A DNA stretch of 61,520 nucleotides, filler included. It is 6 parts of 6 records of this genome, joined end to end, with 100 filler letters (N's around TTAATTAATTAA, not from the genome) between each part and the next. Parts side by side here need not be neighbours in the genome. Positions count along the whole stretch, not along the records: positions 1 to 19,935 come from DRR723986_11080; 5 more parts are not named here. One strand, given 5' to 3'. This document shows positions 1 to 61,520 of this stretch, one piece after another. The number at the start of each line of letters is the position of its first letter. Positions within the stretch are counted from its first letter, which is position 1. The notes below the pieces were generated by a model that made no database searches, was not told the origin of the DNA, and saw only the letters and a list, made by a program, of their open reading frames with translations. Made by a program: the position numbers and the translations under genes.

Positions 1-150
1 GTACATGGTGATTTCGAAACCGAAACGCATATCTACGAATTGTGGGGTGGTCCAGCTCATGTCTATTTCTCCAATGTTGTGATGACAAACAGCAGGTGGT
101 CCTGCCATGAAATAAGTGTACTGAAAGCCGCTCAGGAATTTTGCCCGACT

Positions 151-807
151 TCACTGGGTGATTGAAGGGCTGGTCAGCCCCCACCCGATCGCAAGCTTGG
201 TGAGTTCAATGTCATTGCTCACCTGCAGCTTCTTTTTGATTTGATAGTGAATGTTGTGAATGGTTTTTGCACTTAAAAAAAGTAGCTCGCCAATTTGCTC
301 GGCTGACTGACCGGCCACGAGCAAACACAACACCTCGAACTCGCGGCTGCTCAGCTCATCAAGCCCTCCCCGATTGTCGCGCAATCGCGAGAGCGCCATC
401 AACCGGGTCAAATCAGCACTCATGAAAGTGCGTCCCGACAGGACCTCACCAATGGCGCGCAAAAGCACTTCCGGTCGGCTACTTTTGGTGACATATCCCT
501 TGGCACCGGCTTCCATACATGCACGCGCAAGTTCGATTGAATTGTGCATGGTGAACATTAAAAACTTGACCTCCGGCCAACGCCCCAACACCCGCTGAAC
601 CAGATTCAAACCCACCGGCTCGGGCATGCTGATGTCGCAAATCACCAGCGCGGGCAAATCTTTCTGGCAAGCGGCATAGGCTTCCTGCGCGCTCTCAGCC
701 TCACGCACCTGCTTGAAACCACCCTGTGTTTCCAACAAATGCCGATATCCGGCGCGCACCACAGCATGGTCATCCACCAGCAAAATATTCAGGTCAGCGT
801 TGTTCAT
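151..807 (-). CDS. NarL/LuxR-family DNA-binding response regulator
   Basis: Receiver motifs LLVDDH, ICDISMP, GYVTKS; C-terminal LuxR HTH LSSREFEVL...LFLSAKTIHN; ATGA overlap with the upstream kinase. Confidence 0.93.
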   Translation of the reverse strand: MNNADLNILLVDDHAVVRAGYRHLLETQGGFKQVREAESAQEAYAACQKDLPALVICDISMPEPVGLNLVQRVLGRWPEVKFLMFTMHNSIELARACMEAGAKGYVTKSSRPEVLLRAIGEVLSGRTFMSADLTRLMALSRLRDNRGGLDELSSREFEVLCLLVAGQSAEQIGELLFLSAKTIHNIHYQIKKKLQVSNDIELTKLAIGWGLTSPSITQ

Positions 808-2147
808 GCGGCACCTTTTTCTTGAAAACTCGCAGACACCACAAATTTGTTTTCCTGAAGCTGGGCTTTGAATACACCACCATGAACCCGTACCCTTTCA
901 GCCAATAAATTCAAGCCCATCCCACCAGATGGCACCTGTGTCCCCGCTGGCTGCGGCAAGTCATTCTCAACACGCAATTCAAGCACTCCGGCCTGCAGTG
1001 CCAGGCCAACATTCACAGGCTCGCCCGGGGCTGCATGCCGCCGCACATTGGCCAAACACTCCTCGACAGTTCTGTAAACGCACAATGCGCGGTCCTGGTC
1101 CAGACGATTAAGGGCAGCCGCGTCAAGATTCAGGTTCACTGTCCATCCACTGCCCGAATTGATTTCCCATCGGGTGCACAGGTCCTGAATGGCCATGCCA
1201 AGATCAGCCCCCTCCAGGACAGGCGGGCACTTGTTCACCAGCACCGCCCTCATGCGCTCGAATGCCCCCTCGATTTGCAGTTCGATTTCTTCGAGTTTGT
1301 CCTGAACCTCAGCATCTCCCCCCTTCAGTTGAGCGCGCAGTTGGGCACAATTCACTGCAATCAGGCTCAGGGACTGCCCCAAATCCGCATGCACCAAATG
1401 GGCCAACTCCCGCCGCTCATCTTCTTGCACGTTGAGCAGCTTCATCATCAGCTTTCGGCGGGTTTGAGTCAGGCTCCACAGACGATCGTTCAGTCGGTTC
1501 ACGCCCTGCGCAATGCGGCCAAACTCTTTGGGCTGCACATCGGGAAGTTGTGCAGGTGGAGGACTGTCCTCGGAAATGGCAATCGAGTCGATTTTTTCTA
1601 CCAAGGTTGTCGCTGGCCGCAAGGCGCGACCAATAACCACATAGGTTAAGGCGGCAAGGCTGGCCACGATCAGGGTACTTAACAACAACAAGTCTCGCAG
1701 CGTGTTCCAGAATTTGACCAACACCAGTTGGGGGTCTGCGGTGATGAACAGCTCGCCAAACGGTTGGCCCCACAAACCAACCGGTCGGGGCTCCGATTCA
1801 ATCTGTACGCCGAGTACTCGCATCAACTGGGCTTCAAGCGGGTGGCGTACCAGGTTGTCACAACCCTCTTGTCGCACCTGCCCGTTCCAGCCCTCGTAAC
1901 GTATGCAATAAGGCGCCAGCAACAAACCATACTGACTGCCCACCAACACAGGCGAGCCCTCGATTTCGGGATTTATTTGACGCTTGTACATGGAGTACTC
2001 CACCATCTCGTGCAAGCGAGTAGCGTCGCTGGCCAGGGCATCGTCAACCTCATTGGCTGTTCGCAACACCACGTAGGCAGAAATCAACACCCAGCACAAC
2101 AGGCCCAGGGTGATCATTCGCACCAGCAAATAGCGTTTCAGGTTCAT
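804..2147 (-). CDS. Membrane sensor histidine kinase (HisKA_3/NarX-UhpB type, HAMP)
   Basis: Two TM segments, HAMP-like region, QEDERRELAHLVHADLGQ H-box, EECLANVRRHA N-box, GMGL G-box. Confidence 0.9.
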   Translation of the reverse strand: MNLKRYLLVRMITLGLLCWVLISAYVVLRTANEVDDALASDATRLHEMVEYSMYKRQINPEIEGSPVLVGSQYGLLLAPYCIRYEGWNGQVRQEGCDNLVRHPLEAQLMRVLGVQIESEPRPVGLWGQPFGELFITADPQLVLVKFWNTLRDLLLLSTLIVASLAALTYVVIGRALRPATTLVEKIDSIAISEDSPPPAQLPDVQPKEFGRIAQGVNRLNDRLWSLTQTRRKLMMKLLNVQEDERRELAHLVHADLGQSLSLIAVNCAQLRAQLKGGDAEVQDKLEEIELQIEGAFERMRAVLVNKCPPVLEGADLGMAIQDLCTRWEINSGSGWTVNLNLDAAALNRLDQDRALCVYRTVEECLANVRRHAAPGEPVNVGLALQAGVLELRVENDLPQPAGTQVPSGGMGLNLLAERVRVHGGVFKAQLQENKFVVSASFQEKGAA

Positions 2148-2156
2148 TCAAACAGT

Positions 2157-2831
2157 TTAATCGGCGTTGGGCTGCAAGTGGGCCAGTGCAGCCTCCCCGT
2201 GCAGGCGGGCCGCCAGCTTTCTTGCAACCGAATAATTGCTCACTGCCTCGCCGCGGTTCTGAACACCCAGTCGCCCAAAGGCCTCCTTGATGTGTGCATT
2301 CACCGTGTCGGGACTCATGCCCAATATCTTTGCAATTTCCTTGCCTGTTCTACCCAGGGACACCTGTTCCATCACCTGCGCCTGTTTGATGGTCAAAGGC
2401 TTTGGACTGCCGGGCATCTGAATCAGGCTTTGAAACTCGTTCCGTTGAGAAATTGAATTCAGGTTGACGGAATCGCGTTTCAGAAAACTTTGGACCTGCA
2501 CCATCAATTCCTTGTAATGCTGACTTTTGGACAACAGCAAGGCACCCGAGTTGGCCACCTGCCGTTCTATTTTGGAATCGCCCAAGGCAGTAAAGAAAAT
2601 ACGCAGTGACCTGGAAAAACGCTCAGACACCAATTCAATGACTTCAGCCGGCTTGCTGTTGGGCAAGACCAGATCAGAAACCACCAAATCCACGTCAGCA
2701 GGCTCAATTTCCTGTAGCTGTTCAACAGAATCAACCACCCTTGTATTCAAGCCCGGTACAACAGCAGCAATAATTTCCTCGACGACCATGGCCGAAGTCG
2801 GATGGTCTTCCAGTATCAATAAGTTCTTCAA
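2157..2831 (-). CDS. LuxR-family response regulator
   Basis: ILEDH and VSDLVLP receiver motifs; LTIKQAQVMEQVSLGRTGKEIAKILGMSPDTV HTH; TTG start. Confidence 0.85.
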   Translation of the reverse strand: MKNLLILEDHPTSAMVVEEIIAAVVPGLNTRVVDSVEQLQEIEPADVDLVVSDLVLPNSKPAEVIELVSERFSRSLRIFFTALGDSKIERQVANSGALLLSKSQHYKELMVQVQSFLKRDSVNLNSISQRNEFQSLIQMPGSPKPLTIKQAQVMEQVSLGRTGKEIAKILGMSPDTVNAHIKEAFGRLGVQNRGEAVSNYSVARKLAARLHGEAALAHLQPNAD

Positions 2832-3031
2832 ACCCTTGTCCCCAAAGTGTGGTTGTAGCGTGGCGGCTTTTGATTATTTTTTTGTGAATTATTCGTGCGA
2901 TTATCAATTGAAATGTTTAGTTATGTAAAGAATGCAAACCGGCTTACAAACCTGTCAGCACTTTTCAAAGCGCCGCGTTTCAAGTGGGTGGGCGCAATTC
3001 TCGAGGCGGCCTAATTGACAGGGGAAGTAAA

Positions 3032-3328
3032 ATGTCACACACAGACGATGAGAAAGTAAAAGCAAGACGGGCAGCGTTGGCCAAGGTAGGGCTGGCTGTA
3101 GGGGCTTTGTATGCCGCGCCTGCCATGGTGGGTTTGGCCACTGCGCACGCAGGCAGTCGCTCCAGGCCCAGCCGAAAATCCCGGCCATCCCGATATGACC
3201 GTTACCACACTCAATATGGGCGGGGCTACCGTTCCTCCCGGCCATCGCGCCCAAGCCGATATTCGAGATACTCCCGATACTCGCGGTATTCGCGGGTGAG
3301 CCGCCCCTGGTTCTATATCCGCTTCTAA
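3032..3328 (+). CDS. 98-aa Tat-like/YxxP-leader peptide with Ser-Arg repeat core (putative RiPP precursor)
   Basis: AGGGGAAG RBS before ATG 3032; RR + hydrophobic stretch containing YAAP + AHA site; core with 13 SR dipeptides encoded by varied synonymous codons; 3 bp gap to the next gene. Confidence 0.8.
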   Translation: MSHTDDEKVKARRAALAKVGLAVGALYAAPAMVGLATAHAGSRSRPSRKSRPSRYDRYHTQYGRGYRSSRPSRPSRYSRYSRYSRYSRVSRPWFYIRF

Positions 3329-3331
3329 GCG

Positions 3332-4597
3332 GTGAATGCTGTGACCAAACAAAGCCATGCCTGCCTTCTGATCAGGTTCAAAGGCGTGGCAGGCTACGTG
3401 ATCCTGCCTGACGAGCCGGCCTTGCTCGATGGCATCGCACAGCTTGCGCCCAGCTGGAAATACACTTCCGCAGCCATTGAAGACGATGGCAGCCTGCAAC
3501 GCTGCATCACCAGGGTAGCCAAAAATCAAAACAATCCCTCTACATTTGATGTCGAATCCGTTTACGTCGAAGAGCCGCTCATTGGTTTACCCACAGCCAG
3601 TGCACTGTGTGCCGTGATGGCCGATGTACTTGAGGCACATATTGAGGAAAGCCAAAACCCGATCGCATTGCATGCGGGCGCGGTCGCCATTGGCAACCGG
3701 CTTATCGCAATTACCGGACCGAGACGGGCGGGTAAAAGCACGCTGATTGCAAGACTTTGCGCGGAGCCAGACTTGCAAATTTTCTGCGACGATGTATTGC
3801 CGATCAGCCCACTTGGAGAAGGGGTGGCCTTGGGCGTGGCACCACGTTTGCGCCTCCCCCTGCCGGCAAAGGCAAGCCAACACTTCAAACAATTTGCACG
3901 ACAACACCTGGGGCCACACGACAACCGCTACGGCTACCTGTGCACTACAAACCTGGCTGGTAACGGAACGCGCCGGCCGCTTGGTGCAATCGTGGTGCTC
4001 GACCGGCAAATCGACACCGCGGCCTGCCTGCACACCATGAACGAGGACGATGCCTTGTTCTATGCGCTTGAACAGAACATGGGGCAGTTCGATACGCCTG
4101 CCGAAGCCTTGGCAACAACACAGGCAGTTTTGGGCAAAGTCACTTGTGTTCGACTGGTGTACAGCAACCTGGAAGAAGCCGTACAGCTGCTTCGGAAGGC
4201 GTTTGGTGGTGACGAAGCCATTCATCCTGACGTTCTGGTGAAGCCCGCCCAAGGCTGGACACCGCCAACACCACACGCCCACAGGCCTGTGAACCCTCAG
4301 CAAGTGTTCAAGCGAGCGCCTACCGCAGCCTTGCGCCGTATCGGACAATCTGCCTTTTTGTGGCAAGCCGGAGAACACACCATTTGGCGATTGAACAGGG
4401 TGGGACAAGCTGTGTGGGCGCTGCTCGAAATACCTGGCAATGCCAGGGAGCTGGTCGAAGCGTTGGCCGAGGTATTTGTGCAAGTGCCTCAAGAACAACT
4501 CCAGCATGATGTTGCTGCTTTACTGGGTATTTTGAATGCAGAGGGGTTTGTAGTGGAACTTTCGGACCAATTAGCACTCTTAAACGAAGAGTGCTAA
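3332..4597 (+). CDS. HPr-kinase-like P-loop kinase fused to C-terminal PqqD/RRE domain
   Basis: LHAGAV, Walker A GPRRAGKST, IFCDD acidic motif; C-terminal ~85 aa (IWRLNRVGQAVWALL...LVEALAEVF...LQHDVAALLGILNAEGFV) has the PqqD pattern. Confidence 0.85.
   Translation: MNAVTKQSHACLLIRFKGVAGYVILPDEPALLDGIAQLAPSWKYTSAAIEDDGSLQRCITRVAKNQNNPSTFDVESVYVEEPLIGLPTASALCAVMADVLEAHIEESQNPIALHAGAVAIGNRLIAITGPRRAGKSTLIARLCAEPDLQIFCDDVLPISPLGEGVALGVAPRLRLPLPAKASQHFKQFARQHLGPHDNRYGYLCTTNLAGNGTRRPLGAIVVLDRQIDTAACLHTMNEDDALFYALEQNMGQFDTPAEALATTQAVLGKVTCVRLVYSNLEEAVQLLRKAFGGDEAIHPDVLVKPAQGWTPPTPHAHRPVNPQQVFKRAPTAALRRIGQSAFLWQAGEHTIWRLNRVGQAVWALLEIPGNARELVEALAEVFVQVPQEQLQHDVAALLGILNAEGFVVELSDQLALLNEEC
4556..4582 (+). 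promoter_or_regulatory. Putative sigma-E promoter of rpoH
   Basis: GAACTT-N16-TCTTA about 60 bp upstream of the rpoH ATG. Confidence 0.5.
4571..4597. promoter_or_regulatory. CIRCE element (HrcA operator) upstream of rpoH
   Basis: Exact TTAGCACTC-N9-GAGTGCTAA. Confidence 0.95.
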
Positions 4598-4641
4598 AAT
4601 TAACTGGAAATTGGTTCATTTATTCGGAGAACACCGCAATC

Positions 4642-5568
4642 ATGACCACTGCATTGACCCTTGCTAACACCCGCGCCGCTGGCAGCAGCCTCGCTGTGCG
4701 CGACCCATGGGCACTGGTGGCCCGTGGCCCGCTTGGCAACCTAGATGCCTACATTTCAGCCACACACCAAATTCCCATGTTGTCGCCTGAAGAAGAAGTT
4801 GAGCTTGGCGAACGCCTGCAACGCGACAACGATCTCGAAGCAGCCCGCCGCCTGGTGCTCAGCCACCTGCGACTGGTGGTTGCCGTTGCACGGCAGTATT
4901 TGGGCTATGGCTTGCCCCACGCCGATCTCATTCAGGAAGGCAATATTGGCCTGATGAAAGCCGTGAAGCGATTCGACCCCACGCGTGGCGTGCGGCTGGT
5001 CAGCTTTGCGCTGCATTGGATCAAGGCTGAAATCCACGAGTACATCATTCGCAACTGGCGCATGGTGAAAATGATCACCACCAAGGCGCACCGCAAGCTG
5101 TTTTTCAACTTGAACAGCTTCAAGAAGTACGGTCAGACCCTGACGCCAGATCAAATCAACGAAGTGGCCAGTGAATTGAATGTGCGTCCCGAGGATGTGT
5201 ACGACATGGAGCGCCGCATGGCGGGCCATGAATTCAGCCTGGACCCGGTAGTCGATGTAGACAGCGAAGAAAACAGCTACAACCCCGTACGCTATTTGGC
5301 CGCTGAAGGCGCCGAGCCCACCGAGGTGCTTGAAGGTGTCAACATGGAGCGCCTGCACAGCGAAGGCCTGGACATGGCCTTGGCCAGCCTGGACGAGCGC
5401 AGCCAGCGCATTATTTCCAGCCGCTGGTTGGCCGGTGACAACGCCAAAACCCTGCACGACCTGGCTGCAGAGCTGGGTGTGTCGGCTGAGCGGGTTCGTC
5501 AAATTGAAACCCAAGCCATGAAAAAGATGAAAACCGCTTTGCTGAAATACGAACACGGTGAAGCTTAA
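4642..5568 (+). CDS. rpoH: RNA polymerase sigma-32 factor
   Basis: ADLIQEGNIGLMKAVKRFDP, RNWRMVK, RpoH-box-like RKLFFNL, region 4 GVSAERVRQIE; GGAG RBS upstream of ATG 4642. Confidence 0.96.
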   Translation: MTTALTLANTRAAGSSLAVRDPWALVARGPLGNLDAYISATHQIPMLSPEEEVELGERLQRDNDLEAARRLVLSHLRLVVAVARQYLGYGLPHADLIQEGNIGLMKAVKRFDPTRGVRLVSFALHWIKAEIHEYIIRNWRMVKMITTKAHRKLFFNLNSFKKYGQTLTPDQINEVASELNVRPEDVYDMERRMAGHEFSLDPVVDVDSEENSYNPVRYLAAEGAEPTEVLEGVNMERLHSEGLDMALASLDERSQRIISSRWLAGDNAKTLHDLAAELGVSAERVRQIETQAMKKMKTALLKYEHGEA

Positions 5569-5643
5569 AATCCAGGCTGTAATCTTTTTGGGTGAAAACT
5601 AACCTACACTAAGGGCTTGGCAACAAGCCCTTTTTTTACGACC

Positions 5644-6321
5644 ATGATTGAAGTACATCACCTGGAACACTCACGCTCGCAGCGCATTATCTGGCTGCTT
5701 GAAGAACTTGGCCTGCCATACAAAGTAAAGCGCTACGCCCGCGACGCCAAAACCTACCTGGCCCCACCGGAGTTGCTGAAAATTCACCCTTTGGGAAAAT
5801 CGCCCGTGATTACGGATGGCGACATTACAGTGGCTGAGAGTGGTGCCATTGTGGAATACCTGATCGACAAGGCTGGCGGTAAGTTTCGCCCAGCCGCCGG
5901 TACCCAGGCTCACCGTGACTACACCTACTGGATGCACTTTGCCGAGGGCACAGCCATGCCCCCACTGGTCATGACTTTGGTGTTCAATAAAATTGAAAAT
6001 GCCCCTGTACCCGCTTTGCTCAAGCCAATTGTGCTGCCAATTGCACGCGGTATTTCCAAGCAGGTGAAAAGCAGTTTCATCAACCCCAACCTTGAAAAGC
6101 AGTTCGCTTACATTGAAAGCGTGCTGGCCAAGAATGAGTGGTTTTGCGGCAGCGAAATGACCGGGGCTGATTTCATGATGAGCTTTCCGCTTGAAGCAGC
6201 CATGAGCCGGGCAGAAAGCGTCAGCAGCATGCCTAAAATTGCAGCTTACGTCAAACGCATTCACGCCATGCCCAGCTTCAAAAAAGCGCTGGAAGTGGGC
6301 GGCCCGTACAATTACGCTTAA
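5644..6321 (+). CDS. Glutathione S-transferase (GTT1-like)
   Basis: HHLEHSRSQRIIWLLEEL, IHPLGKSPVI, AESGAIVEYL. Confidence 0.93.
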   Translation: MIEVHHLEHSRSQRIIWLLEELGLPYKVKRYARDAKTYLAPPELLKIHPLGKSPVITDGDITVAESGAIVEYLIDKAGGKFRPAAGTQAHRDYTYWMHFAEGTAMPPLVMTLVFNKIENAPVPALLKPIVLPIARGISKQVKSSFINPNLEKQFAYIESVLAKNEWFCGSEMTGADFMMSFPLEAAMSRAESVSSMPKIAAYVKRIHAMPSFKKALEVGGPYNYA

Positions 6322-6336
6322 ATTCGCTGAACACGC

Positions 6337-7059
6337 ATGAACGCAGCAAGTACGTCTATAGAACAACAGGCAAAAATCACCCAGGTCAACGGCAATGTGC
6401 AGTTGATTCGGGATGGCTTTTTCCTGCCTGCACAGGCGGGCATGGTTCTATTGCCGGGTGACCGCGTTCTCAGCGATGCGGGCACAAAGGCAGTCATTGA
6501 GTTCACTGGCGTGAAGGATGCGCTGATCATCGAGAATGGTGCAGCGGCCACCTTCAACCTTGAAGTGGTTGATATGGACCAGGTGCCCCAGTGGATCGCC
6601 ACAGACCTGTATGGCGAAGGCGTGTACTTTGACGGTCAGCAAACCACCGGCAAAACTGCAAGTACCACTGAAGACGCCCCGGACCTGTTTGGCCTGTTTG
6701 GTACCCAGAGTAGCAGCGGTGAATCAACCGGTTTTCCGGTGCTGGAAAGCGTGGTGTTTTTGGGTGCTACCGCAGCCATATACAGCGACAACGAGGACAA
6801 CGCCAGCACCACTGAAACCACTGGCACGAGTGAATCAGGCAATAACGATTCAGGCACAGGTGGTGGCAACAACAATCCGCCACCAGCACCCCCACCAGAA
6901 ACCGAAGAGCCGGCACCGGGACCACTGGATGCCGTTCTAGGCCCAGTGACCGATGCATTGGACGGTTTACTCTCCACCCTGGGCGCGCCATCCCCCGTGG
7001 GTAGCCTGCCCATACCTTTGCAAGCCAGCAGCAACACGGCCAACCTGCCCACTGAATAA
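6337..7059 (+). CDS. Hypothetical protein with N-terminal FecR/retention-module-like beta domain and low-complexity tail
   Basis: AKITQVNGNVQLIR...AGMVLLPGDRVLS; hydrophobic patch, then T/G/N/P-rich tail. Confidence 0.65.
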   Translation: MNAASTSIEQQAKITQVNGNVQLIRDGFFLPAQAGMVLLPGDRVLSDAGTKAVIEFTGVKDALIIENGAAATFNLEVVDMDQVPQWIATDLYGEGVYFDGQQTTGKTASTTEDAPDLFGLFGTQSSSGESTGFPVLESVVFLGATAAIYSDNEDNASTTETTGTSESGNNDSGTGGGNNNPPPAPPPETEEPAPGPLDAVLGPVTDALDGLLSTLGAPSPVGSLPIPLQASSNTANLPTE

Positions 7060-7181
7060 TCGCGAGTATCTTGGGTCTGCACAACGGAGTTTGAGTCGTG
7101 CATAAAACTATGCAAGGCGCGAATACGCTTATTCACTGAATAAGATGTGGGTTGAACGCGGCGGCAAAGGATCTATTTTTT

Positions 7182-7817
7182 ATGAGCGACAACACACACT
7201 TCGGAATCGATTTTTCCGAGGCGAAAACAATTGTCAGCGCCAACAAACCCAAAGCATTCCCGAGCAAGTCCAAGTTTGATTTAACCAACCTTTACGCCTT
7301 TACAGCACCAGATGGCGTACCACGTGCCAGTGGGCCTTGTGCGCTGGGTACCATTCTTCATCACCATGACATTGGCTGGAGCCACTTGCCCAAAGACAGA
7401 CACGGGCATCCGTTGAACGATCCCTATATTCAGGAAATCATGCGCTGGGCCGAGTGCCCCGACTTGCTGATTGGGTGCATGGGCACCACGCCAGCCGCTT
7501 TGCTGAGGGGCTTAAGAAAAGCAGAACTGCTTGCCGATTGGTATGCAGGCAACACGCCACAAGCCACACTGAACCTTATTGGCAACGAACTTTTTGAAGG
7601 CAGACCTGTGATTGCATTAATCAATCACGGCCCGGAAGGTGAACCGCTGTTGGTGGAATGGGAGGTGGTGTTCAACATTGATTGCGACACGGTGCACTCG
7701 AAACAGGCAAACACGGCGCAGCAGGACAAAAAACGCACCTTGGCCGAATTCATGGCACAAATGGCCATGAACTTGCCGCAACTTAGTTACAGTGTAATCA
7801 CAGCCAGAAAAGAGTAA
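7182..7817 (+). CDS. Hypothetical protein, possibly degenerate C39-like fold
   Basis: Long ORF filling the gap between genes; SGPCALGTIL and GRPVIALI segments. Confidence 0.6.
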   Translation: MSDNTHFGIDFSEAKTIVSANKPKAFPSKSKFDLTNLYAFTAPDGVPRASGPCALGTILHHHDIGWSHLPKDRHGHPLNDPYIQEIMRWAECPDLLIGCMGTTPAALLRGLRKAELLADWYAGNTPQATLNLIGNELFEGRPVIALINHGPEGEPLLVEWEVVFNIDCDTVHSKQANTAQQDKKRTLAEFMAQMAMNLPQLSYSVITARKE

Positions 7818-8420
7818 TTACTTGCCGTCGAGAATTTGCTCGACATCGCTGACCACGGGTGCAGAGTCTGCGTTGTGGCGAACCAGCAAGCGGGCACGAC
7901 CCTGTTGATCGAACACATAGCTTGCAGAGGTATGGTCCATCAGGTAGTTGTCGGGCGAGCTGCCTTCCACCTTGCCGGCGTACACCCGCAAGCCAGCCAA
8001 CAGGGGCTTCAATTCTTCGGAAGATTCCGCGGTAAGTGCATCAAAGGTAGGGTTGAACTGGGGCACATACTTTTTCAGCAACTCGGGCGTGTCGCGCTCT
8101 GGGTCAACTGACACAAACAGCACCTGCAAGTTGTCGCCCTTCTCGCCCAGCTTGGTTTTCACCTCGTTCCACTGTTGCATGGTGATGGGGCAGACATCCG
8201 GGCAATGGGTGTAGCCGAAGAACATGGCCACCACCTTTCCTTGGTAGCTTTCCATGGTGCGCTCTGTGCCCGACAAGTCTTTCAACTTGAAATTGGCCAC
8301 CAGTGAAGATCCGGTGATGTCCGTGTTGGTAAAACTGGCCGGGCCTGCGTTACACGCGGCCAGCAAGGCCACTGCGCCCACCAAAAACCATGTTCTTACT
8401 TGCTTCAATACACTGCGCAT
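7818..8420 (-). CDS. SCO1/SenC copper chaperone lipoprotein
   Basis: LLAAC lipobox, FGYTHCPDVCP, VSVDPERDT, YLMDHT; start re-called at ATG 8420. Confidence 0.93.
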   Translation of the reverse strand: MRSVLKQVRTWFLVGAVALLAACNAGPASFTNTDITGSSLVANFKLKDLSGTERTMESYQGKVVAMFFGYTHCPDVCPITMQQWNEVKTKLGEKGDNLQVLFVSVDPERDTPELLKKYVPQFNPTFDALTAESSEELKPLLAGLRVYAGKVEGSSPDNYLMDHTSASYVFDQQGRARLLVRHNADSAPVVSDVEQILDGK

Positions 8421-8425
8421 ACTGC

Positions 8426-9328
8426 TTACACCGTGACATAGTGATCGACCAATAAGGCCGCGAACAAGAACGCCAGATAGGCGATGGAATACGTGAATGC
8501 CTTTTTCGCCAGGGCATCGCTGTAGTTTTTCCAGATTTTGTAACCATAGCCGATGAAAATGGCATTCAATACCACGGCACTGACCAGGTAAATGAGACCG
8601 CTCATTTTCATGGCATAGGGAATCAGCGTGGTGGCCGCCAGCATGATGGTGTACAAAAACACGTGGAACTGCGTGAATGCAGCGCCATGGGTAACAGGCA
8701 ACATCGGCAGACCAGCGCGTGCATACTCTTGCGTGCGGTACAAAGCGAGCGCCCAAAAATGCGGCGGGGTCCATACAAAAATAATCAGGAACAACACCAA
8801 AGCCTCAGCCGATACACCGTTGGTGACCGCAGCCCAACCCAGTACGGGTGGCATGGCACCCGACGCACCGCCAATCACAATATTTTGTGGCGTATTGGGC
8901 TTTAACAGAAGGGTATAAATAATGGCGTAACCCACGAAGGTGGCCAGTGTCAGCCACATGGTCAAGGGATTCACAAACACATAAAGAATCCACACACCAA
9001 CGCCACCCACCATGCTGGAAAAAACCAGTGTCTGGACTGAATTCAGCTCGCCTCGGGGCAGGGGACGTGCGCGCGTACGCGCCATTTTCGCGTCAATCTG
9101 CTGTTCAACCAGGCAATTGAATGCGGCAGCCGCACCCGCCACTAGCCAGATACCCAAGGTGCCCGCGATCAATACCTGGGCATCGGGCAAATCGGGTGTT
9201 GCCAAAAACATGCCAATAACTGCGCAAAACACGATCAAGGCCACCACGCGTGGCTTGGTCAATGTCCAGTACTGTTTGGCCACGTGAGAAAAACTACCCA
9301 CGGCTTTTGTTTTTTCAACGGATGGCAT
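8426..9328 (-). CDS. cyoE: Protoheme IX farnesyltransferase (heme O synthase)
   Basis: [42 protein letters not shown]. Confidence 0.96.
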
Positions 9329-9336
9329 GTTGAGCC

Positions 9337-10344
9337 TTATGAAATTCGATGGCGATTGCCCGCAACCCGATAGTTTACCAAGATCAGGGTGACCAGCAAC
9401 AGCGCTGCGCCCCCATTGTGCGCCACGGCCAACCACAAAGGCAATTGAAACACCACGTTACCAATGCCCATGGCAATTTGCAAAGCCAGCACGGCCACCA
9501 GTTTAATCGCCAATGGCTTGGTGCCCGGGTTGCGCCAAAGTGCAAAAGCGAGGAAGCCCAAAATACCAGTAACCACCAAGGCCCCGATACGGTGAATAAA
9601 GTGAATCGCGGTGAGTGAGGCCACATTCAGAACTTCGCCTTCAGGGGTTTCACCCAAGTGCCGAATGATGTGAAATGCATCCTTGAATTCCATGTGCGGC
9701 CAGAAACTGCCCTGACAAGTCGGGAAGTCGGTACACACCACCGCGGCATAGTTAGTGCTGACCCAACCGCCCAAGATAATTTGCACAGCCACAGCCACAA
9801 AGCCCACACGCGCCAGCAGGCGCAATCCGCTCAAATCACTGGGCGGCGCCACCGTGCGGGCAGGGCTGGTTTGGCGTAGCCATAGCCAGGTCAACATGCC
9901 AAGAATAGTCATGCCGCCGATGAGGTGACCAGTCACAATCGCGGGCTTGAGCAGCATGGTGACCGTCCAGGCACCAAATGCACCTTGCAAACACACCGCA
10001 AAAAACAGCCAGGTGGCTAGCGCAGGAGATTGCTTCAATTCAGCACGCTTTTTCCAGGCCATCACCATAATGCCAATGATCAACAAACCCAGAAACGTGG
10101 CCACATAGCGGTGCACCATTTCCTTCCATGCTTTTGGCATGGACACCGGGCCATGAGTGCCGCCCTGAATTTCAACGGCCTGCGCAATTTCCTCAGCGGC
10201 GTGCGTGGGTGTCAACTTGCCATAGCAACCAGGCCAATCCGGGCAACCCAAACCGGCGTCGGTCAAGCGCACAAAAGCGCCCAACATGATCAACAGGAAG
10301 GTAAGTACGGTGGTGAATGCGACCAAACGCTTGTAACTGCTCAT
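9337..10344 (-). CDS. ctaA: Heme A synthase (COX15/CtaA)
   Basis: [40 protein letters not shown]. Confidence 0.94.
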
Positions 10345-10359
10345 GATGCTGCTCTCGAA

Positions 10360-10992
10360 TTAACCAATATTGGATGCCCACAACAGGCGGCTGATGTCTT
10401 TGCGAAACTTGTCAAACTGCAGGGTGTTATTTGGCGGAAAGCGCATCATGACATGCCCGAGTGGATCCGCCACAAACACATGGTCCCGAACCGTTCCAAT
10501 GTCGGCACTGCCTTTGTTGCCCACAATGCCCTGCTCCAGCGGCAACCAGCTTTTCAGTTGGTCTTCGCTTGCCCGTACGAAATGAACGTCGGGAAACTGA
10601 CGCAGCAGCAGTGTTTCAAGGGGACCATCATCGGTGACAAACACAACACGTTCAATTCGACCTTGTTCTTTGCCTTTCGAAGCACGGGCCTGACGCTGGA
10701 AGTACATGGTGTTCTGACACACCTCGTCGCAATCACTGTTGATCACCTGAATCAGCACCCACTTGTCAGCCACCTGCTGCATGGTGAAATCATCGCCATT
10801 GATGTTTTTAAATACCTCGGTGGACACATCCACTTGCGGATCCAGAATGGTGCCGTAGTTGTTAGTGCCTTCGGGCTTGTCAAAGAAGTACAAATAGAAG
10901 GCCGCCACAATGGGCAAGGCGCAAGTGAGGAACACCAACAATATGGTCATTCGGCCCTTGTTCAGCTTCGCGGGTGCGCTGGCTGCATTCAT
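10360..10992 (-). CDS. Cox-cluster membrane-anchored thioredoxin-like protein
   Basis: N-terminal TM, NYGTIL, CDEVC, DPLGHVMMRFP; position between surf1 and ctaA. Confidence 0.8.
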   Translation of the reverse strand: MNAASAPAKLNKGRMTILLVFLTCALPIVAAFYLYFFDKPEGTNNYGTILDPQVDVSTEVFKNINGDDFTMQQVADKWVLIQVINSDCDEVCQNTMYFQRQARASKGKEQGRIERVVFVTDDGPLETLLLRQFPDVHFVRASEDQLKSWLPLEQGIVGNKGSADIGTVRDHVFVADPLGHVMMRFPPNNTLQFDKFRKDISRLLWASNIG

Positions 10993-11804
10993 GTTTTATT
11001 TCCCTTGTAAAACTCTCGATACACAAAAAACAGAGTCAGCAAAACCAACACCGCCGACATGGTAAACCATTGAAAGGCGTATCCCCTGTGCTTGGCCACT
11101 TGTTCTTGCAACGGCACCGCGAGGTGATAAAAACCGTCCACTTTACCGGCCGGTGCTTGCTGCCCGGCTGTTTGCGCAACTGGCTGCTGGGTTACTACAA
11201 AATTGCTGACTGGCTCGCCAGCGTGCTTTTCAAATTCAATCACACTGAAATTCGACCACACCTCATAACCATTGCTTTGTGCCTTCGTGATGCGGTCGGC
11301 CTCGCCCAAGGCAATGCCCCGCAATTCAGCCGACTGGGCAAAACGCGGCAGAATTGTTCCTTTTAAATCAAACAAATCCCCAGCCTGCGTGGCCTCGGTG
11401 GGCATCTCCGGTGCAAGCCGTGGCTGGGCCGGGTTTCTCAACAACAGCCCCCGATCGACAGGTATCAGAAAACTGGCACCCTCTGGCCGAAAACCCTGCA
11501 CCACCTGAACGGCGGGTCGCCCATTCACTTGACGATTGTCTATGTATATCAGGGCTTTGGCTTCGAACCTACCCCTCAAATCAATTTTTCGGTAGGACAT
11601 ATTGTCCAAGTCCAACCGTGGACTGCCCGGAGACACAGCCTCGGCCGCCAATGCGCGGGCCTGTGCATCAAACAAGGTTTGTTTTTCGTGAGCCCGCCCC
11701 GTTTGCCATTGCCCCAAACTGAAGGTGAGCCACACCAGCCCGGCACCCAGCAGGACGCTGAAAGCCAGCTTTGTCTTTCCCGGTGTTTTCACTGCGTTAA
11801 CCAT
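10989..11804 (-). CDS. SURF1 family oxidase assembly protein
   Basis: LGQWQTGRAHEK, VDRG, HRGYAFQWF. Confidence 0.92.
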   Translation of the reverse strand: MVNAVKTPGKTKLAFSVLLGAGLVWLTFSLGQWQTGRAHEKQTLFDAQARALAAEAVSPGSPRLDLDNMSYRKIDLRGRFEAKALIYIDNRQVNGRPAVQVVQGFRPEGASFLIPVDRGLLLRNPAQPRLAPEMPTEATQAGDLFDLKGTILPRFAQSAELRGIALGEADRITKAQSNGYEVWSNFSVIEFEKHAGEPVSNFVVTQQPVAQTAGQQAPAGKVDGFYHLAVPLQEQVAKHRGYAFQWFTMSAVLVLLTLFFVYREFYKGNKT

Positions 11805-11857
11805 GACATACTTCCAATTGTGTGCTGTACACGGTTAGTTTTTGAAAGGTGTTCACC

Positions 11858-12058
11858 ATGAAGTTCATCATTGGCCTGGCGTTCCTGGGCATCCTGCTAA
11901 GCCTGGGTTCGGCTTTTTTCTTTCTCATGAAGGACAAAAGCAAATCCAGTCGAACCGTCAACGCGTTGACCATGCGCATCGGTTTGTCCATCGCGCTGTT
12001 CCTGCTGATTCTGTTTGCCTGGTACATGGGCTGGATAGAGTCAACTGGCATTCGATAA
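11858..12058 (+). CDS. Twin transmembrane helix small protein (DUF2909-like)
   Basis: ILLSLGSAFFFLMKD...ALTMRIGLSIALF; antisense position within the cox cluster. Confidence 0.85.
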   Translation: MKFIIGLAFLGILLSLGSAFFFLMKDKSKSSRTVNALTMRIGLSIALFLLILFAWYMGWIESTGIR

Positions 12059-12080
12059 GCTCAATGTAAGCTCGATATCC

Positions 12081-12116
12081 AAAAAAAAGCCACCGGAATT
12101 TTCCAGTGGCTTTTTT
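12081..12116. terminator. Bidirectional intrinsic terminator
   Basis: A8-GCCACCGGAA-TT-TTCCAGTGGC-T6 between convergent genes. Confidence 0.85.
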
Positions 12117-12153
12117 AATTGTGTGTTTTACAGCCTGCCGGGAAATACCCGAA

Positions 12154-13008
12154 TTACAGCCAGTAAACCACCACGTACAAGCCCAACCACACGACGTCCA
12201 CGAAGTGCCAATACCAAGCTGCAGCTTCAAATGCGAAGTGGTTTTGTGGCGTGAAGTGACCCTTGATGCAGCGAATCATGATGAAGAACAGCATGATGGC
12301 GCCGATAGTCACGTGGAAACCGTGGAAACCGGTCAGCATGAAGAAGGTTGAACCGAAAATACCTGATGTTAACTTCAGGTTCAAATCGCGGTAAGCGTGA
12401 ATGTATTCATAGGCCTGGAAACCCATGAAGATTGCGCCCAACAACACGGTCAACGCCAAGCCCCAGATCAACTGTGAACGCTTGTTGGCGATCAGCGCGT
12501 GGTGCGCCCAGGTCAGGGTAAGGCCCGATGTCAGCAACAACGCGGTGTTGATGGTGGGAATTGGCCATGGGCCCATGGTCTGGAATGCGTCAATGGTACC
12601 AGCGGGGCCAGTGTTGGGCCAGTTGGCTGTGAAGTCGGGCCACAGGAAAGCCTTGTTGTCGATGTCACCAAGCCAGGGCATGGCGATTTGACGAGCATAA
12701 AACAGCGCACCGAAAAATGCGGCAAAGAACATGACTTCGGAGAAAATGAACCAGCCCATGGACCAGCGGAAGGAGACATCCACCCTGGCACTGTACTGAC
12801 CACTTTCGGATTCGCCCACCACATGCTTGAACCAGCCTGTGAGCACATAAATAAGAATTGCCATGCTGAGTGCGAACAGGTAAGGGCCTGATGCAGCGCC
12901 GTTTACCCACTGGGACATGCCCAGTACAAAAAAGAACATGGCCACTGCGCCAAGCACAGGCCACTGGGACAAGCCGGGCACAAAGTAATATGGTGCATTC
13001 GCACGCAT
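12154..13008 (-). CDS. coxC: Cytochrome c oxidase subunit III
   Basis: FIFSEVMFFAAFF, TGFHGFHV, AAWYWHFVDVVW. Confidence 0.97.
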   Translation of the reverse strand: MRANAPYYFVPGLSQWPVLGAVAMFFFVLGMSQWVNGAASGPYLFALSMAILIYVLTGWFKHVVGESESGQYSARVDVSFRWSMGWFIFSEVMFFAAFFGALFYARQIAMPWLGDIDNKAFLWPDFTANWPNTGPAGTIDAFQTMGPWPIPTINTALLLTSGLTLTWAHHALIANKRSQLIWGLALTVLLGAIFMGFQAYEYIHAYRDLNLKLTSGIFGSTFFMLTGFHGFHVTIGAIMLFFIMIRCIKGHFTPQNHFAFEAAAWYWHFVDVVWLGLYVVVYWL

Positions 13009-13071
13009 GGTGGTTTCTCCTATTTCTTTAATTTAGATGCTTCAATACTGCAACAGCGAGTTTCGTACGGC

Positions 13072-13302
13072 TTAAGCGGAACTCACCACAAAATTTACCA
13101 ATACCAGCAGCCCGATCACAAAACCAGCGGCTGCCAACAGACCCACAATAATGACGTGGACCGGATTTAACTTCTGCATGTCCTCCGAATGGTTTTTACC
13201 CTTTCGGACCCCGAAAAATGACCACAACACCGCTGACAGCGTTTGCAAAAAGGTGGCGGTGCTCGCTTTGCGTGACGCGGCTTCTTTGATGTCTTTGGAC
13301 AC
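13072..13302 (-). CDS. DUF2970-like small membrane protein
   Basis: AVLWSFFGVRKGK...DMQKLNPVHVIIVG. Confidence 0.85.
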   Translation of the reverse strand: MSKDIKEAASRKASTATFLQTLSAVLWSFFGVRKGKNHSEDMQKLNPVHVIIVGLLAAAGFVIGLLVLVNFVVSSA

Positions 13303-13868
13303 TATTCAGCCGCCATGGCTGTAGCGCCGGCCACTTCAAAAAACGTATAACTCAATGTGATGGTGTGTACATCTTGTGGCAACTTGGGGTTGATCACAAA
13401 CACCACCGGAAACTCTTTTGTTTCACCTGCCTTGAATGGCTGCTGTTTAAAGCAGAAACATTCCAGCTTGGTGAAATGCTCAGCTGCCTTGCTGGGCAAA
13501 TAACTGGGTATGGCCTGACCTGCAGTGTCGTTCTGCAGGTTGTTGTACACCACATAATTCATGGTCACCAGCTCACCTGGATGAACCATCATTCGATTCG
13601 TCTCCGGCTTGAACTGAAATTTGCCTCGCTCATTGGCGTCAAAGATCACTTCAATGCTTCGGCTTTTGTCCACTTGGGTATTCTTCACGATTTCTTCCGC
13701 ATTCTTGGTTTGCGGTGTGAGCACGTTAATCCCGGTGATTTCACAAATGGCCTTGTAAATGGGTACCAATGCGTAGCCGAAGGCAAACATGGCCACAACA
13801 ATCACGACAAGGCGCACCACCATCTGCTTGTGCAAACCGCTTGTTTTTTGACTATTTCCGTTGGCCAT
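13302..13868 (-). CDS. ctaG: Cytochrome c oxidase assembly protein Cox11/CtaG
   Basis: MFAFGYALVPIYKAICEITG, KLECFCF, TLSYTFF. Confidence 0.95.
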   Translation of the reverse strand: MANGNSQKTSGLHKQMVVRLVVIVVAMFAFGYALVPIYKAICEITGINVLTPQTKNAEEIVKNTQVDKSRSIEVIFDANERGKFQFKPETNRMMVHPGELVTMNYVVYNNLQNDTAGQAIPSYLPSKAAEHFTKLECFCFKQQPFKAGETKEFPVVFVINPKLPQDVHTITLSYTFFEVAGATAMAAE

Positions 13869-13901
13869 GCTGCTTTACCTCTACTGCAAATTCGTTAAAA
13901 C

Positions 13902-14039
13902 CTAGTTCATCAAATTCAAGATGCTGGGTTCCATCACCTTGCGAATCAGAATGCCGATAAAAAACACGGCAGCCACCGACAGCAAAATCAAACCAGTGCG
14001 CTTGTTCTGTTTCGCTTTCTCTTTTTCTTCAGGGGTCAC
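13902..14039 (-). CDS. Cytochrome oxidase small assembly protein (45 aa)
   Basis: Not in the ORF track; AGGAAG RBS, GTG start, MTPEEKEKAKQNKRTGLILLSVAAVFFIGILIRKVMEPSILNLMN*, single TM, between coxA and ctaG. Confidence 0.8.
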   Translation of the reverse strand: MTPEEKEKAKQNKRTGLILLSVAAVFFIGILIRKVMEPSILNLMN

Positions 14040-14164
14040 GCTTACTTCCTTGCTGAACCGATTCGTTGTGTAAAGGAGCCTTGAGTAACAGACAAGAGCA
14101 AAGCCGCTTTACACAACGGGGGGTTGGCAACAACCAAACCCCCATTGTTAAACCCTTGGGTGAA

Positions 14165-15769
14165 TTACTTCACTGTGGGTGGATCTTCAAAGGTGTGGAA
14201 CGGCGCTGGTGATGGAACTGTCCACTCCAGACCTTCAGCACCTTCCCATGGCTTGGCAGGCGCTGCCTCGCCCTTCTGGAACATCCATGCACGCAGTACG
14301 CACCACAGGAAGATCAACTGCGACAAACCGAACCAGAACGCACCCACAGTGGCAATGGCATGGAAGTCAGTGAACTGTGTGGCGTAATCGGCATAACGAC
14401 GTGGCATACCGGCCAAGCCCAGGAAGTGCATTGGGAAGAAAGTGACGTTGAAGCTGATCAAGGATGACCAGAAGTGCCACTTGCCCAATGTTTCGCTGTA
14501 CATGCGGCCAGACCACTTGGGCAGCCAGTAGTAAGTACCTGCAAACAAGGCAAACAGAGAACCCGCGACCAGCACGTAGTGGAAGTGAGCCACCACGTAG
14601 TAAGTGTCCTGCAGCTGAATGTCAACAGGGGCCACGGCCAGAATCAGGCCGGTAAAACCACCCATGGTGAACACGAAAATGAAACCGACAGCGAACAGCA
14701 TGGGGGTTTCGAATGTCATGGAGCCACGCCACATGGTGGCCAGCCAGTTAAATACCTTCACGCCGGTGGGCACCGCGATCAACATGGTTGCGTACATGAA
14801 GAACAACTGGCCAGTGACCGGCATGCCGGTTGTGAACATGTGGTGCGCCCAAACGATGAAGGACAGAATCGCGATGGACGCAGTGGCGTACACCATGGAG
14901 CTGTAACCAAACAATGTTTTGCGAGCGAACGTGGGTACGATGTGGCTGATGATGCCGAAGGCCGGCAAGATCATGATGTACACCTCGGGGTGACCGAAGA
15001 ACCAGAAAATGTGCTGGTACATCACAGGGTCACCGCCACCGGCCGCATTGAAGAATGATGTGCCGAAATGGCGATCAGTCAACACCATGGTGATGGCGCC
15101 AGCCAACACGGGCATTACTGCAATCAACAGGTAAGCGGTAATCAGCCAGGTCCAGGCAAACATCGGCATTTTCATCAAGGTCATGCCAGGCGCGCGCATG
15201 TTCAGGATGGTGGTGATGATGTTGATGGAGCCCATGATCGAGGAGGCACCCAGGATGTGCATCGCGAAAATCGCCGCATCCATACCTGGGCCCATTTGCA
15301 CGGACAAGGGTGCATACAGGGTCCAGCCAGCAGCAGTAGCGCCGCCGGGCATAAAGAAGGATGCTGTCAGGATGATCGCTGCAGGAACCATCAGCCAGAA
15401 GCTGAAGTTGTTCATGCGGGCAAAGGCCATGTCAGAACAGCCGATTTGCAGCGGAATCATCCAGTTGGCAAAACCCACAAATGCGGGCATCACCGCACCA
15501 AACACCATGATCAAACCGTGCATGGTGGTTAGCTGGTTGAAGAACTCGGGCTGAACCAGTTGCAGGCCAGGTGCAAACAATTCTGCACGCAGCATCAGCG
15601 CCAACACGCCGCCTTCCAGCAGCATGATGAACGAGAAAATCAGGTACATGGTACCGATGTCTTTGTGGTTGGTTGCGTACAACCAACGGCGCCAACCATG
15701 CGGATGGTCGTGCGCGTGGTCATGGTCGTGACCATGTCCGTGGGTTAAATCTGCCGCGGTAGTGCTCAT
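14165..15769 (-). CDS. ctaD: Cytochrome c oxidase subunit I (aa3, A1 type)
   Basis: [31 protein letters not shown]. Confidence 0.98.
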
Positions 15770-15788
15770 GTAAATCTCCTAAGCAATA

Positions 15789-16964
15789 TTAACGTGCAGC
15801 CGTAACAGCACTTGGCTGAACAACCGGGTCGGTACCTGTGCCTGCATTGGCCCAAGCGTTTCGTGTGTAAGTAATGACTGAAGCAATTTCAACATCGCTC
15901 AACTGCTTCCAGGCTGGCATGCCAGCGCCTTTGCCGTTCAACAGAATGTCAATTTGACCAGCTTGCGGACCCACTACAGAAGGCGCTGCAACAAGCGCTG
16001 GGAATGCACCGGGGATGCCTTCACCAGAAGCTTGGTGACAAGCTGCGCAATTGGCGTTGTACACCTGCTCACCGCGGGCAACCAGGTCTTCCTTGGTCCA
16101 TTCTTTCGTGGGGTCGTCTTGCTTGGCCTTCATTTCGTCAAGCTTGGCCTGCACCCACTTGGAGTAGTTTTCTTCAGACATCACTTCAACAACGATAGGC
16201 ATGTAGGCATGGTCTTTGCCGCACAACTCGGCACACTGACCGCGGTAAATGCCTTCTTTCTCTGCCTTGAACCAGGTGTCACGAACAAAACCGGGGATCG
16301 CATCCTGCTTCACGCCAAAGGCGGGAATCATCCAGGCGTGAATCACGTCATTGGCGGTTGTTACCACGCGAACTTTCTTGTTCACGGGCACAACAACGTG
16401 GTTGTCCACTTCCATCAGGTAGTTTTCACCACGGGCAACGGCCTGACCTTCATGGTCATCGATTTGCTCGCGCGGAGTGGTCAGGGTAGACAGGAAGGAA
16501 ATGCCCTCACCCTCGCCTGCCAGATATTCATAGCCCCACTTCCACTGATAGCCAGTGGCTTTGATGGTGAGGTCGGCGTTGGAAGTGTCTTTCATGGCGA
16601 CCACTGTTTTGGTGGCGGGCAGAGCCATGCCAATCACGATCAGGAAAGGCACAACGGTCCATGCAATTTCAACTTTCACACTTTCATGGAAAGAAGCAGA
16701 TTTCGCGCCCTTTGATTTGCGGTGTGCGTAGATTGAGTAAAACATCACGCCAAACACGGCAACGAAAATAACCAGACAGATCACCAGCATCAGCGTGTGC
16801 AAATCATAAATTTGACGCGCGATTTCGGTAACCGGTTCAGCGAGGTTGTACTGCAGGGGCTGCCCAGAAACATTCTCGGCAAACGCTGCACCTCCGAAGG
16901 ATGTCATCGCAATTGCAGCAGCCGAAGCAACAGCTTTGCGAATACCCAAGGACGACTTCAACAT
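15789..16964 (-). CDS. coxB: Cytochrome c oxidase subunit II with C-terminal cytochrome c
   Basis: DVIHAW, CAELCGKDHAYM CuA site, CAACH heme motif. Confidence 0.96.
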   Translation of the reverse strand: MLKSSLGIRKAVASAAAIAMTSFGGAAFAENVSGQPLQYNLAEPVTEIARQIYDLHTLMLVICLVIFVAVFGVMFYSIYAHRKSKGAKSASFHESVKVEIAWTVVPFLIVIGMALPATKTVVAMKDTSNADLTIKATGYQWKWGYEYLAGEGEGISFLSTLTTPREQIDDHEGQAVARGENYLMEVDNHVVVPVNKKVRVVTTANDVIHAWMIPAFGVKQDAIPGFVRDTWFKAEKEGIYRGQCAELCGKDHAYMPIVVEVMSEENYSKWVQAKLDEMKAKQDDPTKEWTKEDLVARGEQVYNANCAACHQASGEGIPGAFPALVAAPSVVGPQAGQIDILLNGKGAGMPAWKQLSDVEIASVITYTRNAWANAGTGTDPVVQPSAVTAAR

Positions 16965-17013
16965 GGCGATCCTCAATCTCAAAAAAAATATCAAACTGGT
17001 GGAAGCCGCATGC

Positions 17014-17532
17014 CTATACCGCACATGCTGCCCTGGCCAACGCTGCTTTCAATTCGCGGTGCAGCGCTGACTTGTCTTTTTCAGCAATAAATTTGCCTAT
17101 TTTTACTTGTTGGCCTTTGTGACTGAACAACAGAGGCGCTTTGTATTTTCCGTTGTAGCTTAGTTTGGCCCATTGGGGTGACCATTCAAGCTGGGTCAGT
17201 TTGGTGCCATCGGCCATGACCAGAATAAGCTGGTGTGGCTGAAGTTCGATCATTTCATAATCAGCCGCATGCCTCGCGTAGATTACAAATGCCGTACCTA
17301 CCAACAACAACTCGATTCCAGCGAACGGCAACACAATCCAGAAACCTGCCAGCAAAAAGCCCGTTGCAACTACCAAAGTAATTGCACACAAACTGAGGTA
17401 CCACTGCAAAAGCTGCTTGGGACTAAGCGAACAGTTGCGTCGAAAAACCCATCTACTGCTTTGCGGCGCTGGGATTTGCCCGTCGCCGCCCGCCGCATTA
17501 GCTGAACTTGAAATTTCTGGAATCATGCCCAT
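17014..17532 (-). CDS. DUF2244-like membrane protein
   Basis: RNCSLSPKQL, GFWIVLPFAGIE, YARHAADYE; GAGG RBS. Confidence 0.85.
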   Translation of the reverse strand: MGMIPEISSSANAAGGDGQIPAPQSSRWVFRRNCSLSPKQLLQWYLSLCAITLVVATGFLLAGFWIVLPFAGIELLLVGTAFVIYARHAADYEMIELQPHQLILVMADGTKLTQLEWSPQWAKLSYNGKYKAPLLFSHKGQQVKIGKFIAEKDKSALHRELKAALARAACAV

Positions 17533-17711
17533 TTACCTCTCAGAGAGCAGTCATTCAGACCCAATGCACACCCAAAAGAGTGCATTAAAACCTTCGAATT
17601 ATAGGCTCAAGGCTCTAAAGCAAGCAATAAGACAGGTGCAATCCGCAGCTGTTTTCCCCGAAATAAGTTAAAAACAATGCGCTACATTTGAAAATGCTGC
17701 GCAGCAACACC

Positions 17712-18623
17712 CTATTTGCCGCCCTTGCGCCCCTTGATGTCTGAAATTTTTACGGTGGCTACATCAGTTTTGGTTTTTCTTTTGACTTTCCAGGCGTGCC
17801 CGTAAACCAACTCCAGGGTCAATGGAATTCGGCCACTTTCCGGATTGCGAAGCTGCTCCAGGCACTTCGTGGCTTGGGATAAGTGGCGTGGCGTTCGCAA
17901 ACCAGGCCTGCGCGACTCAAGATGGTTGCCGCACAACGCTCGCCAGTCTTCAAGCAACTTGGCCGGTGAGCTGTAGGTCAGCGTCAGTTTTTCCATCTCC
18001 ATGACCGGATCGGAAAAACCCTGCTTGCTCATCAGGTCACCCAGGTCGTGCATGTCGGCAAAATCTGGGAATGGCTCGCCCATGGCCTGCGCAAACCCCT
18101 GTAACTCACGAGCGGTGTCTGGCCCAAAACAGCTGAAAAATACCCCACCCTCCGGCTTCAGTACACGCAACCATTCAGCCATGCATTGCGCCGGGTCAAC
18201 CACTGCATGCAGCCACAACGGCGACCACACCATGGCCTGACTGTCCCCGGACAGGGGCAAAGGACTGTTGACTTGAAGCGCAATGGCTGAAGATGGCTTG
18301 GGAGCGGCCCGACCAGGCCAAAGCTTGGCCAGAAAGGAAGCAGCGGCCTGTTCAACTTGCTCGACTGGCAGGTGAACGGCCTTGGGTGCAAACACTGAAA
18401 ACTCCCGTCCGACAAACAGGTTTTTTACATTGGGCAAGGCCGCTGGGTGTAACCACCCTTGATGCACCACACCTCCCTCGACCGGGCGCATGATTTGTGC
18501 GCGGTTCACCATGCGTTGATTCACCTCTTGGAGTATGAACGGCAATGGTTTTTCGATGCGTCGCAGCCATTGTTGCGTCAAAGCGGTGTTTGAGCGAGGA
18601 ATTTTCCAGAACTGCGAGGACAT
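17712..18623 (-). CDS. BioC-like methyltransferase-fold protein
   Basis: EWLRVLKPEG...FGPDT, FADMHDLGD...DPVMEME, ELVYGHAW; divergent from comF. Confidence 0.8.
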   Translation of the reverse strand: MSSQFWKIPRSNTALTQQWLRRIEKPLPFILQEVNQRMVNRAQIMRPVEGGVVHQGWLHPAALPNVKNLFVGREFSVFAPKAVHLPVEQVEQAAASFLAKLWPGRAAPKPSSAIALQVNSPLPLSGDSQAMVWSPLWLHAVVDPAQCMAEWLRVLKPEGGVFFSCFGPDTARELQGFAQAMGEPFPDFADMHDLGDLMSKQGFSDPVMEMEKLTLTYSSPAKLLEDWRALCGNHLESRRPGLRTPRHLSQATKCLEQLRNPESGRIPLTLELVYGHAWKVKRKTKTDVATVKISDIKGRKGGK

Positions 18624-18624
18624 T

Positions 18625-19410
18625 GTGAAACGAGCCATATCAGCAAAAAGGTGGTGCAACCTATTCTATAGAACTTGGCAGGGCATTGGCGGCGCCATGG
18701 TGCCGAGGCGATGCATGGCCTGCCAAGTACCACTTCCAGACGGAGTTGCGGGCACTCAGTATTATGTGTGCAACCAGTGCGCGCCGATCATTCACCGGGA
18801 CGCCGACCTGCGCTGCAAACGATGCGCACTGACACTTGGCCCACGCCTGCAAGCCTTTGGGTGGACACATTGCAGACACTGCAAACCCATGATTGAGGAT
18901 GGGGCGCGAGCACCTGTGGAATGCGTGGTCTGCACGGATTATGTTCCGCCATTTGATCAATGGATTGCCTTGTTGAAGTACGGCAATCACCACGGCATGG
19001 CCCGCTTTCTGGGCCACTGGCTTGGCATTACCGTGCTGGAGTCGGGAATGGATTTGCCCGATGTGTTGGTGCCTGTGCCCATGAGCCCGGACAAATTAAG
19101 GCGGCGCGGCTATAATCAAGCCGCTTTGATTGCCCGGCATGTGGGCCTGCACATTCAACGGCCGGTGAAAACGGATTGGCTGCTCAAAACCGAGGGGCTT
19201 GGGGCGCAGGCAACCCTGGGCCGGGAAGATCGACTGCTCAATTTGCAGGGGGCATTCAGAGCGAAGATTGGCATCCCAGAGAACCTTCGGGTTGGTTTGG
19301 TGGACGACGTGATCACCACGGGAGCAACCATTCAAAGCTGCGCAGCCGCACTTCGCAAAGCTGGCGCGATTTCAATTGTAACCATGGCAGTGTGCAGGAC
19401 CCCAGAATGA
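18625..19410 (+). CDS. comF: ComF family protein (start uncertain: 18625 or 18697)
   Basis: Four CxxC motifs, [24 protein letters not shown]. Confidence 0.92.
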
Positions 19411-19877
19411 TCAATGTGGTATTGGTTGAACCAGAAATTCCACCCAACACGGGCAATGTCATTCGCCTGTGTGCCAACACCGGCGTACAACTGCACTTGG
19501 TGGAACCTTTGGGTTTTCCACTGGAAGACGCCCGGATGCGACGTGCCGGACTTGACTACCATGAGTACGCCAACATGATGGTGCACGCAAGCTGGCAAGC
19601 ATTTCTCGACCGTTGCCAACCCGATCCGCAGCGCTGTTTTGCAATGACCACCAAGGGGACACATTCACCTTTCGATGTGAAATTCCAACCGGGTGATTAC
19701 CTGATGTTTGGCAGTGAAACACGGGGGCTTTCTGAGGACGTTCGTCACTGGTTTGCCCGCGAAAACTGGTTGCGCCTGCCGATGCGCCCGGAGAGCCGAT
19801 CACTGAACCTGTCCAACTCGGTGGCGGTGATGGTGTATGAGGCTTGGCGACAACTGGGGTTTGAAGGCGGAAGCTAG
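19407..19877 (+). CDS. trmL: tRNA (cytidine/uridine-34 2'-O)-methyltransferase
   Basis: [36 protein letters not shown]. Confidence 0.96.
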
Positions 19878-19935
19878 GGATTACTGCCAGGCGACCAGTC
19901 TGCCCGGGTTCCGATCTCTCGCGGTGCGTTAACTG

Positions 19936-20035
19936 NNNNNNNNNNNNNNNNNNNNNNNNNNNNNNNNNNNNNNNNNNNNTTAATTAATTAANNNNNNNNN
20001 NNNNNNNNNNNNNNNNNNNNNNNNNNNNNNNNNNN
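19936..20035. other. Artificial contig spacer
   Basis: N-run with central TTAATTAATTAA; composition changes across it. Confidence 0.98.
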
Positions 20036-20860
<825 letters not shown>

Positions 20861-21040
20861 GTCGGCCGTGATACAGTTGCGGTGCAGCCGCAGCAAGCAC
20901 GGGTATGGGAAGGCGCCGCGCTTTTTCCCTTAGGGAATGGCGGGGAATCGGGTATTAATCACGAAACGTTACCAAAGCTGCAGGTAGCGTGGGGCGCAGA
21001 CGTGGGACCGTTTTCGCCCGTCATACTGGGGGATATTGAC

Positions 21041-21667
21041 ATGTTTCGGGTGATGTTCATCACATTCGGAGTGCTTGGCTGGTCGTGGTACGAGCTTTCG
21101 GGCGGGTCCGAGTTTCAGGCGGGCGACAGGGGCGTGATGCTTCTGGCTGCCGTAGAGGACCAGCCATTGCGGCAGGAGGACATGCCGGAGGTGACGCGCA
21201 CCGCGGCGGCGGACCTCAGCTCCGTCGCTCCGGTGCAGGCCGCCTCGGTCCCGTTCCGGCAGCAACCTCCGGCGCCCGCCAAGGCGGTGATCGCCGCGAA
21301 GCCCGCTGTCCCCGCCGATCCGCAGAAATTCGCGGCGCTGCTGGAAGCGGCCCTGCCCAGCGAGCCCGAGGGCAATTTCGAGGGCGCTCCCGTGGCCGAG
21401 GTGACCCGAGTCGCCGCCGTCTCAGAGCCTGAACCGGCACGTCCCGCCGTCGCCGAGGAAGAGTCGTTCGACGTGCGTGTGGTGGTGGGCTCTCGGGTCA
21501 ACCTGCGCGACGGTCCGGCCACCAGCTACGGCGTCGTGACGCAACTGTTGCAGGGCGAATTCGTCGAGGTTCTGGACGAGACGGGCGACGGTTGGGTCCG
21601 GCTTCGCGCCGTCGATGGCGCCAACGAAGGCTGGATGTCCGCCGATTTTCTCGTCGCCTCGAACTGA
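21041..21667 (+). CDS. SH3 (SH3b) domain protein
   Basis: N-terminal TM; C-terminal VNLRDGPATSYGVVTQL...GWVRL...GWMSADFL. Confidence 0.88.
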   Translation: MFRVMFITFGVLGWSWYELSGGSEFQAGDRGVMLLAAVEDQPLRQEDMPEVTRTAAADLSSVAPVQAASVPFRQQPPAPAKAVIAAKPAVPADPQKFAALLEAALPSEPEGNFEGAPVAEVTRVAAVSEPEPARPAVAEEESFDVRVVVGSRVNLRDGPATSYGVVTQLLQGEFVEVLDETGDGWVRLRAVDGANEGWMSADFLVASN

Positions 21668-21674
21668 GGGTCGG

Positions 21675-22274
21675 TCAGATCAGGTAGATCGCCGTGCCGA
21701 TGGCGCCGCCGATGAAGACATAGCCGATCAGCGCGAACAGCCCGTCCCGCAGCAGCAGCGTCATCGCCATCAGCGATACCGCCGCGCCAAGGATGGAGGA
21801 CGAGAAGGGCACCAGCTCCAGCATCGGCATCGCCAGACCGCATAGCATGCACAGCAGGTACGTGATGCGGTCGAAGGGGGGCTTGACCAATACGCGCAGC
21901 CTCTCTCGCGAGTGCCGGTCCAGCCACCGCGCCGGTTTGCGCAGGGTCTTCACCGCAGAGCGCAGCCTGTCCGAGGGGATCTTGCGCCGTTGCAGCCAGC
22001 CCGGAAGCCACAGCGACTCGCGTCCGAAAAGCATCTGAGCCGAGACGAGCGCGATGCAGATGCCGCAGAAGCTGGAGAACAGCGGGATACCCGAAAGCGG
22101 CGTCACCACGGCAAGGGCGGGCGCCAGCAGCACCGGCACGAACGAGGCGTGTTCGATCTCGCTCAGGACATGGCCGAGGGTGGTCTCTTCCTCCTCGGCG
22201 GCGTCGTGGAGTTCGTCGATGACCTCCGCCATGGAATTGGGGCTGTCGTCGTCCTGTGCGTCCATCACGCTCAC
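21675..22274 (-). CDS. exoD: ExoD-family membrane protein
   Basis: TPLSGIP, QMLFGRESLWLPGWL, LELVPFSS, RDG; GTGA overlap with the upstream gene. Confidence 0.85.
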   Translation of the reverse strand: MSVMDAQDDDSPNSMAEVIDELHDAAEEEETTLGHVLSEIEHASFVPVLLAPALAVVTPLSGIPLFSSFCGICIALVSAQMLFGRESLWLPGWLQRRKIPSDRLRSAVKTLRKPARWLDRHSRERLRVLVKPPFDRITYLLCMLCGLAMPMLELVPFSSSILGAAVSLMAMTLLLRDGLFALIGYVFIGGAIGTAIYLI

Positions 22275-23341
22275 CGTCTTTCCTCGTCTTCGTCTGGCCG
22301 CGACGCAAACCATGCGGCCAAGGCCTCTATCTGGGCGTCGGTCAGGTCGCGCGCGGCGGCGCTCATCAGGTCCGAGCCGTGCAGGACTCCGTCGCGCCAC
22401 AGGGTGAGTTGCGCCGCGACGAAGGCACGGTTCTGACCGGCCAGCGACGGAAAGCCCGGCTGGCCGGGGCGGGGGTCCCGGCTGCGGTCGGGTCCGTGGC
22501 AGGCGACGCAGGCGGGCACGTCGCGGGTGCCGCGCGTGGCCAGTGCCTCTCCCTCGCTTTCGACCCCTGCATCCGGCGCTTCGGTGGCGCGGCGCGTCGG
22601 CTCTGCGGCAAGGAAGGCCGCAAGCTTCGCATCGAGTTCCGGCCCGTACAGGCTGACCGCCTGCTCCATCACGCCGCTGGGCCGCCCGGTGCCGCGATAG
22701 GCCTGCAGTTGCGCCAGCAGATACTCGGGTGTCTGGATGTCGAGACGGGGGACCATGCCACCCACCGGGCCGTGGCAGGTCTGGCAGTAGGCCTTCACCT
22801 GCTCCGGATCGGCGCTCTCGCGGCCCAGCGGCAGGCCGGGGTTCGGCAGTTCCGGCGCGGATCCGTCCTGAATCGTCATCAGGTAGGCGGCCACGGCCCA
22901 AGCCTCGTCGCCGCGATCCATCGCGGGCCAGCCGGGCATCCCCGTCATCTTGGCCCCGTTTTCGACGATCCATTGCATATGGTTGGGCTTCCAGTCCTGT
23001 ACCGCCTCCTCGATATGGGGCGGTTGCGGAGACATTGCGAGCGCGGTGGCGGGACGCCGCTCGCCCGGGGCGGCATGGCAGGCGGTGCAGGCCGTGGCGT
23101 AGTGACCGGCCCCCAGCGCGATCAGGTCGGGGTCCGACAGATCCGGCGCCTCGTCCATCGACGGCGCCCGCAGCTTGATCGACTGGCGGAAGGCGGTGTG
23201 CAGCAGCGGCCCGACCCCGGGCCAATGGCCGGCCTGCGCCGAGATGTTGTAGAGGCCAAGCCCCACGGTGACGACGCCCCCCACGGCGCCCAGCACGGCG
23301 ACGGCGGCGAGGGTCAGGGTGGCGGTGCGGACGTCGATCAT
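22271..23341 (-). CDS. Triheme c-type cytochrome (c4-like C-terminal part)
   Basis: CTACH, CQTCH, CVACH; GAKMTGMPGW; FPSLAGQ. Confidence 0.9.
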   Translation of the reverse strand: MIDVRTATLTLAAVAVLGAVGGVVTVGLGLYNISAQAGHWPGVGPLLHTAFRQSIKLRAPSMDEAPDLSDPDLIALGAGHYATACTACHAAPGERRPATALAMSPQPPHIEEAVQDWKPNHMQWIVENGAKMTGMPGWPAMDRGDEAWAVAAYLMTIQDGSAPELPNPGLPLGRESADPEQVKAYCQTCHGPVGGMVPRLDIQTPEYLLAQLQAYRGTGRPSGVMEQAVSLYGPELDAKLAAFLAAEPTRRATEAPDAGVESEGEALATRGTRDVPACVACHGPDRSRDPRPGQPGFPSLAGQNRAFVAAQLTLWRDGVLHGSDLMSAAARDLTDAQIEALAAWFASRPDEDEERR

Positions 23342-23913
23342 GCCGGTGCCTCCCGGTTCAGGGCCTTTGCGCTCAGCCAAAGACCGGCGGCAAGGTAGAT
23401 CGGCGTGCCGATGCCCAGCATCAGCATCCCGCCCATCTGTTGCGCGGTCACGTTCGGAGCGGTGCCGCAGAGCGCGGCATAGAGGTCGCGCGGCGCGAGG
23501 ATCAGCAGCGCGCCAAGCAGTGTCATGTGCATGGAGGTCAAGAGCATCCCGCCCGCACCGGCCAGCGGCTGCGCGGCGCGCAGGCACCCGGCCCAGACGA
23601 ACAGCCCGACCGCCAGAAAGCTTGCCTGTTCGGCCATGAAGACGGGCAGCGACAGCCGTCCCAGCGCATGCGCCATGGGCAGGTGCCACGCCCAGACCAC
23701 CACGAACTCCAGCACCGCCGCCAGAAGCGGGGCCATGGCCAGCGCCTCGGCCCAGCGGTCGGGCAGGCCCGCGACGATCAGCGGTGCGGCCACGGCGACC
23801 AGCCCCATGTGGCGCAGCATATGGACTGGGAAGGCGGGCCAGAGCGCTTCCAGCGGGGCCAGCCAGAGCACCGCCAGCAGGGTCAGGCCCGCGGACAGGG
23901 ACAGCGCCTTCAT
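23338..23913 (-). CDS. Caa3-type CtaG oxidase assembly protein
   Basis: HMLRHMGLVAVAAPL, WAWHLP, HMTLLGALL, QQMGGMLM. Confidence 0.88.
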   Translation of the reverse strand: MKALSLSAGLTLLAVLWLAPLEALWPAFPVHMLRHMGLVAVAAPLIVAGLPDRWAEALAMAPLLAAVLEFVVVWAWHLPMAHALGRLSLPVFMAEQASFLAVGLFVWAGCLRAAQPLAGAGGMLLTSMHMTLLGALLILAPRDLYAALCGTAPNVTAQQMGGMLMLGIGTPIYLAAGLWLSAKALNREAPA

Positions 23914-24386
23914 TGGCAGCCCCCGATCAGCACCAGCGGCAGGGTCACGAAGACCACCCCGATGAAGGAGATGATCGACAGCAGAAAGGCTGCATGCCCA
24001 AGGAACTGGTGGCGCGGTTCCGGCACGCCGACCTCTTTCGGCGTCTCGGCGAGGTTCTCGGGTCCCCATTGCCGGAAGCTGCGCCAGCCCAGCCAGACGA
24101 TCGCGGCCAGCGCCGCCACGGACAGTGCCAGCAGCACCGCGCGCGAGGGTCCGAAGGCCAGCACCCCCTTGGCGCAGGCCACCGAGATCACCCCGTAGCA
24201 GGCGACGAAATGCAGCGCCCAGACGGCGGGCGCGAAAGTGATGCGGATCAGGCTCTCGCGCTCTTCGGCGAACTCCTTGCGGTCCGCGTCCGGGCGCGGG
24301 GTCTTGTCGTTGTCCGCATCCCCCTTGGTGCGGCCCTCTCCGCGCTCTCCGCCGTCGGGGCGGGTGTCCTGCCGGGTGTCGGTCAT
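23910..24386 (-). CDS. Oxidase-associated 3-TM hypothetical protein
   Basis: APAVWALHFVACYG...AC; ATGA overlaps on both sides. Confidence 0.8.
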   Translation of the reverse strand: MTDTRQDTRPDGGERGEGRTKGDADNDKTPRPDADRKEFAEERESLIRITFAPAVWALHFVACYGVISVACAKGVLAFGPSRAVLLALSVAALAAIVWLGWRSFRQWGPENLAETPKEVGVPEPRHQFLGHAAFLLSIISFIGVVFVTLPLVLIGGCQ

Positions 24387-26944
24387 GCCAGCGCCCTCGG
24401 GGCGAGGCCGATGACCGCGCAGGCCACCAGCGCCGAGATCACGAGGAAGTGCCAGAACAGCGTGACGTTGTGGATGTCGGCGTCGTAGCGGGGCGTCATC
24501 TTGCCCGCCAGACTGCCCGCGAGGCAGTACAGCTGCATGACGATGCCCAGCCCCGCGTGCACGGTGATCCAGATCACGATGGCGCAGACCGTGGCGGGGT
24601 AGACGTGGGTCGACGGCTCCAGCGGCAGGACGGAGAAGACCATCGCCGCCATGGCCGCAGCCGTCAGCACCGGCGCCGCGGCCAGCGCGATCCGCGCCGA
24701 GGATACCGAGCCCTGCGCGTTCCATCCCCGCGCCAGCCGCGTCAGCGCCCAGGAGCCGGCGAAGCCTGCCGCCGCAAGGGCCACCAGCCAGCCGGTCGCA
24801 TGGGTGGCGCCTTCGGGCGGGAAGTCCGGCTGTGCGGTCCAGTAGAAGAAAAACCCGAAGATGATCGAGGCGAAGGCCGTGGCATCCCCCAGCATGGTGA
24901 TCCACATGGCCCACCAGCCCACGCTGTCGGGGCCAGAGGCATAGGTCGGCAGCGTCAGCCCCAGCCCGGCATCCTTCGCCGGCACCGTTGGTGGCCGCGC
25001 CGTGTCGCGCCAGAGCCAGTAGATGATCGTCATGGCGGCGAGGATGCCGCAGACCACGGCGGGCCAATAGATGTGAAAGGTCGGGAAGATGAAGCAGGCG
25101 CCGGTAAAGCCCGCGGCGACATGGGTGATCCATGTCGGTCCCGTCACCTTCTGGATCTGCATGGGCCGGGCGTCGATGACCGAGGTGATGAGGGTCTCGC
25201 GGGTTTCCTCGCTGGCATCGGGCAGGTAGTAGCGGCCGGCGTCCATGCGCTCCAGCATCTTGGGCTGGTCCCAGAGCGGATAGCGCGAGGTGATGTGCGG
25301 GATCGACCGCACGCCCCATGCCTCTTCGGGGATGTCGTGCGTCCATTCCAGCGTGCCGCCGCCCCACGGGTTGCGCTCTATCTGCGGCTGGTCGCCCTTG
25401 GGCCGGATCATGTCCCAGACGAAGACCGCGAAGCCCGCCGCGATGACGAAGGCCCCCACGGTCGAGATCATGTTGAGCGTGTCCCAGCCCAGCCCGGTCG
25501 GGTAGGTGTAGACGCGGCGCGGCATCCCCAGAAGGCCGGTCAGGTGCATCGGCAGGAAGCACAGGTTGAAGCCCGAGAAGATCAGCCAGAAGGCCCAGCG
25601 GCCCAGCCTCTCGGACAGCATCTTCTTCCGGAAGAAGGGGAAGAAATAGTAGACCCCTGCGATCACCGGGAAGATCAGCCCGCCGAACAGCGTGTAATGC
25701 AGGTGGGCGACGATGAAGTAGGTGTCATGGACCTGAAAGTCGAAGGGCGCGATGGCCAGCATGACGCCGGTCAGCCCGCCGATGATGAAGACCGTCAGCG
25801 CCCCCGCGATCCACAGCATCGGCAGGCTGCGCTTTACCTTGCCGACCATGAGCGTCGCGAGAAAGGCGAAGATCTGGATGCCGGTGGGGATCACCACCGC
25901 CTCCGACGCCGCCGAGAAGAAGCCAAGGCTGATCGACGGCAGCCCGGTGGTGAACATGTGGTGGACCCAGAGGCCGAAGCTGATGAAGCCGGTGCCGACG
26001 GCGGAGAGCACGACCCACGAGTAACCCACCATGGCGTGCCGCGCGACGGTCGGGATGACCATGGCGGCGATGGCGATCGACGGCAGGAAGATGATGTAGA
26101 CTTCCGGATGGCCGAAGATCCAGAACAGGTGCTGCCAGAGCATCGGGTCGCCGCCGCGCTCGTGATCGAAGAAGGGCCAGTCCATCGAGCGTTCCAGCTC
26201 GAACAGGAAGTCGCCCGCGATCAGCGGCGGGAAGGCGAACAGGATCATGCCGCCCACCACGACGACATACCACGCGTAAAGCGGCATCAGGTTGACGCGC
26301 ATCCCCGGCGGGCGGCATTTGAGCGCGCCGACGATCAGTTCGACGGCCGCCGCGATGCTGGCGACCTCGATGAAGGAAAGCCCTAGAAGCCAGATGTCGC
26401 TGCCCGGCCCCTCGGCCTTGGTGGCCAGCGGCGGATACATGAACCAGCCGGAATCGGGCGCCACGTCGAAGAAGATCGACCCGATGACGAAGATCCCGCC
26501 GATCAGGAAGCACCAGTAGCCGAAGGCAGAAAGGCGCGGGAACGGCATGTCGCGCGCGCCCAGAAGGGCGGGCAGGATCAGGATAGAGATCGCCTCGAAC
26601 ATCGGCACGGCGAAAAGGAACATCATCGCCGAGCCGTGCATGGTGAACAGCTGGTTGAAGCGGTCGGCGCTGACCAGATCGTTCTCGGGCACCGCCAGTT
26701 GCAGGCGAATGATAAGCCCCATGACGCCCGCCATCAGCATGAACACCAGCGCGGTCAGCGAGTACCAGACACCGACCTCGGAGTTGTTGACGGCGGTGAG
26801 GTAGCGGATGCCGGTGGGCGTCTTCCACGCGCGGCGCAGGCGCTCCCGGCTGGCGCGGTCGAACTCCGGGTCGACCGGCTGCGAAAGCATGTCCTCCGTC
26901 GGGGGGTAGGGGCCTTCGGGCGCGGGCTGGTCGTAGGTGCTCAT
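24383..26944 (-). CDS. ctaD: Cytochrome c oxidase subunit I fused to subunit-III-like domain
   Basis: WIFGHPEVY, LWVHHMF, IVAHLHY; C-terminal extension ending TLFWHF; 853 aa. Confidence 0.93.
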   Translation of the reverse strand: MSTYDQPAPEGPYPPTEDMLSQPVDPEFDRASRERLRRAWKTPTGIRYLTAVNNSEVGVWYSLTALVFMLMAGVMGLIIRLQLAVPENDLVSADRFNQLFTMHGSAMMFLFAVPMFEAISILILPALLGARDMPFPRLSAFGYWCFLIGGIFVIGSIFFDVAPDSGWFMYPPLATKAEGPGSDIWLLGLSFIEVASIAAAVELIVGALKCRPPGMRVNLMPLYAWYVVVVGGMILFAFPPLIAGDFLFELERSMDWPFFDHERGGDPMLWQHLFWIFGHPEVYIIFLPSIAIAAMVIPTVARHAMVGYSWVVLSAVGTGFISFGLWVHHMFTTGLPSISLGFFSAASEAVVIPTGIQIFAFLATLMVGKVKRSLPMLWIAGALTVFIIGGLTGVMLAIAPFDFQVHDTYFIVAHLHYTLFGGLIFPVIAGVYYFFPFFRKKMLSERLGRWAFWLIFSGFNLCFLPMHLTGLLGMPRRVYTYPTGLGWDTLNMISTVGAFVIAAGFAVFVWDMIRPKGDQPQIERNPWGGGTLEWTHDIPEEAWGVRSIPHITSRYPLWDQPKMLERMDAGRYYLPDASEETRETLITSVIDARPMQIQKVTGPTWITHVAAGFTGACFIFPTFHIYWPAVVCGILAAMTIIYWLWRDTARPPTVPAKDAGLGLTLPTYASGPDSVGWWAMWITMLGDATAFASIIFGFFFYWTAQPDFPPEGATHATGWLVALAAAGFAGSWALTRLARGWNAQGSVSSARIALAAAPVLTAAAMAAMVFSVLPLEPSTHVYPATVCAIVIWITVHAGLGIVMQLYCLAGSLAGKMTPRYDADIHNVTLFWHFLVISALVACAVIGLAPRALA

Positions 26945-27957
26945 TCCAGTCCTTTCAGGTAGAGCGCCAGCGCGCGGCGGTCGGCCTCGGGCAGGTGGTC
27001 GTAGGTCGGCATCTCGACACCGGGCTTCAACTCTCCGGTGTGGGCCAGCCAGCGTTCCATGTCGTCGAGCGTATTGCCCAGCCGCCCGGCGCCCAGCGTG
27101 TGACGGCTGCCGACATGGGTCAGGTCGGGACCGACGAGGCCGACGTGGTCGGTGCCTCGGATAGCGTGGCAGGCGCCGCAGCCTTCGCGGGCGAAGACGC
27201 GGGCGCCCTGTTCCGCCTCGGGGGTGGCGGGGGCCATCGCCTCGGCCTCTTCGGCGGCAAGCCACGCGTCGAATTCCGCCTCCGGCAGGACCACCGCCTC
27301 GAAGGCCATCCACGCATGGCTGATGCCGCAGAACTCGGCGCATTGCCCGCGGTAGACGCCCGGCTCCAGTGGCTTCAGGCTCATCCGTGTCTCGCGGCCC
27401 GGGAACATGTCCAGCTTGCCGCCCAGGGCCGGGATCCAGAGCGAGTGGATCACCTTGCCCGCCGTCAGCTCCAGCTCTGTCCGCAGGCCCGCCGGAAAGC
27501 GGATCTCATTGGCTGAAACGATCGGCGTGTCCGAACCCTCTCGGAAGTATTCCACCCGCCACCACCATTGCTCTCCGGTCACGCGGATGCGCAGGCCGTC
27601 GCCGGGTTGGCGCTGGTCGGGCAGGATCGACAGGCCCCAGATCAGCAACGCGCCGATGGTGAGCGTCGGCCAGACGATGCCGCCGCCGACGAGGATCAGC
27701 CGCGTGTAGCGCGCGGGCAGCGCGCCGACGTTCATGCGCGTCAGGTAGAGAAACAGCCCCAGCATGATGCAGAAGATCACCACCGCGCCGGTCAGCATGA
27801 CCCAGAACAGCAGGGAAAGAACGGCGGCGTCCTCTCCGGCAGGGGAAAGGGCCGACTGCCGCCCCTCGCATCCCGCCAGAAGCAACAGGGCCGCAAGTGG
27901 GCCGATCCGGCCGGCCCAAGATGATGCGCAAAAACGTGATGGAACCGCCGGGATCAT
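26941..27957 (-). CDS. coxB: Cytochrome c oxidase subunit II with cytochrome c domain (start uncertain)
   Basis: LLAGC lipobox, EQWWW, VIHSLW, CAEFCGISHAWM, CGACH. Confidence 0.92.
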   Translation of the reverse strand: MIPAVPSRFCASSWAGRIGPLAALLLLAGCEGRQSALSPAGEDAAVLSLLFWVMLTGAVVIFCIMLGLFLYLTRMNVGALPARYTRLILVGGGIVWPTLTIGALLIWGLSILPDQRQPGDGLRIRVTGEQWWWRVEYFREGSDTPIVSANEIRFPAGLRTELELTAGKVIHSLWIPALGGKLDMFPGRETRMSLKPLEPGVYRGQCAEFCGISHAWMAFEAVVLPEAEFDAWLAAEEAEAMAPATPEAEQGARVFAREGCGACHAIRGTDHVGLVGPDLTHVGSRHTLGAGRLGNTLDDMERWLAHTGELKPGVEMPTYDHLPEADRRALALYLKGLE

Positions 27958-28078
27958 GATGGCGCAATGCGCCGAAGGTCCGTTGGTTCCCGTCCGAGAG
28001 GAAGAAATTTCTTCCCGGGCATCAGGACCTTCCGGCGGGGCGGGGGCTGCTCTATGGTTTGCCCGAGAGGAGGCACCG

Positions 28079-28333
28079 ATGATCCGAAACACCATCCGCC
28101 AGATATGGGAGGAGGGGCGCCCCGTCCTGCATGGCTGGCTGTCGATCGGCAACAGCTTTTCCGCCGAGGTCATGGCCGAACAGGGCTTCGATGCCATCAG
28201 CGTCGACCTTCAGCACGGGGCGCTCGACTATGCGGATGTCCTGCCGATGTTTCAGGCGATGCGCGCCACTGGCGTGGTGCTGGGCGCGCGGGTGCCGTGG
28301 CTCGATCCCGGGATCATCGCCAAGGTGCTGGAC
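28079..28333 (+). CDS. HpcH/HpaI aldolase family protein (partial)
   Basis: GWLSI...AEVMAEQGFDAISVDLQHG, ARVPW...KVLD. Confidence 0.88.
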
Positions 28334-28433
28334 NNNNNNNNNNNNNNNNNNNNNNNNNNNNNNNNNNNNNNNNNNNNTTAATTAATTAANNNNNNNNNNN
28401 NNNNNNNNNNNNNNNNNNNNNNNNNNNNNNNNN
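28334..28433. other. Artificial contig spacer
   Basis: N-run with TTAATTAATTAA. Confidence 0.98.
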
Positions 28434-28538
28434 TGAGCGGAGCGATACCCACCATTGCGTGCCGGGAACGGCTACACAACGCGCGGAAATCCGGCGCCTC
28501 TATCCTCCCGGATAACCTCCCATGGCAGTTTCTGCGCC

Positions 28539-29040
28539 ATGACAGACCACACCGATTTCTTCTCCCAGGCCTGGTACACGCTCGCCCGCGCGATTGCGGA
28601 GGCGGCCGTGAATGTGGGCCTGTTCAAGACGCCTGAGACGATTTCGAAATCAGTGAACCGGCAGGTGCGGGCGGAACTGAAGCGGCTTGCCGTTCTGCTC
28701 CGCCGTCTGATCTTTCTGGAAGCATTGCAGATGGGTCTGACGCTTCTGAAGCCGCGCATGGGCAGTAATGATTACGAGCCCAAGAAGGAAGATGCAGAGT
28801 ATCGCTCCGTCTTCACCATGGTGCCTGCGCCATCGCGCCCTTGTCCCAATTTCCTGAAAGGGCCGGTGACGGTGCCCACTCGCCCGCACGATCCAGCGCT
28901 GGCAGGCCGCGGGCGAAGCAAAGCCGCACATGCCGCTCATCCCCAACACGCACCGCCTGCCGGCGGCCATCGCCCTCGTCTCGGGCGGGCTGACGGTGCA
29001 GCTGCTCGAAGCGCTGAAACGGTGGCCGGATTCAAGTTGA
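28539..29040 (+). pseudogene. Probable frameshifted hypothetical gene
   Basis: Protein-like frame to ~28880, then the GC3-rich coding signal continues in the +1 frame (LARTIQRWQ...LLEALKRWPDSS*). Confidence 0.55.
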
Positions 29041-29179
29041 GCTTTGCCCACAATCAGGAAACTTTACCGTAGCGCGGGGGCGTTTCCGGGCGAACGTGCT
29101 GGCGGGCGAGCCTTCCGATGGCCAAACACCCCGAACAGCTTTAAACAAATCCCATCCCTACCGGAACGACAGGATCCCC

Positions 29180-30112
29180 ATGCGGCCATGGATCGAGAAA
29201 CTGCCACTTCCAGACCCAATGAAGGTCTGGGCCGTCGAGCCGGTCTGGGGGGGCATCATGCGCCTGTCGAAACCGGAAGTCCGCATCGTCACCGGCGGCA
29301 TCAGCTTCTATGCGCTGTTCTCGATTTTCCCGATCGTCTACCTGACACTCAGCCTGTTGTTCGCTCTTCTGCCGCTGGACCTGTCGCAGCGCCTGGCCGG
29401 AACGGTGGACGAAGTGCTCGTGTCGGCGGTCGCGCCATTGTCGCGGGCGGATCTTGAAACCATCCGGCAGGTGACCCCGCAAGGCATTACCCTGCGCGCA
29501 TTGCTGGCCGTGATCATCGTTCTGTATACGGCAAGTTCCGGCGCCAAGGCGGCGATCACAGGTATCCGCATGGTGACGGGGTCTGAGCGGCGCACCCGCA
29601 TCATCCGGTTTCAGGGCGTGTCGATTCTGATGACGGCGCTCCTGATCCTCACGGTCTGGCTGCTCGGCGCGCTGCAGCTGATCCTGTCCTTCATCACGGA
29701 GAAGCAGGGCTTTATCGCCTATGATGTGGCGCTGCAGGTGAGCCACCTTGCCTCCCAGCTCTGGCTCGGCAAATGGATCGCCTGTTTCGCGATCTTCTAC
29801 ATGATCCTCGCCGTCGCCCTGCACGGACGCCTGAGGGGGAACCGGGCGAAAGCCGCTGGCGCAGCCGCCGGGGCGCTCACCTGGGTGATCGCGACCTGGG
29901 GCTTTCACCTCTATCTGAAATTCACCGCGCTGGACAATTTCTATGGCGCGCTGGCCTCGGTCATCCTTGGCTTCATCTGGCTGGCGACCTCTGTGTCCTC
30001 ACTCCTCTTCGGCGCGGCGCTGACGGCCGAATGGGCGTCCCGTCAGGCGGAGCCGGAATTGATCGAGGAAGAGGACGAGGACGACGACATCGTCCTCCGC
30101 GGGGAAGACTAG
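29180..30112 (+). CDS. YihY/virulence factor BrkB family membrane protein
   Basis: ISFYALFSIFP, FYGALASVILGFIWL...LLFGAAL. Confidence 0.9.
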   Translation: MRPWIEKLPLPDPMKVWAVEPVWGGIMRLSKPEVRIVTGGISFYALFSIFPIVYLTLSLLFALLPLDLSQRLAGTVDEVLVSAVAPLSRADLETIRQVTPQGITLRALLAVIIVLYTASSGAKAAITGIRMVTGSERRTRIIRFQGVSILMTALLILTVWLLGALQLILSFITEKQGFIAYDVALQVSHLASQLWLGKWIACFAIFYMILAVALHGRLRGNRAKAAGAAAGALTWVIATWGFHLYLKFTALDNFYGALASVILGFIWLATSVSSLLFGAALTAEWASRQAEPELIEEEDEDDDIVLRGED

Positions 30113-30855
30113 TCCGCCGTGTAAAGCGTGTGGATCGCATCGATTTGGCGCAGGGTACGCGCATCGGCGCTGCCGCTCACCCGGTCCGGCAGCCAGCGGC
30201 GCTGGAAGGCGCGGACAACCGCTTCGGTGAGGTCGTCATAAGTGCCGGTGGGGGAGAGGCCATAGCCGATGCGTTGGAGATGTTCCTGCATCCACCGCAC
30301 GTTGGCCGAGCTGTCACCGGGGGACAGGCCTTTGCCCGAAACGTCCGTCCCCTCAGTGTCCGGCCAGATGCCGATCCCGGCGCGGGCGAGCCGGTCCCAG
30401 GGGAAATGCTCGCCGGGGTCCTGCTTTCGTAGGGGCGCGATGTCCGAATGCCCGACGATCCGCGTCTGGGGAATGTCATGGGCGGCCAGGATCTGGTGGC
30501 AGAGCTCGATCAGCGCATCGATCTGGGCCGCGGCGTAAGGCGGCAGCGTGCCGTCCGCTTCCGGGAAATCATGCCCGCCATTGACGATCTCGATGCCGAT
30601 GGACCGGGAGTTCAGATCCTCGTCACCCTGCCAGCTGGAGACCCCGGCATGCCAGGCCCGGCGGTCTTCGGCCACCATCTGGTCCACCCGGCCATCCTCC
30701 CAGAGCAGGTAATGGGCAGAGACCTTTGCCTCCGGGTTGCGGAGCTGGTCGAAGGCGGCCTCGCCCGTCACCATGCCGGTATAGTGCAGCACCAGCATGT
30801 CGACGGCATGCTTGCGGTCGTCGAAGTTCGGGCTGCGTGAGAGAATGATCTCCAT
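30109..30855 (-). CDS. N-acetylmuramoyl-L-alanine amidase (Amidase_2 + PG-binding domain)
   Basis: LVLHYTGM, VSAHY, AWHAGVS, GHSDIAPLRKQDPGE, VRAFQRR. Confidence 0.94.
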   Translation of the reverse strand: MEIILSRSPNFDDRKHAVDMLVLHYTGMVTGEAAFDQLRNPEAKVSAHYLLWEDGRVDQMVAEDRRAWHAGVSSWQGDEDLNSRSIGIEIVNGGHDFPEADGTLPPYAAAQIDALIELCHQILAAHDIPQTRIVGHSDIAPLRKQDPGEHFPWDRLARAGIGIWPDTEGTDVSGKGLSPGDSSANVRWMQEHLQRIGYGLSPTGTYDDLTEAVVRAFQRRWLPDRVSGSADARTLRQIDAIHTLYTAD

Positions 30856-31757
30856 CAGCTGTCTCCGGCGCCGGCTTTGCGGCCAAGGGCGGCCTCGGGC
30901 AGGCGGGTATTCTGGCGCACGGCGATCATGAACACGCCGGCGAGCGCGATGACGGCGCCCATGAGCAGCCTTGGTGAGACCGGCTCGTTCAGCAGGGCCA
31001 CGCCAAACACGACGCCCCAGATCGGCGTCATCAGGGTCAGCGGAGACAGCATGGAGACATCATACTTCTTGATCAGCGTGTAGAAAGCGCCATGCCCGAA
31101 GATGGAGACGCCCGCGATGGCAAACAGGCTGGCCAGCCAGACCGGCCAGCCGCCATGGATATAGGCATCCACCTGTCCGCGCTCCCACAGGAAAGACACG
31201 GCGAACAGAGGGGCGAAGCTGAACAGGCCGACCCAGGCCTGCACCTGAAGGCCGGTCAGCGGCGGCATCTTCTTCATCAGGATCCCGCCGAAGGACCCGA
31301 TGAAGGCAGAGCCGACAACGAACATCAGGCCGACAGAAATCTGGAAGCTCGACGGGTCGAACGCGATCAACACAACACCTGCAAAGGACAGCATGATGCC
31401 CAATCCCCGGCGCCAGCCGATCGTTTCGCCAAGGAACGCCATGCTCATCAGCGTGGAGATCGGCACGCCCAGCTGTCCGGTAACGGCAACGGCTGAAGCT
31501 TCTGCCGATTGCAGGCCGAGGAACAGCAAGGCGAAGTTCAGCGATCCGATCATGATGGAGATCAGGAGTAGGGTGAACAGCTTGTCTGGTACGGGCCGCA
31601 GGAAGGGGATGAGGAACAGGGCCACGCCGGCAAAGCGGACGGCCGCAAAGAACAGAGGCGGGACCTGCATGTCCGCAACCACCCATCGTGTCAGCACGAT
31701 GTTGAGGCCCCAGACGAGGCAGACACCGAAGAGGAGAAGAAAGTCACGAAAATTCAT
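30855..31757 (-). CDS. EamA/DMT family transporter
   Basis: VWGLN, PPLFFAAVRF, about ten TM segments in two repeats. Confidence 0.92.
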   Translation of the reverse strand: MNFRDFLLLFGVCLVWGLNIVLTRWVVADMQVPPLFFAAVRFAGVALFLIPFLRPVPDKLFTLLLISIMIGSLNFALLFLGLQSAEASAVAVTGQLGVPISTLMSMAFLGETIGWRRGLGIMLSFAGVVLIAFDPSSFQISVGLMFVVGSAFIGSFGGILMKKMPPLTGLQVQAWVGLFSFAPLFAVSFLWERGQVDAYIHGGWPVWLASLFAIAGVSIFGHGAFYTLIKKYDVSMLSPLTLMTPIWGVVFGVALLNEPVSPRLLMGAVIALAGVFMIAVRQNTRLPEAALGRKAGAGDS

Positions 31758-31936
31758 GTCAGCCCCGTATCAGGCTTTTCCCGGTTTGGGCAGACTTTGT
31801 AAGCCCCTCGCTCAGGGGAACCGGGGGTCACTTTCATGCGTACACTTGTGGCGGCATTCAGGCTGGGTTTAAGTTAACCTGTATAAGGGTGAGCGGTTGA
31901 GCTGCCGGTACACGGCGGCCTTTTGGGAGAAGGTGA

Positions 31937-32644
31937 ATGTCTCTGATCTGGTGGATTTTGCCAGCAATATCAGGCGTTATCGGGCTGATGCTGCTGTTTG
32001 CCGGATTCGGCAAACTTGCAAGCCTGAAACCCGTCAGCGGTGGCGGCCGGCTGATTTTCGGTGTCGGCTTCCTCGGCCTGGCGGGGATTGTGGCGCTGTC
32101 CGGCCTCAACTTGCAGACCTACAAACGCCTGACGCTGGAGCGGGATGCGGCGCATATCCGCTTCGACGCTGTCGTTGACCAGCCGAACACCTATCAGGCG
32201 ACCCTCACCGTGCCGCAGGAAGTGGAACCCCGCGTCTACACGCTGACGGGTGACGAGTTCTCGATGGGCGCGCAGGTGATCAAGTTCAAGCCGCTCGCCA
32301 ACATGCTGGGCTATGACTCGGTCTACCGGCTGGAATATCTCGAAGGGCGGTATTCGAACCGCTACTCGACCGAAGGCGTCACCAAGGCGGAAACCCATGG
32401 GATCCGCCTCTATGCCAATCCGGGCCTGGATGTCCGCAAGTTCGCAGCGGAGCAGGGCGCGCGTTTCGGCCTGGAAGACGCGCAATATGGGTCGGCGACC
32501 TATATGCCGATGGGCGATGGTTATGAGTTCGATGTGAATATCACTCAGGACGCGCTGGTCGCCCGGCCGACCGAGCCGACGCGCCTGCTGATGCAACGGG
32601 CGGCCTATCCCGGCTTCCAGCCTGGCGTGGAGACGAAACAGTGA
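31937..32644 (+). CDS. Hypothetical membrane protein
   Basis: Two N-terminal TM; YKRLTLE, YRLEYLEGRY, DAQYGSATYMPM; GTGA overlap downstream. Confidence 0.75.
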   Translation: MSLIWWILPAISGVIGLMLLFAGFGKLASLKPVSGGGRLIFGVGFLGLAGIVALSGLNLQTYKRLTLERDAAHIRFDAVVDQPNTYQATLTVPQEVEPRVYTLTGDEFSMGAQVIKFKPLANMLGYDSVYRLEYLEGRYSNRYSTEGVTKAETHGIRLYANPGLDVRKFAAEQGARFGLEDAQYGSATYMPMGDGYEFDVNITQDALVARPTEPTRLLMQRAAYPGFQPGVETKQ

Positions 32645-33267
32645 ATCCCTGGGAAAAATACGTCGTTCCGAACCTGATTTCATGCGCCTGCGCATCGAAG
32701 CCAATGATGAAGCAACGCGAGAAAGTCATTCCGCATGCAGAGGGGAAGGTGCTGGAAATCGGTTGCGGCAGTGGCACGAACTTTTCCTATTATGACCCAG
32801 ACAAGGTCGAGCACCTCTACGCGCTGGAACCTTCCGAAGGCATGCTGAAAAAAGCGCGGCGCACGGCAGGCGCGCTTGGCTATGGCAACAATATCGAATT
32901 TTTGGAGACCGGCGCCGAATCCGTCCCGCTGGAAGACCATTCCATCGATACGGTCGTCTACACTTTCGTGCTGTGCACCATTCCGGACTGGAAAGGCGCG
33001 CTGGAGGAAACACGCCGCCTGCTGAAGCCGGGCGGCAAGATCATATTCTCCGAGCATGGCCTGGCGCCGGATGAAGGCGTCGCGAAATGGCAGCGCCGGG
33101 TTGAGCCGATCTGGAAACCTCTGGCAGGCGGCTGTCACCTGACGCGCGACACGCGGAAGATGCTTGAGGAAGCAGGGTTCGAGCTGAAAGACTCCGAAAC
33201 CATGTACCTGCCGGGGACTCCGAAGATTGCCGGCTTCTGCTCCTGGGGTTCTGCCGTTCCGGCCTGA
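32641..33267 (+). CDS. Class I SAM-dependent methyltransferase (METTL7-like)
   Basis: VLEIGCGSG, VLCTIPD, RLLKPGG, GGCHLTRD. Confidence 0.92.
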   Translation: MNPWEKYVVPNLISCACASKPMMKQREKVIPHAEGKVLEIGCGSGTNFSYYDPDKVEHLYALEPSEGMLKKARRTAGALGYGNNIEFLETGAESVPLEDHSIDTVVYTFVLCTIPDWKGALEETRRLLKPGGKIIFSEHGLAPDEGVAKWQRRVEPIWKPLAGGCHLTRDTRKMLEEAGFELKDSETMYLPGTPKIAGFCSWGSAVPA

Positions 33268-33268
33268 C

Positions 33269-34087
33269 ATGCGGGAACCACCCTATTTGCCATTCCTTTC
33301 CGGTCCGGCGAGCCTTGCGCCGGGGCTGAAACCTATTCCAGCAGAAAACCTGATCGCACCCGATACGGAGGCTGAGGTCTGGCTGCCGGAAAAGCGGCGG
33401 ATCATGAAAGAGCGGCGCGCGGACGTCTTTATTTCGCGTTTGCCGGAAAAAATGATGGCAGAAGCGGCGGACTACGTCACCCGGCACCTTCCGCCAGCGG
33501 AGGAAGGCTGGCCTACGCCACTGGAAGCCGCGGCGGCGCGCGTCTCCGATGATTTGTGCCTGCTTCAACGGGGTGAAGATGGTCTCTGGCGTCTGGAGGC
33601 GGCGAGTCTTGTCGCACCGACCTTCTGGCTTTTGTCGGAGAAGGCAGGCCAGCCGCTCGGGGGGCTTCATGATCCGGTTCCGGATGCCAATCCCGGCCTC
33701 GTCTCGCGGATCGCGCGCATGTTCGATGCGTTGCGTCCGGGGCAGGTGCTGGAACGGTTCAACTGGACCGTCCAGGCTGGCGACGCCCGTTTCACGCCAA
33801 GCGCCGGGCCGTTGAAGGCGCTGGCGGCTGTGACGCCGGAGGCGGTGGCGCTGGATGTGCTGCATCTTCGTGTCGAGCGCCAGACGATTTCGAAATTGCC
33901 GGACAGCGGCCTTTTGTTGTTCACGATCCGCATTGCGGTCGATCCGCTCTCGGCCGCGCTGTCTTCGCCGGATCGTGTCTCTGCGTTCCGGCAAGCGTGG
34001 GAGGGAACAGACAAGGCACTGGCAGACTACAAGGGATGGCCAGCCTGTCAGCGGCTGGTGCGTGCTGCGCTCCGCCGCCTTTCCTGA
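33269..34087 (+). CDS. DUF3445 / heme-dependent oxidative N-demethylase alpha-like protein
   Basis: VSDDLCLL, PTFW...EKAG.PL..LHDPVP, ERFNW, LRVERQT...LFTIR. Confidence 0.85.
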   Translation: MREPPYLPFLSGPASLAPGLKPIPAENLIAPDTEAEVWLPEKRRIMKERRADVFISRLPEKMMAEAADYVTRHLPPAEEGWPTPLEAAAARVSDDLCLLQRGEDGLWRLEAASLVAPTFWLLSEKAGQPLGGLHDPVPDANPGLVSRIARMFDALRPGQVLERFNWTVQAGDARFTPSAGPLKALAAVTPEAVALDVLHLRVERQTISKLPDSGLLLFTIRIAVDPLSAALSSPDRVSAFRQAWEGTDKALADYKGWPACQRLVRAALRRLS

Positions 34088-34165
34088 CATACCTTTTCTG
34101 AGTGGAGCAACCGCGTTATGCCTCAGTCCGAATCGAACATCGCAGAATGAGAGACGGAAGACGCA

Positions 34166-34300
34166 ATGAAATACTGGCTGATCAAATCCGAACCCGATGC
34201 ATGGAGCTGGGACGAACAGGTCGCCAAGGGGGATGAAGGCGAGGAGTGGAGCGGTATCCGCAATTACCAGGCCCGCAATTTCATGCGCGAGATGAAGCTC
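34166..34300 (+). CDS. EVE domain protein (partial)
   Basis: MKYWLIKSEPDAWSW...WSGIRNYQARNFMR. Confidence 0.92.
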
Positions 34301-34400
34301 NNNNNNNNNNNNNNNNNNNNNNNNNNNNNNNNNNNNNNNNNNNNTTAATTAATTAANNNNNNNNNNNNNNNNNNNNNNNNNNNNNNNNNNNNNNNNNNNN
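34301..34400. other. Artificial contig spacer
   Basis: N-run with TTAATTAATTAA. Confidence 0.98.
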
Positions 34401-34536
34401 CTTAGTTACGGTGAGATTGGTGGATGGAGCATACTGGTTCGGACGGAGATTTTACTGTCCTTAATGCCGATGAAAATACCCGATTGGCAAATAGAAGCAC
34501 TGAAACTCCTCTAGCCTGTATCATCTAAACAATAAG

Positions 34537-34565
34537 TTGCCAGTAATTATTTGTTATTGTATAAC
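34537..34565 (+). promoter_or_regulatory. Sigma-70 promoter with overlapping Zur box
   Basis: TTGCCA-N17-TATAAC; palindrome GTTAT-TGT-ATAAC at 34553-34565 covers the -10. Confidence 0.75.
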
Positions 34566-34588
34566 CTCTCGCGTGGGGAGTGTTCAAA

Positions 34589-34903
34589 ATGAACGTTTTG
34601 AAGCAAAAAATAAAAATTAAGAGCCGCATGCATGGTTTAGCTATGATTGCGATCTTTATTTTTGCGCAACTCCTCATTACTTTCCATCATATTGATGAAC
34701 CTCATGTTGCCAATGAAGATAGTGTGGCTGTTGAGTGTGATATCTGTACCGTTTCACCGGGAGCTTTTGATCTTGCTCCACATACATACGCACCAACGGC
34801 ACCAGCTTTAGTAAGAAACATGACGCCCTGCCGTGGTGATACAATACATATCTCTGAGCGAACTTGTTCCGGTTATGCTCGGGCGCCACCTCGCATTCTG
34901 TAA
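34589..34903 (+). CDS. DUF2946-like leader protein (TM, His, CxxC, C-terminal RAPP)
   Basis: GGGGAG RBS; TM ending AQLLITFHH, CDIC, ends YARAPPRIL*. Confidence 0.8.
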   Translation: MNVLKQKIKIKSRMHGLAMIAIFIFAQLLITFHHIDEPHVANEDSVAVECDICTVSPGAFDLAPHTYAPTAPALVRNMTPCRGDTIHISERTCSGYARAPPRIL

Positions 34904-34981
34904 ACACGAAAATCGTCATCAGCTTTTCGCTGGTTCACATAGACAACTCCTGCTTCGTTTCAGCTGCGAGTATGTGTTTGG

Positions 34982-35455
34982 ATGCTAATCATGAATATTG
35001 AAACTGCGCGGCCTGAAGGTCGTAAAACCCTTGTTGTAGACACCGCTCGTCCCGGTAGTTTACCAAAGCTTACAAGAAACCAGAAAATGGTATATAACGC
35101 ATTACGGGACTTGGGCCGTGCTGCTAAAGCATATGAACTGCTTGATATATTGCGGCCAAAAGGCGTTAAAGCAGCACCAACAGTCTATCGTGCTTTGCAT
35201 GAGCTGGAAGAAAAGAGTCTCGTGAAGCATGTGGTGTCTTCCCGAACTTTTTTTGCGTGCCAGCAATCTGAACTTGCCGCAAAACAAAAAGTCGTGCTGT
35301 TGTGCAATGCATGTGGCAAAATCCAGTTTCTTGAGAATAAACCCCTGCTGGCGGCACTAACCACAAATGCTCGTGAAAATGGTTTTACTGTCCGTTCTTA
35401 TCATTTGGAAATTGAGACATCATGCATCAATTGTGATAGAGGGCCGTTATCATGA
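34982..35455 (+). CDS. zur: Fur-family regulator, Zur-like
   Basis: LTRNQ...KAYELLD.LR...AAPTVYRAL, FFAC, CNACG, CINC. Confidence 0.82.
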   Translation: MLIMNIETARPEGRKTLVVDTARPGSLPKLTRNQKMVYNALRDLGRAAKAYELLDILRPKGVKAAPTVYRALHELEEKSLVKHVVSSRTFFACQQSELAAKQKVVLLCNACGKIQFLENKPLLAALTTNARENGFTVRSYHLEIETSCINCDRGPLS

Positions 35456-35853
35456 TCTCAGTTATCAGCTATCATGAGAATCTGGACCGGTTAGGTGTAA
35501 TCGCAGCCAGCATTTGTCTGCTACACTGTGCTGTCATTCCTATTATGCTCATCGTTATGCCTGCCATAGGTACCTATGTGTTTAGTGGTGACGGGTTACA
35601 TTTACCCTTGGTGGTTTTCGCTTCTGCTTTAGGTGCTTATACAATTCTCTTGGGGGTATTGCGCCACGGGAGAAAGGGGCCCGCTATTATGGCGGCTGTT
35701 GGCATTGTTTTACTCTTAACATCTCTAGCGGAAGCACAGCTCGGTCAATTATCAGAGTATCTGGCCAGCTTGGGTGCGCTAACCATGGCGTATGCGCATA
35801 TCAGAAATTTAAGGGCGTCATGTGCATGTTGTCCCTGCGCACCTACACAATAA
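35452..35853 (+). CDS. MerC-domain membrane protein
   Basis: LDRLGVIAASICLLHC...P, four TM, AHIRN; Cys-rich tail. Confidence 0.85.
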   Translation: MISVISYHENLDRLGVIAASICLLHCAVIPIMLIVMPAIGTYVFSGDGLHLPLVVFASALGAYTILLGVLRHGRKGPAIMAAVGIVLLLTSLAEAQLGQLSEYLASLGALTMAYAHIRNLRASCACCPCAPTQ

Positions 35854-35924
35854 AAACAAGATCCGGCAGCGTACCGGGCTTTGTACTGAGCTTGCAATAC
35901 AATCTACCAGCAGCGAGAAATACA

Positions 35925-38015
35925 ATGAGAAAACATGACATGTCGCTCCTTGCGGCAATGGTTTGGCTAATGGCGGTGCCAATAGCAACAGGGCAGGCCC
36001 AAGAAGCCTCTGAGGGCGATAGCACGCAAGCGACATTGGTGGCAGGGCTTGAAAATGCGCAGGTATATCAGCGCAGTTTTTTTGATCAGTTCACACCACA
36101 AACTGCACGCGACATGATTGATCGAGTGCCAGGGTTCACACTTAGTGCAGGCGATGACCTGCGTGGCTTTGGCGGTACTGCAGGTAATGTGCTGATTGAC
36201 GGCGAAAGGCCCTCATCCAAGACGGGCGGCATCGACGACGCGCTTGGGCGCATCCCTGCTAATCAAGTGGCCCGGATCGAGGTTATTCGAGGATCTGCTG
36301 GGTCTGGCGAGGCCGCCGGTCAGTCTGTTGTAGCAAATGTCATTCGCCTAAAACAAGGTTCTGCAGGTAGCTGGGAAGTAAAGTTAGAGCGAGCTGCTGA
36401 CGGTGTTCTAAACCCGCGCGGTGAGCTTACCGTTGTTAGGCAAGTCTCTGGCTGGAAAACATCCACAAAAATAAATGCGTTTTGGGAGAGGTTTCCCCTC
36501 AGCGGCCCCCGCACCCAGTTTGATAGTGCGGGGAGCCTACTGTCATCACAGTTTGAAGATCGCCCTAGCACTTTGACTGAGGCCTTCGTTTCATCCGAGG
36601 CGGAGCGCTCTGCGGCGGGGGGTATGTTATCTCTAACCGGGCGTTTCGGGCGCAGTGCCTTTTTGCCGACTACGGAAAGGTTAGGGTTTGACGGTCGCCT
36701 TCCGGATGAGAATCCTGACGAGCGCTTTTTTATCGACCTCAATAGTGTTTTTTACGAAGGTGAGTTTGGCGCTGATTGGAGTAGGAGCCTTGGTGATTTA
36801 TGGACACTTAAACTGCTGTCTCTTTCTTCTTTTCAAACTTGGGAACAGGAACAATTGGTTTCTACAGAACGGCCCGTAGGAAATCTGGCCTCGGGTTCGA
36901 CCTTCACACGTGAGCAAGATACATTTGAAACCGTGTTAAGGGGGGCGTTTACCAAGTCAGGTTCCAGCCGACTGCGCCCTGAATTTGGCGCCGAGATTGC
37001 CTACAATAGCCTTGATAGTAAATTGTCATTGGAGACCCGCGATGCAGGTGGGGTCAATGCTATTGACCTTCCTGCAGCAGATGTTCTGGTTAAGGAACTT
37101 CGTGGGGAAGCCTATTCGAACCTGATTTGGCAAGTGGGTGATGGGTTATCTTTTGAAACAGGTTTGGCTGCCGAGTTTTCTCAGATTACTGTTTCAGGTG
37201 ATGCTGATAGCCGTCAGTCTTTTTTCTTTGTAAAGCCGTTTGCTACGGCAATCTATGACGTTAAACCCGGGTTTCAATTCAGGTTAGGGTTGCGCCGGAC
37301 GGTTGGGCAGCTCGATTTTAGTGAATTTGCAGCATCTGCCTCGGCTGAGGATGACAGATTACTGGCGGGTAATCCAAACCTTGGCCCAGACCAGACAACG
37401 CGTGCCTCTTTTACTGTGGACTTGAGGTCTGAAAAAAGAGGGGCGATAAACGTTGAATTTTTTCATGAGTGGAGAGATGATCTCATTGAACAGGTCCGTT
37501 TGCCTTCAGGTAGTTTTGGTGCGGCAAATGCCGGCAACGGCCGATTGTGGGGTGTAACTGCGAACGCTAGTGCTCCTCTCGGCCCTATTATCCCGGGTGG
37601 TCTTTTGGAAGTGGAGGCTGATTTTCGTGATTCAATCTTTGCAGACCCGCTTTCCGGTAACGACAGGGACATATCCAATGTGTCCTCACCAACAATGTTT
37701 GCTGAGTTCCGACAAGACTTGCCGGATCAGAAGCTAGCGTGGGGTTTTTCCTACAGGGCAGCTCAAAAGAGGCAGTTCTTCTTCGCAAATGAAATTAGCT
37801 TCATACGCGAAGGAGAACAATGGCGTGCTTTTGTTCAATCGACACACTTGAAAGGTTGGCGTACCACGCTTGAGGTTAGAAGCATAGGAGGTAGGAACCG
37901 TTTTCGTGAACGAACTTTCTTTGAACCAAGTCGTGCAGACAGTTTCTCAGGATCCGAAATCATAGACCGAAGTCGAGGTGCTTTTGTTTCAATAACTATT
38001 GCAGGGCAATTTTAG
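35925..38015 (+). CDS. TonB-dependent receptor
   Basis: Signal peptide, plug (DMIDRVPGF...RIEVIRG), GNPNLGP, terminal Phe. Confidence 0.9.
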   Translation: MRKHDMSLLAAMVWLMAVPIATGQAQEASEGDSTQATLVAGLENAQVYQRSFFDQFTPQTARDMIDRVPGFTLSAGDDLRGFGGTAGNVLIDGERPSSKTGGIDDALGRIPANQVARIEVIRGSAGSGEAAGQSVVANVIRLKQGSAGSWEVKLERAADGVLNPRGELTVVRQVSGWKTSTKINAFWERFPLSGPRTQFDSAGSLLSSQFEDRPSTLTEAFVSSEAERSAAGGMLSLTGRFGRSAFLPTTERLGFDGRLPDENPDERFFIDLNSVFYEGEFGADWSRSLGDLWTLKLLSLSSFQTWEQEQLVSTERPVGNLASGSTFTREQDTFETVLRGAFTKSGSSRLRPEFGAEIAYNSLDSKLSLETRDAGGVNAIDLPAADVLVKELRGEAYSNLIWQVGDGLSFETGLAAEFSQITVSGDADSRQSFFFVKPFATAIYDVKPGFQFRLGLRRTVGQLDFSEFAASASAEDDRLLAGNPNLGPDQTTRASFTVDLRSEKRGAINVEFFHEWRDDLIEQVRLPSGSFGAANAGNGRLWGVTANASAPLGPIIPGGLLEVEADFRDSIFADPLSGNDRDISNVSSPTMFAEFRQDLPDQKLAWGFSYRAAQKRQFFFANEISFIREGEQWRAFVQSTHLKGWRTTLEVRSIGGRNRFRERTFFEPSRADSFSGSEIIDRSRGAFVSITIAGQF

Positions 38016-38076
38016 ATATGAAGCAATTCGTTAACCTAAGAATTTACTTCAGTTTTTGTGATTAAAATGAAGCAAC

Positions 38077-38110
38077 TTGCAAAAATTAGAAAAGTGATAT
38101 AGTAACGTTT
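38077..38110 (+). promoter_or_regulatory. Second putative promoter with Zur box
   Basis: TTGCAA at 38077 followed by AAAGTGATATAGTAACGTTT, similar to the Zur consensus and to the 34553 box. Confidence 0.65.
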
Positions 38111-38112
38111 AT

Positions 38113-38418
38113 ATGGGGAATGCGAGGGGAAATAAAAGCGTTTCTAGAATGCTGGCTTGGTGTTTGGCGGCATTATTTTGTGTGGCGCAATTCCAAATAA
38201 GCACGCATTCCCATGACCAAGACGATTTCAACCTACAGCATGAATGCACCGTCTGCGTAACAGCTAATCATCTTGATGACGCTGATACTCATGAAGCGGC
38301 GTTTATAGTTCAAAGTCAGCCGCCGACAATACCTACACAACAAATAGAAACCCCCATCCTAAAGGCCCTTCTAGCATACCCAAATGTGCGCGGGCCCCCT
38401 ACTACTGAGCATTTATAG
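38113..38418 (+). CDS. DUF2946-like leader protein (TM, HxH, CxxC, C-terminal RGPP)
   Basis: TM ending AQFQISTHSH, HECTVC, ends NVRGPPTTEHL*. Confidence 0.8.
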   Translation: MGNARGNKSVSRMLAWCLAALFCVAQFQISTHSHDQDDFNLQHECTVCVTANHLDDADTHEAAFIVQSQPPTIPTQQIETPILKALLAYPNVRGPPTTEHL

Positions 38419-38542
38419 TCAGAACATCTGCTGAACCCAAGTTCGCGGATCACTGACATAATTTCATAAAAACAACCAAGTTTGTGGCGCAATTCTCGCG
38501 GGAATTGAGCGCCTATGATCTCAATGCTCAGGAATTAGAACC

Positions 38543-40765
38543 ATGAAAACCGGAATTTTTAGTGGTAAATTGTTAAATACAGTTGCGCTTAGCGCCCTTA
38601 TTATTGGTGTTTCATCACAATCAATCGCTCAGAATGAGAAGGATGATACCGACGAAAGCTTGGAAACGATTGTCGTAACGGCAACGCGCACGGCGCGTGA
38701 CACGTTAGATGTCCCGGCTCATGTTACCAACCTTGATATCGAAGTTTTGCGCAATCGCGGTTTTTTTGCGGGCGCTGATGAATTGCGCGGTGAACCTGGT
38801 ATTTTCTTCCGGCGCGGTGAGGGTGATAATGACGAATTTCTTTTAATCAATATTCGCGGCATTACCGGCTCCAGCGGCAATGACCATATTCTTGGCTTGC
38901 TCGACGGCATTCCGCTTATTTCGCCTGATGATGAAGTTTTGCTTGCCGAGGTTCCCTATGCCGCCATTGGCCAGACGGAAGTTGTTCGCGGCCCAATTTC
39001 TGCTCTTTATGGCCGGAGCGGTGTTGCCGGTGCCATTAACTACCGGCTGCGCGACCCGTCTGATGAATTTGGCGTTAGTCTTAGTCTGCGAGGTGGCAGT
39101 TATGGCTTTTTGCGCGGCGAGGCCGTAATTGAAGGCCCTGTTACCGAGGGTGTGAAAGGCCTTGCCATGGTAAGCCGCGAGCACTCTGATGGCTGGCGCG
39201 ATAATAATGAGCGCGATATTCTCACCTTGTTTGGCAACCTAGAGATTGAGCTCTCAGAGGCAACAAGCCTTGAACTTTTTCTAACGTATTATGACCGCTC
39301 CAGCGAGTCCGGCAGCCCGATTCCGCTTTTGCCGGACGGCTCATTGGTGGAAGTTGCAGGTGGCCGGGAGGCCTTTCTTGGCCCACGGCCGCCTAAAAAT
39401 GAGGTTGAAAGTCTCATGGGGGCCGCACGTTTGCGCCATGAAGTCAGTGAAGACTTTGCCCTTACAGCCACCTTCAGTGCCCGCAGCCGGGACACTTTGA
39501 CCAGCTTGAACTTTCTTGACAGTTTCGAGTTTGACCCTGCTAACAACATTATAGGCTTCAACGGTTTCCAATCTCCAAATGAGGGCAATCACTATTTCGG
39601 AGAAGTCACAGCAGAGTGGAACGCAGGGAACCACTCCTTTGTTGCTGGCGTTAGCTATGAACGAGCAAGCCTTACCGAGCGATCACAGTTTACCGGGCAG
39701 AACGGCTTTACATTTGAATGCGGATTCAAATTCTTTGCAATATTAGTTGATTACTCCACCGGTGATATCCTCAATCAGGATCATCCCTGTTTTGTCACCA
39801 ACCAAACAACCTTCTCGGCGGACGCAACAAGCGACTATTTTGGGGCTTTCATCCAAGATGAATGGCAAATTCTCGACCGCCTGACGTTAACCCTTGGATT
39901 ACGCTACGATAGTTTCGAGCGTAACGTTGACTTTGCCTCCCTGCCGCCCTTTGACCAATCGCAGCGGGTAACTGACACCGCAGACCAGCTCACGCCAAAG
40001 GCCTCGCTTGCTTACCGGTTTGAAGACAGCTTGGCCTATTTCTCTTTTGGGCGTGGTTTCAGCTCCAACTTTGGTTCTGTTTTCCTCTATGACCCCACCC
40101 GCTTCAGGCGTGATGTAAAACCTTCCACCCTCGATAGCTTCGAGTGGGGCTGGAAGGGTCGGGCGCTCGATAACCGTCTGCAATATCAATTTGCGTTTTA
40201 TTACATCAATCAACGGGATCGGTTACTTACAACAGCTAACCCCGATGCTGCGGGCGACTTTACCCAGCCCGGTACTCTAGTCACAACCGGCCAGAAATAT
40301 GTCAGCAAAGGGATGGAAGCGAGCTTCGCAATTCGACCTGATGATGCCACGGTTCTTGATATCCGTTACGCTTATATTGACCCTGAGTGGGACGAGAACA
40401 TTATCAATACCTTTGGAGGGCCGCTGGACCTTTCCGGCAATACCCCGCAGGGCGTTCCAGCCCACACCCTTTACCTTGCCGCAGAACGACGCTTTACAGA
40501 CTGGTTCAGTGGTCGCGTATCCTTTGAGTGGTACGATGATTACTTCGTAACCTTGGACAATAGCGTCGAAGGCGGAAGTTATAATCTAGTTAATATGGGC
40601 TTCACGTTAAGTCCCTTTGGAGAAGACGGGCCTCATCTCGATTTAGAAGCAACCAACCTTTTCGATAAAAATTACAATTTCCTCGCTGGTGGTGTGGCAA
40701 ACCCAATTCTCGCAACGCCCGGGGTGCCGTTCAGCTTGTTCGCGACGCTGAGACAGAGATTTTAA
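38543..40765 (+). CDS. TonB-dependent receptor
   Basis: AGGA RBS, signal peptide, TonB box ETIVVTATR, EVVRGPISALYG, LTLGLRYD, NLFDKNY, terminal Phe. Confidence 0.95.
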   Translation: MKTGIFSGKLLNTVALSALIIGVSSQSIAQNEKDDTDESLETIVVTATRTARDTLDVPAHVTNLDIEVLRNRGFFAGADELRGEPGIFFRRGEGDNDEFLLINIRGITGSSGNDHILGLLDGIPLISPDDEVLLAEVPYAAIGQTEVVRGPISALYGRSGVAGAINYRLRDPSDEFGVSLSLRGGSYGFLRGEAVIEGPVTEGVKGLAMVSREHSDGWRDNNERDILTLFGNLEIELSEATSLELFLTYYDRSSESGSPIPLLPDGSLVEVAGGREAFLGPRPPKNEVESLMGAARLRHEVSEDFALTATFSARSRDTLTSLNFLDSFEFDPANNIIGFNGFQSPNEGNHYFGEVTAEWNAGNHSFVAGVSYERASLTERSQFTGQNGFTFECGFKFFAILVDYSTGDILNQDHPCFVTNQTTFSADATSDYFGAFIQDEWQILDRLTLTLGLRYDSFERNVDFASLPPFDQSQRVTDTADQLTPKASLAYRFEDSLAYFSFGRGFSSNFGSVFLYDPTRFRRDVKPSTLDSFEWGWKGRALDNRLQYQFAFYYINQRDRLLTTANPDAAGDFTQPGTLVTTGQKYVSKGMEASFAIRPDDATVLDIRYAYIDPEWDENIINTFGGPLDLSGNTPQGVPAHTLYLAAERRFTDWFSGRVSFEWYDDYFVTLDNSVEGGSYNLVNMGFTLSPFGEDGPHLDLEATNLFDKNYNFLAGGVANPILATPGVPFSLFATLRQRF

Positions 40766-40802
40766 TACCGGCCTTGCCGACAAAATTTGAAGGAACAAGA
40801 CG

Positions 40803-41534
40803 ATGCTAAAAACTGATAATCTCACCAAAAAATTTGGTAACAAGCTCGCATTGGATAACCTGAACTTGGTTGTTAACGCGAGGGAAATCGTTTGTTTGTT
40901 GGGCGCTAACGGCGCTGGCAAAACAACGACAATCAATCTTTTTCTGGGCTTTCTTGAGCCCACCTCGGGGGCCGCTTTTGTTGGTGATAAGAATGTGGCG
41001 CAAAATGTTGAAGCGGCCCGAGCCGATCTTGCCTATGTGCCGGAACAGGTAAGCTTATATCCAGTTTTAACGGGTCTTGAAAATCTGGTTTATTTTAACC
41101 GATTGGCGGGTAAAAATGTGGCTGATACTGCAACGCTTCGCACCTATTTTGATCGTGTTGGTCTGGACCAAGGGGCTGCAGATTCTCGAGTAGAGAATTA
41201 TTCCAAAGGTATGCGCCAAAAAGTTGGCCTCGCCATTGCGCTGGCTAAGGGCGCGAAAGCACTTTTGTTGGATGAACCATTGTCGGGTTTAGACCCGAAA
41301 GCCGCGAACGAATTCTGTTCGTTGTTGCGCGCTCTTTCTGATGACGGCACTGCCATATTGATGGCAACCCATGACCTGTTCCGCGCCAAGGAAGTAGGGG
41401 ACCGCATCGGTATTATGAAGGCGGGCCGACTGTTGGATGACCTGCAGGCATCAGAGATAAACCACAACCAGCTTGAGAAAATCTATCTTGATCACATGCA
41501 TGACGGCGGCCCGGCGAGAGGAGAGGCGGCATGA
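40803..41534 (+). CDS. ABC transporter ATP-binding protein (ABC-2 type)
   Basis: GANGAGKTT, YSKGMRQK, LLLDEP, THDL. Confidence 0.95.
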   Translation: MLKTDNLTKKFGNKLALDNLNLVVNAREIVCLLGANGAGKTTTINLFLGFLEPTSGAAFVGDKNVAQNVEAARADLAYVPEQVSLYPVLTGLENLVYFNRLAGKNVADTATLRTYFDRVGLDQGAADSRVENYSKGMRQKVGLAIALAKGAKALLLDEPLSGLDPKAANEFCSLLRALSDDGTAILMATHDLFRAKEVGDRIGIMKAGRLLDDLQASEINHNQLEKIYLDHMHDGGPARGEAA

Positions 41535-42961
41535 TCTCGGCCATTGTTATAAAAGAATGGACTGAGTATCGCCGTGATGGTCGGGTAATCAGTGTTCTTA
41601 CTCTTCTCATGCTGTTGGTGTCTGTGGGACTGGTGACCGGCTGGGCAGGGCTTTCTGAACAACAGCGGCAAGCTCAGTCAGCGCAACGAGACGATCAGGA
41701 AGTATTTCTCAAACAAGGGGAAAAGAACCCTCATTCCGCGGCTCATTTCGGTCGCATAGCCTATAAGCCCATGCCGCCACTTTCGGTTTTTGATCCCGGT
41801 GCAACGCCGTATTTGGGTCAGGCGATTTGGCTGGAGGCGCACGCTCAAGACCCTGCCATGTTTCGGCCAGCTGAGGACGCACCGGACCTGAGGCGGCTTG
41901 CAGACCTAAGTGTGGCTGGTGTGCTTAGCTTGCTTCTACCGCTTTTGGTGTTTTTAACAGGGTATGGTGCTTTTGCCGGTGAGCGCGAACGTGGAACTTT
42001 GCGTTTAGCTGTGAGCTCCGGGTCTGCTCTGAAGAATTTATTCACTGGCAAGCTTACAGCGGTTGCTATGATAGGTGTCGGCGTTGCATTTGTTGCAATC
42101 ACTGTATCAGCCATCATGGCCATGTCAGCGCCGGTGGGGGTTTCTAGCAGTGAAATTTTGCTTAGAAGTTTGGGCCTCGTTCTTGGGTATACCCTATACG
42201 CTATTGCCTTTGCCGCTTTTGCGCTTTTAGTGTCAGCGCGAACAAAAAGGGCCACGTCTGCGCTTCTTGTTCTGCTCGGCCTCTGGGCGCTTTCTGTTGT
42301 CGTTATGCCCCGCGTGGCGGCAACGGTTTCCGAGCATCTCTATCCTGTCCCTGATAGTGAGACATTTTGGTCGGAAACCTATTCGACCATTCGGGCAAAC
42401 AGACCTGACCGGGATTCAGCAGAATATAAAGCTGCAGAAAGATTGGTGCTCAGTCGTGCCCTTGGTCGTGAGGTAAGTGACGAAGAGGTTGCTGGAATGG
42501 AACTTAATCGCAGCGGGTTAAGGCTTGAGGTCTCTGAAGTGATTGATGCCAATGCCTTTAGTGCAGCATACGAGCGACTGTATGCCGCTTACCAGCATCA
42601 GAAAGAAGTGCGCCGCGCGCTGTCCGTCTTTTCACCAGCTATTTTGCTACAGCATTTTTCTTCAGGCCTTTCCGGCACTGACATTGCCGCTCATAAGCAT
42701 TTTGCGCTCGAAGCTGAAAAGCAGCGCAATGTAATCGTTCGCGAGATGAATGAAGATATGATGCTCAAAGGAGTTGGCCAAAGCTTTTCTTACTTGGCTG
42801 ACGCAGATTTCTGGGAAAGCATCCCGGACTTTCAGCACCAGCCTCCGCCTTTGTCATATGCAGTGCGCTCCGTGCTTTGGGACTTTGTTTTGCTCGGTTT
42901 GTGGGCAGTGCTTGCTCTTTGGTTTGCCTGGCGGGCAGCCCGTAAACAACAAATAATATGA
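41531..42961 (+). CDS. ABC-2 permease, DUF3526-like
   Basis: KNPHSAAHFG, IWLEAH, ERERGTLR, LSGTD. Confidence 0.85.
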   Translation: MISAIVIKEWTEYRRDGRVISVLTLLMLLVSVGLVTGWAGLSEQQRQAQSAQRDDQEVFLKQGEKNPHSAAHFGRIAYKPMPPLSVFDPGATPYLGQAIWLEAHAQDPAMFRPAEDAPDLRRLADLSVAGVLSLLLPLLVFLTGYGAFAGERERGTLRLAVSSGSALKNLFTGKLTAVAMIGVGVAFVAITVSAIMAMSAPVGVSSSEILLRSLGLVLGYTLYAIAFAAFALLVSARTKRATSALLVLLGLWALSVVVMPRVAATVSEHLYPVPDSETFWSETYSTIRANRPDRDSAEYKAAERLVLSRALGREVSDEEVAGMELNRSGLRLEVSEVIDANAFSAAYERLYAAYQHQKEVRRALSVFSPAILLQHFSSGLSGTDIAAHKHFALEAEKQRNVIVREMNEDMMLKGVGQSFSYLADADFWESIPDFQHQPPPLSYAVRSVLWDFVLLGLWAVLALWFAWRAARKQQII

Positions 42962-44400
42962 GGCTTGAGATGACTTTATCGCACATAATTTCTCATGAAT
43001 GGAAAACGCGGCTGGGCCGTCCGGCTGGGCTTTTCAGTCTAATGCTGTTTGCGGGGCTGCTTATATACGGCGCTGTTAGCGGCCGTATGGAACGGGATGC
43101 GCGTCTTGAGGCTATAGCCGCTCATGAAGAGCAAATTGCTTCTGCCATGGAAAGTTGGCTTGCGAATGCACGCCTTCTGGAGGAGAAAGGCGCGGATGCA
43201 GATGTCCCGGCTTGGAGTGGATCTGCCTTAGATGTAACCTTCGCTTCTGCTTTGCCGCCTGGCCCGCTCGGTGATTTTGCCATTGGTCAATCCGATATTT
43301 TACCCGGCCTTGGGAGCTTGTCTCTCTGGTCTCCAGATATTCGACTGTTTTCCAAATATGAATTTGAAGACCCCATCGCGCTGGCGCTGGGTGGGTTTGA
43401 TCTGGGCAAAGTTGTTCTTCTAGTTCTGCCATTGCTGTTGATTGTTCTTTCCTTCGACATCCTTTCAGCAGAACGCGATGCAAACCGCCTTGGCCTCACC
43501 TTGGCTCAGGGCGCTAAACTGCGGTCGTTGTTTTGGAAAAGGTTGTTCATTAGAGGGCTTTTTGTTTTCGGTGTCACTTTCCTAATAATACTTGCGGCTT
43601 TTTTGTTTCAAACCGGCAATGCAAGCTTATTTGACCGGCTGCCGTATTTTGCCCTTTGGGGGGTAGGTGCCTCCCTGTATGTGCTTTTCTGGATTGGCGT
43701 AATTGCTTTCGTTGCATCACGCAACCGTGGCGGCGAAGTGAACGCTATTTTGCTGCTTATCTCGTGGGCTGGTTTTACCTTGATCGTTCCGGCTGGTATT
43801 GCAGCAGTTGCGGAAAGCGTTTATCCGGCACCCTCGCGTCTTGCTTATCTGGCCGAGGCACGAGAAGCGGAGAATGAAACAAAGCTCAGAGAAGCAGATA
43901 TTGCCAATGAGTTCATCCTTGATCACCCTGAAATGCTGGTGAATGAGACAAGCGAAATACCGGCCTTTGTAAAGTCCGCATTTATCGTGACCTCAACCGT
44001 GGACGAAGCCACAAAACCGCTTCTGGCAGAATTTGAGGCGGAAGCTTTGAAGCGGGATGCGTCACTAAATTGGATGCGGTTTTTGTCTCCTGCCATCATT
44101 ACGCATACCTTGTTTAATGATGTTGCCGGGGCAGATTCCGGGCGACACAAACGCTATATGAAGTCGGCTCGTGCATTCAAGGCCTCATACGGCGAAAAGG
44201 CAGGCCCATATGTCATTGCAGGCAATAGGTTACCAACAGAAGAGTTCGCCTCGCTGCCAACTTTTGAATTTGATGAGGAAGGCATCGGTGCCGTTATAAA
44301 CCGACATTTGGGGGCGTTGATTTTTCTCGTTTTTGCCGCAGGGCTTTTGTTGTTTTTCGCTGATCGCCGCTTAACAGAAATTAGAGGGCCAAATGATTGA
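42958..44400 (+). CDS. ABC-2 permease, DUF3526-like (second paralog)
   Basis: FAIGQSD, GGFDL...LPLLLI...LSAERD, YPAPSR, DHPE. Confidence 0.85.
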   Translation: MRLEMTLSHIISHEWKTRLGRPAGLFSLMLFAGLLIYGAVSGRMERDARLEAIAAHEEQIASAMESWLANARLLEEKGADADVPAWSGSALDVTFASALPPGPLGDFAIGQSDILPGLGSLSLWSPDIRLFSKYEFEDPIALALGGFDLGKVVLLVLPLLLIVLSFDILSAERDANRLGLTLAQGAKLRSLFWKRLFIRGLFVFGVTFLIILAAFLFQTGNASLFDRLPYFALWGVGASLYVLFWIGVIAFVASRNRGGEVNAILLLISWAGFTLIVPAGIAAVAESVYPAPSRLAYLAEAREAENETKLREADIANEFILDHPEMLVNETSEIPAFVKSAFIVTSTVDEATKPLLAEFEAEALKRDASLNWMRFLSPAIITHTLFNDVAGADSGRHKRYMKSARAFKASYGEKAGPYVIAGNRLPTEEFASLPTFEFDEEGIGAVINRHLGALIFLVFAAGLLLFFADRRLTEIRGPND

Positions 44401-44492
44401 AAGTGGATGAGCTGAGCATAAAGTTGGAGCGAAGCATCCAGTTTGCCGAATGCCTTGAGGGCGCATTGTATCCTGAAAAATTGTGATAGAAA

Positions 44493-45764
44493 ATGGAAGC
44501 TCAAATGGAGAAGTCAGCACAGAGAACAACATCACGAATACAAGTTTTAGATTTTATTCGTGGTGTTGCGATCCTGGGAATGCTTGTGGCTAATGTGCCA
44601 TGGCATGCGGGCGATACTATGTCGCGTGTTCTCGAACCAGATTTTTGGAGTGTAAATGCGTGGCTTAGCCAATACCTCATTTTTGATCAGCGGTTTATGC
44701 CAATTTTTTGCATGTTATTTGGTGCCAGTGTTTTTCTGCTGACCGGCGGGAGAGATGTTACTAAAGTTTTCAAGGGATATTATCTGCGGCGAATGTTGGT
44801 TTTGCTGTTACTAGGGGTAACTCACGCCTATTTTCTGTGGCCTGGCGACATACTCATTACATATGCTATTTGCGGACCATTTTTATTGTTGTTTTATCGA
44901 GCGCCCGTTAGATGGCTGCTTACTGTCGGTTTATCTTTCAAAGGGATAGACCTGATCTTCGGGGAATGGCCGGAGTTATATTTCGCAACCATTGATGCAT
45001 GGCTATTTTCCTGGGTCAAATTCGGTGATGCCCCTTCAACAATAGCAGCAGCCTATGCTGGTACTTACAGTGACCTGTTTGCCTACAATGTTTGGCGAAA
45101 TCAATTTCTACAATGGACAGCGTTACCGTATTTCCGCATGTGGAATGCGCTTGGTTTCATGCTGATTGGTATGGCGCTATTTAAGATGGGTATATTGCAA
45201 GGAAGGAAAGGCCAACAGTTTTACAAAAAGTTTGCAACAATCAGCCTGTTTATTAGCCTGCCCCTTGTCCTTTACGGTGTTTTTGCGAGAATTGGAGTAA
45301 ATTCAACCGTTGGCCCTTATCTCGGGTTTACTACAGAATTGCCGTTGCAAAATATTACGTTTCGCACCGGCTGTTCTGTGATGTCGTTTACGATTTTGGC
45401 GATGCTTCATACTATATATCCATATGTGTGTGGTTATATTCGTGGCTTGGTAGAAGCCGTTGGAAGGATGGCTCTCACTAATTATGTTTTTCACTCCATA
45501 TTCTTTTTGATCGTTTTCCATGTTTTTGTCCCAAGCCTTTTCGACACGCTTGATCACGATATGCTTTTGTTACTTGTCATGGTGGTTTGGGCCATTCAGC
45601 TATTCGGGAGCCATCTATGGCTTAAATACTTCAAACAAGGCCCTTTGGAAGCGCTTTGGCGTTCATTAACAGGCACCAAAAAACGACATCAACACTCTGG
45701 AGAAAAACAGTGCGCTGATCCGCAAGCAAAATTGGGACATCAAAAAGATGGAGCGACACAATGA
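44493..45764 (+). CDS. DUF418 (YeiB-like) membrane protein
   Basis: RIQVLDFIRGVAILG, FCMLFG, GDILITYA, VGRMALTNY, QGPLEALWRSLT. Confidence 0.9.
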   Translation: MEAQMEKSAQRTTSRIQVLDFIRGVAILGMLVANVPWHAGDTMSRVLEPDFWSVNAWLSQYLIFDQRFMPIFCMLFGASVFLLTGGRDVTKVFKGYYLRRMLVLLLLGVTHAYFLWPGDILITYAICGPFLLLFYRAPVRWLLTVGLSFKGIDLIFGEWPELYFATIDAWLFSWVKFGDAPSTIAAAYAGTYSDLFAYNVWRNQFLQWTALPYFRMWNALGFMLIGMALFKMGILQGRKGQQFYKKFATISLFISLPLVLYGVFARIGVNSTVGPYLGFTTELPLQNITFRTGCSVMSFTILAMLHTIYPYVCGYIRGLVEAVGRMALTNYVFHSIFFLIVFHVFVPSLFDTLDHDMLLLLVMVVWAIQLFGSHLWLKYFKQGPLEALWRSLTGTKKRHQHSGEKQCADPQAKLGHQKDGATQ

Positions 45765-46771
45765 GAGTTTCAAGGCGGACCTGTGGGAAGTATTTATTTT
45801 CATTGGCGACGGTTAGCACTGTTGCCAGCAACACTATTTCCGCTCAACAAACCTCGCGCAACCAACTCTATATTCGCCGTTATGCTCCGTCTTTAACAAC
45901 AGATGGTAAGCGGGCGCTAATTTCTGGTGGTGCACCAATTGGTGCTGGCCAGAATGAACACCATACTCATTCAGGTGTCATGTCAGTTGTTGAGGCCATT
46001 AACCCCGATAGTCTGGAGCAAGAGTTTTTGGCCAATGCTATATTCCCGAGAGCTAACCACGCTTCTGTCTGGATAAACGATCAGCTATGGCTGATTGGCG
46101 GCAGAACCCAATTAGGCAATGAGAGGCGTTTGGCTGCTGAGGTGGAAAGAATTGACCTTAATACACAGGCTATTTGGTCTGGACCTGATTTACCGCTCGC
46201 CCTGATTGATTTGTCTGCAGTTACAGTTGGTCGATCAATCTTTGTCTTTGGCGGCATTCACCGTGACTATGAAATAGGCGTATCAAGCCCCAGCAACCGC
46301 GTTTTTGAGTGTGCACCGCCTTATGACAGCTGGGCAGAACGGAGCAACATGCCTGTTGCTGTTGGAAACATGGCAACCATGGTTGCAGGCAAAAAGGTAT
46401 ATTTAGTTGGCGGGTTTGACCGCAAAAAGGCACACGCAATAACGCAGGTTTTCGATCCTGAAACTAATTCTTGGTCCTTTGGCCCTCCGCCACCAAGGCC
46501 TCTGAGCGCACATGCTAGTGCCGGAGATCACAAGCGTCTTTTTGTGTTTGGGGACTATCAACAGCAAGCTTCGGTTTCAGGTTTTGATATTCCCTCGGGT
46601 GAATGGCGTGACCTTAAAATACCATTTACGCCCCGACGTCATGTCCGCGCGGTGAGAATAAAAGATAGAGTTGTTGTGGCGGGCGGTAATCAGACGTCCC
46701 TTGCTCCTGCTACAAACGTTTTGGAGGCTTTTAGCCTCAATATACTCAGCAATTCTTTTGATCAGACCTGA
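45761..46771 (+). CDS. Kelch-repeat beta-propeller protein with signal peptide
   Basis: Six repeats with GG/FG motifs (LISGG, LIGG, VFGG, LVGG, VFG, VAGG) and spaced Trp. Confidence 0.85.
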   Translation: MRVSRRTCGKYLFSLATVSTVASNTISAQQTSRNQLYIRRYAPSLTTDGKRALISGGAPIGAGQNEHHTHSGVMSVVEAINPDSLEQEFLANAIFPRANHASVWINDQLWLIGGRTQLGNERRLAAEVERIDLNTQAIWSGPDLPLALIDLSAVTVGRSIFVFGGIHRDYEIGVSSPSNRVFECAPPYDSWAERSNMPVAVGNMATMVAGKKVYLVGGFDRKKAHAITQVFDPETNSWSFGPPPPRPLSAHASAGDHKRLFVFGDYQQQASVSGFDIPSGEWRDLKIPFTPRRHVRAVRIKDRVVVAGGNQTSLAPATNVLEAFSLNILSNSFDQT

Positions 46772-46783
46772 AGGAGATAAGCG

Positions 46784-47261
46784 ATGTATTTGTCGAGGTG
46801 GTTTCCAAAAGTAGGTAGAGCAACGCTTCCTATATCTGCGAGCGGATTTGGGATTACGATTGCATTGGCGGCAATTCTAATGATTGCCAGTTATATCGCC
46901 AGTGAGGTGGGGTATGATACATGGATTGAAGACCATGAAGTTACTGCTCATGTAAGCTCACTATTTCCAAATAGCGGTACGCGGCTCGCCAGAGTGCCGG
47001 CACCCGTGTCTGATGCGCTGCCAGCGTTTGCACCTGACGACATAGTCGATGTTGCTCGATTACAAGTGCGTACCTTAAGTGTGCGGAAAGATGATGCCGT
47101 TTTCAATGAAGTGGTGTTTTGGGCTGACCCAAACTTTTTTAATGTTGTCCGGATACCAGTATTACACGGCGAGGATAGCCCCAGGCTTGATGGTTCTAAT
47201 ACCGTGATTACGGCCACGGCTGCTCTTAAGTATTTTGGTCAAACTGATGTGATCGGTGAAA
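46784..47261 (+). CDS. MacB/FtsX-like ABC permease (partial)
   Basis: EVGYDTWI, WADPNFF, VITATAALKYFG.TDVIG. Confidence 0.8.
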
Positions 47262-47361
47262 NNNNNNNNNNNNNNNNNNNNNNNNNNNNNNNNNNNNNNN
47301 NNNNNTTAATTAATTAANNNNNNNNNNNNNNNNNNNNNNNNNNNNNNNNNNNNNNNNNNNN
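47262..47361. other. Artificial contig spacer
   Basis: N-run with TTAATTAATTAA. Confidence 0.98.
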
Positions 47362-47938
47362 CCCGGACGGCCCCGCCGGTCTTTCCCCGCGCGCCGCGCA
47401 GGCCGCCGCCGGGATTGTCGCGCAGATGCCCGCCCTCACCGCGCTGACCGCCGGTTCGGTCGCCAGCTACCACCGCCTGACCCCGCACCGCTGGAGCGCG
47501 GCCTACGCCAACCTCGCCGTGCAGGACCGTGAGGCGGGCCTGCGCATCTGCCCCGTCACCGCGACGGAGCCAGAGCGCATCGCGCGACAGTTCAACTACG
47601 AATACCGCGCCGCCGATGCCACCGCCTCTCCGATGCTGGCGCTTTCGGCGCTGATCCATGCCGCCAGCGCCGGGGTCGAGGCCGCCCTGCCCTGCCCCGA
47701 ACCCACCACCGGCGACCTGTCAGAGCACTCGGACGAGGCCCTGCGCGCCCGTGGCATCGCCCCCCTGCCCCGGTCTCTGGCCGAGGCGCTGAAACGGATG
47801 CAGGCCGCCCCCGCGCTGGAACAGGCCTATGGCGCGGCTTTCCTGTCGCTTTATGCCGCCCACAAGGGCTTCGAGGCCACCGAGGTCGCCAGCCTCGCGG
47901 TTCCGGACATGCTCAGCCGTTACGCAGCCACCTACTGA
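47362..47938 (+). CDS. Glutamine synthetase family protein, 3' part (gamma-glutamyl ligase-like)
   Basis: SYHRLTPHRWS, DREAGLRI, EYRAADATASP, LPRSLAEAL. Confidence 0.88.
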
Positions 47939-48013
47939 AGCGCGCCGACCCCCGGCGAAAAGGCTTGAATATGTGCGCATAGCGCGCGAAAGTTCACAAT
48001 ACGAACAGGGAGA

Positions 48014-49201
48014 ATGAGCATGACACGTCGACCGACTTTGCCCGCATCGTTGCGCAACCCCATGGCGGGGGCCATGACCCGCCGGCAGGCCCTTGGCGGC
48101 ATGGCCGCAGGCGTCGCCGCTGCCGCCGCCGGGATGCCCATGGCCACGCGCGCCCAGTCCGAGCAGATCGCCCTGCTGACGTGGGACGCCTATGCCGACC
48201 CGCGCCTGCTGGACATGTGGCGCCAGACCGGCCGCGACGCCCGCTACGAGATCCACATCTCGGACCCGACCTCGGTCAACCGCCTGCGTGCGGGCGAGAC
48301 CAACGTCTGGAACTTCATCAACCTGAACAACCCGTGGGCGCGTGAGGTCATGTGGCCCGAGGGCCTGATCTACGACCTGCCCCGCGACCGCTTCGAACCG
48401 CTATACGCACAGATGTTCGAGAAATTCGCCATGCCCTACGACTGGGCGCTGTCGCAGAACGGCGAGAACCTTCTGGGCGTCGTCCAGCGCTTCGAGACCT
48501 TCGATTTCGTCGTGAACTCGGACGTGATCTCGCCCGATCTGGCCAAGGACGAGGGCTGGGACCTCTTCAACAACCCCGACTTCGAAGGCCGCTACGGCAT
48601 CCTCGCCTACGAGGACTGGAACGTGATGGACATCTGCATGGGCGCGGGCATCCACCCCTTCAAGCCCAAGACGGACGCCGATTTCGCCGCCTTCGAGGAA
48701 ACCGCCCGGCGCTGGATCAATGGCGCCAAGCTGATCACCACCGACTTCGTGCAGCTCAACCTTGCCATGCTGAACGGCGAGATCGACCTCTACTTCACCG
48801 GCGGCACCTACACCGCGTCTTCGGCCCGCGCCGAGGGGGCCACGAACATCTACGCGATCACGCCGAACTCCGGCCCCGCCGACGGCAAGGGCGGCATCAA
48901 CTGGATCGAGCTGAACTCCTGTGTGGCCAACCCGCAGGGCAAGGAGGCGACGCTCGACTTCCTCGAATGGATCACCACCCCGGACGCCGCAGAGATCGTG
49001 GCGCGCGGCAACGGCAACCTGCAGCCCGTCGCGCAGATGGCGCAGGACGAGGTTCTGTCGCGCTTCTCGGCCGACGAACTCGACGCAATCCAGTGGGACG
49101 AATTCGACCAGCGCATCGCCAATGCGGTAGAGTTCGACATCGTGCCGGATTACGACCGCCTCTACGACATCTACGCGGCGGCGATCCGTGATCGCGGTTG
49201 A
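48014..49201 (+). CDS. Tat-exported PotD/PotF-like solute-binding protein
   Basis: TRRQALGG...ATRA signal; LTWDAYAD; heads an ABC operon. Confidence 0.85.
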   Translation: MSMTRRPTLPASLRNPMAGAMTRRQALGGMAAGVAAAAAGMPMATRAQSEQIALLTWDAYADPRLLDMWRQTGRDARYEIHISDPTSVNRLRAGETNVWNFINLNNPWAREVMWPEGLIYDLPRDRFEPLYAQMFEKFAMPYDWALSQNGENLLGVVQRFETFDFVVNSDVISPDLAKDEGWDLFNNPDFEGRYGILAYEDWNVMDICMGAGIHPFKPKTDADFAAFEETARRWINGAKLITTDFVQLNLAMLNGEIDLYFTGGTYTASSARAEGATNIYAITPNSGPADGKGGINWIELNSCVANPQGKEATLDFLEWITTPDAAEIVARGNGNLQPVAQMAQDEVLSRFSADELDAIQWDEFDQRIANAVEFDIVPDYDRLYDIYAAAIRDRG

Positions 49202-50234
49202 TCCGCTGATGACCGGCACCCCCGCCGACACGCAACCCGCGCTCAGCCTTCAGGGGCTGAGCCGCACCTTCGGCCGGACAGAGGCGCTGCGCGCGGTGTC
49301 GCTGGACATTGCCGAGGGCGAGTTCTTCACCATCGTCGGCCCGTCCGGATCCGGCAAGACGACGCTTCTGCGCATCCTCGCGGGGCTCGATTTGCCCACG
49401 GCGGGGCAGCTGCTGCTGCGTGGCAAGGATGTCACGACCCAGCCGCCGGACAAGCGCCCGACCGCGATGGTCTTTCAGTCGCTGGCCCTTTTTGACCACC
49501 GCTCCGTCGGGCAGAACGTCGAGTTCGCGCTGAAGATGCGCGGCGTGGATGCCAAGACCCGCAAGGCCCGCGCGCTGGAGCTTCTGGACCTCGTGCGCCT
49601 TGGCGCGGACTACTACGGCAAGCCCGTCACGCAATGTTCCGGCGGCGAGCGGCAGCGCGTGGCGCTGGCCCGCGCGCTGGCCTCGGACCCGGAGATCCTG
49701 TTTTTCGACGAGCCGCTCTCGGCGCTGGACTACCGCCTGCGCAAGACGCTGGAGGTGGAGTTGCGCGGTCTGCAACGACGCACCGGGCGAACCTTCGTCT
49801 ACATCACCCACAGCCTCGAAGAGGCGATGGTCATGTCCGACCGCATCGGCATCATGAAGGACGGCGCGCTGGTGCAGGTCGGCACGCCCTCCGAGATCTA
49901 CGACCGCCCCCGCGACCGCTTCGTCGCGCGCTTCATGGGCGAGGTGAACATCCTGCGGGCCGAGAACGGCCAACTGCCAGAGCTTCAGGCCCCCTGCCCC
50001 GGCCCCGACGGCTATCTCATCATCCGCCCCGAGGCGCTGCACCCCGGCGGCGCGGGCATTCCGATCCCTGCCAAGGTGCTGGAACGCTTCCAGCTTGGGT
50101 CGCGCGTGCACCTGCATCTGGACACGCCCGCCGGGCTGATGATCTCGGAACAGCCCGCCTCCTGCGCGTTGCAACCGGGTGACGAGGTGCCCTTCGCCTT
50201 CGACCCCGCCACCGCGCATCGGGTGAGCGCATGA
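49188..50234 (+). CDS. PotA-like ABC ATP-binding protein
   Basis: GPSGSGKTT, CSGGERQRVALARAL, FDEPLSALD. Confidence 0.93.
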   Translation: MIAVDPLMTGTPADTQPALSLQGLSRTFGRTEALRAVSLDIAEGEFFTIVGPSGSGKTTLLRILAGLDLPTAGQLLLRGKDVTTQPPDKRPTAMVFQSLALFDHRSVGQNVEFALKMRGVDAKTRKARALELLDLVRLGADYYGKPVTQCSGGERQRVALARALASDPEILFFDEPLSALDYRLRKTLEVELRGLQRRTGRTFVYITHSLEEAMVMSDRIGIMKDGALVQVGTPSEIYDRPRDRFVARFMGEVNILRAENGQLPELQAPCPGPDGYLIIRPEALHPGGAGIPIPAKVLERFQLGSRVHLHLDTPAGLMISEQPASCALQPGDEVPFAFDPATAHRVSA

Positions 50235-51067
50235 AGCCCGGCCCGCTCTTCGCCCTGCCGGTCGCGCTGTTCCTGACGGTGGGCTTCGCCGCGCCCATCG
50301 TGATCGTCGCGTGGTATTCCCTGATGGAGCCGCGAACCTTCGGGTTGACGGCCGAGTTGACAGCCGTCAACTACCGCGCCGCCTTCACCGAGGGCTACGG
50401 CGGCCCCTTCTTCTGGTCCATCCTCGGCGCCGCCCTAACGACGCTGACCTGCGCCCTGCTGGCATGGCCCACGGCCAAGATGCTCCATGCCCGCGCCGGC
50501 CGCGGCGCCGCAGTCATCACCGGCCTGATCGCCGTGCCGATCTTCGTCAGCGAAAGCGTGCGGCTCTTCGGCCTCTCGCTGTTCCTGATGCCCGGCGGAG
50601 GCATCCTCGCAGGCAGCCTCAAGGCGCTTTTCGGCGTCTCCATCGGGACCGTGCTGAACACCAAGATCGCGGTCTGGCTGGGCATGGTCTACGTGCACTT
50701 CCCCTTCATGCTGTTCCCGCTGCTGCTGGGCGTCGCGCTGATCCCGCAGGACCGCATCGATGCGGCGAAGGACCTTGGCGCCTCGCGCTGGCAGGTGCTG
50801 CGCGAGGTGGAACTGCCGCTCGCCCTGCCGGGCCTCGCCATCGGGGCCTTGCTGACATTCGTGCTGTGCATCGGCGCCAATGCCGAGGCCGCGATCCTCG
50901 GCGGGCAGGCCGTCACGGTCATCACCCGCGCCATCGAGCAACGCTTCAGCTACGCGCAGGACTGGCCCATGGGCGCGGCGCTGACCATGCTGGTGACGCT
51001 GGTCACGGCACTGGTCGTCTTCCCGGTGCTCGCCCGCGTCGACCTCAACCGGCTGATCCGAAAATGA
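50231..51067 (+). CDS. PotB-like ABC permease
   Basis: GMVYVHFPFM, DAAKDLGAS EAA loop, DWPMGAA. Confidence 0.9.
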   Translation: MKPGPLFALPVALFLTVGFAAPIVIVAWYSLMEPRTFGLTAELTAVNYRAAFTEGYGGPFFWSILGAALTTLTCALLAWPTAKMLHARAGRGAAVITGLIAVPIFVSESVRLFGLSLFLMPGGGILAGSLKALFGVSIGTVLNTKIAVWLGMVYVHFPFMLFPLLLGVALIPQDRIDAAKDLGASRWQVLREVELPLALPGLAIGALLTFVLCIGANAEAAILGGQAVTVITRAIEQRFSYAQDWPMGAALTMLVTLVTALVVFPVLARVDLNRLIRK

Positions 51068-51870
51068 GACATCTGCAAACCCTCTGGCTGACGGTGGTCG
51101 TGGCGCTCTTGTACGTGCCCATCCTTTCGGTGATCCTTGCCAGCCTCGCCAACACCCGATACATGCGCTTTCCGCACCGCAACTGGTCGGTCGGCGCCTA
51201 TACCGACGCCTTCACCCAGCGCGAGACGCTGGTGCTGCACCTCGCCTCGCTGCAGATCGCGGCGCTGGTGACAGTGTTTTCGCTGGCGCTGGCGGTGCTG
51301 GGGGCCATGGCCTTCGCCCGCTACGACTGGCGCGGGCGGTCGATCTACCAAAAGGCTGTGGTGCTGCCGATCTTCTTCCCGCAGCCGGTGCTGGGGCTGG
51401 CGCTGCTTTTGTTCTTCTCGGCCCTCGGCATCGTGCCAAGCTGGAAGACGGCGGTCTTCGCGCATCTGGTCTGGATCCTGCCCATCGTGACGCTGGTCAT
51501 CTCGATCCGCCTGTTTGGCTACGACCCGGCGCAAGAGGACGCGGCCCGCGACCTTGGCGCCTCGCGCTGGCAGACCTTCCGCGAGGTCACGCTGCCGCAT
51601 CTTGCCCCCGGGCTGATCTCGGGCGGGCTGTTCGCCTTCCTGCTGTCGTGGTCCAACCTGCCGCTGTCGATCTTCACCACCGGCGCCGACACCACCCTGC
51701 CGGAATGGCTGTTCAGCCGAGTGGCCACCAACTACGCGCCCGTCGTCTCGGCCATCGCGGTGATCGGCACGCTGGCCTCTGTGGTCTTCGGCGTGGTGGT
51801 GCTGCTGGCGCTGAAGGCGCTGAGGCGGGCTCAGTCGAGTTCCGCCTCGGCCTCGATCTCGACGCCGTAG
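51064..51870 (+). CDS. PotC-like ABC permease
   Basis: LYVPI, EDAARDLGAS...VTLP, AFLLSW, TLP; start re-called at ATG 51064. Confidence 0.9.
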   Translation: MRHLQTLWLTVVVALLYVPILSVILASLANTRYMRFPHRNWSVGAYTDAFTQRETLVLHLASLQIAALVTVFSLALAVLGAMAFARYDWRGRSIYQKAVVLPIFFPQPVLGLALLLFFSALGIVPSWKTAVFAHLVWILPIVTLVISIRLFGYDPAQEDAARDLGASRWQTFREVTLPHLAPGLISGGLFAFLLSWSNLPLSIFTTGADTTLPEWLFSRVATNYAPVVSAIAVIGTLASVVFGVVVLLALKALRRAQSSSASASISTP

Positions 51871-53282
51871 CCGCCGATCAGGGCCTTGACCACGATCAGC
51901 GTGTTGGCCGGGCGCGTCTCGCCGAAGTAGCGCGCGTGGACCTCTGACACCGCCTGCCAGTCGGCCTCGTCCGTCAGGTAGATGCGGGTGCGGATCATGT
52001 CATCGAGCGAACCGCCCAGCGACGTGACCGCCCCCGCGATCTTGTCGAGGATATAGACCGCCTGCCCTGCCGCATCGCCCTCACAAACGGCGTTTCCATG
52101 AGGGTCCGTCGCCGTGGTGCCGCTGACGAGGATGCGCTTGCCCTTGCGGACGGCGCGCGCGAAACCCGCCTTCGCCTCCCACACGGAACCGCTTTCGGCG
52201 CGCGTCCGGCCCGGGCGCGGCTCGCTGACCGTCATGACCGGCGGCAGGGCGTCGAGGTGATGCGAGAGGTCGCCCGAGGCCGTCAGGAAGGGCGGCTTGC
52301 GGTATTCGTCGCCGCAGTCGCCCGGGATCGGCTCCATCGCGGCCTCGGCGATGGCGGCGCGCTCGCCCTCGTCCAGCGTGAACTCCAGCATCCGCCGATT
52401 GTCGTCGCGGTGGGCGTTCTCGCCCAGTCGCGCGCCGACGATCACCCCCGCCGTGGCCGCCTGTTCCAGCACCCAGCGGCTGGCGACGTTCGACACCGAC
52501 ACGCCGTGCCGCTCGGCCACCAGCGCCAGCGCGCCCATCAGGTGCTGGAAGCGGTCCCAGCCGCCCGCCGTCTCGATGAAACGCATGTATTTCATGCGGC
52601 TCCAGTCGTCGATGATCGCGGGCGGCTCTGCCCCCAGCCACTTGTCCGACAGGAAGCCCCCGCAAAGCGTGCCGAAGCCCAGAAGCCCCACGCCGTGCTC
52701 CGCCGCGACCCGCGTCAACTCCCCCGCCGCGCGGCGGTCGACGACCGAGAAACAGATCTGGTTCGTGGCGATCTCGATGCCCTGCTTCAGGACCATCCGC
52801 AGATGCGCCGCGTCGAAGTTTGTCAGGCCGATGTGGCCCACCAGCCCCTCTTCGCGCAGCTTCATCAACTCGGCCAGCGCGTCGAGGTATTCCGGCGACT
52901 GGTACTGCCACCAATGGAACTGCATGACGTCGACGCGGTCCATGGCCAGCCGCTCCAGCGCGGTCTCGACGCCCCTGCGGACGGTCGAGGCATCCATGAC
53001 CCCCGGCTCGGGGCACCACTTGGTCAGGATCGTCGGGCGCGGCCCGCCCTCCGCGGCAAGGATCTTCGCCGCCTTGCCCGCCACGATCTCGGCACTGCCG
53101 TAGTGATCGGCCATGTCGAAGGTGGTGAAGCCCTCGCGCGCGTACTCCGCCAGCGCCTCGGCGGCGGCGTCGAGGTCGAAGGCGCGGCCGTCACGCTCTT
53201 GGTCGGCCATCTGCCACAGCCCCGTCACGATGCGCGAAAGCGTCAGGCCAGAGGGCAGGGTCACTTGGGTCACGTCACTCAT
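51831..53282 (-). CDS. Aldo/keto reductase fused to RidA/YjgF domain
   Basis: GLWQ, FDMADHYG, TKWC, QFHWW, IGLTNFD; C-terminal WEAKAGFARAVR...VSGTT...RPANT...VEIEAEA. Confidence 0.9.
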   Translation of the reverse strand: MSDVTQVTLPSGLTLSRIVTGLWQMADQERDGRAFDLDAAAEALAEYAREGFTTFDMADHYGSAEIVAGKAAKILAAEGGPRPTILTKWCPEPGVMDASTVRRGVETALERLAMDRVDVMQFHWWQYQSPEYLDALAELMKLREEGLVGHIGLTNFDAAHLRMVLKQGIEIATNQICFSVVDRRAAGELTRVAAEHGVGLLGFGTLCGGFLSDKWLGAEPPAIIDDWSRMKYMRFIETAGGWDRFQHLMGALALVAERHGVSVSNVASRWVLEQAATAGVIVGARLGENAHRDDNRRMLEFTLDEGERAAIAEAAMEPIPGDCGDEYRKPPFLTASGDLSHHLDALPPVMTVSEPRPGRTRAESGSVWEAKAGFARAVRKGKRILVSGTTATDPHGNAVCEGDAAGQAVYILDKIAGAVTSLGGSLDDMIRTRIYLTDEADWQAVSEVHARYFGETRPANTLIVVKALIGGYGVEIEAEAELD

Positions 53283-53521
53283 GAAGGGGCGCCTTCCGCA
53301 CAGGTGTTCGATTTTCAAGGCAGACTGCGGCAGCCCGCCGGGAAGGTCAATGCGCCTGACGCACCGCGAAATGGCGCGCTGACATCCGTCGAGTAAGCGC
53401 CCCCGAACCCATCGGGCAAAAAACCATTGACCGACTCTCTTTTCGACGCCAAGCTGATATCCGGACATTTGTCCGCATAACGAACAAACAAGACTCACCT
53501 CACCCGACAGGAGGACATCCC

Positions 53522-54328
53522 ATGAAGACATGGCTCATCGCGGGCGCAGCCGCCCTTGGCCTGACCCTGACCGCCGCACCGCAGGCCGAGGCGAAATCGC
53601 TCGAGGACATCCTGTCCGACGGCACCATCCGCATCGGCATCAACCCGAACTTCCCCAACATGAGCACCCGTGACGACAACGGCGAGTGGAAGGGCTTCGA
53701 CATCGAGATCGGCACGATGATCGCCGAAAAGCTGGGCGTCGAGGTCGAGTGGGTCCCCACCGAAACCGCGCAGCGCGTGCCCTTCCTCGTCTCCGACCGC
53801 ATCGACGTCTCGATGGGCGCGCTCACCCGCAATTCCGAACGCGCCAAGCTGATCGACTACACCGTGCCGCTGCACACCGAAGTGCTGGCGGTGCTGGCCA
53901 CCGACAAGATCGAGGGCGAGACCTGGCAGGACTTCAACAAGGACGGCGTGACGCTCGCCAACATGCGCGGCAACTGGACCGTGGGCTGGATCGAAGAGAA
54001 CATGCCCGAGGTCGAGATCGAACTGACCGACTCCATCGCCGACACCGTGCGTCTGGTGGCCCAGGGCCGCGCCGATGCCATCGTCGAGAACATCGACTTC
54101 TTCATGGGCTTCACCGACACCCACGAGGGCGTCAACTGGCGCGTGGTCCCCGAGCCGATCTTCACCGCCTATTGCGCGCTGGGTGTGAGCCAGGGCAACG
54201 ACAACCTCACCGAGGTTCTGAACATCATCCTTTACGACCTGCACAGCGAAGGCACCGTAAAGGCCGTCTGGGAAGAGAACTACGGCGCGGCGATGCTGCG
54301 CGAGGTGCCCGTCACCCCCTGGTTCTGA
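53522..54328 (+). CDS. Polar amino acid ABC substrate-binding protein
   Basis: GGAGG RBS, signal peptide, GFDIEI, QRVPFLVSDRID, ERAKLIDYT. Confidence 0.93.
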   Translation: MKTWLIAGAAALGLTLTAAPQAEAKSLEDILSDGTIRIGINPNFPNMSTRDDNGEWKGFDIEIGTMIAEKLGVEVEWVPTETAQRVPFLVSDRIDVSMGALTRNSERAKLIDYTVPLHTEVLAVLATDKIEGETWQDFNKDGVTLANMRGNWTVGWIEENMPEVEIELTDSIADTVRLVAQGRADAIVENIDFFMGFTDTHEGVNWRVVPEPIFTAYCALGVSQGNDNLTEVLNIILYDLHSEGTVKAVWEENYGAAMLREVPVTPWF

Positions 54329-54337
54329 TCCCTGACC

Positions 54338-54360
54338 GGGGCGCGGCCCACCCGCGCCCC
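54338..54360 (+). other. GC-rich hairpin after the binding-protein gene (mRNA stabiliser/attenuator)
   Basis: GGGGCGCGG-CCCAC-CCGCGCCCC, no U tract. Confidence 0.55.
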
Positions 54361-54380
54361 CCTGACCTCCGAAAGCCCCG

Positions 54381-55058
54381 ATGGACTACAACTTCCAATT
54401 CAACGTGGTGTGGCGCGACTTCGACGCCCTGCTCGAGGGCGCGTGGCTGACGCTGCAACTGGGCGTCTTCGCCTTCACCTGCGGCTGCATCATCGGCCTG
54501 ATCGGCGCCGCCTGCCTCAGCTTCGCGCCGCGCCCGATCCGCTGGCTGGTCATGGGTCTGGTGATCTTCATCACCAACACGCCCGCGCTGATCCAGATCT
54601 ATTTCCTGTATTTCGGCCTGCCCGAATTCGGCATCCGCTGGTCCAACGAGGCCTGCGTGCTGATCGGCCTGACCCTGAACGCGGGCGCCTACCTGACCAT
54701 GATCCTGCGCGCCGGCTTCCTGTCCGTGCGCCAGACGGAGATGGAGGCGGGCGAGACGCTGGGCATGTCGCTGATCCAGCGCATTCGCTACATCGTCGTG
54801 CCGCACATCGCCAAGTCGATCTACCCGGCGCTGGCCAACTTCTTCATCGTCGTGCTGGTCATGGGCACCTCGGTCGGTGCGGTGATCGGCGTCGATGAAC
54901 TGACCGGACAGGCGATCAACCTCTCGACCGTCAACTACCGCTGGCTGGAATACTTCACCATCGCGGCGCTGATGTACGTGGTGCTGACCTTCGTGGCCTC
55001 GATCGGGTTGGCGCTGCTGGGCCGCTGGGCCTTCCGCGTCAAGGCGAGGATCTTCTGA
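54381..55058 (+). CDS. Amino acid ABC permease
   Basis: NTPALIQIYFLYFGLP, EAGETLGMS. Confidence 0.93.
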   Translation: MDYNFQFNVVWRDFDALLEGAWLTLQLGVFAFTCGCIIGLIGAACLSFAPRPIRWLVMGLVIFITNTPALIQIYFLYFGLPEFGIRWSNEACVLIGLTLNAGAYLTMILRAGFLSVRQTEMEAGETLGMSLIQRIRYIVVPHIAKSIYPALANFFIVVLVMGTSVGAVIGVDELTGQAINLSTVNYRWLEYFTIAALMYVVLTFVASIGLALLGRWAFRVKARIF

Positions 55059-55756
55059 TGGACCGTATCCTCAGCCAACTGCCCGACTTCTTCACATGGA
55101 ACAACATCGTGCTTCTGGGCGAGAGCGCGGCCCTGACGCTGTCGATGACGCTGCTGGGCTGCCTGATCGGTTTCGGCCTCGCGCTGGTGCTGGTCTACCT
55201 GCGCACGACGCCGGGCCTCTGGGCGCTGCCGCTGCGCGTGGCCTGCATCGCCTATGTCGAGGTCTTCCGCCGCATCCCCTTCCTCGTGGTGATCTATCTG
55301 GTGCTCTTCTTCATCCAGACCATCGCCTCCGACGTGTCGCTGTTCGCCATCGCGGTCATTTCCATCTGCATCTACGCGGTGGCCTATACCGCCGACATCA
55401 TCCGGGGCGGCATCGAGTCCGTGCCCAAGACGCAGGTGGAAGCGGCGCAGGCGATGAACCTCACGCGGTTCCAGACCATGCGCCTGTGCGTGCTGCCGCA
55501 GGCCCTGCCGGTGATCGTGCCGCCCGCCATCGCCTTTGCCGTCTCGTTCATCAAGGACACCGCGCTGGTCAGCCAGATCGGCGTCTTCGAACTGACGTTC
55601 CGCGGCAAGGAACTCAACAACCAGGGATATTCCGGGGTGCTGGTCTTTGGCACCATCGCGCTCTGCTACTTCCTGATGTCCTTCCCGCTCAGCCTTCTTG
55701 GCCAACATCTGGAGAAACGGTTTGCCACACCTCGCGGTCAACGACATTCACGCTAA
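55058..55756 (+). CDS. Amino acid ABC permease
   Basis: YVEVFRRIP, IIRGGIESVPKTQVEAA, IKDTAL. Confidence 0.93.
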   Translation: MDRILSQLPDFFTWNNIVLLGESAALTLSMTLLGCLIGFGLALVLVYLRTTPGLWALPLRVACIAYVEVFRRIPFLVVIYLVLFFIQTIASDVSLFAIAVISICIYAVAYTADIIRGGIESVPKTQVEAAQAMNLTRFQTMRLCVLPQALPVIVPPAIAFAVSFIKDTALVSQIGVFELTFRGKELNNQGYSGVLVFGTIALCYFLMSFPLSLLGQHLEKRFATPRGQRHSR

Positions 55757-56174
55757 CTACGGCAAGCTGGCCGTCCTGCACGGGATCGACTTCGACGTCG
55801 ACCGGGGCGAAGTGGTGTCGCTGGTCGGCCCCTCGGGCTCGGGCAAGTCCACCGTGCTGCGCGCGCTGGTCGGGCTGACGCCGGTCACCGGCGGCACCAT
55901 CGAGGTCGACGGCACCCGCATCGACTACGCCGCGCCCCGCGCGGTCAAGGCGGCGCGCGACCGCATGGCCATCGTCTTTCAGCAGTACAACCTGTTCCAG
56001 AACATGACCGTGCTACGCAACGTGACGCTGGCGCCGCTGAAGGTGCAGGGCCGCAAGCGCACAGAGGTCGAGGCCGAGGCCATGGACCTGCTGAAACTGG
56101 TCGGCATGGACCACAAGGCGCACAGCTACCCGGACGAGCTCTCCGGCGGCCAGCAGCAGCGCGTCGCCATCGCC
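55722..56174 (+). CDS. Amino acid ABC ATP-binding protein (partial)
   Basis: GGAG RBS + TTG start, GPSGSGKST, VFQQYNLF, LSGGQQQRVAIA. Confidence 0.93.
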
Positions 56175-56274
56175 NNNNNNNNNNNNNNNNNNNNNNNNNN
56201 NNNNNNNNNNNNNNNNNNTTAATTAATTAANNNNNNNNNNNNNNNNNNNNNNNNNNNNNNNNNNNNNNNNNNNN
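56175..56274. other. Artificial contig spacer
   Basis: N-run with TTAATTAATTAA. Confidence 0.98.
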
Positions 56275-56309
56275 TCAGGCTTGCTTTTTGAGCTTCTTGT
56301 TAGGTATTG
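56275..56309 (+). repeat. Imperfect direct repeat, copy 1
   Basis: TCAGG(CTTG)CTTTTTGAGCTTCTTGTTAGGTATTG, matches 61356-61386. Confidence 0.5.
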
Positions 56310-56693
56310 CGCCCAGCACCATAAACCTCCAGTCGGTTTGCAAGCCAAGTGCTTCATTGTTGCAGCCTTTGTAGGGGCTTTGTAGTGGTAAAATCAAAAC
56401 AAGCCAGTTTTCGCCGTTTATACGCTCGCACCGCCGTTTTCACCCAGTGTAGATCGATTTCGGCAGCATCAAATTCCGCCAGATTCTGATTCGGCAGCAC
56501 TTGTTGAACCTTTATAGGCACATCAGCAAGGACTAGCGCTCTACATTTGAGTGTAGAAAATGGCCTGCGCCATCAGCGGAAACAGGCGCAGGCAGAAAAA
56601 AGTGGTTCCTGGCCCAAAATAATCAAGTCGTACATCTTAAAGCAGACAACAGAGCCACAGTCTTCAGACAATCAGAATTTTTTGGATTCACAC

Positions 56694-59600
56694 ATGAAAC
56701 GTTCGCACAAACTTTTCACGTCGAATGGGCTGCGCCGCTTTCGGCAGTTGGCTCGCCGACTTGAGCGGGCACTACGCTCACAAACTCAGAATGGTCCCTC
56801 GGTTAAAGTCAGAAAGCTGCAGACGGAACTGTCGCTTTTGGCTAAAAAACTGAATCTCTTCGGCGGTCCGCGCATCGCCGCAACGCTGGCCGGACTCCTG
56901 CTGGCCGGAACAGGAAACGCTCTGGCGCAACCCAAAGTCAGTGACCTGGCGCCAGCCACCAATGCCACAAATATTGCGCTGGACAGCGACATTTCGATTG
57001 ACTTCAGTCAGCAGATGTCAAGTGCGAGTATTACCGCTGCCAATATCCACATTCACAGTTATATGCGCGGCCTGCTGAGCACACGCGGCAGCTTCAGCGG
57101 CAACCCGCAGCGTCTGTTTAATCCTGACGCAGACTTCCTGCCGAACGAGTTAATTGCAGTCACGGTAACCAATGCCCAAGCCACAAGCGGCACAGCCTTG
57201 GCAGCGCCGCTTGTCTACAATTTCCGCGCTACGAGCGGAACTCGTGCCGCCGTGGAATTCACTGAGCTGAAAACTGTTAATCAGTCGTCGTTTGATGTCG
57301 ACCTGGCCGACTTTAACGGTGATGGCATTCTCGATGCAATTCTATCCAATTTCTTTGACCCGTCCAGGCTCCTGATTGGCAACGGCGACGGAACATTTGA
57401 TGTATCCAGCTTTGGGCCAGATGTGCAGACCAGTAACGCCGTCACCGGCGACTTTGACGGCGACGGCGATGTTGATTACATCATGGCACGTACTTCAACT
57501 GTTAATGACATTTGGCTTAACGACGGCACCGGAACATTCAGCAGTTCAACGCTGGGCCACGGCGGTTTACCTTCCGGCCCCAAAGCCGGCGACCTGGACG
57601 GCGATGGTGATTTGGACGTTGTCTTCGGTGGTTCCGGCACTCGTCGCGAAACGCTGTGGCTTAACAATGGCGACGCAACGTTTGCCTCGTCGACATTTGG
57701 CGACAAACGCAATTCTCAGGAAGTTGCGATAGGCGACCTCGACAATGACGGCGACCTCGACATAATAGTCGCAGGTTATGACGCGAATGCACTTCACTTA
57801 AACAATGGTGACGCAAGCTTCGCCAGCATGACCTTCGGCGGACGCAATAGCCTGGGAGTTGAACTCGGCGACCTCGACGGTGATCAGGATCTCGATTTTA
57901 TTGTCTCCAACAATGCAAATGGCAATTCACAACTGTATATCAATAACGGCGATGCCACCTTTGCCAGCAGCGACCTAGGCTTTAACTTCAACAGCGCACG
58001 TGTTGGCGACCTTGACGGCGATGGCGACCTCGACTTCGTCTCTTTCGATGAGGGTGTGGAACGCATCTTTATCAATGATGGCACGGCAACATTTACACAC
58101 TCCAGCTTTGGTGGTGAAAACTCCACTACGGGTGCCCTGGCGGATTTAAACAACGACGGCACTCTCGATATCTTTGTAGCTCACTACCTTAACACCAATT
58201 CGTCCATTTGGCTCAACCGCCCGGTCGCACCGGTCATTACGTCTCTAACTCCAAGCTCAACAACAGCCTCACTTAACAGTTTTAGCGTTGAGGTCCTTGG
58301 TTCCAACTTTGAATCGACCCAGGCTAACCTTTCATATGTCAGCGCTTCAGGCGCTACTCTGGGCAGCCGCAGCCTCTCGATCCTGTCGGCGACGACAACG
58401 TCTTTAACACTTGAATTCCCCCTACGCTCAGCCGCGACGGTGGCGACTCTCCAGCTGGAAATCAGTAATTCTTCGGGCTCGACGCTGACGGCTTTTACGG
58501 TTAACAACGACCAGCCAACAATCCAGGCCGGCGCGCCGAGTGTCACGCTGCCGGAAAACACTTCAACAACAATTTCGCTTGCAATTGGTGACGTCTGGCC
58601 CGGTTTGGGCGCGCTGCAGATTATCCCACCGGCAACGGATGGCAGTTCGATTGCATCGATCACGCAGATAGGGGCCACGGCCGCAACAACGCAATTTCAA
58701 GTCTCTGGCGCGGTTAACTTCTCTGGCAACACATCGCTCGAATTCGTTGTTGACGATGGCTCCCTGACAGCTTCAACGAGCGTCAATGTCATCATCACAG
58801 GCGTTGATGACCCGCCGACACTGCAGCTGAGTACATCGGCAATAAGCATCTGGCAAAATGGCATTGGAAAATTCAGCTTGCAGGTCAACGATCCGGATAC
58901 GCCTGAACACCTCTTAGTCATCAGTGCAACTTCGGCGAACCAGTCGATTCTTGCAGATGACAACATTAAACGGGTTGAGTATTCAGTGAATCCAATGTTT
59001 TTCTTCACGAGCAACTGTTATTCAGCCGGTGAGACTGAGATTTTTGTGCGCGTATCTGACGGCAGCTCTGCAACAGTCCAAACTATTCAGTTAAATATCT
59101 TAGCGGGTTCGGAAGCACCAATAACATCTTCTACGAGCGCCTGCATAGGCAGTACTGTGCAATATTCGGCTCTTCCAGCTACGACCGGCGCGACGCTGCA
59201 ATGGAGCGTCAATGGTGGCACGATTGTTTCATCCGCGACCGGGAATAGCGTACAAGTCGCCTGGGGCGCAAGTTCCGCACGTGACATCATGTTAACAAGA
59301 ACGTATCCAAACACTTGTGTCAGCACGGCCAGTCTGGATCTGTCTGCTGAATACGTGTCAGCCTCAGCCGATCTGGTGACGTTGGTTGGAGCCAGTAGCG
59401 TTACAATTGCGGTGCTGTTTAATGACAGCGGATCGGGTTTAAGCCTCAGCTCATTTACGCCACCGAATGATGGCAGCGCAGTGCAGCAGGGCAATCAGAT
59501 TGTCTACACGCCTGACAGTGGATTTACCGGCACAGATAGTTTTACATATTCGATCGAGGGCAGCAATGGCTGCTCGAGTACTGCCATCGTCACCGTAACT

Positions 59601-61301
59601 GTGGGCACAAATACTGAACGCCTGAATATCCTTTTTGTGCAACAGTTAAAAAATCGGCGCGCCGGCATTCGCGGCTTAAATGGAGTTGAAGGTGCGGTTG
59701 TCAGTCAGGACGGCAAACACGTCTATGCGGCGGGTGCACAGGATCACTCTATTGTCTTGTTTGACCGCGACGCGAATTTTGGCCGCTTAACTTACAAGGA
59801 ACGAGTACGAAATCTGCGCGGTGGGGTCAGCGGCATCAAAAATGTGAACTCAGTTGTTTTATCGGCCAATCAGGATCGCCTTTTTGCATTGGGATATGGC
59901 AATAACAGTCTGGTCCTGTTTGATCGCGATACAACAACTGGCAAACTCAGCTTTCTGGATAAACGCACAAACGGACAACTTGACGGCGGTAAACTGATCG
60001 ATGCACTTTCGCGTCCGCGCGCACTGGCCCTCAGTCCTGACGGCAAAAACGTTTATGTCGCTTCTTACGGCAACAGCAGCCTCGGAGTCTTGCAGTTTGA
60101 CGGCAGCATCGACGAACTCAGCTGGCTCGAAAAACAGCGCGACGGCCAGGCCGGAGTCGACGGCCTGCGCGCCATTCTTGATGTCATTGTCAGCCTGGAC
60201 GGTAAACATGTCTACGCCGCCGGCAGCGGTGACGATGCAATTGCAATTTTCAGCCGCGATTCACTGGACGGCAGTTTAACATTTCTTAAGCGCATCCGCG
60301 ACGGAATAGCGGGCGTGGACGGACTGGCACAAGTGAGCGCCCTCGCATTTTCACCTAATGGAACCTATTTATATGCAGCCGGAAGCGGCGATGATGCGGT
60401 TGTGATGTTTAAGCGCAACGCAACTGATGGCTCTTTAACGTTCATTAAACAATGGGCCGACGGCCGAAACGGCGTTAGCGGACTGGACGGCGTCAGTGCG
60501 CTGGCCACCTCTTCCGCAGGACAGCTCTGGACGGCAAGTCCGGCGGACCGCGCGGCAACAGTATTTTCGATACTGGCAGACGGCAAACTCCGCTTCGAAG
60601 GTGTTAACAACACCAACGTCGGCGATGCGCGATTTGTGGCTCTCAGCCAGGACGGAAATTATGCCTACGTCCCAGACAAAAGACGGGATGCACTAAATGT
60701 TCTGTTTCGCAACCAGCAGCCCCGCGCAGTAGATGACAATGGCTTGCAGGTAAGTCCGCACGGCAGCCTGGATATCGCAGTCTTAAACAACGACTTCGAT
60801 GCCGATGGTGACAATATCTCGATCAACTCCAAAACGGATGGCAGTTCGGGAACGGTAGAAATCCTGGGTGGCGGTTCCAGCCTACGTTACAATGCGGGAT
60901 CAGCCGGCACGGATCAATTTACGTATACGATTGACGACAGTCACGGTGGTACATCTACGGCGACAGTCCGTATTCAGATTGTTCAACCCAAGAACAGTTA
61001 TTCCGCGTCAGTTGAAGAAGTTAAACAGGACGGCATTCAGGGTATCCGCGTCAGCCCCAACCCATTACGGCAGGAGTTAACTCTGCGCTACATGTTACGC
61101 GAAGCCGGGCGTTTACATCTACACCTTTTTGACATGCGCGGTTTTGAGATCGGTACATATGACGCAGGACGGCAGCCATCCGGCGCGGGTATTCTCAACT
61201 GGAACTTAACAGAATTGCGTTTAGCGGCGGGCGCATACACTTTGATTCTCAAGGGTGACGGCATCGAGGAAATGCTTGTGCCACTGCGGATTGTGGATTG
61301 A
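56694..61301 (+). CDS. Large secreted protein: Ig-like, 7 FG-GAP repeats, Ig/cadherin-like stalk, second 7-blade propeller, T9SS-type C-terminal domain
   Basis: Seven (G/A)D(L/F)xxDxxxD repeats; seven SPDGKxVY-like repeats; YTPDSGFTGTDSFTY; C-terminal VSPNP...LFDMRG...LAAGAYTL. Confidence 0.88.
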   Translation: MKRSHKLFTSNGLRRFRQLARRLERALRSQTQNGPSVKVRKLQTELSLLAKKLNLFGGPRIAATLAGLLLAGTGNALAQPKVSDLAPATNATNIALDSDISIDFSQQMSSASITAANIHIHSYMRGLLSTRGSFSGNPQRLFNPDADFLPNELIAVTVTNAQATSGTALAAPLVYNFRATSGTRAAVEFTELKTVNQSSFDVDLADFNGDGILDAILSNFFDPSRLLIGNGDGTFDVSSFGPDVQTSNAVTGDFDGDGDVDYIMARTSTVNDIWLNDGTGTFSSSTLGHGGLPSGPKAGDLDGDGDLDVVFGGSGTRRETLWLNNGDATFASSTFGDKRNSQEVAIGDLDNDGDLDIIVAGYDANALHLNNGDASFASMTFGGRNSLGVELGDLDGDQDLDFIVSNNANGNSQLYINNGDATFASSDLGFNFNSARVGDLDGDGDLDFVSFDEGVERIFINDGTATFTHSSFGGENSTTGALADLNNDGTLDIFVAHYLNTNSSIWLNRPVAPVITSLTPSSTTASLNSFSVEVLGSNFESTQANLSYVSASGATLGSRSLSILSATTTSLTLEFPLRSAATVATLQLEISNSSGSTLTAFTVNNDQPTIQAGAPSVTLPENTSTTISLAIGDVWPGLGALQIIPPATDGSSIASITQIGATAATTQFQVSGAVNFSGNTSLEFVVDDGSLTASTSVNVIITGVDDPPTLQLSTSAISIWQNGIGKFSLQVNDPDTPEHLLVISATSANQSILADDNIKRVEYSVNPMFFFTSNCYSAGETEIFVRVSDGSSATVQTIQLNILAGSEAPITSSTSACIGSTVQYSALPATTGATLQWSVNGGTIVSSATGNSVQVAWGASSARDIMLTRTYPNTCVSTASLDLSAEYVSASADLVTLVGASSVTIAVLFNDSGSGLSLSSFTPPNDGSAVQQGNQIVYTPDSGFTGTDSFTYSIEGSNGCSSTAIVTVTVGTNTERLNILFVQQLKNRRAGIRGLNGVEGAVVSQDGKHVYAAGAQDHSIVLFDRDANFGRLTYKERVRNLRGGVSGIKNVNSVVLSANQDRLFALGYGNNSLVLFDRDTTTGKLSFLDKRTNGQLDGGKLIDALSRPRALALSPDGKNVYVASYGNSSLGVLQFDGSIDELSWLEKQRDGQAGVDGLRAILDVIVSLDGKHVYAAGSGDDAIAIFSRDSLDGSLTFLKRIRDGIAGVDGLAQVSALAFSPNGTYLYAAGSGDDAVVMFKRNATDGSLTFIKQWADGRNGVSGLDGVSALATSSAGQLWTASPADRAATVFSILADGKLRFEGVNNTNVGDARFVALSQDGNYAYVPDKRRDALNVLFRNQQPRAVDDNGLQVSPHGSLDIAVLNNDFDADGDNISINSKTDGSSGTVEILGGGSSLRYNAGSAGTDQFTYTIDDSHGGTSTATVRIQIVQPKNSYSASVEEVKQDGIQGIRVSPNPLRQELTLRYMLREAGRLHLHLFDMRGFEIGTYDAGRQPSGAGILNWNLTELRLAAGAYTLILKGDGIEEMLVPLRIVD

Positions 61302-61355
61302 TTTATCGGCAGTTTGTTTTCGCAGAGCGCTTTGAGCCTCTCCCTCTGGTCGGCC

Positions 61356-61386
61356 TCAGGCTTTTTGAGCTTTTTGTTTGGCATTG
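61356..61386 (+). repeat. Imperfect direct repeat, copy 2 (overlaps a terminator-like T-rich tract)
   Basis: TCAGGCTTTTTGAGCTTTTTGTTTGGCATTG. Confidence 0.5.
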
Positions 61387-61520
61387 GGAGAGGTGTATTG
61401 GAGCCGCGAATCTGTTATTAGGTGTCGTTTGGGGTTTAGGCGAGCACGTTTAATTTTTTGGTCTTGTGCTTGGGGTTGAGGGTTATGTAGTTTGTGGATG
61501 GGGATTGGTTGTAGTCCCGA

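Follow-up and report, generated by a model that had tools for sequence, protein, structure and literature searches.

An accessory two-gene cassette appears to encode leader-guided modification of exported, serine-rich peptides

A two-gene cassette in the stretch of DNA analysed here (the window, 61,520 nucleotides including filler between its joined parts) appears to be an apparently undescribed system that modifies, and probably phosphorylates, exported peptides. Its first gene encodes a small precursor with a conserved leader and a low-complexity core, and its second an enzyme in which an HPr-kinase/PEPCK-fold kinase domain and a C-terminal PqqD-like RRE are joined in one polypeptide (Table 1). 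The most likely activity is RRE-guided phosphorylation of Ser residues before export, where we infer both the chemistry and the export step. If this is correct, the cassette would represent a new and compact RiPP-like class made of one peptide and one enzyme, in which RRE and kinase parts of the lasso type are re-used outside lasso biosynthesis. It would also mean that the motif read by an RRE may lie within a secretion signal, and that bacteria export disordered peptides and protein linkers after phosphorylating them at several sites. For phosphorylation directed by a leader, the pair of genes would then offer a minimal natural system and a possible engineering tool.

A literature search returned no published description of a peptide paired with a kinase–RRE enzyme, and no curated family either; public labels of the enzyme family are confined to 'PqqD family protein' and 'hypothetical protein'. 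In the main text of the RRE-Finder paper the terms kinase, HPr and phosphoryl have no occurrences, and its supplementary figures of novel clusters could bear on priority.

Table 1. Features of the cassette, in window coordinates
Feature	Position	Strand	Remarks
Accessory two-gene cassette	3029..4553	+	1525 bp, presence/absence indel within the genus
Shine-Dalgarno-like AGGGGAAG	3020..3027	+	5′ of gene 1, direct sequence reading
Gene 1, precursor peptide, 98 aa	3032..3328 including stop	+	ATG start, TAA 3326-3328
Leader, residues 1-40, ends A-H-A	3032..3151	+	Tat-signal-like, with lasso-type YxxPxL motif; alignment A3
Twin arginine R12-R13	3065..3070	+	invariant, 34/34 aligned leaders
Y27-A-A-P30-A-M32, YxxPx(L/M), presumed RRE docking site	3110..3127	+	Y and P invariant
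A38-H-A40, AxA signal-peptidase-type site, putative cleavage	3143..3151	+	conserved at ≥90%
Core, residues 41-98	3152..3325	+	58 aa, Ser/Arg/Pro/Tyr low-complexity repeats, ends ...SRPWFYIRF
Gene 2, kinase-RRE fusion enzyme, 421 aa	3332..4597 including stop	+	GTG start, stop 4595-4597
N-terminal alpha/beta domain, ~residues 6-105	3347..3646	+	superposes on PEPCK jointly with kinase domain
HPr-kinase/PEPCK-fold P-loop kinase domain, residues 108-300	3653..4231	+	structure matches
H114 in LHxGA motif (ALHAGA)	3671..3673	+	invariant in A1 and A4; aligns with Coxiella HPrK His
Walker A / P-loop GPRRAGKST, residues 129-137	3716..3742	+	G134, K135, S136, T137 invariant
D153-D154 (FCDDV), predicted catalytic Asp pair	3788..3793	+	invariant; aligns with HPrK CDDV
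P171-RLRLPLP-178, family signature	3842..3865	+	P171, R172, L173, R174, L175, P176, P178 invariant (24 sequences)
C-terminal RRE, PqqD-like winged helix, residues 326-410	4307..4561	+	AF2 fold, PF05402
3′ end of gene 2 (final 14 codons plus stop)	4554..4597	+	flanking DNA, present in cassette-less genomes too

The cassette and its family

In the same-genus genome G023 the two flanks of the cassette abut, the left one ending at window position 3028 and the right one beginning at 4554, and the gene 2 enzyme was detected in four of 25 genomes of the genus. The peptide is kept in all four of these loci, while the identity of the enzyme there is only 55–99%. The preliminary description of this DNA had reported a two-gene unit with a 3-bp gap, and the reading frames bear this out (Table 1); in homologous pairs the stop and start codons often overlap or lie 0–3 nt apart. 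Co-transcription of the two genes is supported by contigs assembled from RNA libraries (four runs, from four studies), each of which bridges the gene 1/gene 2 junction; some DNA may be present in such libraries. A scan for sigma-70 promoters and terminators near gene 1 returned nothing above shuffled expectation.

Homologous loci were collected with the degenerate DNA pattern DDVL...G..PRLRLPxP, which yielded at least 120 stretches, all of those listed being true members; the figures of this collection (120 stretches, 82 loci and 80 flanked loci) are lower bounds. A profile search with the enzyme found at least 562 representatives of 50%-identity clusters at E ≤ 1e-30. Among the matches listed, the flanked loci span Alpha-, Beta- and Gammaproteobacteria as well as Desulfovibrio, and a small ORF with the same leader, detected with a leader profile and defined as adjacent when it ends within −60 to +150 nt relative to the first base of the enzyme gene, adjoins the enzyme in 74 of the 80. 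Of the other six loci, three run into the end of a contig, two lack the ORF and in one it lies at a greater distance upstream; with this last case included, a leader ORF is found in 75 of 77 loci that have enough upstream DNA. The pairing of peptide and enzyme genes is not chance, and the expectation that small, Ser-rich ORFs with an RR/YxxP leader would precede the homologous enzymes has been confirmed. One homologue of 544 aa (P0196) was considered as a peptide–enzyme fusion and rejected, because its N-terminal extension looks like a repeat translated out of frame.

Pfam searches of the 12 neighbouring ORFs in the window found neither lasso B2, lasso C, a radical SAM enzyme or an ABC exporter nor any of pqqA, pqqB, pqqC and pqqE, in agreement with the initial statement that genes for a lasso cyclase, a protease, a radical SAM enzyme and an exporter are all missing next to the cassette and that it does not look like a lasso or PQQ cluster. 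Lasso B2 and C families are also absent from the 15 most widespread neighbour clusters, covering 82 loci among the matches listed. The label of a 'minimal kinase-only' system holds in this genus and does not hold in at least 24 alphaproteobacterial loci, in which an S8 subtilase with the same leader forms part of the unit. In its composition, the linker behind the leader of the subtilase equals the peptide encoded at that locus.

Precursor peptide and kinase–RRE enzyme

Residues R12, R13, Y27 and P30 are invariant across the 34 leaders of alignment A3, and conservation reaches at least 90% at L16, G20, A29, A38 and A40; position +5 of the YxxPx motif is usually L or M, and about 27 residues separate RR from AxA. 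Because RR and YxAP are invariant and AxA is near-invariant, the leader resembles a Tat-type signal peptide combined with an RRE docking site. It carries the hallmarks of Tat signals (RR in the n-region, a hydrophobic stretch and AxA), the stretch being mildly hydrophobic. This likeness to a twin-arginine signal peptide, in addition to the lasso YxxPxL motif, extends the earlier account of the leader. Sub-threshold matches to the Tat-signal part of TIGR02811 were obtained from 22 of 33 precursors, and TIGR01409 (TAT_signal_seq) matched four of the 33 at 13.3–15.2 bits (cut-off 16.7) and did not match the window peptide. The cut-off of the Tat-signal models was reached by none of the 33 precursors tested, and Pfam TAT_signal had no match to precursors at E ≤ 0.1. 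A search of the ESM Atlas with the peptide gave weak leads, at 0.76–0.78, towards Tat-exported families. TatC is encoded in the two nearest genomes, which shows that the machinery exists and nothing more. Since just one to three leader-bearing ORFs occur per genome (nine genomes), the idea that the leader sorts many different targets as a general signal was rejected.

Behind the leader, both the ORF reading and the counts agree with the division first proposed, a 40-residue leader followed by a 58-residue core with 13 SR dipeptides. The stop-to-stop frame of gene 1 contains 14 such dipeptides, one of them 5′ of the ATG. The core repeats are not an artefact of DNA slippage, because TRF reports only a single weak array of three 9-bp units (3256–3282). 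In run X14 the depth varies over 3155–3276, and with contigs crossing the repeat region this permits no interpretation. Across the family, cores are hypervariable and of low complexity (GGS, SRP, KPSRPD), with a composition of R 0.20, S 0.18, G 0.18 and P 0.09 and three Cys in 5735 aa; the Ser fraction has a median of 0.18 and a minimum of 0.05. No single charge logic covers all of them, because some are His-rich or acidic. An OMP-like or DegS-activating role of a C-terminal aromatic residue was rejected, as F, W or Y ends only 32 of 74 cores. Gene 1 scores above cut-off for none of the Pfam or NCBIfam families, and Pfam gave no meaningful family for any of 33 precursors.

The AF2 model of the gene 2 enzyme has a pLDDT of 90.2 and a pTM of 0.86; its C-terminal tail is unconserved in the family, with pLDDT below 50 at residues 414–421. 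PEPCK structures are the top Foldseek matches (E 2e-6), and PEPCK 1ii2_B aligns with residues in the range 6–340 (VIA-align Z 14.8, 277 aa aligned), a likeness at the level of fold only, with 10% identity across these 277 positions, a PEPCK chain length of 514 aa and no match to the Pfam PEPCK model at E ≤ 1. Residues 108–300 match the HPrK/P chains 1jb1_A, 1ko7_B and 3tqf_B with Z of 12.2, 12.1 and 11.9, respectively, and the family profile finds 3tqf at E 0.0051 with His, GKS and CDDV aligned. H114, G134, K135, S136, D153 and D154 are invariant in 24 diverse sequences; within G..G.GKS the first two Gly are unconserved in the family, and the window reads PRRAGKS. The assignment as a kinase finds support in the HPrK/PEPCK fold (Z ~12–15) and in the alignment of His, GKS and DD with solved HPrK, and the LHAG, Walker A and DD motifs previously noted were all located, at H114, residues 129–137 and D153/D154. 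At the level of HMM and structure searches, the PqqD model and the HPrK fold were recovered; the Pfam HPrK models (Hpr_kinase_C) had no match to gene 2 at E ≤ 1. The best NCBIfam match of the kinase region is TIGR04352 (HprK-related kinase A; E 1.4e-5, residues 105–145), of which gene 2 is not a member because its 24.4 bits fall far short of the 200 required.

The identification of the PqqD-like C-terminus as an RRE is secured by a match to Pfam PqqD (PF05402) above cut-off (residues 348–407, E 8e-12, 45.8 bits against 23.4) and by structure. The RRE model superposes on the lasso B1 protein TbiB1 (5v1u_A) with Z 12.9 and an rmsd of 1.8 Å over 84 of 84 residues, on the lasso B1 protein TfuB1 (6jx3_B) with Z 12.4 and on PqqD (5sxy) with Z 10.8, and has the three-stranded sheet and three-helix winged-helix fold of solved RREs. 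When the family profile was run against PDB sequences, TbiB1 was found at E 2.7e-6. For the PQQ_PqqD equivalog TIGR03859, gene 2 scores 20.8 bits, under the cut-off of 46. Fold and motif together suggest YxAPx(L/M) in the leader as the binding partner of this RRE.

Proposed mechanism and alternative readings

We lean, by a little, towards the cassette being a self-contained, horizontally mobile module, in which a dedicated kinase reads the leader of the peptide and modifies its Ser-rich, low-complexity core. Genes 1 and 2 would be co-transcribed, and the enzyme, while still in the cytoplasm with its substrate, would use its C-terminal RRE to grip YxAPx(L/M) of the leader as lasso B1 does YxxPxL. 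Docking would bring the disordered core into the cleft of the HPrK/PEPCK fold, where His114, Lys135, Ser136 and Asp153/154 would move phosphate from ATP onto Ser hydroxyls, probably at many SR/SRP sites. The modified peptide would then be exported, as suggested by the Tat form of the leader (RR, mildly hydrophobic stretch, AxA), most plausibly via Tat and with removal of the leader at AxA, to give a disordered phosphopeptide of high charge outside the cytoplasm. A second substrate of the enzyme in alphaproteobacteria would be the S8 subtilase, at the Gly/Ser/Arg-rich linker behind its identical leader. One may speculate that the product serves to bind polyions, metals or minerals, or acts in envelope signalling.

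Phosphorylation of Ser by the enzyme is suggested by homology with lasso precursor kinases, a remote homology on which the predicted phosphorylation, its sites and its multiplicity all depend (no Pfam HPrK match at E ≤ 1; TIGR04352 at 24 bits against 200). Characterised lasso kinases mostly target the C-terminal Ser, according to the accessible part of PMC8498205, which counts against this mechanism, since only two of the 74 cores among the matches listed end in this residue. More tentatively, and with somewhat less than even probability, the leader may be dual-purpose, a Tat signal that is also read by the RRE, with the fused kinase keeping the substrate in the cytoplasm, phosphorylating its disordered Ser-rich segment multiply and letting it go to Tat only afterwards. 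No earlier case of RRE-guided modification would then have been tied to a general secretion signal, and a literature search found no RRE known to read a signal peptide. Such a route would serve small peptides and a folded S8 protease alike, and would constitute a dedicated path to secreted, densely phosphorylated disordered polypeptides, in its logic like eukaryotic secreted phosphoproteins.

The same docking could operate without a stable, multiply phosphorylated product, which we regard as rather unlikely: the enzyme might add a single regulatory phosphate or, on one Ser, a chain of polyphosphate, transfer another group of phosphoryl or nucleotidyl type, or act mainly as a hold-back chaperone that binds the signal peptide and licenses export, much as Tat proofreading chaperones do. 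Proteobacterial lasso kinases place several phosphates onto one Ser (PMC8498205, accessible part), and the N-terminal and kinase domains are PEPCK-like as a whole (Z 14.8), so that a different acceptor or donor is conceivable. Ser-rich cores almost everywhere in the family (median 0.18) suggest many acceptor sites and weigh against this reading. Holding back would fit with an RRE site that falls inside the signal peptide, where binding and export would likely compete; against a mere chaperone, the invariant His, GKS and DD of the 24 diverse sequences argue for catalysis over binding alone.

Less probable still is a classical cytoplasmic RiPP pathway, in which the leader serves the RRE only, its Tat likeness is coincidental, and a protease, namely the S8 enzyme in alphaproteobacteria and a housekeeping one here, frees an antimicrobial or signal peptide or its repeat units. 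The RRE is indeed nearest to lasso B1 proteins, YxxPxL is present in the leader, substrates number just one to three per genome, an S8 protease is co-encoded in at least 24 loci, and paralogous enzymes at three loci (L039, L051 and L067) partner short cores of 13–14 aa, a length typical of RiPPs. However, RRE binding needs neither the invariant RR nor the near-invariant AxA at signal-peptide spacing, and an S8 protease that bears the leader itself is better suited to a secretion signal; in addition, an exporter gene is absent nearby, and hypervariable, low-complexity cores are unlike a specific bioactive scaffold. That the small ORF is incidental and the enzyme acts elsewhere, for instance on a regulator, seems very improbable. 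The cassette does sit between two-component genes (LuxR-type response regulators) and an rpoH-like gene of the sigma-70 family, and modification of the peptide is a prediction. These flanking genes nevertheless lie outside the unit, because the indel is confined to the cassette and homologous cassettes have other neighbours in other taxa. The leader ORF, moreover, is found with the enzyme in 74 of 80 loci among the matches listed, and the leader is conserved at the protein level.

Relation to known systems

The closest parallels to the module favoured here are the kinases of lasso peptide clusters (BsfK/BsfB1, PadeK, ThcoK, SyanK), which are likewise P-loop, HPr-kinase-like enzymes with H...GKS...DD, the comparison being one of fold and motif rather than of sequence similarity. 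In the accessible part of PMC10368454, the HPrK-like kinase BsfK is described as phosphorylating an internal core Ser, as working much faster with BsfB1, a discrete RRE, and as dependent on its H...GKS...DD motif, and B1 as recognising YxxPxL in the lasso leader. The 21 residues between H and K in gene 2 equal the distance from H148 to K169 in BsfK (numbering as in the accessible part of PMC10368454). Lasso kinases act on the linear, leader-bearing precursor with enhancement by the RRE (PMC10368454, accessible part), and the same arrangement is proposed here; YxxPxL in the leader, with Y27 and P30 invariant, is a further feature shared with lasso clusters. Unlike in those systems, kinase and RRE form one polypeptide, and B2 protease, C cyclase and ABC exporter are missing. 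The leader ends in AxA and has an invariant RR, whereas lasso leaders have Thr, or Ile/Val, at −2; lasso cores start with Gly, Ala, Ser or Cys and carry Asp or Glu at positions 7–9 for ring closure, whereas positions 7–9 of the core in the window are free of acidic residues. The long, Ser-rich, low-complexity cores, mostly not ending in Ser, also set the family apart from lasso precursors, as does a full-size S8 protease as presumed second substrate.

The TIGR04352 family, which provides the best NCBIfam match of the kinase region at a score far below cut-off, occurs with a separate PqqD-like protein. HPr kinase/phosphorylase shares the fold of the catalytic domain (Z 11.9–12.2) and the aligned His, GKS and DD, but gene 2 passes no HPrK model cut-off, lacks a PTS context and has a different N-terminal domain and an added RRE. 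With PqqD the enzyme has a PF05402 match above cut-off in common; it differs from PQQ biosynthesis in missing the equivalog cut-off and in the absence of pqq genes nearby. It differs from ATP-dependent PEP carboxykinase in that the likeness of fold comes without a family HMM match or a full-length alignment.

Two further systems resemble the proposed handling of a signal peptide before export. Bufferins are RiPPs with signal-peptide-bearing precursors, whose modification in the cytoplasm precedes export by a general secretion signal, and Tat proofreading chaperones of the TorD/DmsD type bind the Tat signal peptides of their substrates in the cytoplasm before export. The enzyme families involved there are MNIO oxidases for bufferins and all-helical chaperones for the TorD/DmsD type, from both of which the kinase–RRE family of gene 2 differs.

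Gene pair and its occurrence across the family

Direct reading of the sequence bears out the two-gene unit of the preliminary description, with both open reading frames as it gave them. The gene 1 peptide comprises a 40-residue N-terminal leader ending in A-H-A and a 58-residue core, which contains 13 SR dipeptides and ends in ...SRPWFYIRF. The repeats are hardly repetitive as DNA (a single weak 9-bp x3 array), and the composition of the core is therefore maintained at the protein level and does not stem from recent slippage.

Features of the gene pair, its surroundings and one related locus
Feature	Position	Strand	Remarks
Gene 1	ATG 3032 to TAA 3326-3328	+	98 aa; preceded by SD-like AGGGGAAG
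Gene 2	GTG 3332 to 4597	+	421 aa; 3 bp past gene 1 stop
Cassette	3029-4553	+	Insert carrying gene 1 and gene 2 up to its last 14 codons
9-bp inverted repeat	4573-4581 / 4587-4595		Loop 4582-4586; overlaps gene 2 stop, upstream of rpoH-like gene
Sigma-70-like promoter match	4571-4600		Overlaps the inverted repeat
ORF without Pfam match	6337-7059		240 aa
ORF without Pfam match	7152-7817		221 aa
Leader-bearing S8 subtilase	L008 5967-7340	-	One of 24 alphaproteobacterial loci

A word index returned 149 matches to the gene 2 enzyme, among which the only informative source names were 'PqqD family protein' and 'PqqD family peptide modification chaperone', the remainder being unnamed or 'hypothetical protein'. 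An enzyme profile compared with 1.84 billion representatives gave 562 matches at E<=1e-30 and 2264 at E<=1e-10. At least 120 genome stretches with family loci were retrieved by a degenerate DNA pattern for the signature motif, and the family HMM matched 120 of 120.

Pairing was assessed in the 80 stretches with 5-kb flanks, using a leader profile that was built from upstream ORFs and run on all six-frame ORFs of the loci. As had been anticipated, homologous enzymes are accompanied by a small leader-bearing ORF, which at 74 of the 80 loci lies on the same strand and ends -60 to +150 nt from the enzyme start. The leader ORF lies farther upstream at one locus (L063), three loci sit at a contig end without upstream DNA, and no leader ORF was found at two (L050, L074). 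The upstream DNA of L050 is unrelated; that of L074 is AT-rich and its enzyme is split into two ORFs, so this locus looks decayed. All four same-genus loci have the pair, and peptide-enzyme pairing is a property of the family. The small peptides match no Pfam domain and are labelled 'hypothetical protein' in public sources.

At gammaproteobacterial loci, including L014, L016 and L020, the peptide gene runs 3-25 nt into the enzyme gene and the peptides end in clade-specific ...PSRW, ...LPRW or ...GPPGRW, suggesting that the two genes are translationally coupled and that an element at the peptide C-terminus is conserved. At three other loci (L039, L051, L067) the enzyme is followed ~0.5 kb on by a second, diverged copy, whose own leader peptide, encoded ahead of it, has a core of just 13-14 aa with 1-2 Ser.

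Domain structure of the enzyme

The PqqD-like domain proposed for the C-terminus of gene 2 was recovered by Pfam (PF05402, residues 348-407, E 8e-12, above the gathering score). Against NCBIfam only far sub-threshold matches were obtained, the best kinase match being HprK-related kinase A (24 bits vs a cut-off of 200), together with several PqqD-type chaperones. An AF2 model, computed from 24 homologues, is confident (pLDDT 90.2, pTM 0.86). When it was compared with all representatives, residues 326-410 found their best structural matches in lasso B1 proteins, the RRE proteins of lasso peptide clusters (TbiB1, Z 12.9, rmsd 1.8 A over all 84 residues; TfuB1, Z 12.4). For residues 108-300 the matches are catalytic domains of HPr kinase/phosphorylase (HPrK/P; Z 11.9-12.2), and for the full span of residues 6-340 PEP carboxykinase (PEPCK; Z 14.8), which also ranks first in Foldseek (E 2e-6). 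PEPCK and the HPrK catalytic domain have a common fold. The kinase-domain profile aligns to the solved Coxiella HPrK (E 0.0051) with every residue of its LH.GA, GKS and CDDV motifs in register; H114, G134-K135-S136-T137 and D153-D154 are invariant across 24 diverse homologues, as is the family signature PRLRLPxP. The enzyme is a kinase-RRE fusion whose architecture and catalytic motifs are conserved.

Leader, cores and proposed modification

Alignment of 34 leaders (consensus xSRRxLLAxLGLxAGAAYVAPxLxxLxxAxA) revealed R12, R13, Y27 and P30 to be invariant, and L16, G20, A29, A38 and A40 to be conserved at >=90%. The Y-x-x-P-x-(L/M) element, followed in many leaders by G four residues on, is the lasso leader motif, and fits the gene 2 RRE since the nearest structural relatives of the latter are B1 proteins. 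The leader also shows the invariant RR, a Gly/Ala-rich hydrophobic stretch and AxA ~27 residues further, the anatomy of a Tat-type signal peptide, and is readable in two ways at once. Curated models weakly support the Tat-type reading: the signal part of TIGR02811 ('formate dehydrogenase region TAT target') matches 22 of 33 precursors, all below cut-off, TIGR01409 matches four of 33 at 13-15 bits (cut-off 16.7), and the sole match of the window peptide is to the N-terminus of the Iro model (E 8e-4). TatC is encoded in the two nearest genomes.

The cores are hypervariable and of low complexity. Their repeats include SRP, YSRPS, GGSGG, SGRGGN and KPSRPD, besides His-rich and acidic S/T/D forms, and in many clades the core closes with a short amphipathic tail that is conserved; the final residue is aromatic in 32 of 74. 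Residue fractions across 82 cores are R 0.20, S 0.18, G 0.18, P 0.09 and Y 0.05; Cys occurs only three times among 5735 residues, and the Ser fraction per core has a median of 0.18 and a minimum of 0.05. In four Halomonas cores (L029, L036, L042, L078) His, Arg and Asp predominate and Ser-His repeats occur towards the end, a makeup that suggests metal binding.

The best precedent for the proposed mechanism of gene 2 is BsfK, an HPrK-like lasso kinase reported to phosphorylate a Ser inside the core of the linear precursor, to need H148, K169, S170, D186 and D187, and to be strongly sped up by the discrete RRE BsfB1 (PMC10368454). Other lasso kinases are reported to act on a C-terminal Ser, with phosphorylation that can extend to polyphosphorylation (PMC8498205). 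The cassette would work like a lasso tailoring kinase with its B1, except that both functions are fused in gene 2. Because kinase and RRE are fused, the B1 motif is kept in the leader and lasso-specific parts are absent, we propose that the RRE would dock on the leader of the gene 1 peptide, core Ser residues would then be phosphorylated in an ATP-dependent manner, and the modified peptide would be exported, its leader being cut at AxA. The sequences and the model show the architecture, its conservation and the catalytic motifs, from which leader binding, the chemistry and its multiplicity, the export route and any biological role are inferred. Counting against this proposal are the HPrK and Tat models, none of which reaches its cut-off, the scarcity of cores with a terminal Ser, and the low Ser content of some cores. 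That the RRE reads a Tat signal peptide, and so couples phosphorylation to export, is a tentative idea that we hold to be somewhat improbable.

Identity as a lasso cluster was rejected after B2 (the leader peptidase) and C (the cyclase), sought among the neighbouring ORFs, and Thr(-2)/ring features were checked and found missing, as were HPrK/P proper and PqqD of PQQ synthesis as identities of gene 2, and membership of TIGR04352 (24 bits vs a cut-off of 200). We rate the cassette as a new variant of leader/RRE-guided peptide modification. A full-text literature search found no description of the system, and the main text of the RRE-Finder paper does not mention kinases.

A second type of substrate may be encoded at 24 alphaproteobacterial loci, where an S8 subtilase gene (PF00082) sits immediately upstream in the same orientation; the N-terminus of this subtilase bears the RR...YxAP...AxA leader of the small peptides, followed by a Gly/Ser/Arg-rich linker mimicking the local small peptide. 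At 21 loci with the subtilase, an ECF-type sigma gene and an adjoining gene without Pfam match lie divergently. Leader-profile searches of nine whole genomes found only 1-3 leader ORFs per genome, all but one at the enzyme locus; this rules out a large sorting regulon and argues for few dedicated substrates, as in RiPP pathways. The third small leader ORF of G043, the genome of locus L040, lies near base 422,531 of contig 1, far from the enzyme locus, and is a candidate orphan substrate gene.

Genomic setting and expression

Upstream of the cassette lie LuxR-type response regulators and a HisKA_3 kinase, and downstream an rpoH-like sigma gene, a GST and cytochrome-oxidase assembly genes; a Pfam scan of 12 neighbouring ORFs found no lasso B2 or C, radical SAM enzyme or transporter. 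Only four of 25 same-genus genomes carry the enzyme. In one of the genomes compared (G023, locus L135) the flanks abut exactly, the left ending at window position 3028 and the right resuming at 4554, and the insert is thus a clean 1525-bp cassette. The final 14 codons and stop of gene 2 come from flanking DNA, which explains why its tail is non-conserved and of low confidence in the model. The inverted repeat at the gene 2 stop is also found in cassette-free genomes.

In each of four runs, belonging to as many studies, the gene 1/gene 2 junction is spanned by contigs assembled from RNA libraries. Contigs from three of these runs, each of a different metatranscriptome study, start at 2995-3026, shortly before gene 1, which hints weakly at the 5' end of a transcript. 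The contigs are compatible with co-transcription from this point, but are weak evidence for it, since they are assemblies and RNA libraries can contain DNA.

What lies between the LuxR-type response regulator gene and the rpoH-like gene differs among genomes of the genus; in G009, G022 and G012 it is 2-4.5 kb of other DNA, and the inserts at this site are different ones. Of the two ORFs without Pfam match, the 240-aa one has a long, low-complexity C-terminal half rich in Ser, Thr, Gly and Pro.

Follow-up and report, generated by a model that had tools for sequence, protein, structure and literature searches.

Genome-mining tools find RiPP-type pathways by searching for the genes of dedicated proteases and exporters, the components by which such pathways are recognised. 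Among described systems, the LPP peptides of Bacillota (LppA/K/B/S/D/N, 2026) come closest to the locus reported here. Their clusters encode a discrete RRE together with an SpI-like leader peptidase, an MsbA-like pump and an NTP transferase of their own (PMC13381572). The LPP paper gives the RRE docking motif as [Y/W]xxPx[L/V/I/A/F/Y], and it describes the polyphosphorylation of Ser by HprK-like kinases in both LPP and paeninodin-type peptides, as well as the modification of one Ser by the known HprK-like RiPP kinases (PMC13381572). On the export side, a review describes the Tat pathway as tolerating small unfolded hydrophilic substrates, and REMP chaperones as using Tat signal peptides as platforms (PMC13673990). 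Among the papers found, none deals with a natural Tat-type RiPP leader. The locus described here consists of a precursor gene and a single enzyme gene. Its leader resembles both a Tat signal and the docking motif of the kinase-like enzyme; because of this double resemblance, a dedicated protease and pump may be dispensable here, their work being taken over by the general export machinery.

The gene pair and its two products

The window, that is, the whole stretch of DNA that was analysed (61,520 nucleotides, filler included), carries the pair near one end, with the enzyme gene starting three bases after the precursor gene (3332). The features are as follows:

3020..3027, + strand: Shine-Dalgarno-like AGGGGAAG run before the ATG, read off the sequence
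3032..3328, + strand: precursor peptide gene, 98 aa plus stop (ATG at 3032, stop codon 3326-3328)
3032..3151, + strand: leader, residues 1-40, with an n-region containing RR, an uncharged h-region and an AxA c-region
3065..3070, + strand: twin-arginine codons R12 and R13, invariant in 39/39 aligned precursors and present in 61/61
3110..3127, + strand: Y27-A-A-P30-A-M32, predicted RRE docking motif of the [Y/W]xxPx[L/V/I/A/F/Y] type
3143..3151, + strand: A38-H39-A40, signal-peptidase-I-type AxA site, with the predicted cut before G41
3152..3325, + strand: core, 58 aa, with 14 Ser, 17 Arg, 9 Tyr and 5 Pro, and SRPSR and SRY repeats
3332..4597, + strand: fusion enzyme, 421 aa, HprK/PEPCK-fold P-loop domain plus C-terminal RRE
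3347..4231, + strand: kinase-like domain, residues ~6-300, by fold match and a weak TIGR04352 match
4301..4567, + strand: RRE (PqqD-like winged helix), residues 324-412, PF05402 E 8e-12

The initial annotation had read this leader as twin arginines, a hydrophobic region and an AxA site, with YxxPxM embedded and its Tyr codon at 3110; both the sequence and the coordinates match exactly. RR (12-13) is followed by an uncharged Ala/Gly/Leu stretch with YAAPAM, and then by AHA. The codons lie at 3110-3112 for Y27 (TAT), 3119-3121 for P30 and 3125-3127 for M32, and that of G41, the predicted mature N-terminus, begins at 3152. The core behind it has a net charge of about +17. Upstream, the Shine-Dalgarno-like GGGGA run lies 7-11 nt 5' of the precursor ATG, and a promoter scan of the + strand upstream of the peptide gene returned no sigma-70-like promoter. 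Contigs from RNA-labelled libraries of one study span the gene pair; contig depth and contig ends can neither rank the genes nor prove a transcript start, and we do not count these contigs as evidence.

The enzyme has a predicted structure of high confidence (pLDDT 90.3). By VIA-align, it matches the HprK/P fold over residues 109-300 (Z 12.0-12.1; 1ko7 and 1jb1 each at Z 12.1) and the PEPCK fold over residues 6-342 (Z ~12). At the sequence level, a phmmer comparison of the kinase core with PDB sequences gave generic P-loop matches only, such as RecA and ABC ATPases, and the enzyme scores 24.4 bits on TIGR04352 against a cut-off of 200; the HprK assignment is thus made because of the fold, the sequence profile being weak. 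The invariant residues of the domain are H114, the P-loop G129-T137 (G134, K135, T137) and D153-D154.

The C-terminal domain has its nearest solved relatives in TbiB1 (5v1v, Z 12.8) and TfuB1 (6jx3, Z 12.5), lasso B1 proteins that bind leaders with YxxPxL, the structural matches spanning 85-88 of 85-88 residues, and profile searches returned 5v1u (E 1.3e-6), 9x8z (LppB, 1e-5) and 6jx3 (2e-5). N355, W362, L378, F382 and D393 are its conserved residues. LppB D70 forms a hydrogen bond with the leader Tyr and LppB N33 fixes the kink at the leader Pro (PMC13381572). D393, invariant in 27/27 enzymes, aligns with LppB D70, and N355, conserved in at least 90%, aligns with LppB N33; the LppB pocket residues V35, C39, I56, Y60, V63 and V67 align with V357, V361, L378, F382, V385 and L390. 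Judged from this alignment, the residues with which the RREs of the solved LPP and lasso complexes grip the leader Tyr and Pro are retained in the RRE domain of the window.

The gene pair occurs at 61 distinct places in Limnobacter, one gammaproteobacterial family and one alphaproteobacterial family, the count referring to distinct places that have sequence upstream of the enzyme gene; each of them has a same-strand precursor ORF that ends just before the enzyme gene, and the enzymes are 30-81% identical to that of the window. More widely, clustering at 50% identity leaves 566 representatives of the enzyme family at E<=1e-30, and the family is present in 34 of 301 sampled genomes of one alphaproteobacterial family and in 32 of 201 of one gammaproteobacterial family; the window precursor has 8 homologues at E<=0.01. 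A contig search with a single protein as query returned one locus only. TatC (PF00902) was over its cut-off in all five carrier genomes tested, including the nearest, G001.

Within +-1.5 kb of the pair at 59 loci, no third gene is common to the three lineages, the enzyme itself being found at 59/59, and the pair has no conserved protease or exporter gene next to it. A Pfam scan of nine window ORFs gave two-component regulators, RpoH and a GST, and two ORFs have no family. The sole other cross-lineage cluster near the pair (+-1.5 kb, 59 loci) is an antisense shadow ORF.

Conservation of the leader and variability of the core

The pattern RR-x(11-17)-YxxPx[LMFV]-x5-AxA is present in 61/61 distinct homologous precursors and is therefore beyond chance. 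The initial annotation had staked its reading beforehand on the conservation of YxxP among homologous peptides, and the motif is kept in all 61, across three lineages. In an alignment of 39 of the 61 precursors, the only invariant columns are M1, R12, R13, Y27, P30, A38 and A40; G20 is conserved at 95% and L16 at 87%, and all remaining leader columns vary. Y and P are the sole invariant residues of the h-region (39/39), and we therefore rejected YxxP as a chance feature of an Ala-rich h-region. Five positions after Y, the 61 precursors have L (39), M (11), F (10) or V (1). The 18 residues preceding AxA contain no charged residue in 58/61 precursors and one in the other 3/61.

The leader has the features of a Tat signal: RR in the n-region, an uncharged and moderately hydrophobic h-region, a small-x-small site and no Pro at +1. 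The textbook Tat motif is S/T-R-R-x-F-L-K, from which the n-region of the window, K-A-R-R-A-A-L-A-K, departs. The family consensus is (S/T)-R-R-x-hydrophobic-L-x-(R/K), with S or T at position 11 in 67% and L/A/V/M/F at position 15, the window itself having A-R-R-A-A-L.

The profile matches are mostly low-scoring. The window leader has no match to Pfam TAT_signal (PF10518) or TIGR01409, and the only profile that it matches is that of the Iro signal region, below threshold (19.7 bits, cut-off 100). Among the 39 leaders, the commonest NCBIfam matches are TIGR02811, a Tat-target family (22/39, every one sub-threshold), TatB_1 (6/39) and TIGR01409 (4/39 at E<=1), all of them Tat-named; the profiles of Iro and MelC1, which we take to be Tat substrates, match three leaders each. 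One relative of 14 passes the TIGR01409 cut-off (17.1 against 16.7) and PF10518 matches 2/14 (E 0.3-0.45); no Pfam family is significant on the 14 precursors, and the Tat-profile matches of the relatives lie nearly all below the curated cut-offs.

Behind this constant leader, the cores are hypervariable Ser-rich repeats that cannot be aligned, and they have no single conserved Ser position. Their net charge spans -16 to +22 under the same leader type, which fits a charge-tolerant export route. A Cys pair ends 12 of the 26 alphaproteobacterial cores, which by inference suggests an oxidising compartment.

Two proposed successive tasks of the leader and the alternatives

The gene pair, its anatomy, the pattern of conservation, the folds and the absence of a conserved third gene are established by our analysis. 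We propose, with moderate confidence drawn from the sequences, that the locus is a two-gene peptide-modification cassette in which the 40-residue leader performs two tasks in succession. In the cytoplasm, the C-terminal RRE of the enzyme would bind the YxxPx(L/M/F) segment of the leader as an added beta-strand, as its homology to lasso B1 proteins and LppB suggests. Docking of the leader would position the Ser-rich core next to the HPr-kinase-like P-loop domain, which would phosphorylate core serines; the phosphorylation would shift the window core from about +17 towards neutral or negative. After release, the same leader would be read as a twin-arginine signal, with its (S/T)RRx-hydrophobic-L, Ala/Gly-rich h-region and AxA. 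TatABC would then export the unstructured hydrophilic peptide, and the housekeeping signal peptidase I would cut after A40. With TatABC and signal peptidase I handling export and cleavage, a dedicated protease or pump would not be needed, though an unlinked protease or transporter may take part. As long as the RRE holds the leader, it would also shield the signal peptide, in the manner of the TorD/DmsD-type chaperones of cofactor-containing Tat substrates; conversely, the hydrophobic leader held by the RRE might never be freed to TatBC. A dual leader of this kind had been put forward in the initial annotation; it is supported by all the computational tests that we ran, and from them we infer binding, phosphorylation and Tat export.

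A stronger form of the proposal, which we put forward only tentatively, makes the RRE a substrate-specific Tat gatekeeper. It would mask the signal until the serines are phosphorylated, and its release would license export, so that the products would be secreted polyphosphoserine peptides. In basic cores such as that of the window, phosphorylation would flip the charge from about +17 to negative before release.

Four other readings of the same leader need to be weighed. An unlikely one keeps the cassette and the RRE docking and makes the leader a Sec-type (or SRP/YidC-type) signal, with RR as merely a strong n-region. The lack of a TAT_signal or TIGR01409 match in the window leader and the mostly sub-threshold Tat-profile matches of its relatives would suit such a signal, and AxA and an uncharged h-region occur in both routes. 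However, Sec n-regions usually swap K and R freely, whereas RR is invariant in 61/61 precursors and is replaced by KR or RK in none (0/61). The h-region is Ala/Gly-rich with a mean Kyte-Doolittle value of 1.18, and an Ala/Gly-rich h-region of such hydrophobicity is typical of Tat. Furthermore, many cores begin with dense positive charge, as in the window (+17), and dense positive charge at the mature start blocks Sec export in E. coli. We regard it as quite unlikely, too, that the leader serves for recognition by the RRE and the enzyme only, with RR...AxA serving the enzyme or an unlinked protease, and the product remaining cytoplasmic or leaving through an unlinked transporter. RiPP leaders are normally not secretion signals, and no part of our model is better supported than the RRE contacts, two points that speak for recognition alone; but the ~20 uncharged residues between the invariant RR and AxA would be unneeded for a knobs-into-holes contact of the LppB type, and the LPP leader motif contains H, Q, E and T (PMC13381572). 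In addition, related TIGR04353 loci retain RR, the h-region and AxA without the Tyr, and the Cys pairs of 12/26 alphaproteobacterial cores speak against recognition alone as well.

The N-terminal segment could also be an uncleaved membrane anchor that tethers the Ser-rich tail, phosphorylated or not, to one face of the inner membrane. The segment from RR to AxA has ~24 residues, long enough to cross the membrane. By the positive-inside rule, basic tails prefer the cytoplasm, so the very basic Limnobacter and gammaproteobacterial tails would favour the side where the kinase is. Against an anchor, which we hold to be very unlikely, the invariant small residues at -3 and -1 and the absence of Pro from +1 (0/61 precursors) argue for cleavage; tail charges from -16 to +22 do not fit a single topology rule, and P30 and G20 within the segment would weaken a stable helix. 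Finally, since low-complexity secreted proteins are common, the small ORF could encode an ordinary one of these, the enzyme acting elsewhere and YxxP being conserved independently of the RRE. This is highly improbable given that the ORF strictly adjoins the enzyme gene on the same strand in 61/61 places and three lineages, with a gap of 3 nt in the window, and that Y and P, the sole invariant h-region residues, make up the very motif to which the nearest RREs of solved structure bind.

If the leader with two successive tasks is the right reading, one short sequence would serve a peptide-binding domain, the Tat receptor and signal peptidase I one after the other, and the Tat route would become directly testable for the export of covalently modified unstructured peptides. 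It would also provide a minimal portable design to make and secrete phosphorylated peptides. A two-gene cassette with a general export signal as its leader would escape genome-mining searches for dedicated proteases and exporters, and the Ser-repeat cores, strongly acidic to strongly basic, point to a class of secreted phosphopeptides. Should the gatekeeper form hold as well, TatABC and signal peptidase I would take over both export and leader removal from a natural peptide-modification pathway, the first of its kind, and its polyphosphoserine products would be a bacterial counterpart of secreted metal- or mineral-binding phosphoproteins.

Comparison with known systems

With the lasso systems (TbiB1, TfuB1; paeninodin-type), the window system has in common the RRE fold, the [Y/W]xxPx[L/V/I/A/F/Y] motif and an HprK-type kinase. 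An Asn-synthetase-like cyclase (C) and a transglutaminase-like B2 protease are absent from the scanned ORFs of window positions 1-9000 and are not conserved neighbours. The spacing of the motif differs somewhat among the systems: counted from the predicted cut, the window leader has Y-14/P-11, and lasso leaders have Y-17/P-14. In the LppA leader these residues are at Y-16/P-13 (PMC13381572).

The likeness to LPP is in the linear precursor with a conserved leader containing YxxPx(V/L) and a variable core, the binding of the motif by a PqqD-type RRE, the modification of Ser by an HprK-like kinase, and the removal of the leader by signal-peptidase-I chemistry, here predicted (PMC13381572). Kinase and RRE are separate in LPP and a single polypeptide in the window system; unlike in LPP, an SpI-like peptidase, an MsbA-like pump and an NTP transferase are not conserved beside the pair. 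The window leader is built as a twin-arginine signal, without the rest of the LPP motif, and LPP has a single defined Ser, whereas the family of the window has long Ser-repeat cores. The hosts of LPP are Bacillota and those of the window family are Pseudomonadota; the words 'Proteobacteria', 'Pseudomonadota' and 'twin-arginine' do not occur in the LPP paper (PMC13381572).

The HPr-rel-A system (TIGR04352 HprK-related kinase A with a TIGR04353 PqqD family protein) likewise pairs an HprK-like kinase with PqqD, but as separate proteins, unlike the fusion in the window. The window enzyme has no TIGR04353 match at E<=0.01 and is below the TIGR04352 cut-off; in one fused homologue (G167), the PqqD part scores above the TIGR04353 cut-off (36.3 against 35), and the families are therefore related. 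In 16 of 30 TIGR04353 loci, the ORF directly upstream is Tat-like: RR and AxA flank an uncharged h-region, in which the Pro is kept and the Tyr is absent. Since these ORFs have the export-type frame without the Tyr, the frame and the aromatic knob are separable.

The proposed use of the leader resembles that of the REMPs (TorD, DmsD, NapD), in which a cytoplasmic protein uses the Tat signal of one substrate as a maturation platform, as the review describes (PMC13673990); the likeness would be functional only. The REMPs have an unrelated fold and serve cofactor insertion, in contrast to the covalent modification of an unstructured peptide by an RRE-kinase fusion that we propose here.

The precursor gene and its surroundings

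The first 40 codons of the precursor gene, read again from the sequence, carry RR, Y27/P30/M32 and A38-H-A40, and the dual-featured leader described in the initial annotation, apparently a Tat signal and RRE-recognition sequence in one, is confirmed as an observation. The window holds the following features:

7-11 nt before the precursor ATG, plus strand: GGGGA run, read from the sequence
3032-3328, plus strand: precursor ORF, 98 codons, read from the sequence
3065-3070, plus strand: R12-R13 of the leader
TAT at 3110, plus strand: Y27, with P30 and M32, within an Ala/Gly/Leu/Val stretch of the leader
ending at 3151, plus strand: A38-H-A40, the leader end
3332-4597, plus strand: fusion enzyme, 421 aa, starting three bases past the precursor stop
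upstream flank, minus strand: LuxR-type response regulators and a HisKA_3 kinase
downstream flank: RpoH, a GST and two ORFs that match no Pfam family

The 58-residue core is made up of SRPSR and SRY repeats (14 Ser, 17 Arg, 9 Tyr and 5 Pro; net charge about +17). No cyclase, protease or transporter was found among the window genes flanking the pair. rpoH directly follows the enzyme gene (4591-5568; TIGR02392, 378 bits), its longest ORF sharing the enzyme's final codons, and a sigma-70-like promoter match (9/12 plus a TG extension) lies inside the enzyme 3' end at 4571-4600. The ORFs 6337-7059 (240 aa; C-terminal half Pro-rich and low-complexity) and 7152-7817 (221 aa) match no Pfam family at E<=0.01. 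RNA-library contigs concern the stretches 2998-3307 and 3278-4805: in one RNA study, contigs from runs X9 and X11 start at 2998/2999, about 33 nt 5' of the ATG with adapter sequence immediately before, and a contig from run X7 spans 2700-3207 uninterrupted; as these data are contigs, they speak to neither transcript start nor relative expression.

The peptide as query retrieved only 8 close homologues, one named Limnobacter sp., in which the leader is more conserved than the core. The enzyme as query gave 151 homologues at E<=0.001, with Limnobacter, Rhodobacterales genera and Halomonas/Vreelandella as named sources, and an exhaustive profile search gave 566 representative clusters of its family at E<=1e-30. 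Within the window's genus, 4 of 25 genomes carry the fusion, as do 34/301 of one alphaproteobacterial family and 32/201 of one gammaproteobacterial family. When every ORF of 90 aa or more lying up to 1.5 kb to either side was clustered over 59 loci, the enzyme (59/59) was the only cluster common to all three lineages, namely Limnobacter and these two families; the second largest, at 31 loci, is an opposite-strand ORF inside the enzyme gene, which is read as a shadow ORF, and all other clusters are limited to single lineages.

Precursors were surveyed by running the enzyme HMM over the fetched loci and collecting same-strand ORFs that end just before the enzyme; an RR...Y..P ORF was found at 64 of the 71 loci with an HMM match. 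The loci lacking one are contig ends that leave 178, 2 and 67 nt upstream (L031, L036 and L053), partial matches of another family (L013 and L022), and a single place in genome G065 (L012 and L024), where the enzyme match contains two in-frame TGA codons. The enzyme at this last place (G065:C1:463468-467591) is a divergent fusion matched in two pieces (E 3.8e-31 and 7.9e-21), and the cassette may be decaying, given the TGA codons and the absence of an upstream RR...Y..P ORF. With L001, L002 and L008 left out, which are one place in G001, the genome nearest to the window, where the enzyme has 99% identity to that of the window, the distinct precursor set numbers 61, window included.

Leader conservation and core variability

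The pattern RR-x(11-17)-YxxPxX-x5-AxA is present in all 61 distinct precursors. Loss of YxxP among homologous peptides was the outcome that the initial annotation had named as speaking against its reading; the motif is kept in 61/61. Five residues past the Tyr stands L (39 precursors), M (11), F (10) or V (1); position -2 from the predicted cut holds Q, H, E, R or K, Pro never stands at +1 (0/61), and the 18 residues before AxA are uncharged in 58 of 61. For the leader alignment, 39 of the 61 were picked so that each of the three lineages was represented; excluded were 22 that nearly duplicated another precursor, had an uncertain, GTG/TTG or upstream start, or contained N runs. Its invariant columns are M1, R12, R13, Y27, P30, A38 and A40, with G20 conserved at 95%, L16 at 87% and the remaining leader columns variable.

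The cores are hypervariable and of low complexity, with Ser (occasionally Thr) at two- to five-residue intervals as the common theme. Repeats are SRPSR/SRY in Limnobacter, SYSRP in gammaproteobacteria, and GGS, SAA, SEP, TSD, SRP and TRP in alphaproteobacteria; Ser content ranges from 9 to 40% and net charge from -16 to +22. A Cys pair at the core end occurs in 12/26 alphaproteobacterial, 0/4 Limnobacter and 0/30 gammaproteobacterial precursors. The pair is spaced by 10-13 residues, for example as a C..(G/N)G(T/S)(W/F)D......C loop; examples, among others, are:

L044:2790-3113, minus strand
L046:2806-3183, minus strand
L048:2834-3184, minus strand
L041:1019-1372, plus strand
L042:1082-1411, plus strand

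Basic cores finish in conserved hydrophobic or amphipathic tails that differ by lineage: SRPW(F/I)(Y/T)IRF in Limnobacter, WERDGVIE(I/L)R(L/I)SR(V/L)LPRW or DDPV.I.EDI.FG.PERRW, often with terminal PSRW, in gammaproteobacteria, and P.W(V/L)R..FGG in alphaproteobacteria. Such tails might serve as a further recognition element or form the product's functional end. Precursors showing them are:

window 3299-3325, plus strand
L010:1133-1486, plus strand
L073:2685-3116, minus strand
L009:2788-3123, minus strand

Fold of the enzyme and probable docking of the leader

Pfam places a PqqD domain at the enzyme C-terminus (residues 348-407, E 8e-12) together with weak P-loop matches, and the NCBIfam match to HprK-related kinase A is weak (24.4 bits; cut-off 200). 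The AlphaFold2 model draws on 27 homologues and has high confidence (mean pLDDT 90.3, pTM 0.86). Its best Foldseek matches are PEP carboxykinases, and in a VIA-align re-comparison of the 1000 chains ranked highest by Foldseek, this match covers the entire stretch 6-342 (Z about 12), residues 109-300 resemble HPr kinase/phosphorylase catalytic domains (1ko7 and 1jb1, each Z 12.1), and residues 324-412 resemble lasso RREs (TbiB1 5v1v, Z 12.8, 88/88 residues aligned; TfuB1 6jx3, Z 12.5). Against PDB sequences, the family profile matched the RREs 5v1u (1.3e-6), 9x8z (1e-5), 6jx3 (2e-5) and 9x90 (6e-4), and also the HPr(Ser) kinase 3tqf (E 0.017). Among 27 enzymes, invariant residues include H114, G134, K135, T137, D153 and D154 in the P-loop region and W362, L378 and D393 in the RRE.

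According to a study on the linear polyphosphorylated peptides (LPP) of Bacillota (PMC13381572, 2026), [Y/W]xxPx[L/V/I/A/F/Y] is the motif recognised by lasso RREs, and the YxxP of the LPP leader is essential for binding to LppB, the discrete RRE. Leader Y-16 is pocketed there by V35, C39, I56, Y60, V63 and V67 and hydrogen-bonded to D70, N33 fixes the kink at leader P-13, and F74 separates two pockets. A HMMER alignment of the family profile with 9x8z puts V357, V361, L378, F382, V385 and L390 of the window enzyme at the Y-16 pocket positions, in that order, and D393, N355 and L397 at D70, N33 and F74; among the 27 enzymes, D393 never varies and N355 is kept in at least 90%. By this alignment, the enzyme's predicted RRE retains the docking site seen in its closest solved relatives. 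Within the hydrophobic stretch of the leader, nothing but YxxP is invariant, and judged by this homology the leader very probably docks to the RRE.

Probable export route and comparison with known peptide systems

RR, the uncharged h-region and AxA are as strictly conserved as YxxP, and the leader consensus is (S/T)-R-R-x-hydrophobic-L-x-(R/K). The NCBIfam profiles most often matched by the 39 leaders (E<=1), all under curated cut-offs, were TIGR02811 (formate-dehydrogenase-region TAT target; 22), a TatB-associated family (6), TIGR01409 (4), Iro (3) and MelC1 (3). Tat is part of the name of the first three, and Iro and MelC1 we take to be Tat substrates. One relative reached the TIGR01409 cut-off (17.1 against 16.7); the sole profile match of the window leader is the Iro signal region (E 8e-4). 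TatC was found in 5/5 carrier genomes checked. Sec poorly tolerates dense positive charge immediately after the cleavage site, and the occurrence of the same leader on strongly acidic to strongly basic cores fits a charge-indifferent route. It is likely that the leader is a cleaved export signal. According to a 2026 review (PMC13673990), Tat tolerates small unfolded substrates without exposed hydrophobic stretches, and REMP chaperones take Tat signal peptides as platforms in maturation; the word 'RiPP' is absent from it.

Of 401 genomes sampled from the phylum, 55 have a match above cut-off to TIGR04353, a discrete PqqD family. A same-strand ORF with RR, two hydrophobic residues, at most 2 charges and AxA lies directly upstream in 16/30 fetched loci (L083, L085-L088, L090, L091, L094-L096, L098, L101, L103, L106, L110 and L111), its leader keeping a Pro and lacking the Tyr, as in RRxLLKG..AGVPAIITLQSGAALA. 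By these Tat-like ORFs, the export-type frame is shared across a wider, uncharacterised superfamily; what marks the fused family is the aromatic knob of lasso/LPP type. The ORFs before the discrete genes are larger, with Cys-containing mature parts and leaders of the form RRRKLLKGL.AGVPAIITLQSGAALA or RR.LMLGAVGASAI.SIRPALAQ. In a related split system at L013/L014, a kinase-like ORF (386 aa) and a separate PqqD-region ORF accompany a small ORF (L013 2662-2994 and L014 2737-2994, plus strand) with the Tat-like leader DRRKFLAAC...TPPAV...AIA, without Tyr, a Gly/Ser core and the tail PNWLER(L/F)LDWLF, which resembles alphaproteobacterial precursor tails.

In the main texts of open-access and bioRxiv papers, no natural RiPP-type leader acting as a Tat signal was found described; PMC5686179 offers engineered Tat display of lanthipeptides as speculation only. 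Within this literature, only PMC13381572 brings together any two of PqqD, Tat signal, HprK and polyphosphorylated peptides, and proteobacterial clusters may be among those in its Supplementary Data 1 and 2. The texts found on HPr kinase, PqqD and precursor phosphorylation are lasso-peptide papers, and the remaining twin-arginine/RiPP texts concern staphylococcal bacteriocin-gene transfer and the nisin synthesis complex.

The dual-use interpretation survives all computational tests run, including YxxP conservation. We propose that the RRE would dock the leader YxxP, the core would be phosphorylated, Tat would export the product and signal peptidase I would cut the leader off; as a complete chain, this sequence of events is somewhat favoured on balance. 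The pair lies outside the LPP and lasso families because it lacks their defining genes and has a fused RRE. It most likely works like the LPP system, with the difference that export and processing would be left to the general machinery.

Follow-up and report, generated by a model that had tools for sequence, protein, structure and literature searches.

Two CruR-related leader peptides as candidate zinc-linked switches ahead of putative metal-uptake operons

The two leader ORFs and their operons

The window analysed here is the whole 61,520-nt stretch of DNA, comprising six parts of six records of one genome joined with filler. In it, two short ORFs each stand ahead of a series of genes, all of which lie on the strand of their leader, with spacers to the next gene of 78 nt (ORF1) and 124 nt (ORF2). 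The features of the two units are:

34552-34566: Zur-type box 1, TGTTATTGTATAACC, candidate operator ahead of ORF1 and operon 1 (11/12)
34575-34580: Shine-Dalgarno sequence GGGGAG upstream of ORF1, 3′ of Zur-type box 1
34589-34903, plus strand: leader ORF1, 104 aa, ATG start with an in-frame alternative GTG at 34580
34904..34981, plus strand: ORF1 spacer, 78 nt, with hairpins at about 34919-34934 and 34946-34971 kept in three genomes
34982..35455, plus strand: Fur-family regulator, Zur paralogue (Pfam FUR, 8.1e-08)
35452..35853, plus strand: MerC-family membrane protein (PF03203, 7.9e-20) with a Cys-rich C-terminus (CACCPC)
35925..38015, plus strand: TonB-dependent receptor 1, Plug and barrel domains (Pfam)
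38094-38106: Zur-type box 2, GTGATATAGTAAC, weaker candidate operator ahead of ORF2 (8/12)
38113-38418, plus strand: leader ORF2, 101 aa
38405..38531, plus strand: ORF2 structured spacer, enclosing hairpins 38426-38451 and 38487-38513
38530-38534, plus strand: Shine-Dalgarno sequence AGGAA of the receptor 2 gene
38543..40765, plus strand: TonB-dependent receptor 2, Plug/barrel (Pfam)
40803-41534, plus strand: ABC ATPase (Pfam ABC_tran)
41531-42961 and 42958-44400, plus strand: two ABC-2/DUF3526 permeases (ABC2_membrane_2 + DUF3526; DUF3526)

Both leader ORFs, and every protein feature that the first-pass annotation had ascribed to them, are present. Each peptide has an export-type N-terminus, judged by Kyte-Doolittle hydropathy alone, in which a basic start (five K/R in ORF1, three in ORF2) is followed by a 15-residue hydrophobic stretch (residues 16-30, Kyte-Doolittle 2.56, and residues 13-27, 2.06, respectively). 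There follow AQLLITFH in ORF1, with histidines at positions 33, 34 and 39, and AQFQISTH in ORF2, with histidines at positions 32, 34 and 43. The Cys motif is ECDIC in ORF1 (residues 49-53, C50/C53; CxxC codons 34736-34747) and ECTVC in ORF2 (residues 44-48, C45/C48; CxxC codons 38245-38256). In both, a 44-residue linker with 5 Pro leads to the C-terminal motif, namely RAPP in ORF1 (residues 98-101, codons 34880-34891), with a three-residue tail RIL before the stop, and RGPP in ORF2 (residues 93-96, codons 38389-38400), with a five-residue tail TTEHL. The 3′ third of ORF2 (38285-38427) has 32-37% C and 13-15% G against a contig background of 23.4% C and 25.9% G. Homologues of ORF1 are P0001 (56% identity) and L003:1226-1555, while ORF2 has orthologues at L002:5567-5869 and L003:4834-5139.

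In operon 1, the top NCBIfam match of the Fur-family gene is Zur PRK11639 (1.9e-15, 57 bits against a cut-off of 167), and its product shares 33% identity with the stronger Zur candidate in the relative G002 (128.6 bits). The order leader, Fur-like gene, MerC is also present in L003 and L078. Receptor 1 shares 41% identity across its whole length with a G002 receptor sited behind a perfect TGTTATTTTATAACA box. In operon 2, receptor 2 shows 86-95% identity to copies in a Kordiimonas sp. assembly and a Sphingomonadales MAG, its top NCBIfam match being the TonB-siderophore subfamily, under the cut-off of that model; neither receptor of the window is ZnuD-like in the NCBIfam comparison. The order receptor, ABC ATPase and two ABC-2 permeases is repeated in L008. 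It also resembles that of Caulobacter crescentus znuK/znuGHI, which is described as Zur-repressed, and the ABC genes at 40803..44400 have the domain make-up of ZnuGHI, both comparisons being made with the published description only (PMC4176598).

A divergent clade related to DUF2946

With a threshold of E<=1e-3, a family profile built from seven leaders retrieved 326 representative proteins, each some 75-150 aa long. CxxC is retained, and R[AGS]PP lies close to the C-terminus, in 150 of the 151 relatives inspected (RAPP in 121, RGPP in 20 and RSPP in 9), with a spacer of 43-48 residues between them, most commonly 44 (75 proteins), and 1-10 residues between R[AGS]PP and the stop. The feature set of ORF1 and ORF2 is far beyond chance. 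Five positions, H33, C50, C53, R98 and P101, are invariant in 150 sequences of the family.

The two precedents offered at the outset, RAPP-type arrest and CruR as a copper-responsive upstream ORF, are both in print (PMC9426467, PMC12992588). CruR (Bp2923) of Bordetella pertussis is the prototype of DUF2946/PF11162 and heads the operon cruR-bfrG(crtA)-bp2921, in which the CxxC and C-terminal RAPP of this upstream ORF mediate the copper control of the TonB receptor; the absence of a Fur site is stated for its promoter, and the text of that paper mentions neither zinc nor Zur (PMC9426467). CruR is described as arresting in vitro when the two RAPP Pro codons occupy the P and A sites, and the strongest arrest motifs are given as RAPP and RGPP (PMC12992588).

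The expected kinship to DUF2946 failed in single-model searches with the two ORFs themselves and held in a profile-profile comparison of their clade. Neither ORF1 nor ORF2 was matched by Pfam at E<=0.1, including DUF2946 (PF11162), or by NCBIfam, and a PF11162 search of G002 at E<=1e-5 returned nothing, though this relative holds four leaders of the clade. PF11162 is nevertheless matched at E<=0.1 by 67 of 150 clade members (best 4.5e-6), and hhalign of the clade against 26 canonical DUF2946 sequences gave a 95.2% probability (E 2.7e-8) over 62 columns from the CxxC to the RAPP. Thus, these alignments place the ORF1/ORF2 clade as a divergent sister clade of DUF2946/CruR.

The likeness to CruR extends to small size and first place in a TonB-receptor operon, the putative export-type N-terminal segment, the invariant CxxC, an R-A/G-P-P a few residues before the stop, and a fixed spacer (45 residues in CruR as against 44 in ORF1 and ORF2). 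Further points of likeness are a long spacer behind the leader and richness in C at the leader end, as in the rut region mapped in cruR. In contrast to CruR, ORF1 and ORF2 fall outside the Pfam model, their N-terminal half cannot be aligned with canonical DUF2946, and they are associated with zinc-type rather than copper-type downstream genes and with a Zur-type operator. Canonical DUF2946 peptides are Met/His-rich, with CGYCxLL and a spacer mostly of 45-46 residues, whereas the candidate ligands here are His/Asp/Glu together with the CxxC.

Operators, promoters and spacers

The Zur consensus used here, TGTTAT-N3-ATAACA (12 specified positions), is that of the Caulobacter Zur sites, which are described as inverted repeats overlapping the -10 (PMC4176598). 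The claim that each leader lies behind a Zur box stood well for ORF1 and only in weak form for ORF2. Box 1 is the sole match with at most one mismatch in the 61.5-kb window, overlaps a -10-like TATAAC (34560-34565), and recurs at the corresponding position upstream of the leaders in L003, L078 and L079 (10/12 in each). The 8/12 match of box 2 to the Caulobacter-type 15-mer is not significant alone and is reachable by chance; the box is invariant across three genomes and overlaps a -10 that would be conserved anyway. A single mismatch separates it from GTTATATAGTAAC, which occurs twice at a TonB-ExbD promoter of the relative G003 and also before phoX in G002. In G002, the Caulobacter-type motif itself occurs before the leader of the ZigA operon, a receptor and TonB/ExbB genes.

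Box 2 belongs to a promoter-like stretch (38077..38106) kept in three genomes, consisting of TTGCAA (38077-38082), a 15-nt spacer and TATAGT (38098-38103). Since this stretch lies 9 nt before the ATG, the ORF2 mRNA may be leaderless or nearly so. A simple sigma-70 promoter scan called the promoter of neither leader, and we infer both from position and conservation. A DUF2946 gene of Caulobacter, CC2720, is likewise listed first in a Zur-controlled operon, czrCBA; however, the genes that follow it are for efflux and its annotation there goes no further than hypothetical, and znuK is not reported to have a leader (PMC4176598).

In a single-sequence fold of the ORF1 spacer, the RAPP codons pair instead with TGCGAG (34965-34970) and GTGTTTGG (34974-34981), which adjoin the next start codon. 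This fold (MFE -31.9 kcal/mol) is not significant against shuffles (z = -0.63), and in the consensus fold 9 of 19 pairs are changed on both sides, from three sequences only. For ORF2, the last codons CTGAGCATT (38405-38413) can form a 9-bp helix with AATGCTCAG (38523-38531), beginning about 11 nt downstream of the Pro codon placed in the P site and overlapping with its 3′ arm the Shine-Dalgarno AGGAA of receptor 2. The helix is kept in the three-genome consensus fold with an invariant 3′ arm and compensatory change in 0/32 pairs; the spacer folds no better than shuffles (MFE -44.4 kcal/mol, z = -1.32). Across the family, an anti-Shine-Dalgarno test gave a weak signal, with 4/20 loci positive at the 5% level and 9/20 at the 10% level; the likeness of Pro-Pro codons to an anti-Shine-Dalgarno sequence also biases it.

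Zinc or copper, and a possible switch on the nascent chain

Our context survey covered 20 related loci out of 35 matching places. Zinc-family genes (ZigA, ZnuA/ZnuB-type, ZIP, ZnuD-like receptors or a Zur paralogue) lie downstream in 15 of them, the Zur-like regulator with MerC being counted among these, and copper-family genes in none of the 20. One locus has ZigA, whose 605 bits exceed the cut-off of 600, together with DUF1826. In nine there are ZnuA and/or ABC-3 genes, families that also include Mn and Fe importers. The receptors of four have ZnuD as their top match (E 1e-70 to 1e-109, far under the model cut-off of 950), one being followed by a ZIP transporter. After canonical DUF2946 genes, TonB-copper receptors above the cut-off were found in 5 of 16 scanned. 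Together with a Zur-type box of at least 10/12 ahead of 6 of the 21 leader genes examined, this context gives strong comparative support to the suggestion, originally made from the sequence alone, that the leaders are linked to zinc. Hence, we lean towards regarding ORF1 and ORF2 as zinc-linked regulatory leaders behind promoters with Zur-type operators, ahead of metal-uptake operons. Because their relatives precede zinc-uptake and not copper genes, both are probably zinc-sensing ribosome-stalling switches.

A CxxC also serves as a copper ligand set. The leaders might, like CruR, respond to copper, or to some other thiophilic metal, with zinc sensed by Zur, in which case the operons would truly answer to two metals rather than be checked twice for zinc. 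In this vein, CruR senses copper through its CxxC (PMC9426467), hhalign shows homology of the C-terminal module to that of canonical DUF2946, soft metals are carried by MerC-family proteins, and PepSY_TM, a partner in copper-type CruR operons, comes after the leader-Zur-MerC genes in L078. Yet we consider it unlikely: beyond the absence of copper-family genes from the surveyed loci, the clade is devoid of the canonical Met-rich stretches and has invariant His and Asp/Glu instead, and five relatives that lack the second Cys retain His/Glu residues and RAPP ahead of ZnuA-type operons.

Alternatively, a genuine arrest might not be set by metal, being a constitutive or secretion-monitoring pause (SecM/MifM-like) that couples leader translation to downstream expression. 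The export-type segment of both peptides, the enrichment of RAPP/RGPP peptides among secreted small proteins (PMC12992588) and the need of CutF stalling for co-translational secretion (10.1101/2025.02.05.636593) would fit such a pause; but such strict conservation of His and Cys, at a constant distance from the arrest site, is difficult to account for unless they bind a ligand, and the CruR signal peptide is described as dispensable (PMC9426467), making this quite improbable in our view. Least probable is that the ORFs are small exported metal-binding proteins, for instance zinc chaperones of the periplasm or partners of the receptor, whose C-terminal motif is incidental to regulation: the genes are kept at the protein level and encode a putative export signal, and CutF was initially taken as a copper chaperone, but RAPP/RGPP is strongly avoided in proteomes save near the ends of small upstream ORFs, the motif lies within 10 residues of the stop in 150/151 relatives, and the leaders come first in their operons, followed by structured spacers of 78 and 124 nt (PMC9426467, for CutF; PMC12992588, for the avoidance).

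As zinc sensors, the leaders might work as follows. The Zur-type boxes would provide a first, transcriptional zinc check. By homology with CruR, a ribosome on the leader would then arrest at R(A/G)PP, at which point the His-x5/6-His...Cys-x2-Cys module, fixed 44 residues upstream, would be just out of the exit tunnel. With zinc absent, the arrest would persist and the downstream genes would stay on, either because the helix between the leader end and the ribosome-binding site is held open, or because Rho is blocked at the C-rich leader end, or both. Zinc on the nascent Cys2His2 module would induce folding that pulls the chain, releasing the arrest and turning the downstream uptake genes off. 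The wider proposition, that these leaders are part of a widespread family of nascent-chain zinc sensors in which a Cys2His2 fold at the tunnel exit frees the R(A/G)PP arrest and so shuts zinc-uptake operons after transcription initiation, we regard as evenly poised. If true, this would be the first protein-based co-translational zinc switch. Because operon 1 carries the Zur paralogue, its leader may control not only transporters but also a regulator, and such gating would create a nested regulatory loop.

Escherichia coli SecM (RAGP), which controls secA, offers precedence for arrest at R-A-G/P-P near the end of an upstream ORF, for its release by a pulling force on the nascent chain, and for exposure of the downstream ribosome-binding site by arrest (PMC9426467, PMC12992588). 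However, the force there comes from the Sec machinery and not from a metal-induced fold as proposed here, and sequence kinship is confined to the arrest motif. CutF of Rhodobacter capsulatus, which is DUF2946-like (PMC9973294), turns on a detoxifying enzyme at high copper, whereas an uptake operon needs the opposite logic, and its stall motif is an EF-P-dependent PPP repeat rather than RAPP. It nonetheless bears comparison in being a nascent peptide for export that contains a Cys motif and has its Pro-rich stall site at the C-terminal end, and a helix comparable to that of CutF can be drawn for ORF2 (10.1101/2025.02.05.636593).

Two leader ORFs on adjacent operons

The leader locus lies on a contig of roughly 50% G+C that starts at 34401, and comprises two operons, each headed by a candidate Zur-type operator followed by a small ORF (ORF1 and ORF2).

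Features of the leader locus and its surroundings
34301-34400: N run containing TTAATTAATTAA, a masked spacer between joined contigs
34552-34566: box 1, at the head of operon 1
34589-34903, plus strand: ORF1, leader (104 aa)
34982-35455, plus strand: Fur-family gene
35452-35853, plus strand: MerC-family gene
35925-38015, plus strand: TonB-dependent receptor 1, last gene of operon 1
38094-38106: box 2, at the head of operon 2
38113-38418, plus strand: ORF2, leader (101 aa)
38543-40765, plus strand: receptor 2
to 44400, plus strand: ABC ATPase and two ABC-2/DUF3526 permeases, end of operon 2
44493-45764: DUF418 gene, downstream of operon 2

Together with the masked runs of N, steps in G+C content (about 54, 68, 62, 50, 67 and 51%) mark the window as separate contigs strung together, possibly of mixed organismal origin. 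Receptor 2 has counterparts in an uncultured Kordiimonas sp. assembly (L002; 86% identity) and in a Sphingomonadales MAG (L003; 95% identity). The nearest genome compared (G001, with 31% of sampled words in common with the window) is related to other contigs of the window and not to the leader contig; it lacks the leader locus and yields only a sub-threshold DUF2946 match. Further along, at 46784-47938, a truncated ORF for a MacB-type periplasmic domain and a truncated ORF for a glutamine-synthetase C-terminus were probably both cut by another contig join.

The protein features listed in the first-pass annotation are all present in the translated ORFs. Both possess a basic N-terminus, a 15-residue hydrophobic stretch, the AQxxxxxH motif, a His cluster and ECxxC, the last separated by a 44-residue linker with five prolines from an arrest-type motif, namely RAPP three residues before the stop in ORF1 and RGPP five residues before it in ORF2. 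Identity between the two is just 28% over 60 residues, and their common layout is therefore not an artefact of recent duplication. A word-based protein search returned no match for ORF2 and a single one for ORF1, with neither ORF's own sequence among the results; hence, the clade may go uncalled by gene finders. Accordingly, we aligned seven orthologous leaders from related loci (alignment A3) and used HMMER to search 1.84 billion representative proteins with the resulting profile, which recovered 326 proteins at E<=1e-3, the 150 listed of these being 73-148 aa long. Among 151 relatives inspected (those 150 of the 326 and one further protein, P0001), 150 combine CxxC with R[AGS]PP near the end, in the form RAPP in 121, RGPP in 20 and RSPP in 9, the single exception (P0085) ending in RASP. 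The motif is followed by a tail of 1-10 residues, and the spacer from CxxC to the motif is narrowly distributed, being 43 residues in 42 proteins, 44 in 75, 45 in 20, 46 in 9, 47 in 2 and 48 in 2. In an alignment of 150 clade members (A4), five positions never vary (H33, C50, C53, R98 and P101) and two others are nearly constant (H39 and P100). This conservation across the family rules out chance ORFs. A minus-strand pattern match at 55945-56226 (ending in GRAPP) falls in a stretch of 67% G+C beside a masked run and was judged to be due to chance.

The two ORFs had earlier been likened to CruR, the copper-responsive DUF2946 (PF11162) upstream ORF of Bordetella pertussis. As a direct Pfam assignment this fails, with neither ORF1 nor ORF2 giving a match at E<=0.1, but 67 of the 150 members of A4 touch PF11162 at that threshold, the best at 4.5e-6. 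The related Kordiimonas genome G002 carries four leaders of the clade, yet a PF11162 search of it gives no match at E<=1e-5. For comparison, canonical DUF2946 proteins were taken from the same phylum, in which 62 of 401 genomes sampled have a match over the cut-off (one of the 62 was set aside). The best 30 are 111-174 aa long, with CGYCxLL and Met/His-rich stretches, a spacer of mostly 45 (6 proteins) or 46 residues (15 proteins), and RAPP in 25. An hhalign comparison of A4 with 26 of the canonical forms (A7) gave 95.2% probability and E 2.7e-8 over 62 columns from CxxC to RAPP, while the N-terminal halves do not align. Taken with the PF11162 results, this indicates that ORF1 and ORF2 are homologous to CruR in their sensor-to-arrest module and belong to a clade missed by the Pfam model. 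Thus, as read from sequence, the device is a divergent relative of CruR. Being outside the Pfam model and perhaps uncalled, the clade is likely to be missing from regulon maps.

Metal context of the related loci

To assess the metal concerned, we examined the neighborhoods of related leaders. Of 401 genomes sampled from the class to which G002 belongs, 32 match the A4 profile (one of the 32 was set aside). From 35 matching places 20 were examined, the remainder being the L002 locus, a place at the edge of its contig and the 13 with weaker E-values (1.0e-7 to 9.9e-4). In these 20 loci and in L008, the two to four ORFs directly behind the leader were scanned (52 of 108 candidate ORFs), 10 of them also against NCBIfam. 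All 20 leaders end in R(A/G)PP, with CxxC in 15 and a single-Cys, His/Glu-rich variant in the other five.

Genes downstream of the related leaders
L078: Zur-like regulator, MerC, PepSY_TM
L079: ZigA (605 bits, cut-off 600), DUF1826
L080, L081, L086, L087: receptors with ZnuD as best match (E 1e-70 to 1e-109, far below the model cut-off); in L081 followed by a ZIP transporter
L083, L085, L089, L090, L092, L093, L094, L095, L097: ZnuA and/or ABC-3 genes
L082, L084, L091, L096: untyped receptors
L088: alkaline phosphatase

Zinc-family genes are thus found at 15 of the 20 loci and copper-family genes at none in the scanned downstream ORFs. The genes following canonical DUF2946, on the other hand, include TonB-copper receptors above the cut-off in 5 of 16 cases scanned. 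The ligand sets point the same way, with the canonical proteins being Met-rich and the leader clade offering His/Asp/Glu and Cys: Cu(I) is favored by Met-rich stretches and Zn(II) by Cys2His2 sites. The single-Cys variant, with several His/Glu and RAPP in place but without CxxC, is found at L088, L089, L094, L095 and L097 (about 400-960 in leader orientation), four of which have ZnuA/ZnuB-type genes and one, L088, the alkaline phosphatase gene. Its occurrence at these five loci argues that the ligand set, rather than CxxC as such, is what counts. On gene neighborhood and ligand chemistry, which form its whole basis, zinc is the best-supported reading for the leaders. At eight of the nine ZnuA/ABC-3 loci (L083, L085, L089, L090, L093, L094, L095 and L097; L092 was not resolved) a protein of 430-490 aa lies between the leader and the ZnuA/ZnuB-type genes; it has no Pfam match at E<=1e-5, nor did four copies match NCBIfam.

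Control of bacterial zinc uptake is generally ascribed almost entirely to Zur, acting at the level of transcription. If the zinc reading is true, an arrest peptide responsive to this metal would add a fast post-transcriptional layer to that control, and a single arrest module (fixed spacer and RAPP) would have been adapted to different metals by a change of ligand set. In the published literature searched, we found no description of a zinc-linked CruR-like leader. The authors of the CruR study state that a riboswitch for copper or zinc is not known, and the terms zinc, Zur, ABC and MerC are absent from its running text (PMC9426467). TonB receptors, YcnI, PCuAC and PepSY are named in a survey of RAPP/RGPP upstream ORFs from 2025, whose main text lacks the word zinc (PMC12992588), though the figures and supplements of both papers could list such neighbors. 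The nearest precedents are table rows: in Caulobacter, a DUF2946 gene heads the Zur-activated czr operon (PMC4176598), and in Pseudomonas, PA0433/PA0434 rise with zinc-starvation genes. Peculiar to the window are the paralogous leaders on two adjacent operons together with a Zur paralogue behind one of them.

Possible modes of action

CruR-type peptides are reported to be poorly structured. For CruR, Rho is held off as long as the ribosome is arrested at RAPP; copper acting via CxxC relieves this arrest, whereupon transcription terminates (PMC9426467). In vitro, the ribosome arrested on CruR has one Pro codon of the motif in its P site and the other in its A site; of the arrest motifs, RAPP and RGPP are the most robust (PMC12992588). 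This logic would suit an uptake operon, in which arrest would persist and the genes stay on when the metal is absent. A second output is offered by CutF, where the stall melts a stem-loop shielding the next ribosome-binding site (10.1101/2025.02.05.636593). The locus has features that could serve either route.

For the Rho route, the leader end is C-rich and G-poor and resembles the cruR rut region: ORF2 has 32-37% C and 13-15% G in its 3' third, and ORF1 has a milder form of the same bias. The Pro codons alone could be the cause of this composition. For the ribosome-binding-site route, the last codons of ORF2 (38405-38413) are predicted to pair over 9 bp with 38523-38531, overlapping the Shine-Dalgarno of receptor 2, and the RAPP codons of ORF1 with bases abutting the next ATG. 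The predicted ORF2 helix begins some 11 nt downstream of the Pro codon that would occupy the P site, presumably within reach of the stalled ribosome. The spacer behind ORF1 has two conserved hairpins with two-sided changes, albeit in three sequences only; no compensatory changes were found in the ORF2 helix. The predicted folds are statistically not strong (z-scores -0.63 for ORF1 and -1.32 for ORF2), and a search for duplexes between leader ends and the following 260 nt, set against shuffled sequences, was uninformative (z mostly -2 to +1). Across the 20 loci, pairing of the leader end with the next start region exceeds 95% of control windows in 4 and 90% in 9, by a control that is lenient as CCU-CCN codons resemble an anti-Shine-Dalgarno. 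The fixed 44-residue spacer would set the Cys2His2 module just beyond the exit tunnel at arrest, which fits a force-driven release; if true, the leaders would offer a small and experimentally accessible model of translation arrest relieved by force.

Zur-type boxes and a Zur paralogue

Zur sites in Caulobacter follow the pattern TGTTAT-N3-ATAACA and, at znuK, znuL and znuGHI, overlap the -10 (PMC4176598). The earlier proposal of a Zur box before each leader holds for ORF1 and is softened for ORF2. Box 1 agrees with the Caulobacter-type consensus at 11 of 12 positions, is the only match in the window with <=1 mismatch, and is a sound candidate Zur-type operator; at <=3 mismatches to the 15-mer the window has 13 matches against 8.4 expected. 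Scores of >=10/12 are seen in 6 of 21 leader upstream regions (those of ORF1 in the window, ORF1 in L003, and the leaders of L078, L079, L085 and L092). In G002, there are 11 occurrences with <=1 mismatch versus 5 for the reversed control, and besides leader promoters the sites are found before a receptor 41% identical to receptor 1 and within a TonB/DUF3450-ExbB gene cluster. Box 2 scores only 8/12, a level that chance could reach in a 280-nt stretch, and lies outside 3 mismatches of the strict 15-mer. It is invariant across three genomes and lies 9 nt upstream of the ATG, as do the strong boxes of L085 and L092. A sequence one mismatch away, GTTATATAGTAAC, is present in two copies at the G003 TonB-ExbD promoter and in a single copy upstream of phoX in G002. 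Box 2 is thus a plausible operator. A simple promoter and terminator scan called neither leader promoter and found no terminator in the spacers. In the upstream regions of L079 (about 640-660), L085 and L092, no more than 6-9 nt separate the box and -10 from the leader ATG that follows, and the leader mRNAs of these relatives may therefore be leaderless or nearly so, as may that of ORF2.

The Fur-family gene of operon 1 has Zur as its best NCBIfam match (1.9e-15), below the cut-off. As G002 has one Fur, one better Zur candidate and one leader-operon paralogue, the operon 1 gene is a Zur paralogue and probably not the main Zur.

Zur-like genes compared
34982-35455, plus strand: window
L078:967-1458
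L105:1459-1992, minus strand

The leader-1-type genes score 57-64 bits against the Zur model versus 128.6 bits for the other Kordiimonas gene, the pair being 33% identical; they keep two CxxC pairs but have few His at the His sites of the other gene. Wherever the Zur paralogue follows an ORF1-type leader (window, L003 and L078), it is accompanied by the MerC-family membrane protein (35452-35853 in the window), which has a Cys-rich CACCPC tail and is a candidate inner-membrane metal importer. Finally, L145 has a box of the Zur type, GGTTACTATATAACT (G002:C3:215152-215164), immediately 5' of a PhoX-family alkaline phosphatase gene and beside a divergent DUF418 gene, operon 2 of the window likewise having a DUF418 gene behind it; this may reflect a shift to a phosphatase needing no zinc.
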